Sequence record: PQ561396
Source: Escherichia phage Ec1-ASingh
DNA length: 14,626 nt
Reading direction: 5' to 3' (one strand)
Shown: one piece after another, positions 1-14,626 of the stretch
Layout of the letters: every line of letters starts with the position of its first letter
Position numbering within the stretch: the first letter of the stretch is position 1
Notes under the pieces: model-generated
What the model was told of the DNA's origin: nothing
Database searches by the model: none
What the model saw: the letters and a program-made list of their open reading frames with translations, nothing else
Made by a program: the position numbers and the translations under genes

Positions 1-179
1 GCCAAACCATTGTGCTGCAAGAGGCGCGCCAAATACGGCGCAGGTGAAGCCAGTTGCGATAAAGCAGAAGCCGTCGATAGGACCAGGAATAACGGACTTG
101 TGCTGTCGTAGTCCGATTACCCCACCGGCTAGTGCGGCAGCCAGAAGCCAGCCTGTCACTGTTTCGGTAAATTTATCCA
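1..179 (-). CDS. partial CDS (3' end runs off the window): small hydrophobic, probably membrane protein
   Basis: Minus-strand frame open from 179 to the window edge. First start after the in-frame stop (203-201) is TTG at 179-177, preceded by GGAGGA (191-186). Translation (M)DKFTETVTGWLLAAALAGGVIGLRQHKSVIPGPIDGFCFIATGFTCAVFGAPLAAQWFG has two hydrophobic stretches. Not in the ORF track. Confidence 0.3.
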
Positions 180-239
180 AGATGAATCCTCCATGTGCGT
201 ATTAAGTATGCAGTAACTGGAGGATACCACGGGTAGGAA

Positions 240-680
240 TTATCCTAATAGTTGTTTGGTAATAATCTTGCCGCCGGTGTTGGCATCGAACTTAGACGCA
301 ACAGCTACGCCGCCATGTGCTGAATAACCACATTCCATAGCCGCCAGTGCATAAGGAGAGCCGGACCCAACGGCGGCAAAACCGTCTGCAATAGGGATAA
401 CCGAACTAAGTGCGCAATCCCACGATTTATAGAACGCGACTTTATACAACTTTTCTGTGTCTTTCACGAACACCAGGGCTTCGAAATCGAAGTCATAGTG
501 CTTTGCCAGAAGAATACCAGGGCAATCGATAAGCATATCCCCGATCCCTGCATCGCCAGCCACCCCAATAACAACAAATTCGTTCTCGTATATCTTTGTG
601 TCTGTGTTGTAACAGTCACTCCCACACACAACACGGGTATCACAAGCCATTGTCTTTCCGTCAAACGCGATAGTAGTCAT
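240..680 (-). CDS. Ntn-hydrolase, proteasome beta-subunit / HslV-like peptidase homologue (146 aa)
   Basis: ORF track. N-terminus MTTIAFDG puts Thr at position 2, the mature nucleophile position in proteasome beta/HslV. ACDTRVV resembles the GADTR segment, a conserved Lys follows (DTKIY), and GSGSPYALAA matches the GSGS motif. ATGA overlap with the upstream gene at 677-680. Confidence 0.55.
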   Translation of the reverse strand: MTTIAFDGKTMACDTRVVCGSDCYNTDTKIYENEFVVIGVAGDAGIGDMLIDCPGILLAKHYDFDFEALVFVKDTEKLYKVAFYKSWDCALSSVIPIADGFAAVGSGSPYALAAMECGYSAHGGVAVASKFDANTGGKIITKQLLG

Positions 681-970
681 TTATGTCTCCAGATGTATTG
701 CCGTCTCTGTGGTTTCGTCGGAATATCATCATACCCCAGCGATTTCCAGTAATTAAATAGCCGATTAGCGATTGCTGCGCGTTCCTTTGTCTTGAACTCA
801 CCGAGATTCACGGCATTCCCGTTCTGGAATCCACAGGCACGCACAGCTTTGCGTCTGGCCTGAATCTCAGGGTACAGCGCGTTACGGCGGCGCTTGTGTA
901 TTCGTGTATTCGCTCTCGGCGACAGCGGCGCAAGGCCGCTTCGTTTCAGGATGTCAGTTGCGAGGCTCAT
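677..970 (-). CDS. hypothetical protein (97 aa, basic)
   Basis: ORF track frame 677..1015, start moved to ATG at 970-968, which overlaps the TGA stop (969-967) of the upstream gene (ATGA coupling). Begins MSLATDILKRSG. Confidence 0.5.
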   Translation of the reverse strand: MSLATDILKRSGLAPLSPRANTRIHKRRRNALYPEIQARRKAVRACGFQNGNAVNLGEFKTKERAAIANRLFNYWKSLGYDDIPTKPQRRQYIWRHK

Positions 971-1161
971 ATTCCGAGAATCTCGCGGGCCATTTCTTCT
1001 GTAACTTTCGAACAAGGTGCGTACATTACCTGTTCGGCGAATTCACGTAACTTTGCTTCAAGTTTCAGATAAGCGTCGTATTCTACATAATCGCCGTATG
1101 CGTACTCAGCCATCTCAGGCTCTGGCAGGCCCCATTTTTCCACCTCATACCTCTGTACCAT
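967..1161 (-). CDS. hypothetical protein (64 aa, acidic)
   Basis: ORF track frame 967..1182, start moved to ATG at 1161-1159, preceded by AGGAG with 7-nt spacing and sitting just after the stop (1165-1163) of the upstream gene. Begins MVQRYEVEKWGL. Confidence 0.5.
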   Translation of the reverse strand: MVQRYEVEKWGLPEPEMAEYAYGDYVEYDAYLKLEAKLREFAEQVMYAPCSKVTEEMAREILGI

Positions 1162-1162
1162 G

Positions 1163-1366
1163 TTATTTCTCCTGTTTACCAAGTCGCTTAGGGGAGCAGA
1201 TGGCGCGTACCTCTGAATCGTTGGGCTTGTCGCCCTGAAACAGGAAGTGCGCGTTCTCCGCGGCGCGTGCCGCTGACTGGCACGCCTCCATCGAATAAAA
1301 CGTTTCTGATGCCGCTAGTTGCATCTGGCCTGCGGACAATACCCAGATAAATAAGATGCTGGTCAT
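1163..1366 (-). CDS. hypothetical small protein with N-terminal hydrophobic signal/anchor segment (67 aa)
   Basis: ORF track. ATG 1366-1364 overlaps the TGA (1365-1363) of the upstream gene. N-terminus MTSILFIWVLSAGQMQLAAS is signal-peptide-like; two Cys in the remainder. Confidence 0.45.
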   Translation of the reverse strand: MTSILFIWVLSAGQMQLAASETFYSMEACQSAARAAENAHFLFQGDKPNDSEVRAICSPKRLGKQEK

Positions 1367-1842
1367 GGCTTACGCACTCTGCAATTAAAGCAAACGAAGC
1401 CACTTTTGTGTTTACTATATAACCAATTGTGCTCGCATTCCTGTGTGTCAATCTTGTATTCCACTATGTCTGCGTATGTTCCATCCCAAATCCACGACCG
1501 CTTTTCTGCTGCTACACTGTGTTTCAGCTCCTCCCCGTTGCGATACCGGATAAATACCATAGTCCCATCCGGCACAGGTTGTCGTGCACCATAATGCGGC
1601 CTCCAGGCGTTGTACTGAGTATCTTCCTTACGGCAACCAGATTGCTCCGCTGCTATATAAGCGCCTACGTCGCCTGTAGCTGTAGCCAACGCCTTATGCA
1701 ACTCCTTAATATGTTCTGACGCATCACGTAACTGATTCTTGAGTGACAACACCTCGTGCGCCAGGTCTTCGCACTGGTTGCCATTTACCTGCTGCCGTAA
1801 CTGGCCAATCAGGTATTCGAATACTTCGTTTTTGTTACTCAT
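1363..1842 (-). CDS. hypothetical protein (159 aa)
   Basis: ORF track frame 1363..1848 begins with TTG; the first ATG is at 1842-1840. Coiled-coil-like N-terminal half, Trp/Cys-rich C-terminal half. Confidence 0.55.
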   Translation of the reverse strand: MSNKNEVFEYLIGQLRQQVNGNQCEDLAHEVLSLKNQLRDASEHIKELHKALATATGDVGAYIAAEQSGCRKEDTQYNAWRPHYGARQPVPDGTMVFIRYRNGEELKHSVAAEKRSWIWDGTYADIVEYKIDTQECEHNWLYSKHKSGFVCFNCRVRKP

Positions 1843-1975
1843 CCTCAACCCCCATTTTTATCGCTTTAGTGTCACCGTCGCACACCGAAGTGCTACCCAT
1901 TATTTTGTAAGCAGCTACCAGTGCGCCTAATGTCCAGGAACCATACCAGTCGTACCAATCTGCTGCAGGAATCAT
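1835..1975 (-). CDS. small ORF (45 aa), first gene of the leftward operon; not in the ORF track
   Basis: Hand translation: ATG at 1975-1973, GAGGAG 9 nt upstream (revcomp of 1985-1990), stop TAA at 1837-1835. Product MIPAADWYDWYGSWTLGALVAAYKIMGSTSVCDGDTKAIKMGVEDE. Sits directly downstream of the promoter at 2007-2035. Confidence 0.3.
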   Translation of the reverse strand: MIPAADWYDWYGSWTLGALVAAYKIMGSTSVCDGDTKAIKMGVEDE

Positions 1976-2006
1976 ATTCCGTCTCTCCTCTCGTTTGTGT
2001 AAATGA

Positions 2007-2035
2007 ATAGTAGCCTATTCTATCTCAGTGTGCAA
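2007..2035 (-). promoter_or_regulatory. sigma70-like promoter (minus strand) with embedded palindromic operator GAATAG-TAGC-CTATTC (2005-2020)
   Basis: Read on the minus strand: TTGCAC (2035-2030), 17-nt spacer, TACTAT (2012-2007). The -10 hexamer lies inside one half-site of the perfect 6-4-6 palindrome. RBS and ATG at 1975 follow. Confidence 0.5.
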
Positions 2036-2056
2036 GTAAATTTTATTGGTATTTGT

Positions 2057-2074
2057 ATTGTTGCATCTCCCGCA
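2057..2074. promoter_or_regulatory. variant palindrome CAATAG-N6-CTATTG (related half-sites, different spacing)
   Basis: caatagtcgcttctattg lies between the terminator at 2111-2150 and the promoter at 2007-2035. Same AATAG/CTATT half-sites as the operator family but with a 6-nt spacer. Confidence 0.25.
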
Positions 2075-2110
2075 ATAGTCGCTTCTATTGTTGCGTTTGG
2101 TGAAATAGAA

Positions 2111-2150
2111 CAAAAATGAGAAAAATGATACGCTGCTACACAGCAGCGTA
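2111..2150 (-). terminator. rho-independent terminator for the upstream leftward operon
   Basis: 9-bp stem 2129-2137 / 2142-2150 with loop ACAC. On the minus strand it is followed by a U-rich tract (revcomp of 2111-2128 = TCATTTTTCTCATTTTTG). Confidence 0.6.
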
Positions 2151-2162
2151 AGTCACTAAGCC

Positions 2163-2178
2163 AAATAGTAACCTATTG
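2163..2178. promoter_or_regulatory. operator-family palindrome AAATAG-TAAC-CTATTG without a convincing -35
   Basis: Same 6-4-6 architecture as the promoter-embedded operators. On the minus strand it supplies TACTAT, but the -35 position reads GGTGGT. Lies at the 3' end of the 53-aa ORF, upstream of the terminator. Confidence 0.3.
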
Positions 2179-2334
2179 ACCTGTTACACCACCTGTTACA
2201 CCAGCACGAGCCAGCACACCAGCTTTCCACGCCCGCCACGCGAGACGCGTCTTAACGTTCAGGTACTCTTTCTTCGAACCCTTGTTAACCGGCAGACCCT
2301 CGACGACGGCCCACCGTTCGAATGCTTCTCTCAT
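2173..2334 (-). CDS. small ORF (53 aa); not in the ORF track
   Basis: Hand translation: ATG 2334-2332 preceded by GAGGA (7-nt spacing), stop TAG 2175-2173. Product MREAFERWAVVEGLPVNKGSKKEYLNVKTRLAWRAWKAGVLARAGVTGGVTGQ. Fills the gap between the gene at 2338 and the terminator. Confidence 0.3.
   Translation of the reverse strand: MREAFERWAVVEGLPVNKGSKKEYLNVKTRLAWRAWKAGVLARAGVTGGVTGQ
2180..2203. repeat. perfect 12-bp tandem direct repeat (cctgttacacca x2)
   Basis: Positions 2180-2191 and 2192-2203 are identical. In frame within the 53-aa minus-strand ORF, encoding GVTGGVTG. Confidence 0.6.
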
Positions 2335-2337
2335 ATA

Positions 2338-2529
2338 CTAGTCCTCATCATCTTCTAAGTCGGGGTACACTATGAAATCGCCAAGCCTTTGCAGCTCCAC
2401 ACCAGCCATAAAATAACCAAGTGCTTCGGCTCTTTCGGAATCGGTTTTAAACTCAGACAGAGGATATCTTTCGTAGAACTTGTTAATTAATAACGCCTGG
2501 TCAAACTTAGTCGCATCATAATTATTCAT
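2338..2529 (-). CDS. hypothetical protein (63 aa) with acidic C-terminal tail
   Basis: ORF track frame 2338..2577, start moved to ATG 2529-2527 (GGAG 9 nt upstream), which overlaps the stop of the upstream gene (2524-2522). C-terminus YPDLEDDED. Confidence 0.5.
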   Translation of the reverse strand: MNNYDATKFDQALLINKFYERYPLSEFKTDSERAEALGYFMAGVELQRLGDFIVYPDLEDDED

Positions 2530-2731
2530 AACTAATAACTCCGATAACTTTAGATTCCTCGCACCGGGTGCAACCATGTTCTATGCAGTAGCGCGCCTGC
2601 TTGACGCTTTCGCAACGGGTCAGAGTAACCCACCAGAAAAAGCCAACGCGAACCTGCACGGCAGGTGTAATTCGTTTCTCACCGAAGGCGGTAACCCACT
2701 CCTCGCTAACTATGCGGTATTTACTTAACAC
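2522..2731 (-). CDS. hypothetical Cys4 zinc-ribbon-like small protein (about 69 aa)
   Basis: ORF track frame 2522..2791. The longest form would overlap the upstream gene by 70 nt. GTG at 2731-2729 has GGGAGG 5 nt upstream; ATG at 2767/2764 has no RBS. C-terminal Cys spacing C-x7-C-x4-C-x2-C (TRCESVKQARYCIEHGCTRCEE). Confidence 0.4.
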   Translation of the reverse strand: MLSKYRIVSEEWVTAFGEKRITPAVQVRVGFFWWVTLTRCESVKQARYCIEHGCTRCEESKVIGVISYE

Positions 2732-2927
2732 GGCAACCTCCCTCAGAGTCGTCGGCGCGAGCATCATGATTCGATGCCGTTCGGAGCGCACGTAAAACTT
2801 TCAGCAATAGCTCACATGTCCCGGAAGAAATAGTCGGGCCGTCTAATAAAATAACTTCGTATCTGTTTACCTGGAAATGCACTTTCTCCAGTTTATGATG
2901 TTTCAGTTCTTCAAATAATTCTTCCAT
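2721..2927 (-). CDS. hypothetical protein (68 aa)
   Basis: ORF track. ATG 2927-2925 overlaps the TGA (2929-2927) of the upstream gene; AGGGG 7 nt upstream. Confidence 0.5.
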   Translation of the reverse strand: MEELFEELKHHKLEKVHFQVNRYEVILLDGPTISSGTCELLLKVLRALRTASNHDARADDSEGGCRVK

Positions 2928-3109
2928 CACTTCGCCCCTTTGAATTTAAAATTGTTGCCGATGAGTTTCATATCCTGCGCGTATAACACGGTGAGATAGG
3001 ACCCCGTTAAAGATTCAGCAAAATAGATATTATTTTCTCTATGAAATGTGAAGATAACCGCTAACTCTCCAGTCTCTAAAATTTTCACCAACTGACCCTT
3101 CTTAAACAT
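2927..3109 (-). CDS. hypothetical protein (60 aa), first gene of the second leftward operon
   Basis: ORF track frame 2927..3118 begins with GTG; ATG at 3109-3107 has AGGAG 8 nt upstream. Begins MFKKGQLVKIL. Confidence 0.5.
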   Translation of the reverse strand: MFKKGQLVKILETGELAVIFTFHRENNIYFAESLTGSYLTVLYAQDMKLIGNNFKFKGAK

Positions 3110-3143
3110 AACCCTCACTCCTCTGTCTCGTTTCGATAAGTGA

Positions 3144-3172
3144 ATAGTATCCTATTATGTTGGGGTGTGCAA
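3144..3172 (-). promoter_or_regulatory. sigma70-like promoter (minus strand) with embedded operator GAATAG-TATC-CTATTA (3142-3157)
   Basis: Minus strand: TTGCAC (3172-3167), 17-nt spacer, TACTAT (3149-3144). Identical architecture to the promoter at 2007-2035. An extra GAATAG half-site at 3175-3180. Confidence 0.5.
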
Positions 3173-3214
3173 GAGAATAGTTACGCTGCCGTTGTGATTC
3201 TTTCGTTTCTTTAA

Positions 3215-3269
3215 AGAGTACGCAACGCAGTGGGTGGGCGTCAGCCCACCCCAGCGGAGTGAAGTACTC
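3215..3269. other. nested inverted repeats in a 430-bp non-coding region: perfect 8-bp GC hairpin inside a 7-bp outer inverted repeat
   Basis: Inner GGGTGGGC (3232-3239), loop GTCA, GCCCACCC (3244-3251). Outer AGAGTAC (3215-3221) and GTACTCT (3263-3269). No U-tract on either strand, so not a canonical intrinsic terminator. Confidence 0.5.
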
Positions 3270-3528
3270 TCTACCCTGCTTACGGCAACTATAGAAACTT
3301 TTAATTATCAGTGACTTGGGTATTTAGGTAGGATTAACAATAGACTTTGGCCCTTCCGAAAGCGCCAGCGGAACTACACTCAAGTGCTAAAGCACGCGTT
3401 GCGTTCCCTGCCGCTCCGCGGTCGCTTGCTCATACTTCACAAGCTCAGGTGGAGCTTATCATATTTTTAAGTAAAAGTCAATATCAGTAGCATCTTTTGT
3501 ATCTTAGTAACTTTGTGTGATGTTTTGG

Positions 3529-3557
3529 TTGCTTTTACATTCCCGCTATCCTATACT
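3529..3557 (+). promoter_or_regulatory. candidate sigma70 promoter for the rightward AlpA-like gene; no operator palindrome
   Basis: TTGCTT (3529-3534), 17-nt spacer, TATACT (3552-3557). AGGAG at 3576-3580 and ATG at 3589 follow. Confidence 0.35.
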
Positions 3558-3588
3558 CGTTTTCACCAAACAAACAGGAGATATAAAA

Positions 3589-3771
3589 ATGCAGCATTAC
3601 ATGACACAGAATGAAGTAGCTGAACGTATCGGGGTGACACGTCAGACAATTAATAACTGGTTGCGCAGCGGTAAATTCCCAGATTGCTGTATTAAGGTTA
3701 TGGGTCGCCGTTTACCTGGGACATTTGACCGTAATAAAGTTGAGGCGTGGATTAAGGAGAACGTGAAATGA
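3589..3771 (+). CDS. AlpA/excisionase-like HTH DNA-binding regulator (60 aa)
   Basis: ORF track frame 3517..3771, start moved to ATG 3589 (AGGAG 8 nt upstream). MTQNEVAERIGVTRQTINNWLRSGKFP matches the AlpA/Xis-type helix-turn-helix pattern. Confidence 0.7.
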   Translation: MQHYMTQNEVAERIGVTRQTINNWLRSGKFPDCCIKVMGRRLPGTFDRNKVEAWIKENVK

Positions 3772-4058
3772 AAGGTGTAATTTTCCACGATAAAGAAAAT
3801 GACAGTGCTTATATGGTTTATTTAGTGCAAGGCGAGTACGCGTTGTGCTTTAACGTTTCTTGTAAGCTGGACTCTTATTCACCGTTTTGCGTTACAGACG
3901 AATTGCAGTTGATTAGTCTCCGAAGACTCAGCGCAATGACGGCTTCCATAGACGTATCTGACCACTTAACGTACGTTTATCATTATTTCGGTTATGAGTT
4001 GGTTGCGGATTATTTTGAAGAGTATAAAAATTTGCTGGGTGAGTTAGCAAACCGGTAA
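3768..4058 (+). CDS. hypothetical protein (96 aa)
   Basis: ORF track. ATGA overlap with the AlpA-like gene (ATG 3768-3770, TGA 3769-3771). Confidence 0.6.
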   Translation: MKGVIFHDKENDSAYMVYLVQGEYALCFNVSCKLDSYSPFCVTDELQLISLRRLSAMTASIDVSDHLTYVYHYFGYELVADYFEEYKNLLGELANR

Positions 4059-4063
4059 AAAGA

Positions 4064-4089
4064 AACCCCAACGCCAGAACGTCGGGGTT
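4064..4089 (+). other. imperfect 10-bp hairpin just after the stop of the 96-aa gene (weak terminator or RNA-stability element)
   Basis: AACCCCAACG (4064-4073), 6-nt loop, CGTCGGGGTT (4080-4089), one mismatch. Only UU follows on the plus strand. Confidence 0.3.
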
Positions 4090-4127
4090 AAAGTACAAAT
4101 CATCAAAGTAAGCATAAGGATTATACA

Positions 4128-4256
4128 ATGACAAAGTTAATAGTTCCACAGCTACGCCGCCAGAAACACGGCGCTGATTTCTTCGCACCGGTAAAGATGA
4201 ACCGCGCAATGCGCCGTATGCAGGAAGCCTTAGAACGTGCGGAGAAAAAGAAATGA
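4128..4256 (+). CDS. small basic ORF (42 aa); not in the ORF track
   Basis: Hand translation: ATG 4128 with AAGGA 7 nt upstream; stop TGA 4254-4256 overlaps the primase ATG at 4253 (ATGA). Product MTKLIVPQLRRQKHGADFFAPVKMNRAMRRMQEALERAEKKK. Confidence 0.35.
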   Translation: MTKLIVPQLRRQKHGADFFAPVKMNRAMRRMQEALERAEKKK

Positions 4257-6487
4257 ATATTGTTTTTGCAACGCTGCGTAACACATTCGATAAAAACCCT
4301 GTAGCACGTGAAATGCCGCTGGAGCAGTTCGTAGAGTATGTCTGCGATACATCGAAGCGTTTATCCGTGGACCCGTCATGGACTAAGGAAGAGTACGACG
4401 CCGCCAAGATTAAACAGAAAGCTATTGCACCTGTTGGTGGTCGCCGTAAAAACGCTATCCTGGAAGACAGTGTGGTTAAGTTCGACTTCGACCATCTCAA
4501 CCGTACTCAGTACCGCGACCTTACCCGCAAATTCAAGAACGCGCCATTCTTCAATATTCTGCACACAACGGCGTCGCACCAGCACGCGTGTAAAAACGGG
4601 GATTACGCCTTCCGCGTTCTGGTTCCGGCTCGCACGCCGTTTAACTCTAACGACGCGTGGATGGTGCAACGAGCTATTTGTGCAGAGTTAGAAATAGACG
4701 AAGCCTTGCGTGACCACTGCACAGAAGACGGCAACCGCCTTATCTACCTACCGCATAAAGAGTCGAAGATAACGGTTACAGAAGGTCGTGTTATCCGTGC
4801 CGAGCGGTACATCAAGAAAGCCGAAGAGATGGGGTTGTGTAAACGCGAAGCTAAGACACTTGCCGCCGATGAGCATGGGCTTAACGCTGATATAGCGCAT
4901 TTCTGCGAAGCCGAGCTTGGTCTTGACGCTTTATCTTCCGGGCGCGGGTACGAAGTGCCATGCCCTAACGAACATCTGCATACAGGCAAAGGCTCCACCA
5001 GCATCATGCTTGATGGTAAAGAAGTTCGCTTCGTGTGTCAGCACACAAACAACGGCGCTTGCACTGAGCTTAACCGCCGACAACATTTGGCCCTGCGTAT
5101 GTGCGGCCTTCCGGACGAGCTTAACGTAGACAAGCAACCTATCAGTATTAACAGCATTCGTGCGGCTCTGCCTGATTTACCAGATGAAGAGATTGAAGAA
5201 CTGCACCGCACCGAGAACGAGGATCCTGTAACTTGCAGCCTGGAAGACCTTGAAGAAGAGGACGAGTTACCAGAACCGGTAAAGGCTGATTTCGTCGTTG
5301 AAGGGTACATGCCATCAGATTGTATATGGGATATTGTCGGGGAATCTGGCACGTACAAATCATTCTATACGCTGGGGATGATGTATCTCAGCGCCGCCGG
5401 ATACCGGTTTGCGGGGGCGGACACCCAGCGTTGCCACCATTTTTATATCGACGGTGAAGGCGGTGCAGCTACACGCACACGTATTGATGCACTCGCGGCT
5501 AAATATGGCGCGGAAGGTAAAGATTATGTACATGTCATCGATATGGGAGAAGTCGGCAAACTGAAAAGCCTGATTAAGTTAATGCGCGAAACTGCTGGCG
5601 ACGAGCCAATTGGGATGGTCGCGTTCGACACCCTCAACCAGACGCTGGCCCTTACGATTGATAAGTTCGACGAGAACAGTTCCTCGACGGCAATCGGCAT
5701 GGGTAAAGTTATCGCCATCCTGAAAGAAGTACGCGATGCGACTAAAGCCGCGGTAGGCGTCGTCCACCATACACCGAAGGGTGGCAAGAAAGCCCGTGGC
5801 AGCGGCGCTCTGTATGCAGGCGTTGATGTGGAACTGACAATCGAACGTGCCACCGACCGTCAGATAAACGTATATCACTCTAAATTTAAGCACGGGCCGC
5901 AGCAGAAAACGGTTGGCATGGTGCTGGAGTCGGTACAGTTCCGTGAAGCACCACCGCCGAAAGAGTACCGCGCTGTTGAATTCCTTGGCAGCACAGAGGA
6001 ATACGGCACAATCGTAAACCTGGACCTGCCTGAGCCGCACAAGGCACTTGTGCTGATGCCGTGGGGGTTCGAACCGTTCAAGACCGACGAGGAGAAAGAG
6101 CGTGAAGAAGGGATGGCAAAGGAAGGTAAAGAAAATGTACGTAAAACCGTAGAGAACGCCGTCAACAGTTCGGAAGCCACGATACTCGCGGCGTTTGAAC
6201 TGGCGGAAGGAACCTACAACGGCAACGAAGGCATCACGGTAGCCGCAGCGAATAAGCTCGCACAGTCCGACCCTAACGCAAAGGCGTTCAACTCCAAAGA
6301 AGCCATAGAACGCGGGAAGATTAAGAAAATGGTTGAGGCCGGGTATCTTGTGCCTGGTACTGACGAAAATAATCAGATAATCCCTGGTCGCTACAGGCTT
6401 AACACCAGGATAACGGATAACAAAATTCCTAAGACAATATACGAACCGAATGAGATGCTGATAGTGACAGAGGAAGATTTGGAGTAG
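4253..6487 (+). CDS. replication protein, putative primase/helicase: N-terminal Cys/His-cluster domain, acidic linker, C-terminal RecA-like ATPase (744 aa)
   Basis: ORF track. C-terminal half has a P-loop-like GESGTYKS, Walker-B-like MVAFDT, VVHHTPKGG and RGSGALYAGVD, a pattern typical of RepA/AAA_25-type replicative ATPases. N-terminal half has CPNEHLH...CQHTNNGAC. The C-terminal assignment is stronger than the N-terminal one. Confidence 0.8.
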   Translation: MNIVFATLRNTFDKNPVAREMPLEQFVEYVCDTSKRLSVDPSWTKEEYDAAKIKQKAIAPVGGRRKNAILEDSVVKFDFDHLNRTQYRDLTRKFKNAPFFNILHTTASHQHACKNGDYAFRVLVPARTPFNSNDAWMVQRAICAELEIDEALRDHCTEDGNRLIYLPHKESKITVTEGRVIRAERYIKKAEEMGLCKREAKTLAADEHGLNADIAHFCEAELGLDALSSGRGYEVPCPNEHLHTGKGSTSIMLDGKEVRFVCQHTNNGACTELNRRQHLALRMCGLPDELNVDKQPISINSIRAALPDLPDEEIEELHRTENEDPVTCSLEDLEEEDELPEPVKADFVVEGYMPSDCIWDIVGESGTYKSFYTLGMMYLSAAGYRFAGADTQRCHHFYIDGEGGAATRTRIDALAAKYGAEGKDYVHVIDMGEVGKLKSLIKLMRETAGDEPIGMVAFDTLNQTLALTIDKFDENSSSTAIGMGKVIAILKEVRDATKAAVGVVHHTPKGGKKARGSGALYAGVDVELTIERATDRQINVYHSKFKHGPQQKTVGMVLESVQFREAPPPKEYRAVEFLGSTEEYGTIVNLDLPEPHKALVLMPWGFEPFKTDEEKEREEGMAKEGKENVRKTVENAVNSSEATILAAFELAEGTYNGNEGITVAAANKLAQSDPNAKAFNSKEAIERGKIKKMVEAGYLVPGTDENNQIIPGRYRLNTRITDNKIPKTIYEPNEMLIVTEEDLE

Positions 6488-6515
6488 GTAAAAAGAAAGG
6501 GGCGTTAAGCCCCTT
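6485..6515 (-). terminator. rho-independent terminator for the XRE repressor gene; its loop contains that gene's stop codon
   Basis: 7-bp stem 6497-6503 / 6509-6515, loop GTTAA (6504-6508) holding the TAA (revcomp of 6505-6507). U-tract on the minus strand (revcomp of 6485-6496 = TCTTTTTACCTA). No U-tract on the plus strand. Confidence 0.55.
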
Positions 6516-6720
6516 CACCGAACGCCAGCCACTTGGCGTCTACTTCCAGTACTTCCGCCAGTTTAAACAGCGTTGCCGGGCGGACGTCCTGAGTTACCCC
6601 AAGTGTCAGCTGGTTAATTGCGCCCTGGGAAACACCGGCCAGGACAGCCAGACGGCGCTGGGAGATGCCAAGTTCTTTACGGCGTTGTTCTACACGGATG
6701 CCTAGTTCAGATGGTTGCAT
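6505..6720 (-). CDS. XRE-family (Cro/CI-type) helix-turn-helix transcriptional regulator (71 aa)
   Basis: ORF track. LGISQRRLAVLAGVSQGAINQL is a textbook XRE HTH. AAGGAG 8 nt upstream of ATG 6720. Convergent with the primase gene, divergent from the rightward replication operon. Confidence 0.8.
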   Translation of the reverse strand: MQPSELGIRVEQRRKELGISQRRLAVLAGVSQGAINQLTLGVTQDVRPATLFKLAEVLEVDAKWLAFGEGA

Positions 6721-6740
6721 GTCAATTACTCCTTAGTTAG

Positions 6741-6770
6741 TTGATATGTGAATAGTACCATATTAATTAT
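6741..6770 (-). promoter_or_regulatory. operator GAATAG-TACC-ATATTA (6750-6765) over a candidate extended -10 promoter of the XRE repressor gene
   Basis: Minus strand reads TGGTACTAT (TG at 6760-6759, TACTAT at 6757-6752), about 24 nt upstream of the RBS. The -35 is poor. A plus-strand reading (TTGATA 6741-6746, 17 nt, TAATTA) is weak. Confidence 0.4.
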
Positions 6771-6784
6771 TTTAGAAAAGCCCA

Positions 6785-6813
6785 TTGACATGTGAATAGT
6801 TCGCTATTATAGT
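6785..6813 (+). promoter_or_regulatory. sigma70 promoter of the rightward replication operon with operator GAATAG-TTCG-CTATTA (6794-6809) in the spacer
   Basis: TTGACA (6785-6790), 17-nt spacer, TATAGT (6808-6813). GAGGAG at 6831-6836 and ATG at 6845 follow. Confidence 0.55.
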
Positions 6814-6844
6814 TAACCCATACCAAACGAGAGGAGAGAAACAA

Positions 6845-7366
6845 ATGTTAGAGAAATTCTTAGTATTACTGGAACGTTTCGTAGTTGCACATGAACTGAT
6901 TGCTGCGAACAGTGTGAAACCACAAAACAGCAAATCAGTAGGTGAATTAACGGTTGACGTCGCGGTAACGGGGGTAGAAACAGTTAAAAAAGAACTGGCT
7001 AAAGCACTTGAAGAAGTCGAGAAGGCGAAAGAAATCCCGGTGGAAGGCGAAGACATCGTTGACACTAAACCGGCAGAAGAAGAGAAGCCGAAACGCAAGC
7101 CGCGGAAAGCTAAAGTAGAGGAACCTTCGCCAGAGCCGGAAGAAGAGAAAGAAGAAGTCGATTATAAGTCTCTGCGCGACCAGATTCAGGCTATCGACGA
7201 TGCAATTAACGAAGGTCCGAGCGATGCTGCGTGTGATGACTCCGATGAACTGCTGGAAGAGTTCACCGGTAAGAAGATGAAGATTGCCGCAATTAAAGAC
7301 GAAGACCTGGCCGAGTACCTGGAACGCCTGACGGCAATCAAGAACAAGTATTTCGAAGAAGAATAA
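6845..7366 (+). CDS. highly acidic, low-complexity protein (173 aa), first gene of the rightward operon
   Basis: ORF track. Strong RBS. Glu/Asp-rich throughout with interspersed Lys (for example PAEEEKPKRKPRKAKVEEPSPEPEEEKEEVDY and ACDDSDELLEEF). Function unknown. Confidence 0.7.
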   Translation: MLEKFLVLLERFVVAHELIAANSVKPQNSKSVGELTVDVAVTGVETVKKELAKALEEVEKAKEIPVEGEDIVDTKPAEEEKPKRKPRKAKVEEPSPEPEEEKEEVDYKSLRDQIQAIDDAINEGPSDAACDDSDELLEEFTGKKMKIAAIKDEDLAEYLERLTAIKNKYFEEE

Positions 7367-7372
7367 CTATCT

Positions 7373-7393
7373 GGCGGCCTTCGGGCCGCTTTA
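7373..7393 (+). terminator. hairpin with UUCG tetraloop plus a short U-tract (weak or partial intrinsic terminator)
   Basis: Stem GCGGCC (7374-7379) / GGCCGC (7384-7389), loop TTCG, then TTTA. Confidence 0.4.
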
Positions 7394-7409
7394 ACTGAGG
7401 GTCGTAATT

Positions 7410-7682
7410 ATGATTTACCAACTCTACCGCGCCGTTGACAGGCGGGATAACACAGAGGCGTTGTGGCTGTTGCGTGCGCCGTCAGGTGCGCACCAGATGG
7501 AAGAGATGGCGTACTTAGGCAAAGTACCACGGCCTAAAGATATAGGCCGTCACGTGTCGCAGATTAAGCGCACGACTTTCGCCAAACCTGATTTTTATGT
7601 CTTCGAGTCGATGTATGGGTGGGCCATGCACTGCCAGCACCAGACCAGGCATTTAATTGACCAGTGGGAGAACAGAGTATGA
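7410..7682 (+). CDS. hypothetical protein (90 aa)
   Basis: ORF track. GAGGG 9 nt upstream of ATG 7410. Stop TGA 7680-7682 overlaps the ATG (7679) of the nuclease gene. Confidence 0.6.
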   Translation: MIYQLYRAVDRRDNTEALWLLRAPSGAHQMEEMAYLGKVPRPKDIGRHVSQIKRTTFAKPDFYVFESMYGWAMHCQHQTRHLIDQWENRV

Positions 7683-8920
7683 TTTTAAAGGAACGCGGCG
7701 GCAATAACGATGTGCACGCCTTACTGTCGCCGTCAGGTGCTAAAAAGTGGTTAACCTGCGCCGCATCGCTGGCCTGTGAAAAAGATATCCCTAACACGTC
7801 CGGTAAAGCCGCGGTATTAGGTACAGCCATGCACACCATAGCAGAGGTCCATCTAAATCAGTACATCAGAGGCACTGCGCTGCCGTTAGAGCGCGAAGTT
7901 GGCGCTTATGTGCTGGATGAAGGCAAAGGCCAGATTAAGGCACTAATTAGCCCGATGAAAGGCGCTGTCCTGATTACGGCTGACATGATTGAGCAGGTGC
8001 GCAAGTACACCGACTACTGCAAAGCTGTTATCGATGTAGCGACTTACGCCAAGCTGGAAATGCGTGTCAATCTTACTGAGGTATTGCATCCGGGTTACGA
8101 AGGTGTCGAGACGTTCGGAACCGCTGACCTTGTTGCCGTTCAGGAACTGGCTAACACCGACGAGCACATGCTAATTATCGGTGACCTTAAAACCGGGCGA
8201 CATCGTGTCGAAGCGAAAGAAAACAAGCAGCTTATGCTTTACGCTCTCGGTGTTTATCGCCGACTCAAGAGACGTTATAACATCACAGTAGTGCGCCTGG
8301 TCATCTTCCAGCCGTACGCGGGAGGTGCGGCAGAGTGGGACATCTCGGTCGAAGGTCTGGAACTGTTCGCTAAGTTCGCACAGAAACGTGCCCTGTTAGC
8401 GTTAGATGCATATTTCCGCGGTAAGAAGAACCTGAAAGCGTCGGACTTCAGGCCGTCGGTCGATGGTTGCCAGTGGTGCCGGTTCTCAGAACAGTGCGCC
8501 GCGCGTACAAAAACCGTTAACTCTGTACTGGCGGAAGGACTTGAAGACGACTTTGTGCTAGAAATGACGCCGGAGCAACTCGTAGTTGAGTATGAGAAGT
8601 TGCCGCTGTTGCGCCAGCACATCGACAAGGTTGAGAAAGCGATGGCCGCCGCATTGCATTCTGGTAAGAAAGTTCCTGGGTACAAGCTGGTTGAAGGTAA
8701 GACGGGCAATCGTGCGTGGAAAGACGCGGAGAAAGTAACAGAACTCTACGGCGACAAGCTGACTAAAGAAGTGCTCATGACGCCAACCGAAGCTGTTAAA
8801 GTGATACCGGAAGAAGAACTGAAAGACTTCATCGCACGTAAGCCAGGTGCCCCATGCATCGCAAAGGCAGACGACAAACGGCCTGAGTGGAATCAGGTTA
8901 GTGAAGAAGATTTGGGATAA
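7679..8920 (+). CDS. PD-(D/E)XK nuclease with a Cas4/AddB-like four-Cys (Fe-S) cluster (413 aa)
   Basis: ORF track frame 7664..8920, start moved to ATG 7679 (ATGA coupling). N-terminal Cys in SPSGAKKWLTC, nuclease core ADLVAV...IIGDLKTG...QLMLYALG, C-terminal CQWCRFSEQC (C-x2-C-x5-C). Confidence 0.75.
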   Translation: MILKERGGNNDVHALLSPSGAKKWLTCAASLACEKDIPNTSGKAAVLGTAMHTIAEVHLNQYIRGTALPLEREVGAYVLDEGKGQIKALISPMKGAVLITADMIEQVRKYTDYCKAVIDVATYAKLEMRVNLTEVLHPGYEGVETFGTADLVAVQELANTDEHMLIIGDLKTGRHRVEAKENKQLMLYALGVYRRLKRRYNITVVRLVIFQPYAGGAAEWDISVEGLELFAKFAQKRALLALDAYFRGKKNLKASDFRPSVDGCQWCRFSEQCAARTKTVNSVLAEGLEDDFVLEMTPEQLVVEYEKLPLLRQHIDKVEKAMAAALHSGKKVPGYKLVEGKTGNRAWKDAEKVTELYGDKLTKEVLMTPTEAVKVIPEEELKDFIARKPGAPCIAKADDKRPEWNQVSEEDLG

Positions 8921-8924
8921 AGTG

Positions 8925-8953
8925 TTGACACCTGAATAGCGAACTATTATAGT
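8925..8953 (+). promoter_or_regulatory. sigma70 promoter with operator GAATAG-CGAA-CTATTA (8934-8949) in the spacer
   Basis: TGTTGACA (-35 at 8925-8930), 17-nt spacer, TATAGT (8948-8953). Same architecture as 6785-6813. Drives the SSB-like and polymerase genes. Confidence 0.55.
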
Positions 8954-9016
8954 TAAATCACTGGCCGGGCAGTTCCCGGAGTAAACTTAAAATCTAAACT
9001 TAATGAGGGCTGAACT

Positions 9017-9643
9017 GTGGGACTGAAATTAAATCTGCGTAAAGTAAACACTGCATGGGTTAACGTATTCGAACGCGAAAAAGACCGTGAAAACGACGAC
9101 GGCTCAATCACTAAGGGCCAGTACAGCGCGACTATCATCCTGCCGTCTGACCATGCTCAAATCGACGCACTCTACGACACAGTTTACGCTGTAGTTGAGG
9201 AAGCGTTAGGTGCAGCTGCCGCCGAGAAGTGGATGAAGTCCAACTACGGCGAAGGAAAGCACATGGATAAATGCGCGATTAAAGACATTGCCGAGCGCGA
9301 CAATCCGTTTGAAGACTTTCCAGAAGGCTTCTACTTCAAAGCTAAGGCGCAGAAACAGCCACTGATTGTAACCTCTAAAAAAGGTGAGACTCAGGTAGAG
9401 CAGGACTTCAATGTCGACGGCGAACAGATTGAAGGCGAACAGGTTTACAGCGGCTGCGTCGCTAACGTAAGCGTAGAAATCTGGTTCAGTCAGAAATACA
9501 AAGTTCTCGGTGTTAACCTGCTGGCAATTAAATACGTCGGCGAAGGTAAAGCGTTTGGCGGTTCTAAAGTCGCCGCAAGCGTCAATGACCTGGAAGACGA
9601 CGAAGAAGATGAAGCGCCGCGCCGCGAGCGTCGCCGCCGTTAA
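9017..9643 (+). CDS. putative single-stranded-DNA-binding protein (208 aa), of the kind found next to Fe-S nucleases and family-A polymerases in phage replication modules
   Basis: ORF track, GTG start with GAGGG 7 nt upstream. Acidic C-terminal region DLEDDEEDEA then RRERRRR. Function inferred mainly from gene order and composition. Confidence 0.6.
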   Translation: MGLKLNLRKVNTAWVNVFEREKDRENDDGSITKGQYSATIILPSDHAQIDALYDTVYAVVEEALGAAAAEKWMKSNYGEGKHMDKCAIKDIAERDNPFEDFPEGFYFKAKAQKQPLIVTSKKGETQVEQDFNVDGEQIEGEQVYSGCVANVSVEIWFSQKYKVLGVNLLAIKYVGEGKAFGGSKVAASVNDLEDDEEDEAPRRERRRR

Positions 9644-9662
9644 TATCTGAATCAATTTAACT

Positions 9663-9686
9663 AAGGCCCTTCATTGGGCCTTTTTA
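9663..9686 (+). terminator. rho-independent terminator after the SSB-like gene
   Basis: 7-bp stem 9663-9669 / 9676-9682 (AAGGCCC / GGGCCTT), 6-nt loop, then TTTTT (9681-9685). Confidence 0.6.
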
Positions 9687-9704
9687 CTAAGGGTCGAAAA
9701 TAAT

Positions 9705-11906
9705 ATGAGTTACCTGTTCTTAGACTTTGAAACATTCTCCGAAGCCGATTTGAAGAAAGTCGGCTCCTACGCTTACGCCGAACACCCGTCAACCGAAGTG
9801 CTCATCTGTACCTATGCCTTTGACGACGAGCCTGTGCAGGTATGGGATTGCACCGACGGCAGCGACATGCCAGGCGATTTGCACCGCGCACTGCGTCGTC
9901 TGGTTAAACCGAACAGCCGCATCAAGATGGTATGGCACAACGGTGGACTTTTCGACAGGCTCATCATGAAGCACTGCTGGGGCTTTGATATTCCGGTAAG
10001 CAACACCATTGATACGATGATTTGGGCTTTTCGCCACGCGCTGCCTGGGTCGCTCGATGCGTTGTGCGAAGTGCTGGGCGTATCAGCGGACAATGCGAAG
10101 GATAAACGCGGCAAGGCTCTGATTCAGCGTTTTTCTAAACCAACGCCGAAGAACTACAAAATACGTCGCTACACCGCCGAAACACACCCGGACGAGTGGG
10201 CACTGTTCATCAAGTACGCCGTGAGCGACATCACCGCGATGCGTGAAGTCTTCCATAAGCTGCCGCGTTGGGGTAACTCAGAATTCGAGGACCGTGTACT
10301 GGAGCTGGACCAGTTAATCAATGACCGGGGGTTTAAGGTCGACGTTGTGCTGGCGGAAGCTGCGATTGAAGCCGTGGAAAAACACAAAGCGCAGTTACAG
10401 GAAGAAGCCCAACGAAAATACGGCGGCTCGCTTACTGGTAAGGACTTTCTGCCGATTCTGCGTGAGCTTGCCCCGGCGCACCGCATCCACAATGCGCAGA
10501 AGTCGACGCTTAATGACCTGCTTTCGGATGATGATTTACCCGACGACGCGCGCACAATTATCGAAATGCGCCTCGGGGCCGCGTCCACCGCATCAACGAA
10601 ATATAACCCTCTGCTGTTGGGCCGCTCGTCGGACGACCGCCGCCGCGGTTGTTTACAGTACGGCGGTGCAAAACGTACTCTGCGATGGGCGGGTAAAGGC
10701 TTCCAGCCGCAGAACCTGGCGCGCGGGTACTATCACGATGAGGAACTTGATAAAGGCATTTCAGCGTTACTTAAGGGTCGTGCACACCGCCGTTTTGATG
10801 TAGCCAAGCTGACGGCATCGACGGTCCGTAGCTGCATCATACCGGAAGCCGGGCACAAGTTTGTCGTAGCTGATTACTCTAACGTCGAAGGTCGTGGGTT
10901 AGCGTGGTTAGCAGGAGAAGAAACCGCGCTCGATACGTTCCGTGCCGGACTGGATATTTACTGTGTAACCGCAGGTAAGATGTTTGGCATGGACCCCGAC
11001 GATATTAAGAAAAACTTTAAGGAAATCAGACAGATAGGCAAAGCATGCGAACTGGGTCTCGGCTACGAGGGCGGCGTCGGAGCGTTCGTTACGTTTGCTA
11101 AAAACCTAGGTCTTGACCTTATTGAGATGGCAAAAACAATGGACGGGACTTTCCCCGACCACATCTGGGCTGCTACCGCACGTGGGTATGAGTGGGCGCG
11201 TATTCAGGAAGCCAAGCGACCACCGCATCCCGGTGAAAAGGATGACCGACCATCATATATTCTGGACAAGAAAGTGTGGCGCACATGTGATGCAATCAAG
11301 CGTATGTGGCGCGAGTCACACCCGGAAACAGTAGCGTTCTGGCGCGACCTTAAAGACGGAATTTTAGCCGCTGTTCGTAATCCTGGTCGTGAATTTTGGG
11401 CCGGGGCACACTTGCGCCGGAATGGTGAAAGGGCTATCCGCATATGGCGTACCGTAGAATCTGATTCGTCGGGCAGGAAGGTTCCTGGCTGGTGGTTGTG
11501 TATGGAGTTGCCGTCAGGCCGTATCCTCTCGTATCCGGGAATCGGCGTTAGTGTGACAAAGGAAACAGACGAAGACGGGCGGGTAAATACGAATGTGCGA
11601 ATCAAGTATCAGGGCGAAAACCAGTTAACCCGTCAATGGACTACCCTGTACACACACGGCGGCAAAGCCTGCGAAAACATTGTTCAGGCGCTGTGCCGTG
11701 ATTTACTCGCATATGCGATGATTAATGTTGAGGGTGGCGGGTATCCCATCGTGCTTTCGGTACACGATGAACTGGTATGTGAAACTCCAGATACGCCTGA
11801 TTACACGGTACATGATTTGGAAAAATTAATGTGCGCGTTGCCTGAGTGGGCAGAAGGCTTCCCTCTTGTAGCGGAAGGTGCGGAGATGAAGCGCTATGCT
11901 AAGTAA
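9705..11906 (+). CDS. family-A DNA polymerase with 3'-5' proofreading exonuclease, no 5' nuclease domain (733 aa)
   Basis: ORF track. Exo I LFLDFETFS, Exo II MVWHNGGLFD, Exo III YAVSDITAM. Pol motif A VVADYSNVEGRGLAWLAG, motif B RQIGKACELGLGYEGG, motif C LSVHDELV. Confidence 0.9.
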   Translation: MSYLFLDFETFSEADLKKVGSYAYAEHPSTEVLICTYAFDDEPVQVWDCTDGSDMPGDLHRALRRLVKPNSRIKMVWHNGGLFDRLIMKHCWGFDIPVSNTIDTMIWAFRHALPGSLDALCEVLGVSADNAKDKRGKALIQRFSKPTPKNYKIRRYTAETHPDEWALFIKYAVSDITAMREVFHKLPRWGNSEFEDRVLELDQLINDRGFKVDVVLAEAAIEAVEKHKAQLQEEAQRKYGGSLTGKDFLPILRELAPAHRIHNAQKSTLNDLLSDDDLPDDARTIIEMRLGAASTASTKYNPLLLGRSSDDRRRGCLQYGGAKRTLRWAGKGFQPQNLARGYYHDEELDKGISALLKGRAHRRFDVAKLTASTVRSCIIPEAGHKFVVADYSNVEGRGLAWLAGEETALDTFRAGLDIYCVTAGKMFGMDPDDIKKNFKEIRQIGKACELGLGYEGGVGAFVTFAKNLGLDLIEMAKTMDGTFPDHIWAATARGYEWARIQEAKRPPHPGEKDDRPSYILDKKVWRTCDAIKRMWRESHPETVAFWRDLKDGILAAVRNPGREFWAGAHLRRNGERAIRIWRTVESDSSGRKVPGWWLCMELPSGRILSYPGIGVSVTKETDEDGRVNTNVRIKYQGENQLTRQWTTLYTHGGKACENIVQALCRDLLAYAMINVEGGGYPIVLSVHDELVCETPDTPDYTVHDLEKLMCALPEWAEGFPLVAEGAEMKRYAK

Positions 11907-12027
11907 ACTGATTATCGCGGTACTGGCGGGATTCGCCGTCGGTGTCTACTGTCACGAGGGGCAATACGGCATGATGGTTGCCGTATTGGGCATGTTCATC
12001 GCAATTTATATGTGGGTGATGGAATGA
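11896..12027 (+). CDS. small ORF (43 aa) with two hydrophobic segments, candidate membrane peptide; not in the ORF track
   Basis: Hand translation: ATG 11896 overlapping the polymerase 3' end, GGAG 10 nt upstream, stop TGA 12025-12027. Product MLSKLIIAVLAGFAVGVYCHEGQYGMMVAVLGMFIAIYMWVME. Confidence 0.3.
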   Translation: MLSKLIIAVLAGFAVGVYCHEGQYGMMVAVLGMFIAIYMWVME

Positions 12028-12122
12028 AAATTTACTGGTTCTATGAAGAAGACTGCCGAATCTGTCCGCGCTGCGGGATTGAGCATACAAAACGTGAGGG
12101 GTGCATAGATGAGTACGCCTGA
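12024..12122 (+). CDS. small ORF (32 aa) with four Cys, possible zinc-ribbon peptide; not in the ORF track
   Basis: ATG 12024 overlaps the upstream TGA (ATGA). Product MKIYWFYEEDCRICPRCGIEHTKREGCIDEYA. Overlaps the VRR-NUC start by 14 nt. No clear RBS, so weak. Confidence 0.2.
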   Translation: MKIYWFYEEDCRICPRCGIEHTKREGCIDEYA

Positions 12123-12414
12123 GGGGCGCGTCCAAAAATACGCAAAAGAGCAATTCGAGGCCATTGGTGGCCTCGTTCGTAAACTTTCCTACGAAAATAG
12201 AGCGGGCGCTCCTGACCTGCTGGTAATTCTCCCTGGCGGCATAGTCTGGTTCGTCGAGGTTAAGAAAGACGAAAACACGAAGCCAGACCCACACCAGCTA
12301 CGGGAGCACGAGCGGATGCGTAAACGGGGCGCAAATGTTTTTGTCGTTGGCTCTATAAAACAGGTTGACGACCTAATAGAGGGCTATTATAGTAGCCACA
12401 CACCAACAATATAA
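12109..12414 (+). CDS. VRR-NUC domain nuclease (101 aa)
   Basis: ORF track. GAGGGG 7 nt upstream. PD-(D/E)XK core GAPDLLVILPGGIVWFVEVKK with downstream Gln (PHQLREHE), the pattern of VRR-NUC proteins. Confidence 0.75.
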   Translation: MSTPEGRVQKYAKEQFEAIGGLVRKLSYENRAGAPDLLVILPGGIVWFVEVKKDENTKPDPHQLREHERMRKRGANVFVVGSIKQVDDLIEGYYSSHTPTI

Positions 12415-12425
12415 GGAATTGAGAA

Positions 12426-12617
12426 ATGAAACACGAATACGACCGCAAACCAGCACGTGACATCGTACCAGGCGACATGATTTTCAACGTTAAGACACGT
12501 CGCCCCGTTGCCGTTGATACGGTGTTCGTTGAGTCGAACGGTAAACTGGTCATCGAAGATGTAACAGGCAATGTTACAGCGTTCGGGCGTAAAGAGTTAG
12601 TTCTGGTGCTGAAATGA
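12426..12617 (+). CDS. hypothetical protein (63 aa)
   Basis: ORF track. AAGGA 8 nt upstream. Stop TGA overlaps the ATG of the helicase gene (12614). Confidence 0.6.
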   Translation: MKHEYDRKPARDIVPGDMIFNVKTRRPVAVDTVFVESNGKLVIEDVTGNVTAFGRKELVLVLK

Positions 12618-14038
12618 GTAAGTTTCAAAGGCGCGAATACCAGAAGCTCATGACTTCGTTCATGTTGCAACACCCGCGCTGTAATATCTGGTGCGGTATG
12701 GGCGGCGGCAAGACCTCGTCGACGTTGTGGGTTCTCAATCGACTGTTCCGTAATGGGCAACTTAATGACGACGACCGAGTGTTAATTCTGGCTCCTTTAC
12801 GTGTTGCGTCAGGTACGTGGCCCGCGGAACAGGCACGTTGGAACTTCCCTTGTCTGCGCGTCGTAGATGCGACCGGTTCGGAGAAGCGCCGCATCGCGGC
12901 GCTGGAGTCTGACGCTAACGTGGTGTGCACGAACTACGAAGTTATCGAGTGGCTGATTGACTACTACGGCAAAGACGACTGGCCTTTTACTGTTATCGTT
13001 GCCGATGAGAGTACGAAGCTAAAATCTTTCCGCAGCCGTTCAGGCGGTAGTAAGAGAGCAAAGGCGCTTAGTAAAGTGGCGTTCGGTAAGGTTAAGCGTT
13101 TCATTAACCTTACGGGAACACCGTCACCGAACGGCCTCAAAGACTTATGGGGGCAGAACTGGTTTATCGACGCTGGCGAGCGCCTGGGGTCTTCATATAC
13201 AGCATTCACCGACCGCTGGTTTAACTCGGTACAGAAAGGCAAATCGGCTATGGCGCGCGAATACCACGCCCGCCCTGGCGCGGATAATGAAATTCACCAG
13301 AAGATGAAGGACATTAGTCTCACGATTGACGCTGCCGAGTGGTTCGGTTGTGAAGCGCCGATTATCGTCCCTGTTGAAATCGACCTGCCGAAGAAAGCGC
13401 GTCAGGCGTACCTAGATATGGAGGAAAAATTATTCGCGGAACTGGAAAGCGGCGAAGTTGAAGCGGCTAACGCAGCGGCGAAGACATCGAAGTGTCTGCA
13501 GATCGCATCCGGTGCCGTGTATGTGTCAGGGCCGGACGGAGAAGCAACCAAAGACTGGGAGAAAGTTCACGACACGAAACTGGATGCGCTGGAGTCCATT
13601 GTGGAGGAGTTACAGGGCGCACCGTTACTGGTGGCCTATCAGTTCAAGCACGAACTGGAGCGCATCCTTAAGCGATTCCCGCAGGCGCAGGCGTTTGCCA
13701 AAGGCGCTAAGGGTAATAAGCAGATGGAAGCGTGGAACCGTGGTGAAATACCTATGCTCCTGCTACACCCAGCCTCCGCAGGCCACGGGCTGTCGCTACA
13801 ACACGGCGGGCACCACATGGCCTTTATGAGTCAGGGGTGGAACCTAGAACATTATCTGCAGGTTATCGAGCGTATAGGTCCGGTAAGGCAGATGCAGTCC
13901 GGATACAAACGGTCTGTATTCATTTATCAAATAATAGCCCGAGATACTCTTGATGAAGTTGTCGCCGCGCGTACAGACGAGAAAAGGTCTGTACAGGACG
14001 AACTACTTAATTATATGAAGAGAAGGAGTAAGAAATGA
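12614..14038 (+). CDS. SNF2-family (DEAD-like) helicase / ATPase (474 aa)
   Basis: ORF track. Motif I GMGGGKT, Ia LILAPLRV, II VIVADESTKLK, III INLTGTP, V HPASAGHGLSLQ, VI QVIERIGPVRQ. Immediately follows the VRR-NUC gene, a common pairing. Confidence 0.8.
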   Translation: MSKFQRREYQKLMTSFMLQHPRCNIWCGMGGGKTSSTLWVLNRLFRNGQLNDDDRVLILAPLRVASGTWPAEQARWNFPCLRVVDATGSEKRRIAALESDANVVCTNYEVIEWLIDYYGKDDWPFTVIVADESTKLKSFRSRSGGSKRAKALSKVAFGKVKRFINLTGTPSPNGLKDLWGQNWFIDAGERLGSSYTAFTDRWFNSVQKGKSAMAREYHARPGADNEIHQKMKDISLTIDAAEWFGCEAPIIVPVEIDLPKKARQAYLDMEEKLFAELESGEVEAANAAAKTSKCLQIASGAVYVSGPDGEATKDWEKVHDTKLDALESIVEELQGAPLLVAYQFKHELERILKRFPQAQAFAKGAKGNKQMEAWNRGEIPMLLLHPASAGHGLSLQHGGHHMAFMSQGWNLEHYLQVIERIGPVRQMQSGYKRSVFIYQIIARDTLDEVVAARTDEKRSVQDELLNYMKRRSKK

Positions 14039-14520
14039 GCAAGGTATCTTACGACCCTGAAACCGGTATTTTCACATGGGTTGAAACAAAACGTAGGGGT
14101 TTTATTGGAAAGAAAGCAGGATGTTTTTGTCCGCGGGACGGGTACATTCGTATCCGAATAAACGGAAAACTAGAACTAGCACATCGGTTAGCATGGGATA
14201 TCTGCAATCCCGATAACCCACTTACACCACAGGAACAGATAGACCACATCAATCATATTCGAACTGATAACCGAATATGCAACCTACGGAAAGTTACCAA
14301 CACTGAAAATAGCCGCAACGCATCAATAGGGGTAAACAATACTAGTGGCGCTCTTGGTGTATGGCGGGAAAAGAGAAGAAACAAATGGGTAGCAGAGATA
14401 AAGGTAGACAGACGAAAAATACATCTAGGCCAGTTTGATGATTTTGACGAAGCGGTTGCCGCGCGTAAAGCCGCGGAAGCTGCTTACGGATTTCATGAAA
14501 ACCACGGAGAAACTGCGTGA
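14035..14520 (+). CDS. freestanding HNH endonuclease with C-terminal AP2 DNA-binding domain, homing-endonuclease-like (161 aa)
   Basis: ORF track. ATGA overlap with the helicase gene. HNH core LAHRLAW...IDHINHIRTDNRICNLRKVTNTENSRN. AP2-like GVWREKRRNKWVAEIKVDRRKIHLGQFDDFDEAVAARKAAEAAY. Confidence 0.8.
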   Translation: MSKVSYDPETGIFTWVETKRRGFIGKKAGCFCPRDGYIRIRINGKLELAHRLAWDICNPDNPLTPQEQIDHINHIRTDNRICNLRKVTNTENSRNASIGVNNTSGALGVWREKRRNKWVAEIKVDRRKIHLGQFDDFDEAVAARKAAEAAYGFHENHGETA

Positions 14521-14626
14521 ACGTCATAGCCCCGATTCCAGCATTGCAAAAACGTATCAAGGAACTTGAAGAAGGGGTTCTACGACTACGGCAGCAAAGA
14601 GATGCCGCCAATGCGCAACTGGCGTT
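14517..14626 (+). CDS. partial CDS (3' end beyond window), coiled-coil-like N-terminus
   Basis: GTG 14517 overlaps the HNH stop (GTGA), GGAG 7 nt upstream. Open to the window edge: (M)NVIAPIPALQKRIKELEEGVLRLRQQRDAANAQLA. Confidence 0.3.
   Translation, partial: MNVIAPIPALQKRIKELEEGVLRLRQQRDAANAQLA

Follow-up and report, generated by a model that had tools for sequence, protein, structure and literature searches.

Gene content and organization of the leftward block

The stretch of DNA analysed (hereafter the window) comprises 14,626 nt of Escherichia phage Ec1-ASingh (PQ561396); deposited genomes are approximately 90% identical to it and, judging from synteny with annotated genomes, its source is a virulent Kagunavirus (Guernseyvirinae) siphophage. 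Positions 1..3109 are the standard leftward small-gene block common to Kagunavirus-type E. coli phages and contain two promoter-operator units, 10 genes for small proteins, a protease gene and the first part of the lysis genes (Table 1). The first-pass annotation had described two leftward operons of eleven translationally coupled genes. The two units and the positions given there for g3 (with its GTG start), g4, g6, g8 and the ATG at 3109 were confirmed, but the number of ORFs is 12. The coupling was borne out as well, 8 of the 10 internal junctions being an overlap or a gap of ≤3 nt. In unit 1, g1/g2 overlap by 1 nt (TGATG), g2/g3 by 11 nt and g3/g4 by 8 nt, and g4/g5 are separated by 3 nt; in unit 2, g6/g7 overlap by 8 nt, the g7/g8, g9/g10 and g10/g11 junctions are ATGA, and gaps of 1 and 59 nt lie at g8/g9 and g11/g12, respectively. 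The units are separated by a 197-nt spacer, which contains an intrinsic terminator and the second promoter cassette.

Table 1. Positions and characteristics of the features discussed in the text
Feature	Position	Strand	Characteristics
Rightward replication-gene promoter	6785..6813	+	TTGACA-tgtg-AATAGTTCGCTATT-ATAGT; palindrome in spacer; conserved in Bas71
Equivalent replication-gene promoter sites	8925..8953, 12365..12393		with palindrome
Weaker equivalent site	6741..6769		with palindrome
HTH_17 gene	3589..3771	+	candidate operator-binding factor
Divergent promoter (putative)	3529..3557	+	TTGCTT 3529..3534, 17 nt, TATACT 3552..3557; without palindrome
P0, extended -10 promoter (putative)	3453..3481	-	TTGACT (3481..3476), 17-nt spacer ending TGn, TAAGCT (3458..3453)
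Structured RNA	3200..3447	-	~250 nt, downstream of P0
P1 cassette	3143..3172	-	TTGCAC (3172..3167), 17 nt, TACTAT (3149..3144)
P1 palindrome	3156..3143	-	AATAGGATACTATT, over the -10; leader AAACGAGACAGAGGAG next
g1	2927..3109	-	60 aa, basic, phrog_12538
g2	2721..2927	-	68 aa, variable cargo; full-length in 2/14 genomes
g3	2522..2731	-	69 aa, GTG start after GAGGGAGG, phrog_2010; rare cargo, 1/14 genomes
g4	2338..2529	-	63 aa, phrog_27229; 4/14 genomes
g5	2173..2334	-	53 aa, basic (pI 10.6), phrog_15836; last gene of unit 1 in the window
Extra palindrome copy	2164..2177	.	AATAGGTTACTATT; overlaps g5 stop codon; no recognisable -35
Intrinsic terminator, end of unit 1	2119..2150	-	stem TACGCTGCT/AGCAGCGTA, 4-nt loop, then TCATTTTTCT
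P2 cassette	2006..2035	-	TTGCAC (2035..2030), 17 nt, TACTAT (2012..2007)
P2 palindrome	2019..2006	-	AATAGGCTACTATT; leader AAACGAGAGGAGAGA next
g6	1835..1975	-	46 aa, acidic, variable; 6/14 genomes
g7	1363..1842	-	159 aa, ATG at 1842; family large, mosaic
g8	1163..1366	-	67 aa, phrog_3766, two Cys; 91-100% identical in relatives
g9	967..1161	-	64 aa, acidic (pI 4.4, net -7); 13/14 genomes, sometimes duplicated
g10	677..970	-	97 aa, pI 11.3, Arg-rich N-terminal half; core gene of Guernseyvirinae
g11	240..680	-	146 aa; HslV/proteasome-beta-like Ntn peptidase, N-terminal MTT
g12	1..180	-	holin, first 60 codons; TTG start at 180 after GGAGG; cut by window edge

Judged from their selection and conservation, the small ORFs are real genes. 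The pN/pS values calculated against relatives were 0.06-0.20 for g4 (0.08), g5, g7, g8 (0.06), g10, g11 and g12, 0.31 for g9 and 0.47-0.61 for g1 (0.61), g2 and g6, that is, well under 1 for most ORFs; moreover, every ORF has a PHROG family, homologues occur in hundreds of genomes, and the frames are tightly packed with coupling overlaps. Although several ORFs are shorter than 70 codons and the ribosome-binding sites of g8 and g10 are weak, these data make it highly improbable that the ORFs are chance reading frames in a largely non-coding region.

In gene content, unit 1 is the only one that resembles exchangeable cargo, with the variable g2-g4 enclosed by the conserved g1 and g5. The first gene after P1 is g1 in 12 of the 14 genomes compared, and it is 37-47% identical in seven annotated relatives; g5 is a core gene (14/14 genomes), and the last ~20 codons of g2 (2730..2789) are kept in all relatives as junction sequence. 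The 14 genomes hold 46 ORF families, and the variable slots are located between g1 and g5 and directly after P2. Unit 2 consists mainly of conserved core genes, which are under purifying selection.

Several properties previously ascribed to individual products could be re-evaluated. The acidic tail of g4 is present (DLEDDED; protein pI 4.1, net -9), while the Cys4 zinc ribbon suggested for g3 does not hold, its four Cys not being conserved even in 86-93% identical homologues. Two ORFs had been listed as small hydrophobic peptides: g6 is not membrane-like because its maximum 19-residue Kyte-Doolittle score is 1.07, and the ORF at 1..179 is the truncated 5′ part of the holin gene g12, which starts with TTG at 180 (phrog_2359, 1.4e-16). 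The N-terminus of g8, described as signal-peptide-like, is moderately hydrophobic (1.37) but has no positive n-region; from its sequence, g8 may be exported or membrane-anchored.

The block had also been called essentially uncharacterised, which is true for 9 of the 12 products, since they belong only to PHROGs of "unknown function"; these gave no match in Pfam, NCBIfam and PADLOC. In contrast, g10, g11 and g12 were assigned to families, although g10 had been listed among the unrecognisable products. The g10 protein, which is present in 490 Guernseyvirinae records and 93-96% identical across relatives, is likely a member of the AP2-like DNA-binding family with the first strand missing. AP2 was the only family matched in a Pfam search of the g10 family (13 of 50 members, best E 1e-5), which includes 64 representatives at E ≤ 1e-3, the wider alignment reads PGV...W.A...LG.F.T.ERA.IA, and hhalign against AtERF1 gave 88.9% (P = 2.4e-6); the pLDDT of the AF2 model was 70.8. 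The accessory gene g11 (8/14 genomes), annotated as protease in relatives, matched phrog_1040 (1.1e-34) and Pfam Proteasome (9e-4, below the Pfam cutoff), and its PDB matches were weak. By synteny with relatives, g12 is followed by a second holin and an endolysin, and unit 2 probably runs on into this lysis cassette because neither a terminator nor a recognisable promoter separates them.

Promoter cassettes, palindromes and upstream RNA

The P1 and P2 cassettes form a 53-nt direct repeat with 75% identity (1989-2041 vs 3126-3178) and have the leader AAACGAGAGGAG in common; the exact motif TTGCAC-N17-TACTAT matched twice, at P1 and P2. Their -35 hexamers agree with the consensus at 3 of 6 positions, and a generic promoter scanner run over the sequence called neither of them. 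The 14-bp palindrome AATAG-N4-CTATT has six exact sites in the window, where 0.33 are expected, all of them at promoter-like or intergenic positions, and eight sites with ≤1 mismatch, a number reached by 0 of 200 shuffles. The palindromes at P1 and P2 are kept in 7/7 annotated relatives; only their centre varies, and the half-sites stay invariant while the gene after P2 varies between phages. This is consistent with the operator-bearing promoters suggested earlier, an operator-like palindrome overlapping the promoter in both cassettes. The copy at 2164..2177, also found in L005 and L007, lacks a promoter, so that operators at promoters do not account for all copies. The terminator of unit 1 comprises a hairpin (2150..2129) and a T-run (-15.4 kcal/mol); in phage Snoke, too, the spacer between the two units has an annotated terminator.

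Upstream of the g1-g12 block lies the predicted promoter P0, the TAAGCT of which is identical in 50 of 50 unique copies from relatives, and its TTGACT is kept in nearly all (one TCGACT). In the structured RNA that follows P0, 3405..3395 and 3230..3220 pair to form a long-range helix; the other elements are a hairpin at the 5′ end (GCUUGU/ACAAGC), one of variable sequence (GUGC-UUUA-GCAC) and a GC hairpin at 3251..3232. In an alignment representing about three independent sequence types, 94% of cells were paired compared with 31-47% in slid controls, and 12 pairs were changed on both sides compared with 1-3 in the controls; G.U cells numbered 81 in the minus sense vs 16 in the plus sense. An Rfam search returned no family, and the RNA is unannotated. 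In relatives, a second copy of this P0-linked RNA is located ahead of late genes.

A shared palindrome and the proposed control of the block

Six of seven relatives have an HTH_17 protein with 98-100% identity, and that of the seventh, L005, is 86% identical. The palindrome scan of the window found no AATAG-N4-CTATT in 3157-4412, including the HTH-gene promoter. In the only RNA-seq study of a relative, K1B4, 57 ORFs were called, the HTH orthologue was classed as "early", and the helicase and lysozyme as "middle" (PMC12645636). Since the operator lies at at least three replication-gene promoters and not at the HTH-gene promoter, an order of firing and a shared shutdown can be inferred. The operator-less HTH-gene promoter would fire first, then a dimeric DNA-binding protein of the phage would occupy AATAG-N4-CTATT, by which P1, P2 and the replication promoters would be turned down together. 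Among the candidates for the palindrome binder, HTH_17 comes first, with the AP2-like g10 as the alternative.

Instead of a repressor operator, the palindrome might be a site for an activator or an element of the promoter itself, which would make P1 and P2 positively controlled delayed promoters. The poor -35 hexamers at P1 and P2 fit this reading, as do the name "transcriptional activator" given to the HTH protein in the KMB36 record and the MerR/excisionase-like nature of HTH_17, as MerR-type proteins activate from the spacer. However, activation should be needless at the rightward sites, which are near-consensus (TTGACA-17-TATAGT), the location of the palindrome, within the spacer or across the -10, is the classic one for occlusion, and the spacers are 17 bp long vs 19-20 bp in MerR-type promoters, so an activating role appears unlikely.

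The best explanation of the whole, to which we assign a probability of about 0.7, is that the Kagunavirus leftward block consists of two operator-controlled units with a shared operator logic. Each unit would be headed by a sigma-70 promoter cassette, P1 or P2, and these tandem cassettes would serve as fixed boundaries for the exchange of small genes among phages. Transcription from P1 would cover g1-g5 and stop at the intrinsic terminator, with conserved first and last genes and variable cargo between them, while P2 would serve g6-g11, mostly core genes, namely those for the coiled-coil/Zn-knuckle protein g7, g8, g9 and the AP2-like g10, with the accessory HslV-like peptidase placed after them. 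P0, presumably stronger than the downstream promoters, and the ~250-nt structured RNA may also feed into unit 1.

Possible functions of the small genes

The small genes were regarded in the first-pass annotation as host-takeover or anti-defence factors. Such functions would best suit the variable g2-g4, the fast-evolving g1 and, as possible DNA mimics, the acidic g4 and g9 (pI 4.1 and 4.4). The variable gene content between g1 and g5 and immediately downstream of P2 points in the same direction, as does g1, whose position is fixed yet whose identity is only 37-47% and pN/pS 0.61; furthermore, none of these small genes has a structural or replication homologue. On the other hand, no similarity to solved anti-defence proteins was detected and no PADLOC model matched. 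Published phenotyping found Kagunaviruses highly sensitive to restriction-modification systems (PMC11990801), which speaks against an anti-restriction activity of broad scope. Being core genes under strong constraint, those of unit 2 fit basic phage functions better than arms-race cargo, and the P1/P2 operator is common to the replication-gene promoters. With the protease and the holin/endolysin cassette at its end, unit 2 is not an operon for early takeover alone. Taken together, a takeover or anti-defence role of the small genes is possible but rather doubtful.

A specific role could be considered for g7, which is modular. Its parts are a conserved coiled coil at the N-terminus, a linker (EQSGCRKEDTQ), a small beta domain and a knuckle (CxH..CxxC). 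The protein might be an inhibitor of RecBCD (or MukBEF), a dimeric coiled-coil DNA mimic related to T7 gp5.9, which inhibits RecBCD as a parallel coiled coil (PMC9836394). Residues 24-53 of g7 are 43-45% identical to residues 20-49 of gp5.9 (SLKNQL..A.E...EL...L), a local hhalign gave 89.9% probability (P = 1.7e-6), and the real sequence scored 21.9 bits, the best among 5000 shuffles reaching 12.2. Compromised RecBCD is the trigger of the Old system. The sensitivity of Kagunaviruses to Old is variable (PMC11990801), which is compatible with such an inhibitor. The E-value for gp5.9 in a PDB profile search was 0.063, but the whole-PDB E-values fall short of significance, keratin coiled coils do equally well or better, g7 has extra domains that gp5.9 does not have, and its N-terminus has a pI of 5.4 (9 acidic, 6 basic residues) vs 4.1 (13 acidic, 5 basic) in gp5.9, making the inhibitor reading improbable. 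The N-terminal coiled coil of g7 bears a borderline resemblance to T7 gp5.9, whose acidity it does not share.

Gene map and relatives of the leftward block

Twelve minus-strand ORFs (g1–g12) were read in the leftward block, not the eleven tiny genes claimed by the first-pass annotation, the observation of which was nevertheless real and mostly accurate overall, with coordinates correct within one base. The ORFs are joined by overlaps of 1, 11, 8, 8, 4, 4 and 4 nt and gaps of 3 and 1 nt, and two wider gaps are present, a 197-nt spacer between g5 and g6 and 59 nt before g12; the latter, preceding the holin gene, was checked for a promoter or terminator and neither was found. Every ORF has a PHROG family, and the pN/pS values against the relatives were 0.06–0.20 for g4, g5, g7, g8, g10, g11 and g12, 0.31 for g9, and 0.47–0.61 for g1, g2 and g6. 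The ORFs g1–g12 are genuine genes. A tRNA/tmRNA scan returned none.

Megablast searches with 1..3600 and with the whole window matched exclusively Guernseyvirinae siphophages, that is, Kagunavirus (E. coli, Raoultella) and Jerseyvirus (Salmonella), the top records showing ~90% identity across ~80% of the whole window. A common layout was seen in the annotated relatives Snoke, KMB36, Bas71, fPoEco01, VIPECOMC04, G AB-2017, and RP180: a divergent intergenic region, a rightward arm with the HTH gene, helicase-primase and replication genes, and a leftward arm in which small hypothetical genes are followed by a protease labelled "HslV-family" (not always present), a pair of holins and the endolysin. 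The region is a further example of an ordinary, well-sampled block of small genes for hypothetical proteins; more than a hundred deposited genomes of Kagunavirus and Jerseyvirus, by a good margin, already contain it, and the value of the finding lies mainly in the corrected map. What remains of interest is the putative regulon defined by the operator, the core protein with its likeness to AP2, and the adjoining structured RNA; the operator, the promoter P0 and the RNA are unmarked in all nine relative records with annotation tables that were inspected.

Positions of genes and predicted regulatory features (window coordinates unless a locus of a relative is named)
Feature	Position	Strand	Remark
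g1	3109..2927	-	ORF reading
g2	2927..2721	-	ORF reading
g3	2731..2522	-	GTG start after GAGGGAGG
g4	2529..2338	-	ORF reading
g5	2334..2173	-	ORF reading
g6	1975..1835	-	ORF reading
g7	1842..1363	-	ORF reading
g8	1366..1163	-	ORF reading
g9	1161..967	-	ORF reading
g10	970..677	-	ORF reading
g11	680..240	-	ORF reading
g12	180..1	-	TTG start; window edge cuts gene
P1, putative promoter of unit 1 (g1–g5)	3143..3172	-	palindrome over -10
P2, putative promoter of unit 2 (g6 onward)	2006..2035	-	palindrome over -10
P0, putative extended -10 promoter	3481..3453	-	upstream of g1
Structured RNA	3200..3447	-	downstream of P0
Predicted terminator hairpin	2150..2129	-	between the units
Sixth exact palindrome	2164..2177		overlaps g5 stop codon; no recognisable -35 or promoter of its own
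HTH-gene promoter	3529..3557	+	without palindrome
HTH gene	3589..3771	+	HTH_17
Weaker palindrome promoter	6741..6769	+	one-mismatch copy at 6751
Palindrome-bearing replication-gene promoters	6785..6813, 8925..8953, 12365..12393	+	palindrome inside 17-bp spacer
Late RNA copy	L018 2380..2740		Salmonella phage FSL SP-101; also L019 (vB_VIPECOTPH05A) and many IMG/VR loci (L020–L060)
Module replacing the early-region RNA	L003 6455..6950		Bas71

Putative promoters, operators, and the terminator between the units

The DNA ahead of g1 and that ahead of g6 form a 53-nt direct repeat with 75% identity. Each repeat carries TTGCAC-17-TACTAT, which has its sole two exact matches in the window here, followed by the leader AAACGAGAGGAG common to both cassettes. 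The −35 boxes of these putative promoters, P1 and P2, match the consensus at just 3/6 positions, while the spacing of 17 is within the 16–18 bp range of sigma-70 promoters. The generic promoter scanner missed P1, P2 and P0 because it needs at least 4/6 matches per hexamer; all three rest on manual reading and conservation. A 14-bp palindrome, AATAG-N4-CTATT, lies over the −10 box of both P1 and P2, and its exact copies number six in the 14.6 kb versus 0.33 expected. Three copies (6795, 8935, and 12375) are located in the spacers ahead of replication genes in the arrangement TTGACA-N4-palindrome-ATAGT, and the rightward palindrome promoters are near-consensus (TTGACA/TTGACG-17-TATAGT). The promoter of the HTH gene, TTGCTT-17-TATACT, is free of the palindrome. 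In seven relatives the half-sites at P1 and P2 are exact; variation is seen in the four bases at the centre, in the flanking DNA and, behind P2, even in the identity of the first gene. P1, P2 and the rightward replication-gene promoters may be viewed as one putative regulon, and the HTH_17 protein and the AP2-like g10 are candidate operator-binding proteins. The palindrome at the end of g5, which two relatives also have, lies 158 bp upstream of the P2 operator and could serve as an auxiliary site or in DNA looping.

The hairpin between the two units has a 9-bp stem with 5 GC pairs, a 4-nt loop and a fold energy of −15.4 kcal/mol, and is followed by the T-run TCATTTTTCT. This arrangement, a GC-rich hairpin directly before a U-tract, is that of a predicted intrinsic (Rho-independent) terminator. 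The repeat, the palindromes, the conservation of the half-sites and this terminator give the proposal of two operons, each starting at a promoter with an operator, support from sequence and from comparison with relatives; promoter activity itself is inferred. In two relatives (L005 and L007) the stem is identical to that at 2129..2150 and the 4-nt loop is reverse-complemented (GTGT vs. ACAC), as an inversion between the inverted repeats of the hairpin would produce.

Conserved frame, exchangeable genes and the question of anti-defence functions

The two units of 14 non-identical genomes contain 46 ORF families. Both g5 and g10 occurred in 14/14 genomes, g7 and g9 in 13/14 and g1 in 12/14, while g2 (2/14), g3 (1/14), g4 (4/14), and g6 (6/14) were found in fewer. 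The low g8 count in this 14-genome matrix is an artefact of crude ORF calling; g8 is 91–100% identical in all seven annotated relatives. These counts argue that unit 1 is a conserved frame (g1...g5) around exchangeable genes and that unit 2 is mostly core. With Kagunaviruses now part of the BASEL collection, the map of promoters, operators and terminator helps experimenters to separate swappable cargo (g2–g4, g6) from core (g5, g7, g8, g10). All relatives keep the last ~20 codons of g2 (2730..2789), including those in which the remainder of the gene differs, and this segment has the look of a conserved junction for recombination in front of the next gene's start.

The block had been interpreted as likely host-takeover or anti-defence cargo. 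No meaningful Pfam, NCBIfam or PADLOC assignment was obtained for g1–g9, their PHROG families are all of "unknown function", and g1, g4 and g9 gave zero matches to PDB sequences; within the scope of these PDB searches and the uninformative Pfam, PHROG and NCBIfam names, no homology to characterised anti-defence proteins was found. The products of g4 (pI 4.1) and g9 (pI 4.4) are acidic and that of g5 is basic (pI 10.6). The description of g3 as a Cys4 zinc ribbon was abandoned because its four Cys residues (40, 51, 56, and 59, spaced C-x10-C-x4-C-x2-C) are unconserved even among close homologues: C51 is replaced by Tyr and C59 by Arg in homologues 86–93% identical, and C40 alone is widely kept. 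Nor is g6, presented as a small hydrophobic peptide, hydrophobic on the Kyte–Doolittle scale, and a transmembrane reading of it was rejected. A Sec signal peptide has a positively charged n-region, then a hydrophobic stretch (h-region) and a cleavage site of the AxA type. As regards the signal-peptide-like character ascribed to g8, an h-region, ILFIWVLSAG, is present and the n-region has no basic residue; the N-terminus is moderately hydrophobic (19-residue Kyte–Doolittle value 1.37), with a possible LAA/S cleavage site. As a candidate for the missing spanin g8 was rejected, the relatives having an Rz-like spanin in the head-gene region and g8 being devoid of a lipobox.

The product of g7 belongs to a large (1313 clusters), mosaic family. 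Its members begin with a coiled coil that hardly varies; insertions, the linker EQSGCRKEDTQ, a small beta domain and between one and three knuckles of the CxH..CxxC form make up the remainder. In the alignment of the family (g7, 1363..1842), the linker EQSGCRKEDTQ/RKEDTQEC is nearly invariant and recurs between swapped or repeated modules, which suggests that recombination at the linker is behind the intragenic mosaic. The T7 protein gp5.9 (PDB 8B1R) is an inhibitor of RecBCD and MukBEF. Residues 24–53 of g7 show 43–45% identity to its coiled coil over ~30 residues; the PDB-wide E values were 0.063 with the profile and 0.37 with the single sequence, and pairwise hhalign gave 89.9% probability (P 1.7e-6), far above shuffled controls. 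Both are non-structural phage proteins with a coiled-coil stretch, whereas g7 is three times longer, has a beta domain and a Zn knuckle in addition, and is without the extreme acidity by which the DNA mimic is defined. It has been described that gp5.9 acts as an acidic DNA mimic (PMC9836394). An exceptionally acidic (pI about 4) mimic surface of this type was rejected for the N-terminus of g7, as residues 1–62 have a pI of 5.4 (9 acidic/6 basic residues) versus 4.1 for gp5.9 (13 acidic/5 basic). The likeness to gp5.9 is thus to be taken as a lead suggested by sequence and not as family membership.

High sensitivity to restriction-modification systems, and a sensitivity to Old that varies, have been reported for Kagunaviruses (PMC11990801). 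Nothing in our analysis shows an anti-defence or shut-off function of the block, and its interpretation as takeover cargo, a generic one, is supported in part only.

A putative AP2-like core protein and the lysis end of unit 2

The AP2/ERF DNA-binding domain (Pfam PF00847), in which a sheet of three strands packs against a helix, occurs in AtERF1 and also in phage and mobile-element proteins. The g10 family is small: clustering at 90% identity gives 42 clusters, and 1.84 billion proteins contain 64 representatives. The gene was found in 490 phage records, every one Guernseyvirinae, the Jerseyvirus copies being 30–35% identical. In the wider family alignment an AP2 signature, PGV..W.A..LG.F.T.ERA.IA, was recognised; 13/50 family members matched Pfam AP2 and no member matched any other family, and hhalign against the AtERF1 domain gave 88.9% probability. 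The AlphaFold model of g10 (pLDDT 70.8) consists of a beta-hairpin and a helix, and the protein is basic (pI 11.3). Compared with AP2/ERF, the first strand (the "YRGV" position) is missing from the window's g10, the sequence of which by itself reaches no Pfam score; peculiar to the family are an invariant peptide, MSLATDIL, at the N-terminus and a linker rich in Arg/Lys, and g10 is a stand-alone protein of 97 aa. Considering its distribution, the model, and the AP2 signature and matches, g10 is best read as a putative core AP2-like nucleic-acid-binding protein and not as cargo. Together with the AATAG-N4-CTATT regulon, it offers a testable model of temporal control in a virulent siphophage group without described regulation.

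The g11 product begins with MTTIAF, with Thr right after Met, and matches phrog_1040, "peptidase HslV family" (1.1e-34), while its score against Pfam Proteasome was 19.3 bits, under the 22.4 gathering cutoff, and the PDB sequence matches had E values of 0.1–0.3. It is predicted to be an HslV/proteasome-beta-like peptidase. The N-terminal Thr after Met and the HslV-family PHROG match are shared with the Ntn-hydrolases HslV and proteasome beta; in contrast, g11 (146 aa) is shorter than HslV and has no HslU-like partner nearby, and it is missing from some Kagunaviruses. The truncated g12 represents the N-terminal 60 residues of a holin (phrog_2359 "holin", 1.4e-16; Kyte–Doolittle score 1.78), and in the relatives another holin gene and the endolysin gene come after its orthologue. 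As holins are, it is a small membrane protein with its gene beside that of the endolysin, and it is a predicted holin. Since a peptidase-like gene is followed here by a holin gene, unit 2 leads into the lysis cassette.

A structured RNA behind P0 and its second copy

The 400-bp gap upstream of g1 contains P0, a conserved extended −10 promoter directed leftward (TTGACT-17-TGaTAAGCT). The ~250 nt after P0 are of three sequence types among the relatives, which retain the same helices via compensating changes. In an alignment of 14 sequences 94% of cells pair versus 31–47% in slid controls, and 12 pairs were changed on both sides versus 1–3 in controls, this covariation resting on about three lineages. 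The plus strand was rejected as the RNA sense, since 86% of its cells pair versus 94% on the minus strand, with 16 G.U cells versus 81. An Rfam search of 1..4300 and the intergenic regions found no family. At the 3′-end of the RNA, CUCUUUAA (3211..3218, minus strand) is present in this sequence type only, the other type having CGCUCGCUA; it is identical to the core of the rrn boxA, and this may be chance.

A second homologous copy behind the same promoter, with ~83% identity over the first 143 nt, was found in Jerseyviruses and Kagunaviruses between a Hoc-like decoration gene and the spanin, scaffold and major-head genes, and many contigs carry both copies. The late copy ends in a GC hairpin (GCGCCCCGCC/GGCGGGGC) and a U-rich tract (UUUACUUAU) immediately 5′ of the spanin RBS, while the terminal hairpin of the window's copy is without a U-tract. 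In the late-region copies of FSL SP-101 and vB_VIPECOTPH05A, CTATTCGAATAG lies directly 5′ of TTGACT, with the operator half-sites in opposite order. Bas71 and fEg-Eco19 have, in place of the early-region RNA, an unrelated module built on the same plan of promoter, hairpin and terminator (TTGAAA-18-TATAAT, strong hairpins, and terminator-like GGGCAGGC/GCCTGCCC + TTTAGTT), part of which is annotated there as two tiny CDS. The RNA might be an antiterminator of the put type, a leader that works by attenuation or an independent sRNA. Occurring twice per genome, it represents a family of RNA that is not yet curated and may determine how far transcription continues into the lysis and late genes.

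Timing of expression

According to the accessible parts of the RNA-seq study of the related phage K1B4, the HTH gene is one of just four "early" genes and the helicase and lysozyme are "middle"; in these parts of the paper and supplements the HTH gene is the sole "early" gene named, and the small genes are largely uncalled (PMC12645636). Because P1 and P2 share their operator with the replication promoters, the data suggest that they belong to the same class, probably delayed and later repressed, and do not serve an immediate-early takeover.

A more far-reaching reading, to which we assign a probability of only about 0.15, would make the leftward block part of an undescribed Guernseyvirinae timing circuit rather than two simple early operons. 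Its first component would be the family of structured leaders, ~190–250 nt long, which are preceded by the same extended −10 promoter and of which one copy precedes unit 1 (3481..3200) and another, in the relatives, the spanin and head genes. Acting in cis (put-like) or via an Arg-rich RNA/DNA binder such as g10, the leaders would carry RNA polymerase past the terminator (2150..2119) and on to the lysis genes. The single palindromic operator regulon would then shut P1, P2 and the replication promoters together, and the gp5.9-like coiled-coil module of g7 would target RecBCD.

Comparison with known systems

The closest counterparts are the leftward blocks of the Kagunaviruses Snoke (MK931441), vB-Eco-KMB36 (OR525703), fPoEco01 (MT711526), and LotteLoewe_Bas71 (PQ850615), in which the gene order is the same as in the window: intergenic region, small genes, terminator spacer, small genes, optional HslV-like protease, two holins, and endolysin. 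The annotated blocks and the window have g5, g7, g8, g10, and g12 in common at 75–100% identity, and they differ in cargo, g3 being present in 0/13 and g2 in one of the other genomes compared.

The put RNA of HK022 (PMC9378689) and the lambda PR'-6S-tR' leader are cis-acting leader RNAs before terminators, and the RNA described here is likewise a conserved structured RNA directly behind a strong promoter. As in the put system, there are two homologous copies per genome, the late one followed by a GC hairpin and a U-rich tract before genes. It differs from put in its length, about 190–250 nt versus about 70 nt, and in having no sequence or Rfam similarity to it.

The putative operator arrangement resembles that of lambdoid early operons with Cro/CI-type operators, where short palindromes also lie over the −10 box or within the spacer at several promoters. 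Divergent promoters and an arm that opens with a small HTH gene are further common features. Unlike the lambdoid phages, this phage is virulent and without a repressor/integrase module, each promoter has one operator and not three, and the sites are distributed among five or more promoters, the replication-gene promoters being among them.

Follow-up and report, generated by a model that had tools for sequence, protein, structure and literature searches.

A proteasome-like Ntn hydrolase of the PPH family encoded upstream of the holin genes in an Escherichia Kagunavirus

Results

Gene organization

We analysed a 14,626-nucleotide stretch of DNA from Escherichia phage Ec1-ASingh (sequence record PQ561396), hereafter the window. 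The source phage is a Kagunavirus (Guernseyvirinae, siphovirus of E. coli); the first 3.2 kb of the window match Escherichia phage vB_VIPECOMC04 at 92%, and ∼270 further records match as well. The gene under study, called PPH after the family to which we assign its product below, lies among the following features.

1..180, minus strand: 5' part of a class II holin gene (TTG start at 178-180 with GGAGG upstream; phrog_2359, E 1.4e-16)
240..680, minus strand: PPH coding sequence, a proteasome-beta/HslV-like N-terminal-threonine hydrolase
677..970, minus strand: 97-aa gene of phrog_9632 (PHROG E 1e-55), upstream of PPH, function unassigned
687..690, minus strand: putative Shine-Dalgarno GGAG, 6 nt 5' of the PPH ATG, as read from the sequence
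2129..2150, minus strand: terminator-like hairpin with a 9-bp stem and a T-run, from a consensus scan of the sequence

The open reading frame at 240..680 (minus strand) runs from an ATG start to a TAA stop at 240-242 and encodes a 146-aa product that begins MTTIAFDGKTMACDTR... The ATG is the first start codon past the preceding in-frame stop, and since there is no in-frame start codon further upstream, a propeptide is excluded. It overlaps the TGA stop of the preceding 97-aa gene (ATGA), an arrangement by which the two genes are predicted to be translationally coupled. All sequence motifs named in the original prediction could be located (M1-T2-T3 at codons 680-672, D14-T15-R16, K29 and G105-S106-G107-S108), and the product is indeed shorter than HslV (146 versus 176 aa). 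PPH matches PHROG 1040 ('peptidase HslV family') at E 1.1e-34, and comparison with an orthologue of 86% identity yields a dN/dS of 0.17, showing that the gene is under purifying selection. The PHROG 1040 match, the homologues and the dN/dS value together exclude a chance open reading frame. The GC content of PPH (47.4%) equals that of the neighbouring genes, and thus there is no sign of a recent foreign origin.

The gene had been taken for the distal member of its gene train, which is not borne out because the holin gene begins 59 nt downstream on the same strand, where it is cut by the window end. Annotations of orthologous loci have the order holin-holin-endolysin downstream. The arginine-rich 97-aa product encoded upstream is 33% identical to gp57 of Jerseyvirus SETP13, both proteins begin MSLATDILK, and the position of the gene is conserved across Guernseyvirinae. 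PPH accordingly occupies the same place in Kagunavirus and Jerseyvirus (SETP13), between this upstream gene (97-121 aa, phrog_9632/4947) and the holin-holin-endolysin genes. Across phage groups, no conserved PPH neighbour emerged from the annotated phage records and the few metagenome contigs that we compared, and Pfam and PHROG searches with the nine small upstream genes returned only families of 'unknown function'. PADLOC returned no match. The Jerseyvirus homologue of the 97-aa gene gave a weak match to AP2 (E 0.039, well below threshold).

The hairpin at 2129..2150 is followed by an AT-rich non-coding spacer of ∼150 nt (1976-2128) within the train of small minus-strand genes. Hairpin and spacer, both upstream of PPH, suggest two transcription units: the putative terminator probably splits the train, placing PPH in the distal unit together with the lysis genes. 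Judged from these sequence signals, PPH may share a transcript with the lysis genes instead of being 'early', as had been supposed. A scan for sigma-70 promoters and terminators gave no match in the 59 nt that separate PPH from the holin gene, and over the scanned region as a whole shuffled sequence yielded promoter and terminator counts that were at least as high. The corresponding train of small genes in Kagunavirus Schulenburg has an annotated terminator (L012:2801-2823), with no positional equivalence implied. Further along the window, the minus-strand small-gene train and a plus-strand HTH_17/excisionase-like gene (3517-3771) diverge from the intergenic region at 3119-3516. This region has weak sigma-70-like matches on either strand and probably controls both arms. 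A side observation concerns 14035-14520 (plus strand), where a homing-endonuclease-like gene with HNH_3 and AP2 domains directly follows the SNF2 helicase gene. Phage vB_VIPECOMC04 carries several HNH endonuclease genes elsewhere, for example flanking its DNA polymerase gene.

Fold and family assignment

Searches of Pfam and the PDB with the single PPH sequence remained below significance. Pfam PF00227 scored 19.3 bits, less than the gathering score of 22.4, and no significant matches were returned from the PDB. We attribute the PF00227 miss to sequence divergence and two deletions, not to a different fold; 37 of 61 family members match PF00227 at E<=0.01. A profile of 61 diverse family members (about 35% identity to the query) matched proteasome β8/β5 subunits in the PDB (E 6e-12 to 2e-11), HslV (2e-11) and BPH (7e-10). 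The alignments span the whole length for HslV and for β5/β8, where they take in Asp166, Ser169 and Gly170, and the BPH match is limited to profile positions 56-138. Alignment of the PPH family with E. coli HslV by hhalign, using an HslV sequence verified against PDB entries 5ji3 and 1e94, gave a probability of 97.4%.

An AlphaFold2 model calculated from the family alignment (pLDDT 92.1, pTM 0.86) contains the α-β-β-α sandwich of proteasome-like Ntn hydrolases. When the model was compared with the PDB using Foldseek, BPH, HslV and β subunits were recovered with TM-scores of 0.70-0.75 (normalised to the query). The proposed proteasome-beta/HslV Ntn-hydrolase fold is thus confirmed by profile search, structure prediction and fold comparison, and the PPH product is a proteasome-like Ntn hydrolase (MEROPS T1 / PF00227 superfamily). 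We are highly confident of its membership in the PPH family.

Several closer identities were considered and rejected. PPH is not HslV/ClpQ proper, as judged by its scores against the NCBIfam HslV equivalogs (TIGR03692, 15.1 bits versus a cutoff of 157.75; NF003964, 14.5 versus 137), its length of 146 aa, the missing helix H2 and the lack of an HslU gene in the window and in the annotation of vB_VIPECOMC04. The failure of the equivalog models implies that the label 'peptidase HslV family', found in GenBank and PHROG, holds at the superfamily level only. PPH is not a BPH, having a deletion where BPH has an acidic pore loop, and it lacks the hallmark of connectases, a two-helix insertion between S3 and S4 without H1 or H2. 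Within the superfamily PPH is nearest to BPH and HslV, not to Anbu or WPH, which places it with the group I proteins.

Active site

The residues expected to form the active site were located by the profile and hhalign alignments, and their conservation was counted across 134 aligned, diverse relatives sharing only about 35% identity.

675..677, minus strand: Thr2 codon, predicted N-terminal nucleophile after Met1 removal, equivalent to proteasome Thr1 (Thr in 131/134, Ser in 3/134)
639..641, minus strand: Asp14 codon, equivalent to proteasome Asp17 (Asp in 132/134)
594..596, minus strand: Lys29 codon, equivalent to proteasome Lys33 and aligned to HslV Lys33 (Lys in 134/134)
555..557, minus strand: Gly42 codon, equivalent to the oxyanion-hole Gly47 (Gly in 134/134)
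360..368, minus strand: Gly105-Ser106-Gly107 codons (GSG motif), with Ser106 equivalent to proteasome Ser129
273..287, minus strand: Asp132-Ala-Asn-Thr135-Gly136 codons, equivalent to proteasome Asp166, Ser169 and Gly170

Thr2 aligns with Thr1 of both β5/β8 and HslV, and an MTT start is present in 121 of the 146 distant relatives listed (P0124-P0269). The GSG motif, part of a GSGS segment (G105-S108), aligns with the GSG of β5 and HslV; both glycines are invariant (134/134 each) and Ser106 is retained in 121/134 sequences, with Thr in 10. In the family profile comparison with PDB sequences, Asp132-Gly136 aligns with RDSYSGG of β8. Asp132 is kept in 127/134 relatives, position 135 is Thr or Ser in 121/134 (90%; Thr alone 73%) and Gly136 is found in 124/134. 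The proteasome catalytic set thus forms the best-conserved columns of the alignment. Loss of the catalytic Thr, Lys or Gly, which the original prediction had named as a finding that would count against it, is not seen, and the set is complete once the sequences are aligned.

A shortened helical region

Two deletions relative to HslV, ∼25 residues after H1 and ∼10 residues between H3 and H4, account for the short length of PPH. The gap of ∼25 residues after H1 is also seen in comparison with β5. It maps to one further feature.

501..548, minus strand: residues 45-60, a short H1 and a vestigial turn replacing H2 (from DSSP on the model and the alignments)

DSSP assigns helix H44-52 to the PPH model, then H54-58, which is a turn of 5 residues in place of a second long helix, and then a strand at 66-72. 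The block of residues 45-60 has the lowest pLDDT of the model (76). Among 121 close orthologues, sequence variation clusters at residues 48-60 (window 501-539, minus strand), and the mean entropy is 1.36 bits for residues 51-60 versus 0.7 or less elsewhere. The equivalent region in HslV and BPH lines the pore and the apical face (PMC8665760). Residues 48-60 of PPH may form a specificity surface, or may simply be a relaxed loop.

The ATPase partner

A phage ATPase partner for PPH is absent from the sequences covered here. We scanned the ten larger open reading frames of the plus-strand region and found no HslU/Clp-type ATPase in the window; the only NTPases among them are a helicase-primase (AAA_25) and the SNF2 helicase. 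The complete genome of vB_VIPECOMC04 has no Clp, HslU or Lon-type unfoldase among its 76 annotated genes. The earlier remark that no HslU-like ATPase is encoded nearby therefore holds for the window and for the annotation of this related genome.

Presence and absence among related phages

In the Kagunaviruses fPoEco01 and Schulenburg, sequences corresponding to window 1-250 and 679-1161 align at 91-95% identity, and 7 nt (L011:747-753 and L012:751-757, respectively) take the place of window 251-678. The junction keeps the last PPH codons (...TTATTAGGATAA) as a scar, which suggests that an ancestral gene was deleted. The upstream neighbour occurs in 478 phage records (356 Salmonella, 110 Escherichia or Kagunavirus), whereas tblastn finds PPH homologues in 299 (258 Salmonella, 32 Escherichia or Kagunavirus). 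PPH is thus an accessory gene in this phage lineage; it is ancestral at a fixed position and was lost by clean deletion in many Kagunaviruses. Its clean absence from close relatives implies that PPH is dispensable for lytic growth, which in turn speaks against its being essential for morphogenesis or lysis.

A described family

The PPH family has been reported by Fuchs, Alva and Lupas (Bioinformatics 2021; PMC8665760) as one of 22 new proteasome homologues, with 219 nr70 sequences and WP_042125023.1 as representative. The authors describe PPH as phage-encoded proteins of about 140 aa without helix H2, which among family members is absent only in PPH and RPC, and without an AAA+ partner; no AAA+ co-occurrence was found for these families, and PPH was grouped with HslV and BPH in group I (PMC8665760). 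The published features, namely a length of ∼140 aa, a Met-Thr start without propeptide, the triad and the oxyanion Gly, are all present here, and our gene likewise has no H2, no C-terminal extension and no insertions. Published members come from tailed phages of Proteobacteria or their prophages, and a Kagunavirus of E. coli fits this distribution. We could detect no difference between the published PPH and the present gene, which typifies a family already described and annotated. The biology had been called unusual in the original prediction, a view that does not stand given the 2021 description and the existing annotation of orthologues.

PPH is annotated in hundreds of phage genomes, and orthologues in GenBank are labelled 'peptidase HslV family protein', 'protease' or 'ATP-dependent protease'. 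A HMMER search over 1.8 billion cluster representatives returned 1268 clusters (50% identity) at E<=1e-3, and the family appears much larger now than the 219 nr70 sequences of 2021. The relatives listed are mostly 135-155 aa long and align from residue 1. With the family consensus as query we obtained 531 phage records, some of whose partial matches may belong to related families, and 371 of them match over >=80% of the query length; jumbo phages and large myoviruses are represented, with hosts in Vibrio, Pseudomonas, Caulobacter, Rhizobium, Erwinia and Aeromonas. A transcriptome paper on a Kagunavirus (PMC12645636) does not mention the PPH gene in its text or supplements. As a discovery the locus adds one more member to a known family; new here are the accessory status with its deletion scar, the position ahead of the holin genes and the variation hot spot at residues 48-60.

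Discussion

The 20S β5/β8 subunits are the best profile matches of the PPH family (E 6e-12); 20S β subunits in general have ∼200 aa, propeptides, H2 and often H5 and need α rings, all of which are missing from PPH. HslV/ClpQ (PDB 1e94, 1m4y, 6kui) has 176 aa with H1 and H2 and works with HslU. The E. coli protein also starts with MTT, but reads C-I-Y-T-N at the position at which PPH has retained D-x-x-(S/T)-G-G, as in the proteasome. BPH (PDB 5ovs, 5ovu) is about 185-200 aa long and tetradecameric, and contains H1, H2 and an elongated acidic pore loop; the PPH deletion falls exactly on this pore-loop region, and BPH is bacterial and chromosomal, not viral. BPH is also a partnerless double ring that binds epoxomicin covalently. 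Connectase (PDB 6zw0, 8jtu) shares with PPH a proteasome-like Ntn fold in which the first helix pair is reduced, and provides a precedent for a non-degradative, partner-free function.

On balance we lean towards PPH being an ATP-independent threonine peptidase that assembles into a homo-oligomer and acts on peptides, unfolded proteins or specific proteins. Host methionine aminopeptidase would remove Met1 and expose Thr2 as the nucleophile. This enzyme permits Thr as the second residue, and E. coli HslV is processed likewise. Asp14 and Lys29 would then complete the catalytic triad, Gly42 would form the oxyanion hole, and Ser106, Asp132 and Thr135 would support the active site. Cleavage by the PPH homo-oligomer, whether of peptides, of unfolded proteins or of one specific target, would take place in the infected cell and, as has been proposed for BPH, would need no dedicated unfoldase. 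We infer Met1 removal, peptidase activity, oligomeric state, ATP independence and substrate, the activity from conservation alone, since our literature search found no experimental (biochemical or genetic) work on any PPH or phage HslV-like protein. A point against the mechanism is that loss of H2 and the shorter link between H3 and H4 might prevent ring assembly; isolated proteasome subunits are inactive (PMC8665760).

It is fairly unlikely, if conceivable, that PPH is a non-degradative Ntn enzyme, such as a sequence-specific processing protease, a transpeptidase/ligase or an amidohydrolase whose substrate would be a small molecule or a peptide-like modification, and that it functions possibly as a monomer or small oligomer; the membership of connectase, a ligase, in the same superfamily speaks for such chemistry. 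We consider it quite unlikely that PPH hijacks a host unfoldase, replacing or mixing with host HslV for ATP-dependent degradation through E. coli HslU (ClpY). HslV is among the closest relatives of PPH in sequence and fold, the MTT start is common to both, no phage-encoded ATPase is at hand to serve PPH, and the phage's E. coli and Salmonella hosts encode HslUV. Yet the TIGR03692 score of PPH is only 15.1 bits against the cutoff of 157.75, and ∼25 residues including helix H2 are gone from the face that is built by H1 and H2. In addition, Lys28 of HslV, which reportedly binds the C-terminal carboxylate of HslU, aligns with Asn25 of PPH in a non-conserved column, and the published survey found no AAA+ co-occurrence for these families (PMC8665760).

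Gene position could be taken to indicate a role in morphogenesis or lysis, with PPH acting as a prohead or virion maturation protease or processing the neighbouring holin, antiholin, endolysin or spanin: PPH lies directly upstream of the holin-holin-endolysin genes in Kagunavirus and Jerseyvirus, and no prohead protease is annotated in vB_VIPECOMC04. We nevertheless find this very improbable, since close relatives have the same lysis cassette and lack the PPH gene entirely, a related genome encodes a separate scaffolding protein, and PPH resides away from lysis or head genes in other phages. It is hardly credible that PPH has lost its catalytic function and persists as a scaffold, or that the gene is a remnant in decay. 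The gene is dispensable in nature and the single sequence falls below the Pfam threshold, but the catalytic positions are intact and near-invariant in 134 relatives, the dN/dS is 0.17 and the model is confident. Near-invariance and purifying selection likewise make the 'catalytically altered scaffold', put forward in the original prediction as an alternative to a standalone peptidase, an unlikely option.

A more specific proposal combines a self-sufficient viral threonine protease with the accessory status of the gene. PPH would serve in host takeover or counter-defence by cutting a particular host protein, for example a defence or stress-response factor, with the variable residues 48-60 setting the specificity. 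We regard this as unlikely. Should it be true, the presence or absence of PPH in Kagunaviruses would reflect host-range adaptation, and PPH would be the first viral proteasome homologue to be given a function, carried out by a minimal active unit.

PPH is the smallest proteasome-like protein with a full active site, and its assembly and substrates would reveal the minimal needs of proteasome-type catalysis and the benefit to the phage. Kagunaviruses with 91-95% identical flanks in which PPH is present or absent amount to a natural experiment, in which a phenotype is easy to test.

Other gene arrangements were seen around distant homologues. The metagenomic PPH P0124 (39% identical) is encoded two genes downstream of a dGTP_diPhyd_N (PF18909) gene, and the 64-aa gene in between overlaps both; this order is found on three independent contigs (L003:787-1806, L004:2581-3600 and L005:559-1578). 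Longer HslV-family proteins of 267 and 230 aa, possibly of the 'RPC' type with a C-terminal extension, are encoded by Vibrio phage 1.187.O (L009:2426-4304) and Escherichia phage nieznany (L010:1931-3917), respectively. In these two different large myoviruses the gene lies one small gene downstream of a PhoH-like ATPase gene and near a glutaredoxin gene. The pairing could reflect a shared module or an association with the ATPase, neither of which is relevant to the Kagunavirus gene.

Follow-up and report, generated by a model that had tools for sequence, protein, structure and literature searches.

A single palindromic element, (G/T)AATAG-N4-CTATT(C/A), is present in seven copies in the 14,626-nt window analysed here (the whole stretch of Escherichia phage Ec1-ASingh DNA; this phage is a Kagunavirus (Guernseyvirinae), and the stretch is its early/replication region), and six of these copies lie within sigma70-type promoters. 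The most probable reading, to which we assign a probability of roughly 0.7, is that the 71-aa XRE protein encoded in the same region is a 434-Cro-type repressor, predicted from sequence to bind the dyad as a dimer and to exert Cro-only negative feedback on host-type promoters. This would place a familiar type of switch in an unexpected lifestyle, that of a virulent phage with likely Cro-like operators in nearly all of its host-type promoters.

The dyad and its promoters in the window

Only ~0.2 copies of the element would be expected in the window by chance. With up to one mismatch, 13 strand-matches were counted against 0.17 expected, a number reached in none of 200 shuffles, and an unbiased search for spaced dyads ranked AATAG-N4-CTATT first in the window (six exact copies vs 0.0 in shuffles). 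The same dyad topped this search in a Kagunavirus and in a Jerseyvirus. The initial annotation had listed six 16-bp copies, the coordinates of which were all correct (starting at 2005, 2163, 3142, 6750, 6794 and 8934), and had overlooked the seventh at 12374–12389. It had also placed an N6-spaced variant at 2057–2074 instead of its actual position (Table 1); this variant is conserved no better than its flanks, and a rigid dimer probably does not use it as an operator.

Promoter-borne copies are found in two fixed registers: they either take up the 17-nt spacer or provide the −10 hexamer. Such fixed placement had been described for five promoters; the registers hold, and the number of promoters controlled in this way in the window is six. 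Likewise, the two rightward promoters already recognised as having a dyad in the spacer (P_R1 and P_R2) are joined by a third, P_R3, which sits within the 3′-terminal part of the VRR-NUC ORF. No site in the whole window matches sigma70 better than these three rightward promoters (Table 1). Leftward promoters P_L1 and P_L2, where a half-site serves as the −10 hexamer as proposed, agree with the consensus at only ~7 of 12 positions, under the threshold of the sigma70 tool; their arrangement is nevertheless conserved in 27 distinct relative sequences with the consensus CTTGCACAC-N8-AATAGG-N-TACTATTCA. P_L1 heads a leftward small-gene operon (1975..240) in which no terminator was detected before the holin gene, and which appears to continue into that gene.

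Upstream of the XRE gene, two dyads lie within 100 bp (O1 and O2, 44 bp centre-to-centre), and in each the centres of the two half-sites are separated by about 10 bp. Both candidate promoters of the gene overlap an operator, the −35 hexamer CTTTTC being weak, and the Jerseyvirus counterpart of O1 is degenerate as in the window. The one copy outside a promoter, at 2163, is poorly conserved among relatives and is possibly an auxiliary site or a relic. The promoter of the gene labelled AlpA-like was correctly described as lacking the site, with no dyad found there within two mismatches.

Table 1 Operators, promoters and associated features of the window
Feature	Position	Strand	Sequence	Context
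Putative operator O-L1	2005..2020		GAATAGTAGCCTATTC	Perfect 16-bp palindrome; half-site gives −10 TACTAT of P_L1; conserved in relatives
Promoter P_L1	2007..2035	−	TTGCAC-17-TACTAT	−35 at 2035–2030, −10 at 2012–2007; read from sequence
N6-spaced variant	2073..2090		CAATAG-TCGCTT-CTATTG	
Intrinsic terminator of P_L2 operon	2129..2150	−		9-bp stem, then T-run
Non-promoter dyad	2163..2178		AAATAGTAACCTATTG	Between the terminator at 2129–2150 and the stop codon of ORF 2173–2334
Putative operator O-L2	3142..3157		GAATAGTATCCTATTA	Overlaps −10 of P_L2
Promoter P_L2	3144..3172	−	TTGCAC-17-TACTAT	Heads leftward operon 3118..2173
Structured leader, one copy	3481–3225	−		
Dyad-free promoter	3529..3557	+	TTGCTT-17-TATACT	HTH_17 (‘AlpA-like’) and primase-helicase operon; outside the regulon
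XRE/HTH_3 protein, proposed repressor	6505..6720	−		71 aa
Putative operator O1	6750..6765		GAATAGTACCATATTA	One core mismatch, weakest site; over −10 TACTAT of the XRE gene’s promoter
XRE promoter region	6752..6796	−	CTTTTC-17-TACTAT (6780–6752) or TTCACA-16-TAAAAT (6796–6769)	Candidate promoters
Promoter P_R1	6785..6813	+	TTGACA-17-TATAGT	11/12 positions; heads genes 6845–8920 (173-aa protein, DUF2800 nuclease)
Putative operator O2	6794..6809		GAATAGTTCGCTATTA	Fills P_R1 spacer
Promoter P_R2	8925..8953	+	TTGACA-17-TATAGT	11/12 positions; heads Enc34-type ssDNA-binding protein and DNA polymerase genes
Putative operator O-R2	8934..8949		GAATAGCGAACTATTA	Within P_R2 spacer
Promoter P_R3	12365..12393	+	TTGACG-17-TATAGT	10/12 positions; heads genes 12426–14520 (helicase, HNH)
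Putative operator O-R3	12374..12389		TAATAGAGGGCTATTA	Seventh site

Distribution and conservation in relatives

Confinement of the motif to intergenic promoter positions, as anticipated, was borne out by a genome-wide scan of the complete relative L001, in which nine of 11 core sites fell in non-coding DNA, a fraction making up 6.7% of that genome (P = 1.3e-9). The two registers, on both strands, recur in 45 + 27 distinct Kagunavirus sequences and in 13 + 6 Jerseyvirus sequences. Across more than 70 distinct relative sequences the half-sites are 93–100% conserved, while no base of the central N4 exceeds 55%, and footprints of individual sites repeat this pattern of conserved half-sites around a variable centre. 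Symmetry, registers, intergenic confinement and the conservation pattern together support in silico the proposal of one dimeric DNA-binding protein acting on promoter-embedded operators.

Its scope had been given as the early programme, which proved too narrow, because nearly every recognisable sigma70 promoter of complete relatives bears a dyad. These include two leftward islands within the structural module, as well as the promoter preceding the terminase block, whose −35 is overlapped by a dyad-like site.

Lineages differ in the sequence of the dyad and also in the recognition helix of the XRE protein: SQGAINQ accompanies (G/T)AATAG in Kagunavirus, SQSLITH accompanies TAATAG in Jerseyvirus, TQGGIGH accompanies TAATAC-N4-GTATTA (eight sites) in Pantoea phage AH01, and TQSAISH accompanies TATTA-N6-TAATA in Cornellvirus. 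As a positive control, in a 434-like XRE class (helix KQQTIQQ) the gene itself is preceded, at a distance of 36 bp, by TACAA-N6-TTGTA. The comparison is qualitative and covers only about four clean lineages, the sites of Cornellvirus and of three metagenomic lineages (classes 6–8) being messy hybrids, and no residue-to-base code emerges from it. In every lineage the XRE gene adjoins two operators, the spacing of which (44/45, 55 or 64/65 bp depending on lineage) corresponds to whole helical turns.

Candidate ligands of the dyad

Homology to 434 Cro, the flanking operators, presence in all lineages examined and differences between lineages in both dyad and recognition helix make the XRE protein the likely binder. 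It consists of a single small domain (Pfam HTH_3, E = 1.6e-12, residues 11–65 of 71), and its nearest homologue among solved structures is 434 Cro, itself a 71-aa phage protein (E = 5.2e-7, residues 6–68 vs 4–64), followed in PDB by 434 repressor (E = 1.2e-5) and P22 C2 (E = 6.5e-3). A homologue was found in all seven representative genomes searched (L001–L006 and the window).

Another protein conserved throughout the subfamily might bind the dyad instead, leaving XRE with a different target. The 173-aa protein encoded divergently from XRE is one such candidate, being conserved in all lineages, adjacent to operators and of unknown function (phrog_3127, no Pfam match). It has no recognisable DNA-binding domain, whereas XRE has the right fold and size and its homologue recognises operators of matching geometry, and we regard this alternative as improbable.

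Somewhat less probable still is binding by the 60-aa HTH_17 protein (3589–3771), which might repress or might work from the promoter spacer in the manner of MerR. MerR-type regulators bind dyads in promoter spacers, and this protein does contain a helix-turn-helix (HTH_17, E = 1.6e-8). Its gene has the only promoter without a dyad, so the protein could act first; that gene was classed as ‘early’ in an RNA-seq study of phage K1B4 (PMC12645636). However, Cornellvirus, Pantoea phage AH01 and the three metagenomic lineages lack the gene and yet retain dyads in the orthologous promoters. MerR-type spacer operators were also rejected on geometry, since the spacers are already at the optimal 17 bp (vs 19–20 bp in MerR targets), the −10 register is at odds with a spacer mechanism, and 60 residues are too few for the MerR coiled-coil dimeriser. 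No significant solved homologue of this protein was found, and its ‘AlpA-like’ label was not upheld: HTH_17 was the best Pfam match, and the 14 families that reached E ≤ 0.01 did not include Phage_AlpA.

A host transcription factor as the ligand, or a role of the dyad as a nucleic-acid hairpin, is very unlikely, even though these phages rely on host RNA polymerase and the palindromic sites are able to form small hairpins. Jerseyvirus and Cornellvirus both infect Salmonella enterica and have different dyads, which disfavours a host protein. The hairpins are weak (−1.5 to −3.2 kcal/mol as ssDNA), and promoter geometry places their ends near −11 or −5, before transcription is predicted to start; stem-compensating changes were not seen, and the central loop bases are unconserved as well.

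The repeat has been published before, under what appears to be the wrong label. Seven ‘phage-RNA-polymerase’ promoters with the consensus tgAATAGTa-ccTATTat-T, the same sequence as the window dyad, were reported for fBC-Eco01 (PMC9825357), and seven PHIRE promoters for Golestan (PMC7203180), for which the correspondence is in the count only and the label is implied; dyad symmetry, sigma70 context and a link to XRE went unremarked in both papers. Although the motif does stand at the starts of transcription units, the idea that a phage-encoded or phage-modified RNA polymerase uses it as a promoter is the least credible alternative, and gene content largely refutes it. Neither an RNA polymerase nor a sigma gene is annotated in the complete relatives L001 (77 genes) and SETP13 (69 genes), and no unassigned ORF of L001 is big enough for a polymerase. 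In addition, the motif forms part of near-consensus sigma70 promoters, its palindromic form, variable centre, both orientations and two registers 6 bp apart are unexpected for a polymerase element, and PHIRE merely detects repeated words.

Predicted circuit and related systems

In the circuit favoured here, binding, dimerisation, repression and timing are predicted, whereas the sites, registers, conservation, promoter confinement and protein homology are directly observed. An XRE dimer would cover 14–16 bp of (G/T)AATAG-N4-CTATT(C/A), placing one recognition helix on each AATAG half-site with centres 10 bp apart. The dyad fills the −35/−10 spacer at P_R1, P_R2 and P_R3 and covers the −10 at P_L1, P_L2 and P_XRE; it thus overlaps the core promoter in every case, and XRE occupancy would therefore exclude host RNA polymerase. 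Since the repressor is absent at infection, all these strong sigma70 promoters would fire, after which rising XRE would damp them together and cap its own synthesis through O1, the weakest operator, giving Cro-only negative feedback without a CI partner.

In the sole Kagunavirus RNA-seq study (K1B4; PMC12645636) the XRE gene falls into the ‘middle’ class, and the ‘late’ class contains some genes under dyad control (DNA polymerase, superinfection immunity). These classes do not fit a simple early shut-off, although sampling at 5–120 min was coarse. The circuit may instead throttle all transcription rather than divide early from late, as a dyad operon appears to reach the lysis genes and the promoter of the terminase block has a dyad-like site.

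The nearest parallel is phage 434, in which a Cro dimer recognises 14-bp ACAA-N6-TTGT dyads. Both operators span 14 bp with contacted 5-bp half-sites and a non-contacted central 4 bp (ACAAG-N4-CTTGT in 434; AATAG-N4-CTATT here, where the contacts are predicted), both overlap core promoters, and in both systems the gene stands beside a divergent promoter pair and is auto-repressed, the latter being predicted here. Differences are also evident: half-site positions 2–3 are AT here and CA in 434, and alignment with 434 Cro places Gly or Ser in these XRE proteins at the position of its Gln29. Instead of the two tripartite clusters of 434, single operators are spread over 8–10 promoters genome-wide, and two single operators between XRE and the divergent gene replace the tripartite shared operators of the lambdoid bistable CI/Cro switch. 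Kagunavirus is described as a virulent group, and lysogeny genes were reported absent (PMC9825357); the annotated genes of L001 and SETP13 include no integrase and no additional repressor of the CI type, whose C-terminus would bear an oligomerisation/cleavage domain.

The use of one repressor on many scattered operators also recalls P1 C1, mycobacteriophage L5 gp71 with its ‘stoperators’ and the conserved inverted repeats of phiC31, all of which involve immunity repressors of temperate phages. As here, the operators lie at or near promoters and the regulon is recognisable from sequence. The sites of P1 and L5 lack symmetry, and the stoperators of L5 work within transcription units, in contrast to the symmetric, core-promoter sites of the present phage, which has no lysogeny module.

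A broader and rather doubtful reading is that Guernseyvirinae run their whole transcription programme on two previously undescribed layers. The first would be the Cro-only auto-repressor, the operator of which would be part of essentially all sigma70 promoters and would take one of three registers (spacer, −10 or −35); the second would be a dyad-free late module built on a structured leader. Were this so, the HTH_17 protein or the leader RNA would confer terminator read-through for late genes. Two paralogous copies of the leader (about 200 nt in copy B) are present per Kagunavirus genome, one in the window and the other, in relatives, immediately preceding the capsid block and having a terminator at its end. 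The leader would be transcribed from an extended −10 promoter; phyletically it co-occurs with the HTH_17 protein of 60 aa, and in its arrangement it resembles lambda PR′-6S RNA-tR′ with Q, or HK022 put RNA.

Distribution of the dyad and its registers in promoters

At 88–91% identity, the window matched the early/replication region of Escherichia phages in the genus Kagunavirus (Guernseyvirinae), and more weakly several hundred Salmonella Jerseyviruses (gene content and feature coordinates are collected in the table). Genome papers on these small siphoviruses report no lysogeny genes (fBC-Eco01 paper, PMC9825357).

A motif-independent search ranked AATAG-N4-CTATT as the top spaced dyad both in the window (6 exact copies) and in the complete Kagunavirus fPoEco01 (7 copies), and TAATAG-N4-CTATTA as the top one in the Jerseyvirus SETP13 (6 copies), with shuffle expectations of 0.0–0.03 for the three. 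With one mismatch allowed, GAATAGNNNNCTATT produced 13 strand-matches in the window against 0.17 expected, a count reached in none of 200 shuffles. All six copies listed in the initial annotation were found where it had placed them, but its total of six was one short, a seventh site at 12374–12389 having been overlooked. The copy at 2163 is poorly conserved and does not lie in a promoter; the N6-spaced variant is at 2073–2090, and not at 2057–2074 as first given. The latter sits in the gap between a terminator and the leftward promoter P_L1, where its conservation does not exceed that of the flanking sequence.

Features of the window and of related genomes
Feature	Position	Strand	Details
HTH_17 protein and primase-helicase	window	plus	
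173-aa protein, DUF2800 nuclease, Enc34-type ssDNA-binding protein, DNA polymerase A, VRR-NUC protein, helicase	window	plus	
Two operons of small function-unknown genes; 71-aa HTH_3 (XRE) protein	window	minus	
Spacer register			TTGAC-N5-AATAG-N4-CTATTATAGT; dyad fills spacer; 45 Kagunavirus and 13 Jerseyvirus distinct sequences
-10 register			CTTGCACAC-N8-AATAGG-N-TACTATTCA; half-site supplies -10; 27 Kagunavirus and 6 Jerseyvirus distinct sequences
N6-spaced dyad	2073–2090		CAATAG-TCGCTT-CTATTG; between two direct repeats of TATTGTTGC at 2055–2063 and 2085–2093
Palindrome before holin-like ORF	229–246		TAGGA-ATTA-TCCTA; short gap between last small leftward gene (240–680) and ORF starting at ~195
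5'-UTR hairpin, ssDNA-binding-protein gene	8954–9016 and orthologues		conserved CCGGGCAGTTCCCGG, preceded by CACTGGCC
Leader promoter	3481–3453	minus	dyad-free, extended -10; TTGACT-N14-TG-N-TAAGCT; in 470-bp non-coding gap 3119–3588
Leader element	3225–3481	minus	paralogue at L001 5687–5915, L002 5995–6225
Outward half-sites	L001 5672–5692, L002 5980–6000		AACTATTC followed directly by GAATAGTT
PE1_023, 'superinfection immunity protein'	L001 14806–15135		

In an independent consensus scan, the three best sigma70 matches of the whole window were the rightward dyad-bearing promoters at 6785, 8925 and 12365 (11/12, 11/12 and 10/12 consensus positions, respectively). Two fixed registers of the dyad within promoters emerged from 38 Kagunavirus and 12 Jerseyvirus loci taken together. 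Half-sites were 93–100% conserved in both registers, while no base exceeded 55% at any of the central four positions, and the same pattern of conserved half-sites around a free centre was seen in per-site footprints. Judged by its sequence, the element looks like the operator of a dimeric HTH protein: it is symmetric, occurs in both orientations and in two registers offset by 6 bp, and its centre is free to vary.

These same properties disfavour a polymerase recognition element, which is how the repeat has been labelled. The repeat itself is already published and hence not new: the fBC-Eco01 paper (PMC9825357) reports seven 'phage-RNA-polymerase promoters' found with PHIRE (consensus tgAATAGTa-ccTATTat-T), and the Golestan paper (PMC7203180) likewise gives seven PHIRE promoters. 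Complete annotated relatives carry no RNA polymerase or sigma gene, and the label is therefore wrong. In the literature searched, coverage of which was incomplete, we found the repeat neither called an operator nor linked to the XRE gene, and nothing relevant on Jersey-like promoters or Cro-like operators of virulent phages; an ApeA preprint makes no more than a passing mention of the subfamily. A hairpin role for the dyad was rejected in view of its stability and position.

In orthologous promoters, the -35/-10 scaffold and a 5'-UTR hairpin are kept while the spacer dyad changes. The hairpin ahead of the ssDNA-binding-protein gene can be followed from Kagunavirus through to Cornellvirus and Pantoea phage AH01 despite the altered promoter dyad, and could have a role in translation or RNA stability.

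The confinement of the operator-like dyad to intergenic positions, for which a genome-wide scan had been proposed, was borne out in the complete annotated relative L001, where 9 of 11 core matches fell in the 6.7% of non-coding DNA (P = 1.3e-9), the remaining two lying at gene edges. Beyond the region equivalent to the window, extra dyad sites in relatives head two leftward gene islands inside the structural module; upstream of the terminase block, the single good sigma70 match has a degenerate dyad across its -35. Because of these sites, the regulon takes in essentially every recognisable sigma70 promoter, and its initial description as an early programme was too narrow. Exceptions are the promoter of the HTH_17 and primase genes (3529–3557) and the leader promoters. 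One dyad-controlled operon seemingly runs on into the lysis genes with no terminator recognised.

Two observations concern individual gene boundaries. Neither a terminator nor a promoter was recognised in the gap that holds the 229–246 palindrome, and the lysis genes may therefore share a transcript with a dyad-controlled operon. In L001, PE1_023 as annotated includes a dyad-bearing leftward promoter within its 5' part; the SETP13 homologue is annotated much shorter and the dyad there is intergenic. The true start of PE1_023 probably lies downstream of the annotated codon.

The XRE protein as candidate regulator and the proposed circuit

Phage 434 Cro was the best solved homologue of the XRE protein (E = 5.2e-7, residues 6–68 aligned, both 71 aa), followed by 434 repressor and P22 C2. 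434 Cro binds as a dimer to 14-bp ACAA-N6-TTGT operators, a geometry matched by the inner 14 bp of the dyad (AATAG-N4-CTATT). Dyads upstream of XRE classes were scanned over all spacers, since the outer base varies in Kagunavirus; as a positive control, a 434-like class (helix KQQTIQQ) has the dyad TACAA-N6-TTGTA placed 36 bp ahead of its own gene.

Among Guernseyvirinae-like phages the dyad differs by lineage, as does the XRE recognition helix: SQGAINQ accompanies (G/T)AATAG in Kagunavirus, SQSLITH accompanies TAATAG in Jerseyvirus, TQGGIGH accompanies TAATAC-N4-GTATTA in AH01 (8 sites in equivalent promoters) and TQSAISH accompanies TATTA-N6-TAATA and hybrids in Cornellvirus. No clean residue-to-base code emerged over seven Guernseyvirinae-like classes: only four lineages had clean dyads, while sites in classes 6–8 and Cornellvirus were hybrid or unclear, and this comparison was therefore kept qualitative.

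The initial annotation had left the choice of regulator between the XRE protein, the HTH_17 protein (there called AlpA-like) and a factor from elsewhere. The HTH_17 protein is confined to Kagunavirus and Jerseyvirus among the lineages compared; it is lacking in AH01, Cornellvirus and three metagenomic lineages, all of which keep the dyad-in-promoter design. Binding by a host factor is argued against by Jerseyvirus and Cornellvirus, which share a host species yet have unlike dyads. As for the XRE gene, two operators always adjoin it, at spacings of 44/45, 55 or 64/65 bp depending on lineage; these one-helical-turn steps, three values in all, hint at a phasing constraint on the pair.

Taken with a probability of about 0.7, our reading is a Cro-only negative-feedback circuit, in which binding, dimerisation, repression and timing are inferred. 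Strong host-type promoters would fire at phage entry, XRE dimer would accumulate and occlude RNA polymerase at all dyad promoters, and XRE would limit itself via the weakest operator, O1, in its own promoter. O1 has one core mismatch in the window and its Jerseyvirus equivalent is degenerate too. The system belongs to the well-known 434/lambda type of Cro and operator, but differs from it in that the phage is virulent, the CI partner is absent and single operators are dispersed over the whole promoter set.

In the only Kagunavirus RNA-seq study (phage K1B4, PMC12645636), the HTH_17 gene falls in the 'early' bin and the XRE gene in the 'middle' one, and the genes for DNA polymerase and superinfection immunity are counted as 'late'. 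The assignments of XRE, DNA polymerase and superinfection immunity sit badly with a Cro-only circuit, though sampling at 5–120 min in three bins is too coarse to weigh heavily on timing. Given the dyad-controlled operon apparently continuing into the lysis genes, the circuit may act as a general brake on transcription instead of defining a temporal class.

The result is a testable model, in which 8–10 promoters per genome form a regulon defined by sequence and a candidate regulator is named. It also corrects published annotation: a probable repressor operator, mislabelled as a phage-polymerase promoter, has been propagated through genome papers on Kagunavirus and Jerseyvirus. The subfamily comprises hundreds of phage-therapy and biocontrol isolates, and the BASEL paper puts it forward as a synthetic-biology chassis. 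Natural operator variants (AATAG, AATAC, ATTAG) with matched helices could yield orthogonal repressor-promoter pairs, and a compact autoregulated Cro-only circuit offers a natural test of 434-type recognition rules. When these phages are screened for safety, an 'XRE/repressor' gene is not necessarily a sign of temperate behaviour.

A conserved putative leader element and the late region

Downstream of the dyad-free leader promoter lie ~230 nt of conserved sequence with a GC-rich hairpin at the end. The paralogous copy stands upstream of the spanin/scaffold/capsid block in relatives, its terminator-like hairpin right before the first late gene. RNAalifold predicted a multibranched 5' domain of ~105 nt from 17 sequences, with three compensatory pairs, one of them seen as C-G, A-U and U-A. 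Pairing was retained in 99% of cells, compared with 37–48% when partners were slid, in an alignment representing few independent lineages; the slid controls contained no double changes. A covariance model matched two copies in Kagunavirus and one in Jerseyvirus, with none beyond these genera, which is the phyletic pattern of the HTH_17 gene. Rfam returned no match for the whole window at the gathering threshold and none within 3100–3600 at E ≤ 1.

The element may act as a leader for late transcription or as a small RNA. Lambda PR'-6S-tR' and the HK022 put RNA are the comparators for a late-transcription leader, and by analogy it could resemble either.

In two relatives (L001 and L002), two operator half-sites in outward arrangement with zero spacer immediately adjoin the -35 of the capsid-proximal leader promoter and form a perfect 16-bp palindrome. 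In one capsid-proximal copy (L132_B), the 5' domain exactly matches that of a copy-A variant on a different contig (L097), and the 3' part is of the copy-B type; this mosaic suggests that gene conversion has taken place between the paralogues. Terminator-like hairpins were in excess in the structural module of L001 (1–16000; 29 against 16.8 ± 4.5 in shuffles), and several lie on the coding strand between late genes, so that late transcription would need read-through or antitermination.

Follow-up and report, generated by a model that had tools for sequence, protein, structure and literature searches.

The put RNAs of phage HK022 form two stem-loops from about +3 of the transcript, occur as two copies heading long operons, and are associated with read-through of distant terminators (PMC9378689). 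A leader-derived small RNA (sRNA) also has a precedent in StxS, at a lambda-like PR′ promoter of Stx phages (PMC7547250). Few phages are isolated for therapy and food safety as often as Kagunaviruses and Jerseyviruses. A published time-course RNA-seq paper on a Kagunavirus classifies genes only, with the HTH gene among the early ones, and does not use the terms “non-coding”, “intergenic”, or “promoter”. Literature searches returned no description of the leader RNA considered here.

We analyzed a window of 14,626 nucleotides, the whole stretch of DNA under study, from Escherichia phage Ec1-ASingh (PQ561396). One region of this window seems to specify a folded RNA, oriented leftward, that has not been described before. 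A conserved, covarying leader in front of a morphogenesis operon, with a second copy in the early region, offers a testable handle on how late transcription is timed or sustained in these phages.

Genome setting of the gene-free region

BLAST identifies the window as Kagunavirus DNA (Guernseyvirinae, virulent E. coli siphoviruses), and the nearest records to the region are fPoEco01 and fFiEco02, with ~94% identity over it. By comparison with the annotated fPoEco01, the minus strand of the window runs from a series of small genes to holins, endolysin, terminase, and structural genes. The plus strand is the replication module and encodes a 60-aa HTH protein, a T7-gp4-like helicase-primase, an exonuclease, and others, with an XRE-like regulator encoded on the opposite strand. 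A gene-free stretch separates the small-gene operon, read leftward, from the replication operon, read rightward. The first leftward gene starts at ATG 3109, matching PE1_051 of fPoEco01, and not at GTG 3118, and the rightward HTH gene starts at ATG 3589; the gap therefore covers 3110–3588 (479 bp). We identify this region as the Kagunavirus early control region, from which the two operons diverge.

The earlier note had described a non-coding gap of ~430 bp. Its non-coding character holds, although its extent is larger: open reading frames within 3110–3588 are short, dissimilar among close relatives, and broken by 1–2-nt indels, and none has frame and length conserved among relatives. The accompanying statement that the genome is compact everywhere else was overstated, as further gaps of ~125–200 bp occur at 1975–2173, 4058–4253, 6720–6845, and 11906–12109. 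ARAGORN detected no tRNA or tmRNA that might mark an attachment site. The whole window had no match to Rfam 15 at the gathering score, and a search of 3100–3600 at E up to 10 gave a chance snoRNA as the sole match (14 bits, E = 5.8). Four relatives (L003, L080, L131, and L132) likewise had no Rfam match at E up to 0.1.

Searches against 50,697 phage records with BLAST revealed that the region is a mosaic of three parts. The first (3119–3317, query positions 1–199) is common to a subset of Kagunaviruses, the second (3131–3202) has 93% identity even in Salmonella Jerseyviruses, and the third (3338–3481) has ~82% identity in Salmonella and E. coli phages at another genome position. Homologues of the third part were, wherever checked, un-annotated DNA upstream of spanin-like/scaffold/capsid genes. 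A paralogous module of promoter, leader, and hairpin heads the scaffold/capsid/tail operon in all relatives examined. We refer to the early-region copy as the E copy and to the structural-operon copy as the S copy.

Promoters and operator

Transcription of the leader is predicted to start at P_L1 (3453–3481, minus strand), which has a −35 element TTGACT (3481–3476), a 17-nt spacer containing TG (3461–3460), and a −10 element TAAGCT (3458–3453), placing the start near G 3446. This predicted promoter has the layout of a sigma-70 extended −10 promoter, including T1, A2, and T6 of the −10; a simple promoter scan misses it because the −10 matches at only three of six positions. Among 49 distinct homologous copies aligned from IMG/VR and GenBank, five of the six −35 positions are invariant and the other is at least 90% conserved. 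The TG and −10 are also invariant in this set, whereas variation occurs at the “n” of TGn and at several positions of the spacer and discriminator. Promoter variants keep the pattern, as TGtTACGCT in Jerseyviruses and TGaTAACCT in the L102 type. A candidate plus-strand “terminator” at 3441–3457 was rejected, as it lies across the −10 and the start site of P_L1 and no genes run into it.

The two divergent promoters proposed in the earlier note are good fits and strongly conserved. The rightward promoter P_R (3529–3557, plus strand; TTGCTT at 3529–3534, 17 nt, TATACT at 3552–3557) lies upstream of the Shine–Dalgarno sequence AGGAG and the 60-aa HTH gene, and is nearly invariant among close relatives. 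The second leftward promoter, P_L2 (3144–3172, minus strand; TTGCAC at 3172–3167, 17 nt, TACTAT at 3149–3144), sits in a nearly invariant 100-bp block beyond the GC-rich hairpin described below, with 93% identity in Salmonella Jerseyviruses. A palindromic operator, AATAGTATCCTATT (3143–3156), overlaps its −10, and an extra half-site, GAATAGT, is present at 3175–3181. The core of this operator, AATAG-N4-CTATT, occurs eight times in the window against 0.33 expected, including inside rightward promoters at 6785, 8925, and 12365 and inside a twin leftward promoter near 2039–2011. There the P_L2 design recurs after a strong internal terminator (2150–2129). The motif corresponds to the “phage promoter” motif already reported from PHIRE analysis (PMC9825357). 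Reading 3133–3161 as a plus-strand promoter was discarded because of a poor −35 and because, read on the minus strand, the site matches the twin promoter at 2039–2011.

Folded RNA core and covariation

The predicted P_L1 transcript opens, at about +3, with a hairpin (P1; GCUUGU...ACAAGC). Together with a long irregular stem (P2) capped by a second hairpin (P3), it makes up a structured RNA core on the minus strand (3356–3446), P1 occupying 3444–3424 and P2/P3, a ~23-bp stem with internal loops, 3421–3356. Directly 3′ of P2 is a conserved purine-rich tail, GAAGGGCC (3348–3355), part of a motif, UUCGGAAGGG, that is common to all variant classes. It is followed by a weakly conserved A+U-rich leader spacer (3272–3347), and the AT-rich tract first recorded at 3285–3350 is this spacer.

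RNAalifold returned the same fold independently from S-only and E-only alignments, and the single-sequence minimum free energy fold of the window agrees with it. When all copies were aligned with MAFFT only, the apical helices were missed because of indels, a problem solved by class-wise alignment and a covariance model. This model (R1), built from 12 S copies, finds 60 copies in all and matches the window at 3343–3452 with 103 bits. The folding energy of the single sequence is not beyond chance on either strand (z = −1.6), so the hairpin alone proves nothing, and the significance of the structure rests on comparison with relatives. Pairings that might constitute an antiterminator switch (P1 loop 3433–3440 with 3259–3266, and 3396–3409 with 3215–3228) were tried and set aside; relatives do not retain them, and their number is close to what chance would give.

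Covariation across related phages, which the earlier note had proposed as a check, was found in the fold at 3356–3446. In alignment A3, which like A4 was fitted to the model and consists of closely related sequences, 97.8% of cells pair, compared with 30–43% when the partners are slid by 1–3 columns. Eight pairs are changed on both sides, and the observed covariation score was reached by 0 of 500 shuffles. These double changes include C-G/U-A/A-U at one P2 position and GUGC/GCAC, GGAC/GUCC, GGGC/GCCC, and CACG/CGUG in P3. Alignment A4 adds a divergent Jerseyvirus class from the same genomic place that scores only 33–39 bits with R1; 96.8% of its cells pair and ten pairs are changed on both sides. 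The Jerseyvirus class has a different P1 (ACGCU-UUC-AGCGU), mid-P2, and P3 (GGGCGC-CACA-GCGCCC) while retaining the P2 base and tail (ACCGCGG.GCGG ... UUCGGAAGGGCC).

The alignment is also asymmetric between strands, with 108 G·U cells against seven A·C cells, such that 97.8% of cells pair when the minus strand is read and 87.8% when the plus strand is. Two G·U pairs are invariant, which assigns the fold to the minus strand. The commonest P3 loop, GUAA, is of the GNRA type, GUUA and GUCA are GNNA loops, and the terminal hairpin of Snoke-type phages has a UUCG loop, each on the minus strand only. We conclude that the RNA fold, and not just the DNA, is under selection.

These patterns bear on whether the region encodes short proteins, such as CPT_Snoke_056 and Bas74_0053/54, or a leader peptide initiated by an AUG within the P1 loop, which we regard as a very improbable explanation. 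Coding sequences of 33–59 aa are annotated here in some GenBank records, and the P1-loop AUG opens frames of 16–41 aa in many copies. However, frames and lengths of these ORFs differ among close relatives, indels of 1–2 nt are tolerated, and substitutions in the stems are compensatory. The AUG is missing from the fPoEco01 and Jerseyvirus classes and is not preceded by a Shine–Dalgarno sequence, and the Snoke coding sequence coincides exactly with an RNA model match on the opposite strand. Some annotated “hypothetical proteins” in these genomes, CPT_Snoke_056 for example, are thus probably spurious.

GC-rich hairpin

The structure that first drew attention to this region is a hairpin, GGGTGGGC-GTCA-GCCCACCC (3232–3239/3244–3251), whose arms are complementary at 8/8 positions. 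It had been described as nested in an outer repeat; AGAGTAC is at 3215–3221 as reported, but its partner GTACTCT is at 3264–3270, not 3263–3269, and a repeat search returns a 10-nt, 90% inverted repeat at 3212–3221/3264–3273. On the minus strand these elements form a compound hairpin (3214–3271) ~100 nt beyond P2. It comprises an outer stem AGAGUAC/GUACUCU, internal loops, and an inner stem GGGUGGGC-UGAC-GCCCACCC (3251–3232), and is followed by UUUAAAG. This last sequence follows the outer stem only, whereas the 3′ flank of the inner hairpin is ACUGCGUUGC and not a run of U residues. The judgment that this is not a canonical terminator agrees with our terminator scan, which finds none at 3214–3271 on either strand.

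Every copy has a GC-rich hairpin ~100 nt after P2. The S-copy hairpin, GCCCCGC-UUUAAG-GCGGGGC-UUUACUU, passes the terminator scan (L005, 5896–5915), exists in one compensatory variant (GCCCUGC/GCAGGGC), and lies ~20 nt before the ATG of the first gene and ~10 nt before its Shine–Dalgarno sequence. At the equivalent position, Snoke-type phages have GGUGCC-UUCG-GGCACC with a U-rich tail, and Bas74 and Salmonella phage Ent2 have GGGCAGG...CCUGCCC-UUUAGUU. The hairpin of the Jerseyvirus class, UUAGCGUAU, has no proper U tract and fails the intrinsic-terminator rule. Conservation across relatives, on which the earlier note had made its reading depend, is therefore positional: some relatives have a different sequence here, which in every case forms another GC-rich hairpin in the same place. 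Because three unrelated GC hairpins fill one position, each with the U-richer flank on the minus strand, we interpret the hairpin as the terminal stem-loop of a leftward leader unit. The label “terminator” is only partly justified, since neither the window nor the Jerseyvirus class has a good U tract.

A unit with its own strong predicted promoter and a GC hairpin at its end could also be a discrete trans-acting sRNA of ~215–235 nt, running from P_L1 to the hairpin and pairing with host or phage mRNAs, with the S copy as a second gene. This idea draws on the conserved unpaired stretches UUCGGAAGGGCC and GUCUAUUG, on the early copy, where the hairpin stands between the unit and a promoter under independent control, and on the StxS precedent (PMC7547250). 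Several features speak against it. The S copy is a 5′ UTR, with genes following ~20 nt past the hairpin without a separate promoter; U tails are short or absent; the conserved 12-nt tail has no complementary target in the phage genome; and the conserved part is the paired P2 base rather than a free seed. An sRNA acting in trans is thus an unlikely primary role, and a terminated leader could still double as an sRNA in the manner of StxS.

Second copy and distribution

Phage fPoEco01 carries both copies (36922–37392 and 5687–5829), each oriented as the minus strand of the window, which is the direction of their downstream operons. In Jerseyviruses a copy stands in front of the spanin-like/scaffold/capsid genes. 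E copies of the window and of three relatives (L031, L048, and L056) are S-like, scoring 103–116 bits, and other E copies score 59–76 bits; E copies are swapped freely among phages. K1H has no such fold at the early position, and the leaders of Bas74 and Ent2 are unrelated in sequence while following the same plan of a strong promoter, 5′ hairpin, long GC-rich hairpin, A+U-rich spacer, and GC hairpin. These cases imply that the early copy is dispensable or replaceable. More distant relatives have still other structured leaders before the structural operon, some of which keep CGGAAGGG.

None of 5,426 E. coli genomes contains the element, which is therefore neither host-derived nor part of a prophage. 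In a conserved-motif scan of 185,579 species genomes, 30 of the 31 matches were chance occurrences in GC-rich bacteria, and the one real match was a 738-bp scaffold that is probably phage contamination. The same kind of scan in metagenomes gave real matches at 37 of 72 loci, and the ones identifiable by their length were ~44-kb Guernseyvirinae-like contigs, so that on this measure no new context emerged. The absence from E. coli genomes, together with the lack of an integrase or recombinase in the window, leaves the suggestion that the region is a recombination site unsupported.

A replication origin or primase loading site was the other DNA-level function suggested. Its most specific form would be a transcription-primed origin, comparable to the T7 primary origin or T4 oriF/oriG, in which RNA from the promoter forms an R-loop in an A+T-rich stretch and primes DNA synthesis. 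The element adjoins a replication module with a T7-gp4-like primase/helicase, an A+T-rich tract lies downstream of the promoter, a G-cluster (GGAAGGG) follows the stem, and the cumulative GC skew has a minimum in the region. An origin of the iteron/DnaA-box kind finds no counterpart here, as 3100–3600 contains only scattered two-copy repeats of 8–20 nt; that neither iterons nor an initiator protein is evident fits RNA priming, yet the lack of iterons also weighs against an origin. The skew minimum is explained by the divergent orientation of the genes, coinciding with the switch in gene strand, and the A+T-rich tracts that are indeed present are explained as leader spacer and promoter flanks. 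Furthermore, the best-conserved copy is in the structural cluster, where it holds the only visible promoter, and K1H has no element at the early position. The conservation is of RNA type, with G·U on one strand only, and its compensatory changes keep an RNA fold that an R-loop origin does not need. An origin is accordingly improbable in our assessment.

Possible function of the leader

The suggestion of a small RNA or long structured leader is the one that our results support, with the difference that the informative structure is the covarying ~100-nt fold at 3356–3446 and not the GC hairpin. We tentatively favor a promoter-proximal, cis-acting leader that controls terminator read-through, as the best of the readings considered. 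Under this proposal, host sigma-70 RNA polymerase would start leftward at P_L1 (3481–3453), and the first ~100 nt of the transcript would fold into the 5′-terminal hairpin and the long irregular stem-loop, followed by the A+U-rich spacer and the GC hairpin. The folded nascent RNA would act in cis on the polymerase, alone or with a phage or host factor, and the modified polymerase would read through the leader-end hairpin and later intrinsic terminators. Unmodified polymerase would stop at or near the hairpin and release an RNA of ~215–235 nt. HK022 put RNA and the lambda PR′-6S-tR′ unit operate in this manner. For the leader described here, the firing of P_L1, the 3′ end of the RNA, and the effect of the fold on elongation or termination are inferred.

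The S copy constrains the mechanism. Its promoter is the only visible promoter of the morphogenesis operon, there is no room for another after the hairpin, and in BUCT825 a strong terminator closes the operon immediately before it. Transcripts from the S copy must therefore pass the hairpin. Strong coding-strand terminators are also found further along, in fPoEco01 after each of the capsid and tail-tube genes and at 13196–13215 within the structural operon, and in the window at 2150–2129 inside the left operon. We favor a cis-acting read-through leader because these constraints, together with the selection on the RNA fold and the duplication of the module, match the logic of HK022 put and of lambda PR′-6S-tR′. 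Read-through is not strictly needed in the early copy, where P_L2 stands between the hairpin and the genes.

The hairpin in the window has no proper U tract, an observation that counts against terminator read-through.

A leader that affects mRNA processing or stability would have much the same layout. P2/P3 could be an RNase III-type processing site like those of T7 early mRNAs and the lambda N leader, or P1 and the GC hairpin could protect against 5′-end-dependent decay. The ~23-bp P2/P3 stem with its internal loops, the position of P1 at the very 5′ end, and the S-copy GC hairpin ~20 nt before the ATG, with or without a U tract, would all suit such a role, and the unrelated but equally structured leaders found elsewhere suit a generic structural function. 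On the other hand, the sequence of the P2 base and 3′ tail is conserved across divergent classes (ACCGCGG.GCGG ... UUCGGAAGGG), which is unusual for RNase III sites, and the early-copy hairpin is separated from any ribosome-binding site by ~100 nt and a promoter. We consider a processing or stability leader doubtful and slightly less probable than an sRNA. Purely DNA-level roles, or something else altogether, take up the likelihood that is left after all of these explanations. Even as an sRNA or a stability leader, the element would be a new RNA family, absent from Rfam.

Comparison with known systems

The GC hairpin resembles intrinsic terminators in its GC-rich stem, its 4–6-nt loop, and its position at the end of a short transcription unit. 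It differs in that the hairpin of the window fails the terminator scan on both strands, whereas its S-copy homologue passes. The leader as a whole recalls T7 RNase III processing hairpins and ompA-type 5′ stem-loop stabilizers: its long irregular stem is interrupted by internal loops, and a hairpin occupies its extreme 5′ end. It differs from both in the strongly conserved primary sequence at the stem base.

Similarities to the nut sites of lambda and P22 include two leader RNA sites per genome and a small capped hairpin, P3, often with a GNRA-type loop. The boxB loop is a recognition element, however, and the P3 loop is not conserved (GUAA, GUUA, UUUA, AUUA, CACA, and UCACAA). There is also no boxA, because the similar-looking CGCUUUC stretch is paired and covaries, and no N-like protein was identified.

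The arrangement also resembles lambda PR′-6S-tR′, with a constitutive-looking promoter and a ~200-nt leader ending in a hairpin, after which a long operon runs through lysis genes, terminase, head, and tail in the same order. As with StxS of Stx phages, the terminated leader could persist as an sRNA (PMC7547250). Unlike lambda PR′ with its Q protein, no Q-like protein is annotated in fPoEco01, and PHROGs named none among the ten window ORFs scanned. The fold described here covaries, whereas no need for a conserved RNA fold is known for the lambda leader, and the hairpin of the window differs from the lambda arrangement in having no U tract.

With respect to HK022 putL and putR, the leader RNA falls outside the put family. 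A search of the complete HK022 genome with R1, run unfiltered, gave a best match of 10.2 bits (E = 1.1), outside the immunity region, and inspection of the sequences and folds of the HK022 put region revealed no evident sequence similarity. The leader is also longer (~100 nt against ~70 nt), has a short P1 and a very long P2, and occurs in virulent Guernseyvirinae rather than lambdoid phages. It nevertheless shares with putL and putR two promoter-proximal stem-loops with bulges, within a few nucleotides of the predicted 5′ end, and two copies of the same orientation per fPoEco01-like genome that head long, terminator-containing operons. A defining property of put RNAs is suppression of termination without protein factors, through the zinc-binding domain of the RNA polymerase β′ subunit. 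We raise as a speculative and fairly unlikely possibility that the fold represents a second, unrelated put-like RNA family that itself makes E. coli/Salmonella RNA polymerase terminator-resistant. On this speculative reading, virulent Guernseyvirinae would rely on the RNA for their ~20–30-kb late transcription in place of a Q- or N-type protein. Should the leader work on RNA polymerase in the same way as put, the known families of factor-independent antiterminator RNAs would rise from one to two, and virulent phages would have their first.

Promoter palindromes

The palindrome AATAG-N4-CTATT occurs eight times in the window against an expectation of 0.33, and it lies inside each member of a family of sigma-70-like promoters. 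Four of these promoters are on the plus strand (6741-6770, 6785-6813, 8925-8953 and 12365-12393) and two are on the minus strand (P_L2 at 3172-3144, and another at about 2039-2011), with further palindromes at 2006-2019 and 2164-2177. The promoters carrying this palindrome probably constitute a single regulon controlled by a phage repressor, for which we consider two candidates: an XRE-like protein of 71 aa (6505..6720, minus strand) and a 60-aa HTH protein (3589..3771). An earlier paper (PMC9825357) listed the motif as a promoter used by a phage-encoded RNA polymerase. That reading is at odds with the sites, which resemble sigma-70 promoters, and with the annotation of fPoEco01, a close relative for which no gene for an RNA polymerase is recorded.

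Promoters of the structural copy of the leader carry a different palindrome, CTATTCGAATAG, GGAATAcTTTATTC or GGAATAAATTATTCC, abutting the -35 element or just upstream of it. It was located at about 5690-5705 in the structural-copy locus L005, about 2465-2485 in the Jerseyvirus-class locus L080, about 2095-2115 in the relative locus L102, and just upstream of -35 in loci L003 and L004. Half-sites of these palindromes resemble those of the operator, the palindrome at P_L2. Their placement is that expected of a binding site for a class II activator or for a repressor. No such palindrome accompanies the promoter of the early copy in the window.

Terminators and annotation

Within the leftward operon there is a strong intrinsic terminator at window 2150-2129 (minus strand). 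Strong hairpins with minus-strand T runs were also detected in gaps of the rightward operon, at 4064-4089, 6495-6516 and 12156-12175, and these may be bidirectional terminators.

Several annotated hypothetical proteins fall within the non-coding leader region of relatives and are probably mis-annotations: CPT_Snoke_056 (L002, 2252-2359), which coincides almost exactly with an RNA model match on the opposite strand (2249-2358), and Bas74_0054/0053 (L131, 622-801 and 889-990). In the window, GTG 3118, the mechanical ORF start, is unlikely to be the true start; the likely start is ATG 3109, which has GAGGAG 8 nt upstream and agrees with the annotated PE1_051 start (window 3107-3118).

A Jerseyvirus-class leader copy (38.7 bits) was found in NZ_JACVEL010000048.1, a tiny 738-bp scaffold in the genome assembly of Taishania pollutisoli (Bacteroidota), where it probably represents phage contamination.

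Repeats in the leaders

Some early-copy leaders have, immediately 5' to their terminal hairpin, a (CTCA)n tetranucleotide repeat whose copy number differs among phages (three in Snoke, six in L011); the early leader of L017 has a GTGA repeat at this position. Such tracts are possibly slippage-prone.

In some leaders the -10 hexamer is akin to the arms of the 5'-terminal hairpin P1 or is repeated shortly downstream, a relation that is not universal. Examples are TAAGCT/GAGCTT in the window (3453-3458 versus 3439-3446), TACGCT-ACC-TACGCT-TTC-AGCGTA in Jerseyviruses (L080, about 2510-2535), and a second TAAGTT about 30 nt downstream in the Ent2 early leader (L132, about 1283-1250). By analogy with the HK022 antiterminator leader putL, which has a -10-like element, these -10-related repeats could act as a sigma-dependent pause signal.

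Follow-up and report, generated by a model that had tools for sequence, protein, structure and literature searches.

Among the described repressors closest to the one studied here, the Cro protein of phage 434 is a dimer that binds a 14-bp palindrome, and three others, P1 C1, mycobacteriophage L5 gp71 with its "stoperators", and the phiC31 repressor with its conserved inverted repeats, command multi-operator regulons. A Cro-type repressor acting through dyad operators on promoters is not conceptually new. Small XRE proteins of this kind are also known from restriction-modification (R-M) systems, in which C proteins such as C.AhdI control their own synthesis.

Phages of the genera Kagunavirus and Jerseyvirus are often isolated for therapy and biocontrol, and are represented in the BASEL collection and in synthetic-biology chassis work. 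Their gene regulation is essentially undescribed, and a search of the literature on Guernseyvirinae turned up neither the operator nor a function for the XRE protein considered below. In an RNA-seq paper on a Kagunavirus, only four genes are listed as early (PMC12645636); one of them has an HTH domain and is probably the XRE gene.

Here we analyse a stretch of 14,626 nt (the window) from Escherichia phage Ec1-ASingh (sequence record PQ561396), a Kagunavirus and thus a K1G/K1H-like lytic siphophage. An initial annotation of the window had described a compact divergent switch, possibly of the bistable CI/Cro type, in front of replication genes. By examining the XRE protein, the distribution of its putative operator, and the conservation of both among related phages, we find that the XRE region most likely serves a virulent phage as the autoregulatory hub of a regulon that spans the phage genome, rather than as a local lysis/lysogeny module.

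Results

The XRE gene (6505..6720, minus strand; 71 aa) is preceded by a Shine-Dalgarno sequence, AAGGAG at 6729..6734 on the same strand, that is kept in Kagunavirus and Jerseyvirus, and its neighbours, as judged by Pfam, are primase-helicase and replication or recombination genes. The gene diverges from the promoter of a replication operon, as the initial annotation had it: the rightward promoter P_R (6785..6813, plus strand), TTGACA(6785-6790)-17-TATAGT(6808-6813), agrees with the sigma-70 consensus at 11 of 12 positions, a match equalled but not surpassed elsewhere in the window, and leads into the operon 6845-8920 (plus strand), the first of three rightward replication-module operons. This operon consists of two genes of unknown function (6845-7366 and 7410-7682) and a DUF2800/PD-(D/E)XK exonuclease gene; the first, 6845-7366, has no Pfam match, falls in phrog_3127 (unknown function), and revealed no DNA-binding domain. 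At its other end the XRE gene runs into an intrinsic terminator (6496..6516, minus strand), a hairpin (stem 6516-6496, centroid energy -13.3 kcal/mol) followed by CUUUUU. The stop codon TAA (6507-6505) sits in the loop and the terminator is convergent with the primase gene, two details of the first description that are both correct by sequence; on the plus strand, which is that of the primase gene, no T-run follows the hairpin. A scan of the window against Rfam matched no family.

The XRE protein is an HTH_3 DNA-binding protein of the 434-Cro type, and its predicted fold is superposable on those of 434 Cro and 434 repressor. It scores 47.7 bits against Pfam HTH_3 (cut-off 23; residues 11-65), and its nearest solved sequence is 434 Cro (phmmer, E 5e-7, residues 6-68, about 38-40% identity). 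The AF2 model (pLDDT 80.5) contains five helices, at residues 5-17, 21-28, 32-39, 48-57 and 62-66, and in Foldseek comparisons it gave TM scores of 0.73/0.79 with 2cro and 0.76/0.78 with 1pra. No S24-peptidase domain and no added oligomerization domain was found in the 71 residues. The predicted recognition helix starts at SQGAINQL, and VSQGAINQL is unchanged in 37 of 38 loci; a large-database search returned homologues only in Kagunavirus-like phages, all with the identical helix, and so supplied no independent genomic context.

Between the XRE gene and the operon lies a 25-nt direct repeat (6741-6765 and 6785-6809; 84% identical, 44-bp spacing) that includes a -35 hexamer and has as its core the 14-bp palindrome AATAG-N4-CTATT (extended form, tGAATAG-N4-CTATTa). 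The two operator copies 44 bp apart of the initial annotation are thus real, with boundaries that we refine from 6750-6765 to 6751-6764 and from 6794-6809 to 6795-6808. The putative operator O_L (6751..6764; AATAGTACCATATT) has one mismatch and overlaps the -10 of the XRE promoter, while O_R (6795..6808; AATAGTTCGCTATT) is an exact palindrome that does lie in the spacer of P_R as claimed, its last T being the first base of the -10.

The palindrome also occurs at 2006, 2164, 3143, 8935 and 12375, so that the copies at 6751 and 6795 are part of a larger set. The window contains eight matches with at most one mismatch (0.33 expected), a number reached in none of 200 shuffles, and among all 5-Nk-5 palindromes AATAG-N4-CTATT ranks first, with six exact copies against 0.01 expected. 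The genome of phage K1H (41.6 kb) contains 12 matches, compared with 1.1 expected (1.12). We regard seven sites in the window as credible and about eight as solid in K1H. At least five putative operator sites lie elsewhere in the window, and the switch is not a compact one. The palindrome marks almost every early promoter of the phage besides P_R, in many copies genome-wide, as in a dispersed-operator regulon.

P_R, P2 and P3, which on the plus strand match sigma-70 better than any other sequence of the window, all carry the palindrome in the same register (class A). P2 (TTGACA-17-TATAGT, 8925..8953, plus strand; site 8935-8948, AATAGCGAACTATT) drives the genes for an Enc34-type ssDNA-binding protein and DNA polymerase A, and P3 (TTGACG-17-TATAGT, 12365..12393, plus strand; site 12375-12388, AATAGAGGGCTATT), located within the 3' end of ORF 12109-12414, drives the SNF2 helicase operon. 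In the leftward promoters of class B the palindrome is shifted by 6 bp relative to class A and has the -10 inside it; these promoters, which match no more than 8 of the 12 consensus bases, are predicted from their position and conservation. One of them (3143..3172, minus strand; TTGCAC(3172..3167)-17-TACTAT(3149..3144), site 3143-3156) would drive the small-gene operon 3118..2173 and is kept in 46 loci, and the other (2006..2035, minus strand; TTGCAC(2035..2030)-17-TACTAT(2012..2007), site 2006-2019) would drive the operon from 1975. At every promoter copy the right half-site either reaches into the -10 or borders on it, and the two registers, 6 bp apart, identify the palindrome as an element separate from the promoter hexamers. 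A further exact palindrome (2164..2177), located where ORF 2173-2334 stops and immediately ahead of a terminator (2150-2129), has no recognizable -35 and is poorly conserved, being degenerate or missing in several relatives, K1H among these. In K1H, palindromes are found in addition at 36586 and 13028, on promoters leading into lysis and tail genes, and these sites are not explained by a simple "early shut-off" role.

The candidate promoter of the XRE gene, P_xre, is an extended -10, TGgTACTAT (TGGTACTAT; 6751..6759, minus strand, TACTAT = 6756..6751), that has no good -35. That the left copy covers this element had been noted from the start, and comparison with Jerseyvirus and with a divergent Kagunavirus subgroup now backs the element itself: the former has TTGCAC-17-TACTAT at the position of P_xre, the latter keeps TGcTACTAT, and the design of a TACTAT within the palindrome recurs at 2006 and 3143. 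A competing candidate for the main XRE promoter, TTCACA-16-TAAAAT (6796..6769, 10 of 12 positions), was rejected, because its hexamers are lost in the divergent subgroup and are not kept in Jerseyvirus, while TACTAT is.

Conservation was assessed across 33-38 loci of Kagunavirus, with flanking sequence as the anchor. Diversity was 0.000-0.033 per site in the half-sites, 0.21-0.33 in the central N4, and 0.09-0.31 in the 4 nt 5' of the palindrome; for O_R the corresponding values were 0.000, 0.206 and 0.306, and the -35 of P_R showed zero diversity in 38 loci. In these loci the half-sites vary as little as the -35 and -10 hexamers, in contrast to the variable central 4 bp and nearby spacer bases. 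At O_L the half-sites are identical in all of the approximately 35 distinct Kagunavirus intergenic sequences, with a difference in the central 4 bp of one sequence and in the flank of another. The centre-to-centre spacing of O_L and O_R is 44 bp (43 bp in a Kagunavirus subgroup) and 55 bp in Jerseyvirus, an 11-bp difference that keeps helical phase and whose insertion also brings a -35. We claim neither cooperative binding nor looping between O_L and O_R, which a 71-aa protein without an extra oligomerization domain does not support. The promoter cassettes also have leader sequences in common (aaACGAGAGGAGAGA), so that part of their similarity is due to common descent.

At greater distances the protein and its putative operator do not change in step. 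The Jerseyvirus XRE protein is 50% identical and has the recognition helix SQSLITH in place of SQGAINQ, yet the core TAATAG-N4-CTATTA is kept on orthologous promoters, so that there is no clean covariation of protein and operator. In the lineage of PSDA-2 and GRNsp27, the XRE protein is 40% identical with a different helix, its gene has been relocated, and the palindrome is absent; the promoters of this lineage showed neither an over-represented palindrome nor an obvious common word. Neither comparison gave clean covariation.

Discussion

We consider it reasonably probable that the XRE protein is a Cro-only, autoregulated repressor which, through the 14-bp palindrome, provides phage-wide negative feedback on, or shut-off of, early and replication transcription in a virulent phage. 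An XRE dimer would most likely bind AATAG-N4-CTATT. Since O_R extends from -25 to -12 in the near-consensus P_R, an occupied O_R would block RNA polymerase from the operon 6845-8920. Autoregulation, which the initial annotation had also proposed, is supported in so far as it is implied by a putative operator over the repressor's own -10: the one-mismatch O_L holds the TACTAT element, and the protein may stop its own production as soon as the better sites are occupied, an order of filling that we infer from the site sequences. The same operator on P2, P3 and the promoters at 3143 and 2006 would extend the feedback to the ssDNA-binding protein, DNA polymerase and SNF2 helicase, and in complete relatives about eight operator-bearing promoters, presumed to be early and replication promoters read by host sigma-70, would be its targets. 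A more ambitious version, to which we give a slim but real chance, is that in this virulent siphovirus a single Cro-size repressor runs the whole host-RNA-polymerase programme, from an operator present in two registers in every early, replication and some bidirectional promoters, with sites graded from exact copies to the one-mismatch O_L and titration by replicating genomes setting the timing; in its extreme form, the genome could be held in a reversible, integrase-free silent (carrier) state.

The palindrome may be bound by another protein (the HTH_17 protein, a phage protein encoded outside the window, or a host factor), the XRE protein having a different target, which we think unlikely. 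The HTH_17 protein (3601..3771, plus strand; 56 aa from MTQNEV; 33.6 bits; phrog_66), whose gene opens the primase operon, is the window's other DNA-binding protein, and it is more conserved than the XRE protein between Kagunavirus and Jerseyvirus, matching the conserved operator core; moreover, the PSDA-2/GRNsp27 lineage lacks both it and the palindrome, so that presence and absence alone cannot separate the two candidates. Its predicted recognition helix, however, exists in at least four variants (VTRQTINN, VTRRTLNN, VSPMTLNR and VSTMTLNR) among Kagunaviruses with the same operator, and the two relatives L024 and L034, whose primase has another N-terminal module, lack any HTH_17 homologue within 10 kb although they retain 5 and 8 sites, respectively, which makes it a poor candidate. 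HTH_17/excisionase-type proteins, furthermore, usually bind direct repeats and not dyads, and the two copies flanking the XRE gene's own promoter form a classic layout for autoregulation. As for host factors, we know of no E. coli regulator whose consensus has the spacing of the palindrome; the ARG box was rejected, its half-sites being alike and its spacing wrong (TGAAT-N4-ATTCA, against TGAAT-N8-ATTCA in the phage). Nor do we find it at all probable that there is no repressor, the palindrome being part of a duplicated promoter-leader cassette kept for recognition by RNA polymerase or by shared ancestry. The 25-nt repeat does take in the -35, a leader and Shine-Dalgarno sequence are common to the cassettes (ACGAGAGGAGAGA, at 6823-6835 and after site 2006), and the contact between right half-site and -10 is found in every case. 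But the left half-site lies in the spacer, where sigma-70 needs no specific bases, and still it varies no more than the hexamers, whereas the bases adjoining it vary and even the spacer length shifts by 1 nt; the two registers of the palindrome relative to the -10, the copy at 2164 that has no -35, and the exact dyad with a free centre, the signature of a dimeric binder, all speak against this explanation.

If the XRE protein does bind, it may act promoter by promoter, repressing the class-A replication promoters and sparing or timing class-B and bidirectional promoters in an early-to-late programme. The two registers, the weaker match of O_L relative to the other sites, and a K1H promoter before the packaging genes (39034, TTGACT-17-TATATT) that has no full palindrome would fit such differential action, which we nevertheless regard as rather unlikely, as both registers overlap core promoter elements, making activation improbable, and the sole transcriptome paper is coarse and does not separate the promoter classes in expression. 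Least probable is the CI/Cro-like bistable switch of the initial annotation, through which the phage would either grow lytically or enter a repressed (lysogenic or carrier) state. A divergent layout with two operators, the relationship of the XRE protein to 434 Cro and CI, and sites on nearly all promoters, as required of a prophage-maintenance repressor such as P1 C1 or L5 gp71, are features that it would account for. Against it, there is only one regulator: the gene diverging from XRE lacks a DNA-binding domain, the only other HTH protein in the window, HTH_17, is encoded 3 kb away in a separate operon, and the XRE protein has none of the additional domains sought. The two sites, 43-55 bp apart, do not form a triplet of the OR1-3 type, and their position would repress, not activate, P_xre. 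No integrase was visible in the initial annotation, and in agreement with this no integrase, excisionase, partition, telomere-resolvase or other plasmid-prophage maintenance gene was found in the window, and the annotations of the complete relatives K1H and PVP-SE2 contain none either. With neither a CI partner nor an integrase, a bistable switch is unsupported. The BASEL study, which includes Kagunavirus among its characterized small siphoviruses, noted no temperate features, and one Jerseyvirus relative has been judged virulent.

Should the XRE protein prove to be the binder, these phages would offer a compact set of regulatory parts, consisting of one 71-aa repressor and about eight naturally varying promoters, and a simple system for the timing of lytic-phage transcription by host RNA polymerase alone. 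It would also explain why "repressor" annotations here need not mean lysogeny, which is relevant to safety assessment.

Of the known systems, 434 Cro is similar in its 71 residues, HTH_3 domain and five-helix fold (TM 0.73-0.79), in a 14-bp dyad operator over core promoter elements, and in a gene located at a divergent promoter region. The half-sites differ, however (ACAA-N6-TTGT in 434, AATAG/CTATT with a 4-bp centre here), as does the arrangement: here both a CI partner and an OR1-OR3 triplet are missing, the repressor would directly occlude its own promoter, and operators occur on about eight promoters of a virulent phage instead of at OL and OR only. The proposed role resembles that of lambda Cro in turning down PL and PR, as a small early protein exerting negative feedback on strong early promoters including its own, although lambda Cro has another fold, and lambda has two operator regions only and the antagonist CI. 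C proteins of R-M systems (C.AhdI), XRE dimers of some 70-80 aa, have a similar predicted fold and regulate themselves in a concentration-dependent way from pairs of dyad operators located upstream of their gene. The action of C proteins on their own promoter begins with activation, however, while the site described here covers the -10; site sequence and spacing are different, and no R-M genes lie next to the XRE gene. P1 C1, L5 gp71 and the phiC31 repressor share with the circuit proposed here the principle of one repressor with many dispersed short sites, mostly at the promoters of early operons. Those repressors maintain the prophages of temperate phages, whereas here no lysogeny functions were found and the protein is a minimal, Cro-size HTH; and the sites of P1 and L5 are asymmetric, with many L5 sites inside transcription units, whereas those described here are palindromic and lie almost all on promoters.

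Genomic context

The roughly 2 kb around the gene for the XRE protein, a putative repressor, match 445 phage records in total and are 91-93% identical to many Kagunavirus phages of Escherichia (Ivi, fFiEco02, K1H and K1G), with Salmonella Jerseyviruses as more distant relatives; the Kagunavirus and Jerseyvirus matches are small siphoviruses of the subfamily Guernseyvirinae. Small genes of unknown function form leftward operons at 240-3118 (minus strand), followed in the window by a rightward operon comprising the gene for HTH_17, the other HTH protein encoded there (3601-3771, plus strand), a gene for a 96-aa protein of unknown function, and the primase-helicase gene (4253-6487). Beyond the XRE gene (6505-6720, minus strand) lie rightward replication and recombination genes, encoding two unknown proteins, a DUF2800/PD-(D/E)XK exonuclease, an Enc34-type ssDNA-binding protein, DNA polymerase A, a VRR-NUC-like protein, an SNF2 helicase and an HNH endonuclease. 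The last, an HNH_3 protein with a weak AP2-domain match encoded after the helicase gene (14035-14520, plus strand), is likely to be a homing endonuclease; in relatives, HNH genes or inteins are found elsewhere in the replication module. HTH_17 is a 56-aa, excisionase/MerR-like protein whose gene comes first in its operon, and the start given for the listed ORF 3517-3771 is probably too far upstream.

The XRE locus

The elements described at this locus by the initial annotation hold up. The XRE gene encodes a 71-aa HTH_3 protein (47.7 bits); the rightward promoter P_R (TTGACA-17-TATAGT, 6785-6813) scores 11/12 matches; and the two operator copies 44 bp apart fall within a 25-nt direct repeat (6741-6765 and 6785-6809, 84% identity), both copies having a 14-bp dyad core, AATAG-N4-CTATT, that is exact at 6795-6808 and has one mismatch at 6751-6764. 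The XRE gene ends in a terminator hairpin with the TAA stop in its loop, followed by CUUUUU (centroid -13.3 kcal/mol). On the plus strand the hairpin lacks a T-run, and therefore primase-operon transcripts may run through, antisense to the XRE gene.

As the XRE promoter, an extended -10 over the left copy had been proposed (TGGTACTAT on the minus strand), and sequence comparison favours this candidate, as TACTAT is retained in Jerseyviruses and in a Kagunavirus subgroup with no more than 77-78% XRE identity. Jerseyviruses (L002, L042-L053) have an 11-bp insertion relative to Kagunavirus in the XRE intergenic region, giving a full TTGCAC-17-TACTAT at the orthologous place; in the 77-78% subgroup TGcTACTAT is kept and the AT-rich block with a second candidate, TTCACA-16-TAAAAT, is replaced. 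This second candidate (6796..6769, minus strand, 10/12) is disfavoured by the comparison. The Jerseyvirus insertion, which also brings the TTGCAC -35, sets the two operators 55 bp apart in place of 44, one helical turn more.

A palindrome embedded in promoters

With at most one mismatch, AATAG-N4-CTATT occurs 8 times in the window against 0.33 expected (0 of 200 shuffles reached 8), and with its 6 exact copies against 0.01 expected no other 5-Nk-5 palindrome there comes near its over-representation. Apart from a one-mismatch match at 4413, inside the primase gene and probably due to chance, the sites fall on promoters of two designs. Class A comprises P_R (6785), P2 (8925) and P3 (12365), the three highest-ranking sigma-70 matches on the plus strand of the window, with the layout TTGACA-N4-AATAGnnnnCTAT/TATAGT and the dyad spanning about -25 to -12. 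Class B comprises the minus-strand promoters at 3143 and 2006 (TTGCAC-N17-TACTAT), in which dyad positions 8-13 form the -10 and the dyad spans about -19 to -6; XRE's own promoter is of class B, lacking a -35 and having the extended -10 TG. An exact copy at 2164 is without a -35 and poorly conserved.

Several features adjoin these sites. The 2164 copy coincides in part with the stop of ORF 2173-2334 and has a tandem GTGTAACAGGT repeat (2179-2202) before it and a terminator (2150-2129) after it; several relatives have only a degenerate version of this copy or none. Between that terminator and the 2006 promoter, the same half-sites with a 6-bp centre (AATAG-AAGCGA-CTATT, minus strand, 2074-2089) may represent a site that has decayed or that uses another spacing. 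P3 and its operator (12365-12393) lie inside the 3' end of the VRR-NUC-like ORF 12109-12414, so that coding sequence and regulatory dyad are superimposed; the K1H counterpart of this ORF is annotated as a Holliday junction resolvase. The leader of the P2 transcript (ssDNA-binding protein/DNA polymerase operon) has a hairpin, CCGGG-cagtt-CCCGG (8965-8979, plus strand, about +6 to +20), which is kept in Kagunavirus, Jerseyvirus and even the operator-less PSDA-2, and may have a role in translation or stability. Between the 3143 promoter and the HTH_17 gene lie about 440 bp of non-coding DNA (3157-3600), with a GC-rich hairpin (3232-3251, GGGTGGGC-gtca-GCCCACCC) and no Rfam match. Read on its other strand, the 3143 cassette offers a weak class-A-like promoter (TCGATA-17-TATGTT) directed into this region, and the regulon may thus extend to the primase operon.

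Selection and shared ancestry

Orthologous promoter regions of 36 Kagunavirus and 12 Jerseyvirus loci from IMG/VR, together with four more divergent Kagunavirus-like contigs, were aligned via their flanks, the motif itself not being used. Pairwise diversity per site in the left and right half-sites was 0.000 and 0.000 at P_R, 0.018 and 0.000 at P2, and 0.033 and 0.017 at P3; the corresponding values were 0.206, 0.327 and 0.317 for the central 4 bp, and 0.306, 0.089 and 0.143 for the 4 nt before the site, which at P_R also contain a 1-nt indel between -35 and site. RNA polymerase has no base preference in the promoter spacer, yet the left half-site, which lies there, varies as little as the -35 and -10. 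The promoter cassettes also have a leader sequence in common (ACGAGAGGAGAGA), so their resemblance is partly a matter of descent, and we retain as a rival reading that the palindrome is kept merely as part of cassettes of common descent. Between class A and class B the dyad register differs by 6 bp; this difference and the fixity of the half-sites are the pattern expected from a dimeric DNA-binding protein.

The putative operator in the K1H genome

In the complete genome of K1H, a Kagunavirus, the dyad motif occurs 12 times where 1.1 matches would be expected; about eight of these are solid promoter sites, including one at 13028 that serves two face-to-face promoters. These overlap around the common operator (13018-13060): GTTACA-17-TATATT points rightward to tail genes, and TTGCAC-17-TACTAT leftward to a repair-exonuclease and kinase operon within the structural region. 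Downstream of the endolysin terminator and before the packaging genes, a sigma-70-like TTGACT-17-TATATT (39034-39062) is without the full dyad, which hints at differential control, and may be an operator-free late promoter; it has the right half-site (CTATT) only and is conserved in the same place in L034 and L055-L059. However, lysis and tail operons too have sites ahead of them, so that the data do not establish a plain switch from early to late.

Candidate binding proteins

The XRE protein is a member of the XRE/434-Cro family by both sequence and fold. Its closest solved relative is 434 Cro, of equal length (E 5e-7), and its AF2 model (pLDDT 80.5, five helices) aligns structurally with 434 Cro and repressor at TM 0.73-0.79. 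434 Cro, for its part, recognises 14-bp dyads in dimeric form. Across 38 Kagunavirus loci the XRE helix VSQGAINQL shows no change except for one G-to-S substitution. The predicted recognition helix of HTH_17 is unusually variable among close relatives, with at least four variants among Kagunavirus loci, and its gene has been wholly replaced in two relatives along with the primase N-terminal domain: HTH_17 is absent from L024 and L034, where that primase module differs and the sites are still kept. The invariant helix, the likeness to 434 Cro, and the variability and absences of HTH_17 thus favour XRE as the dyad binder. Three points count against proof: the Jerseyvirus XRE helix differs (SQSLITH) with the site core unchanged; the PSDA-2/GRNsp27 lineage, without the palindrome, is also without HTH_17; and a protein search found no XRE homologue in an unrelated genomic context.

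With XRE as the binder, host RNA polymerase would fire every class-A and class-B promoter at the onset of infection, and XRE would build up from its TG-extended promoter. The exact sites, on the leftward promoters as well as on P_R, P2 and P3, would then be filled, and at a higher level of XRE its own one-mismatch site too. Early and replication transcription would thereby come under negative feedback, with a set-point fixed by autoregulation. A Kagunavirus transcriptome places an HTH-domain gene, a candidate XRE orthologue, among only four early genes (PMC12645636).

Comparison with known systems

The initial annotation likened the locus to a compact CI/Cro-type bistable or autoregulatory switch. 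An autoregulated repressor at a divergent promoter stands; the compact bistable switch does not, as we found no antagonist repressor in the window, no three-site operator at the XRE locus, and no lysogeny module either in the window or in the complete relatives K1H and PVP-SE2, in keeping with the initial annotation, which saw no integrase. The circuit thus lacks what defines a lambdoid CI/Cro switch. The BASEL study, with Kagunavirus among its small siphoviruses, noted no temperate features, and a Jerseyvirus relative has been judged virulent. The regulator is of a well-known kind, this instance being new and uncharacterised, and the regulon layout is tidy, easy to test and possibly useful. 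Dispersed-operator regulons are known for P1 C1, L5 gp71 and phiC31. As in lambda Cro, the function would be to turn transcription down, here spread over a dispersed-operator regulon; the dispersal is like that of P1 C1, L5 gp71 and phiC31, the differences being a virulent phage as host and sites in the form of palindromes embedded in promoters.
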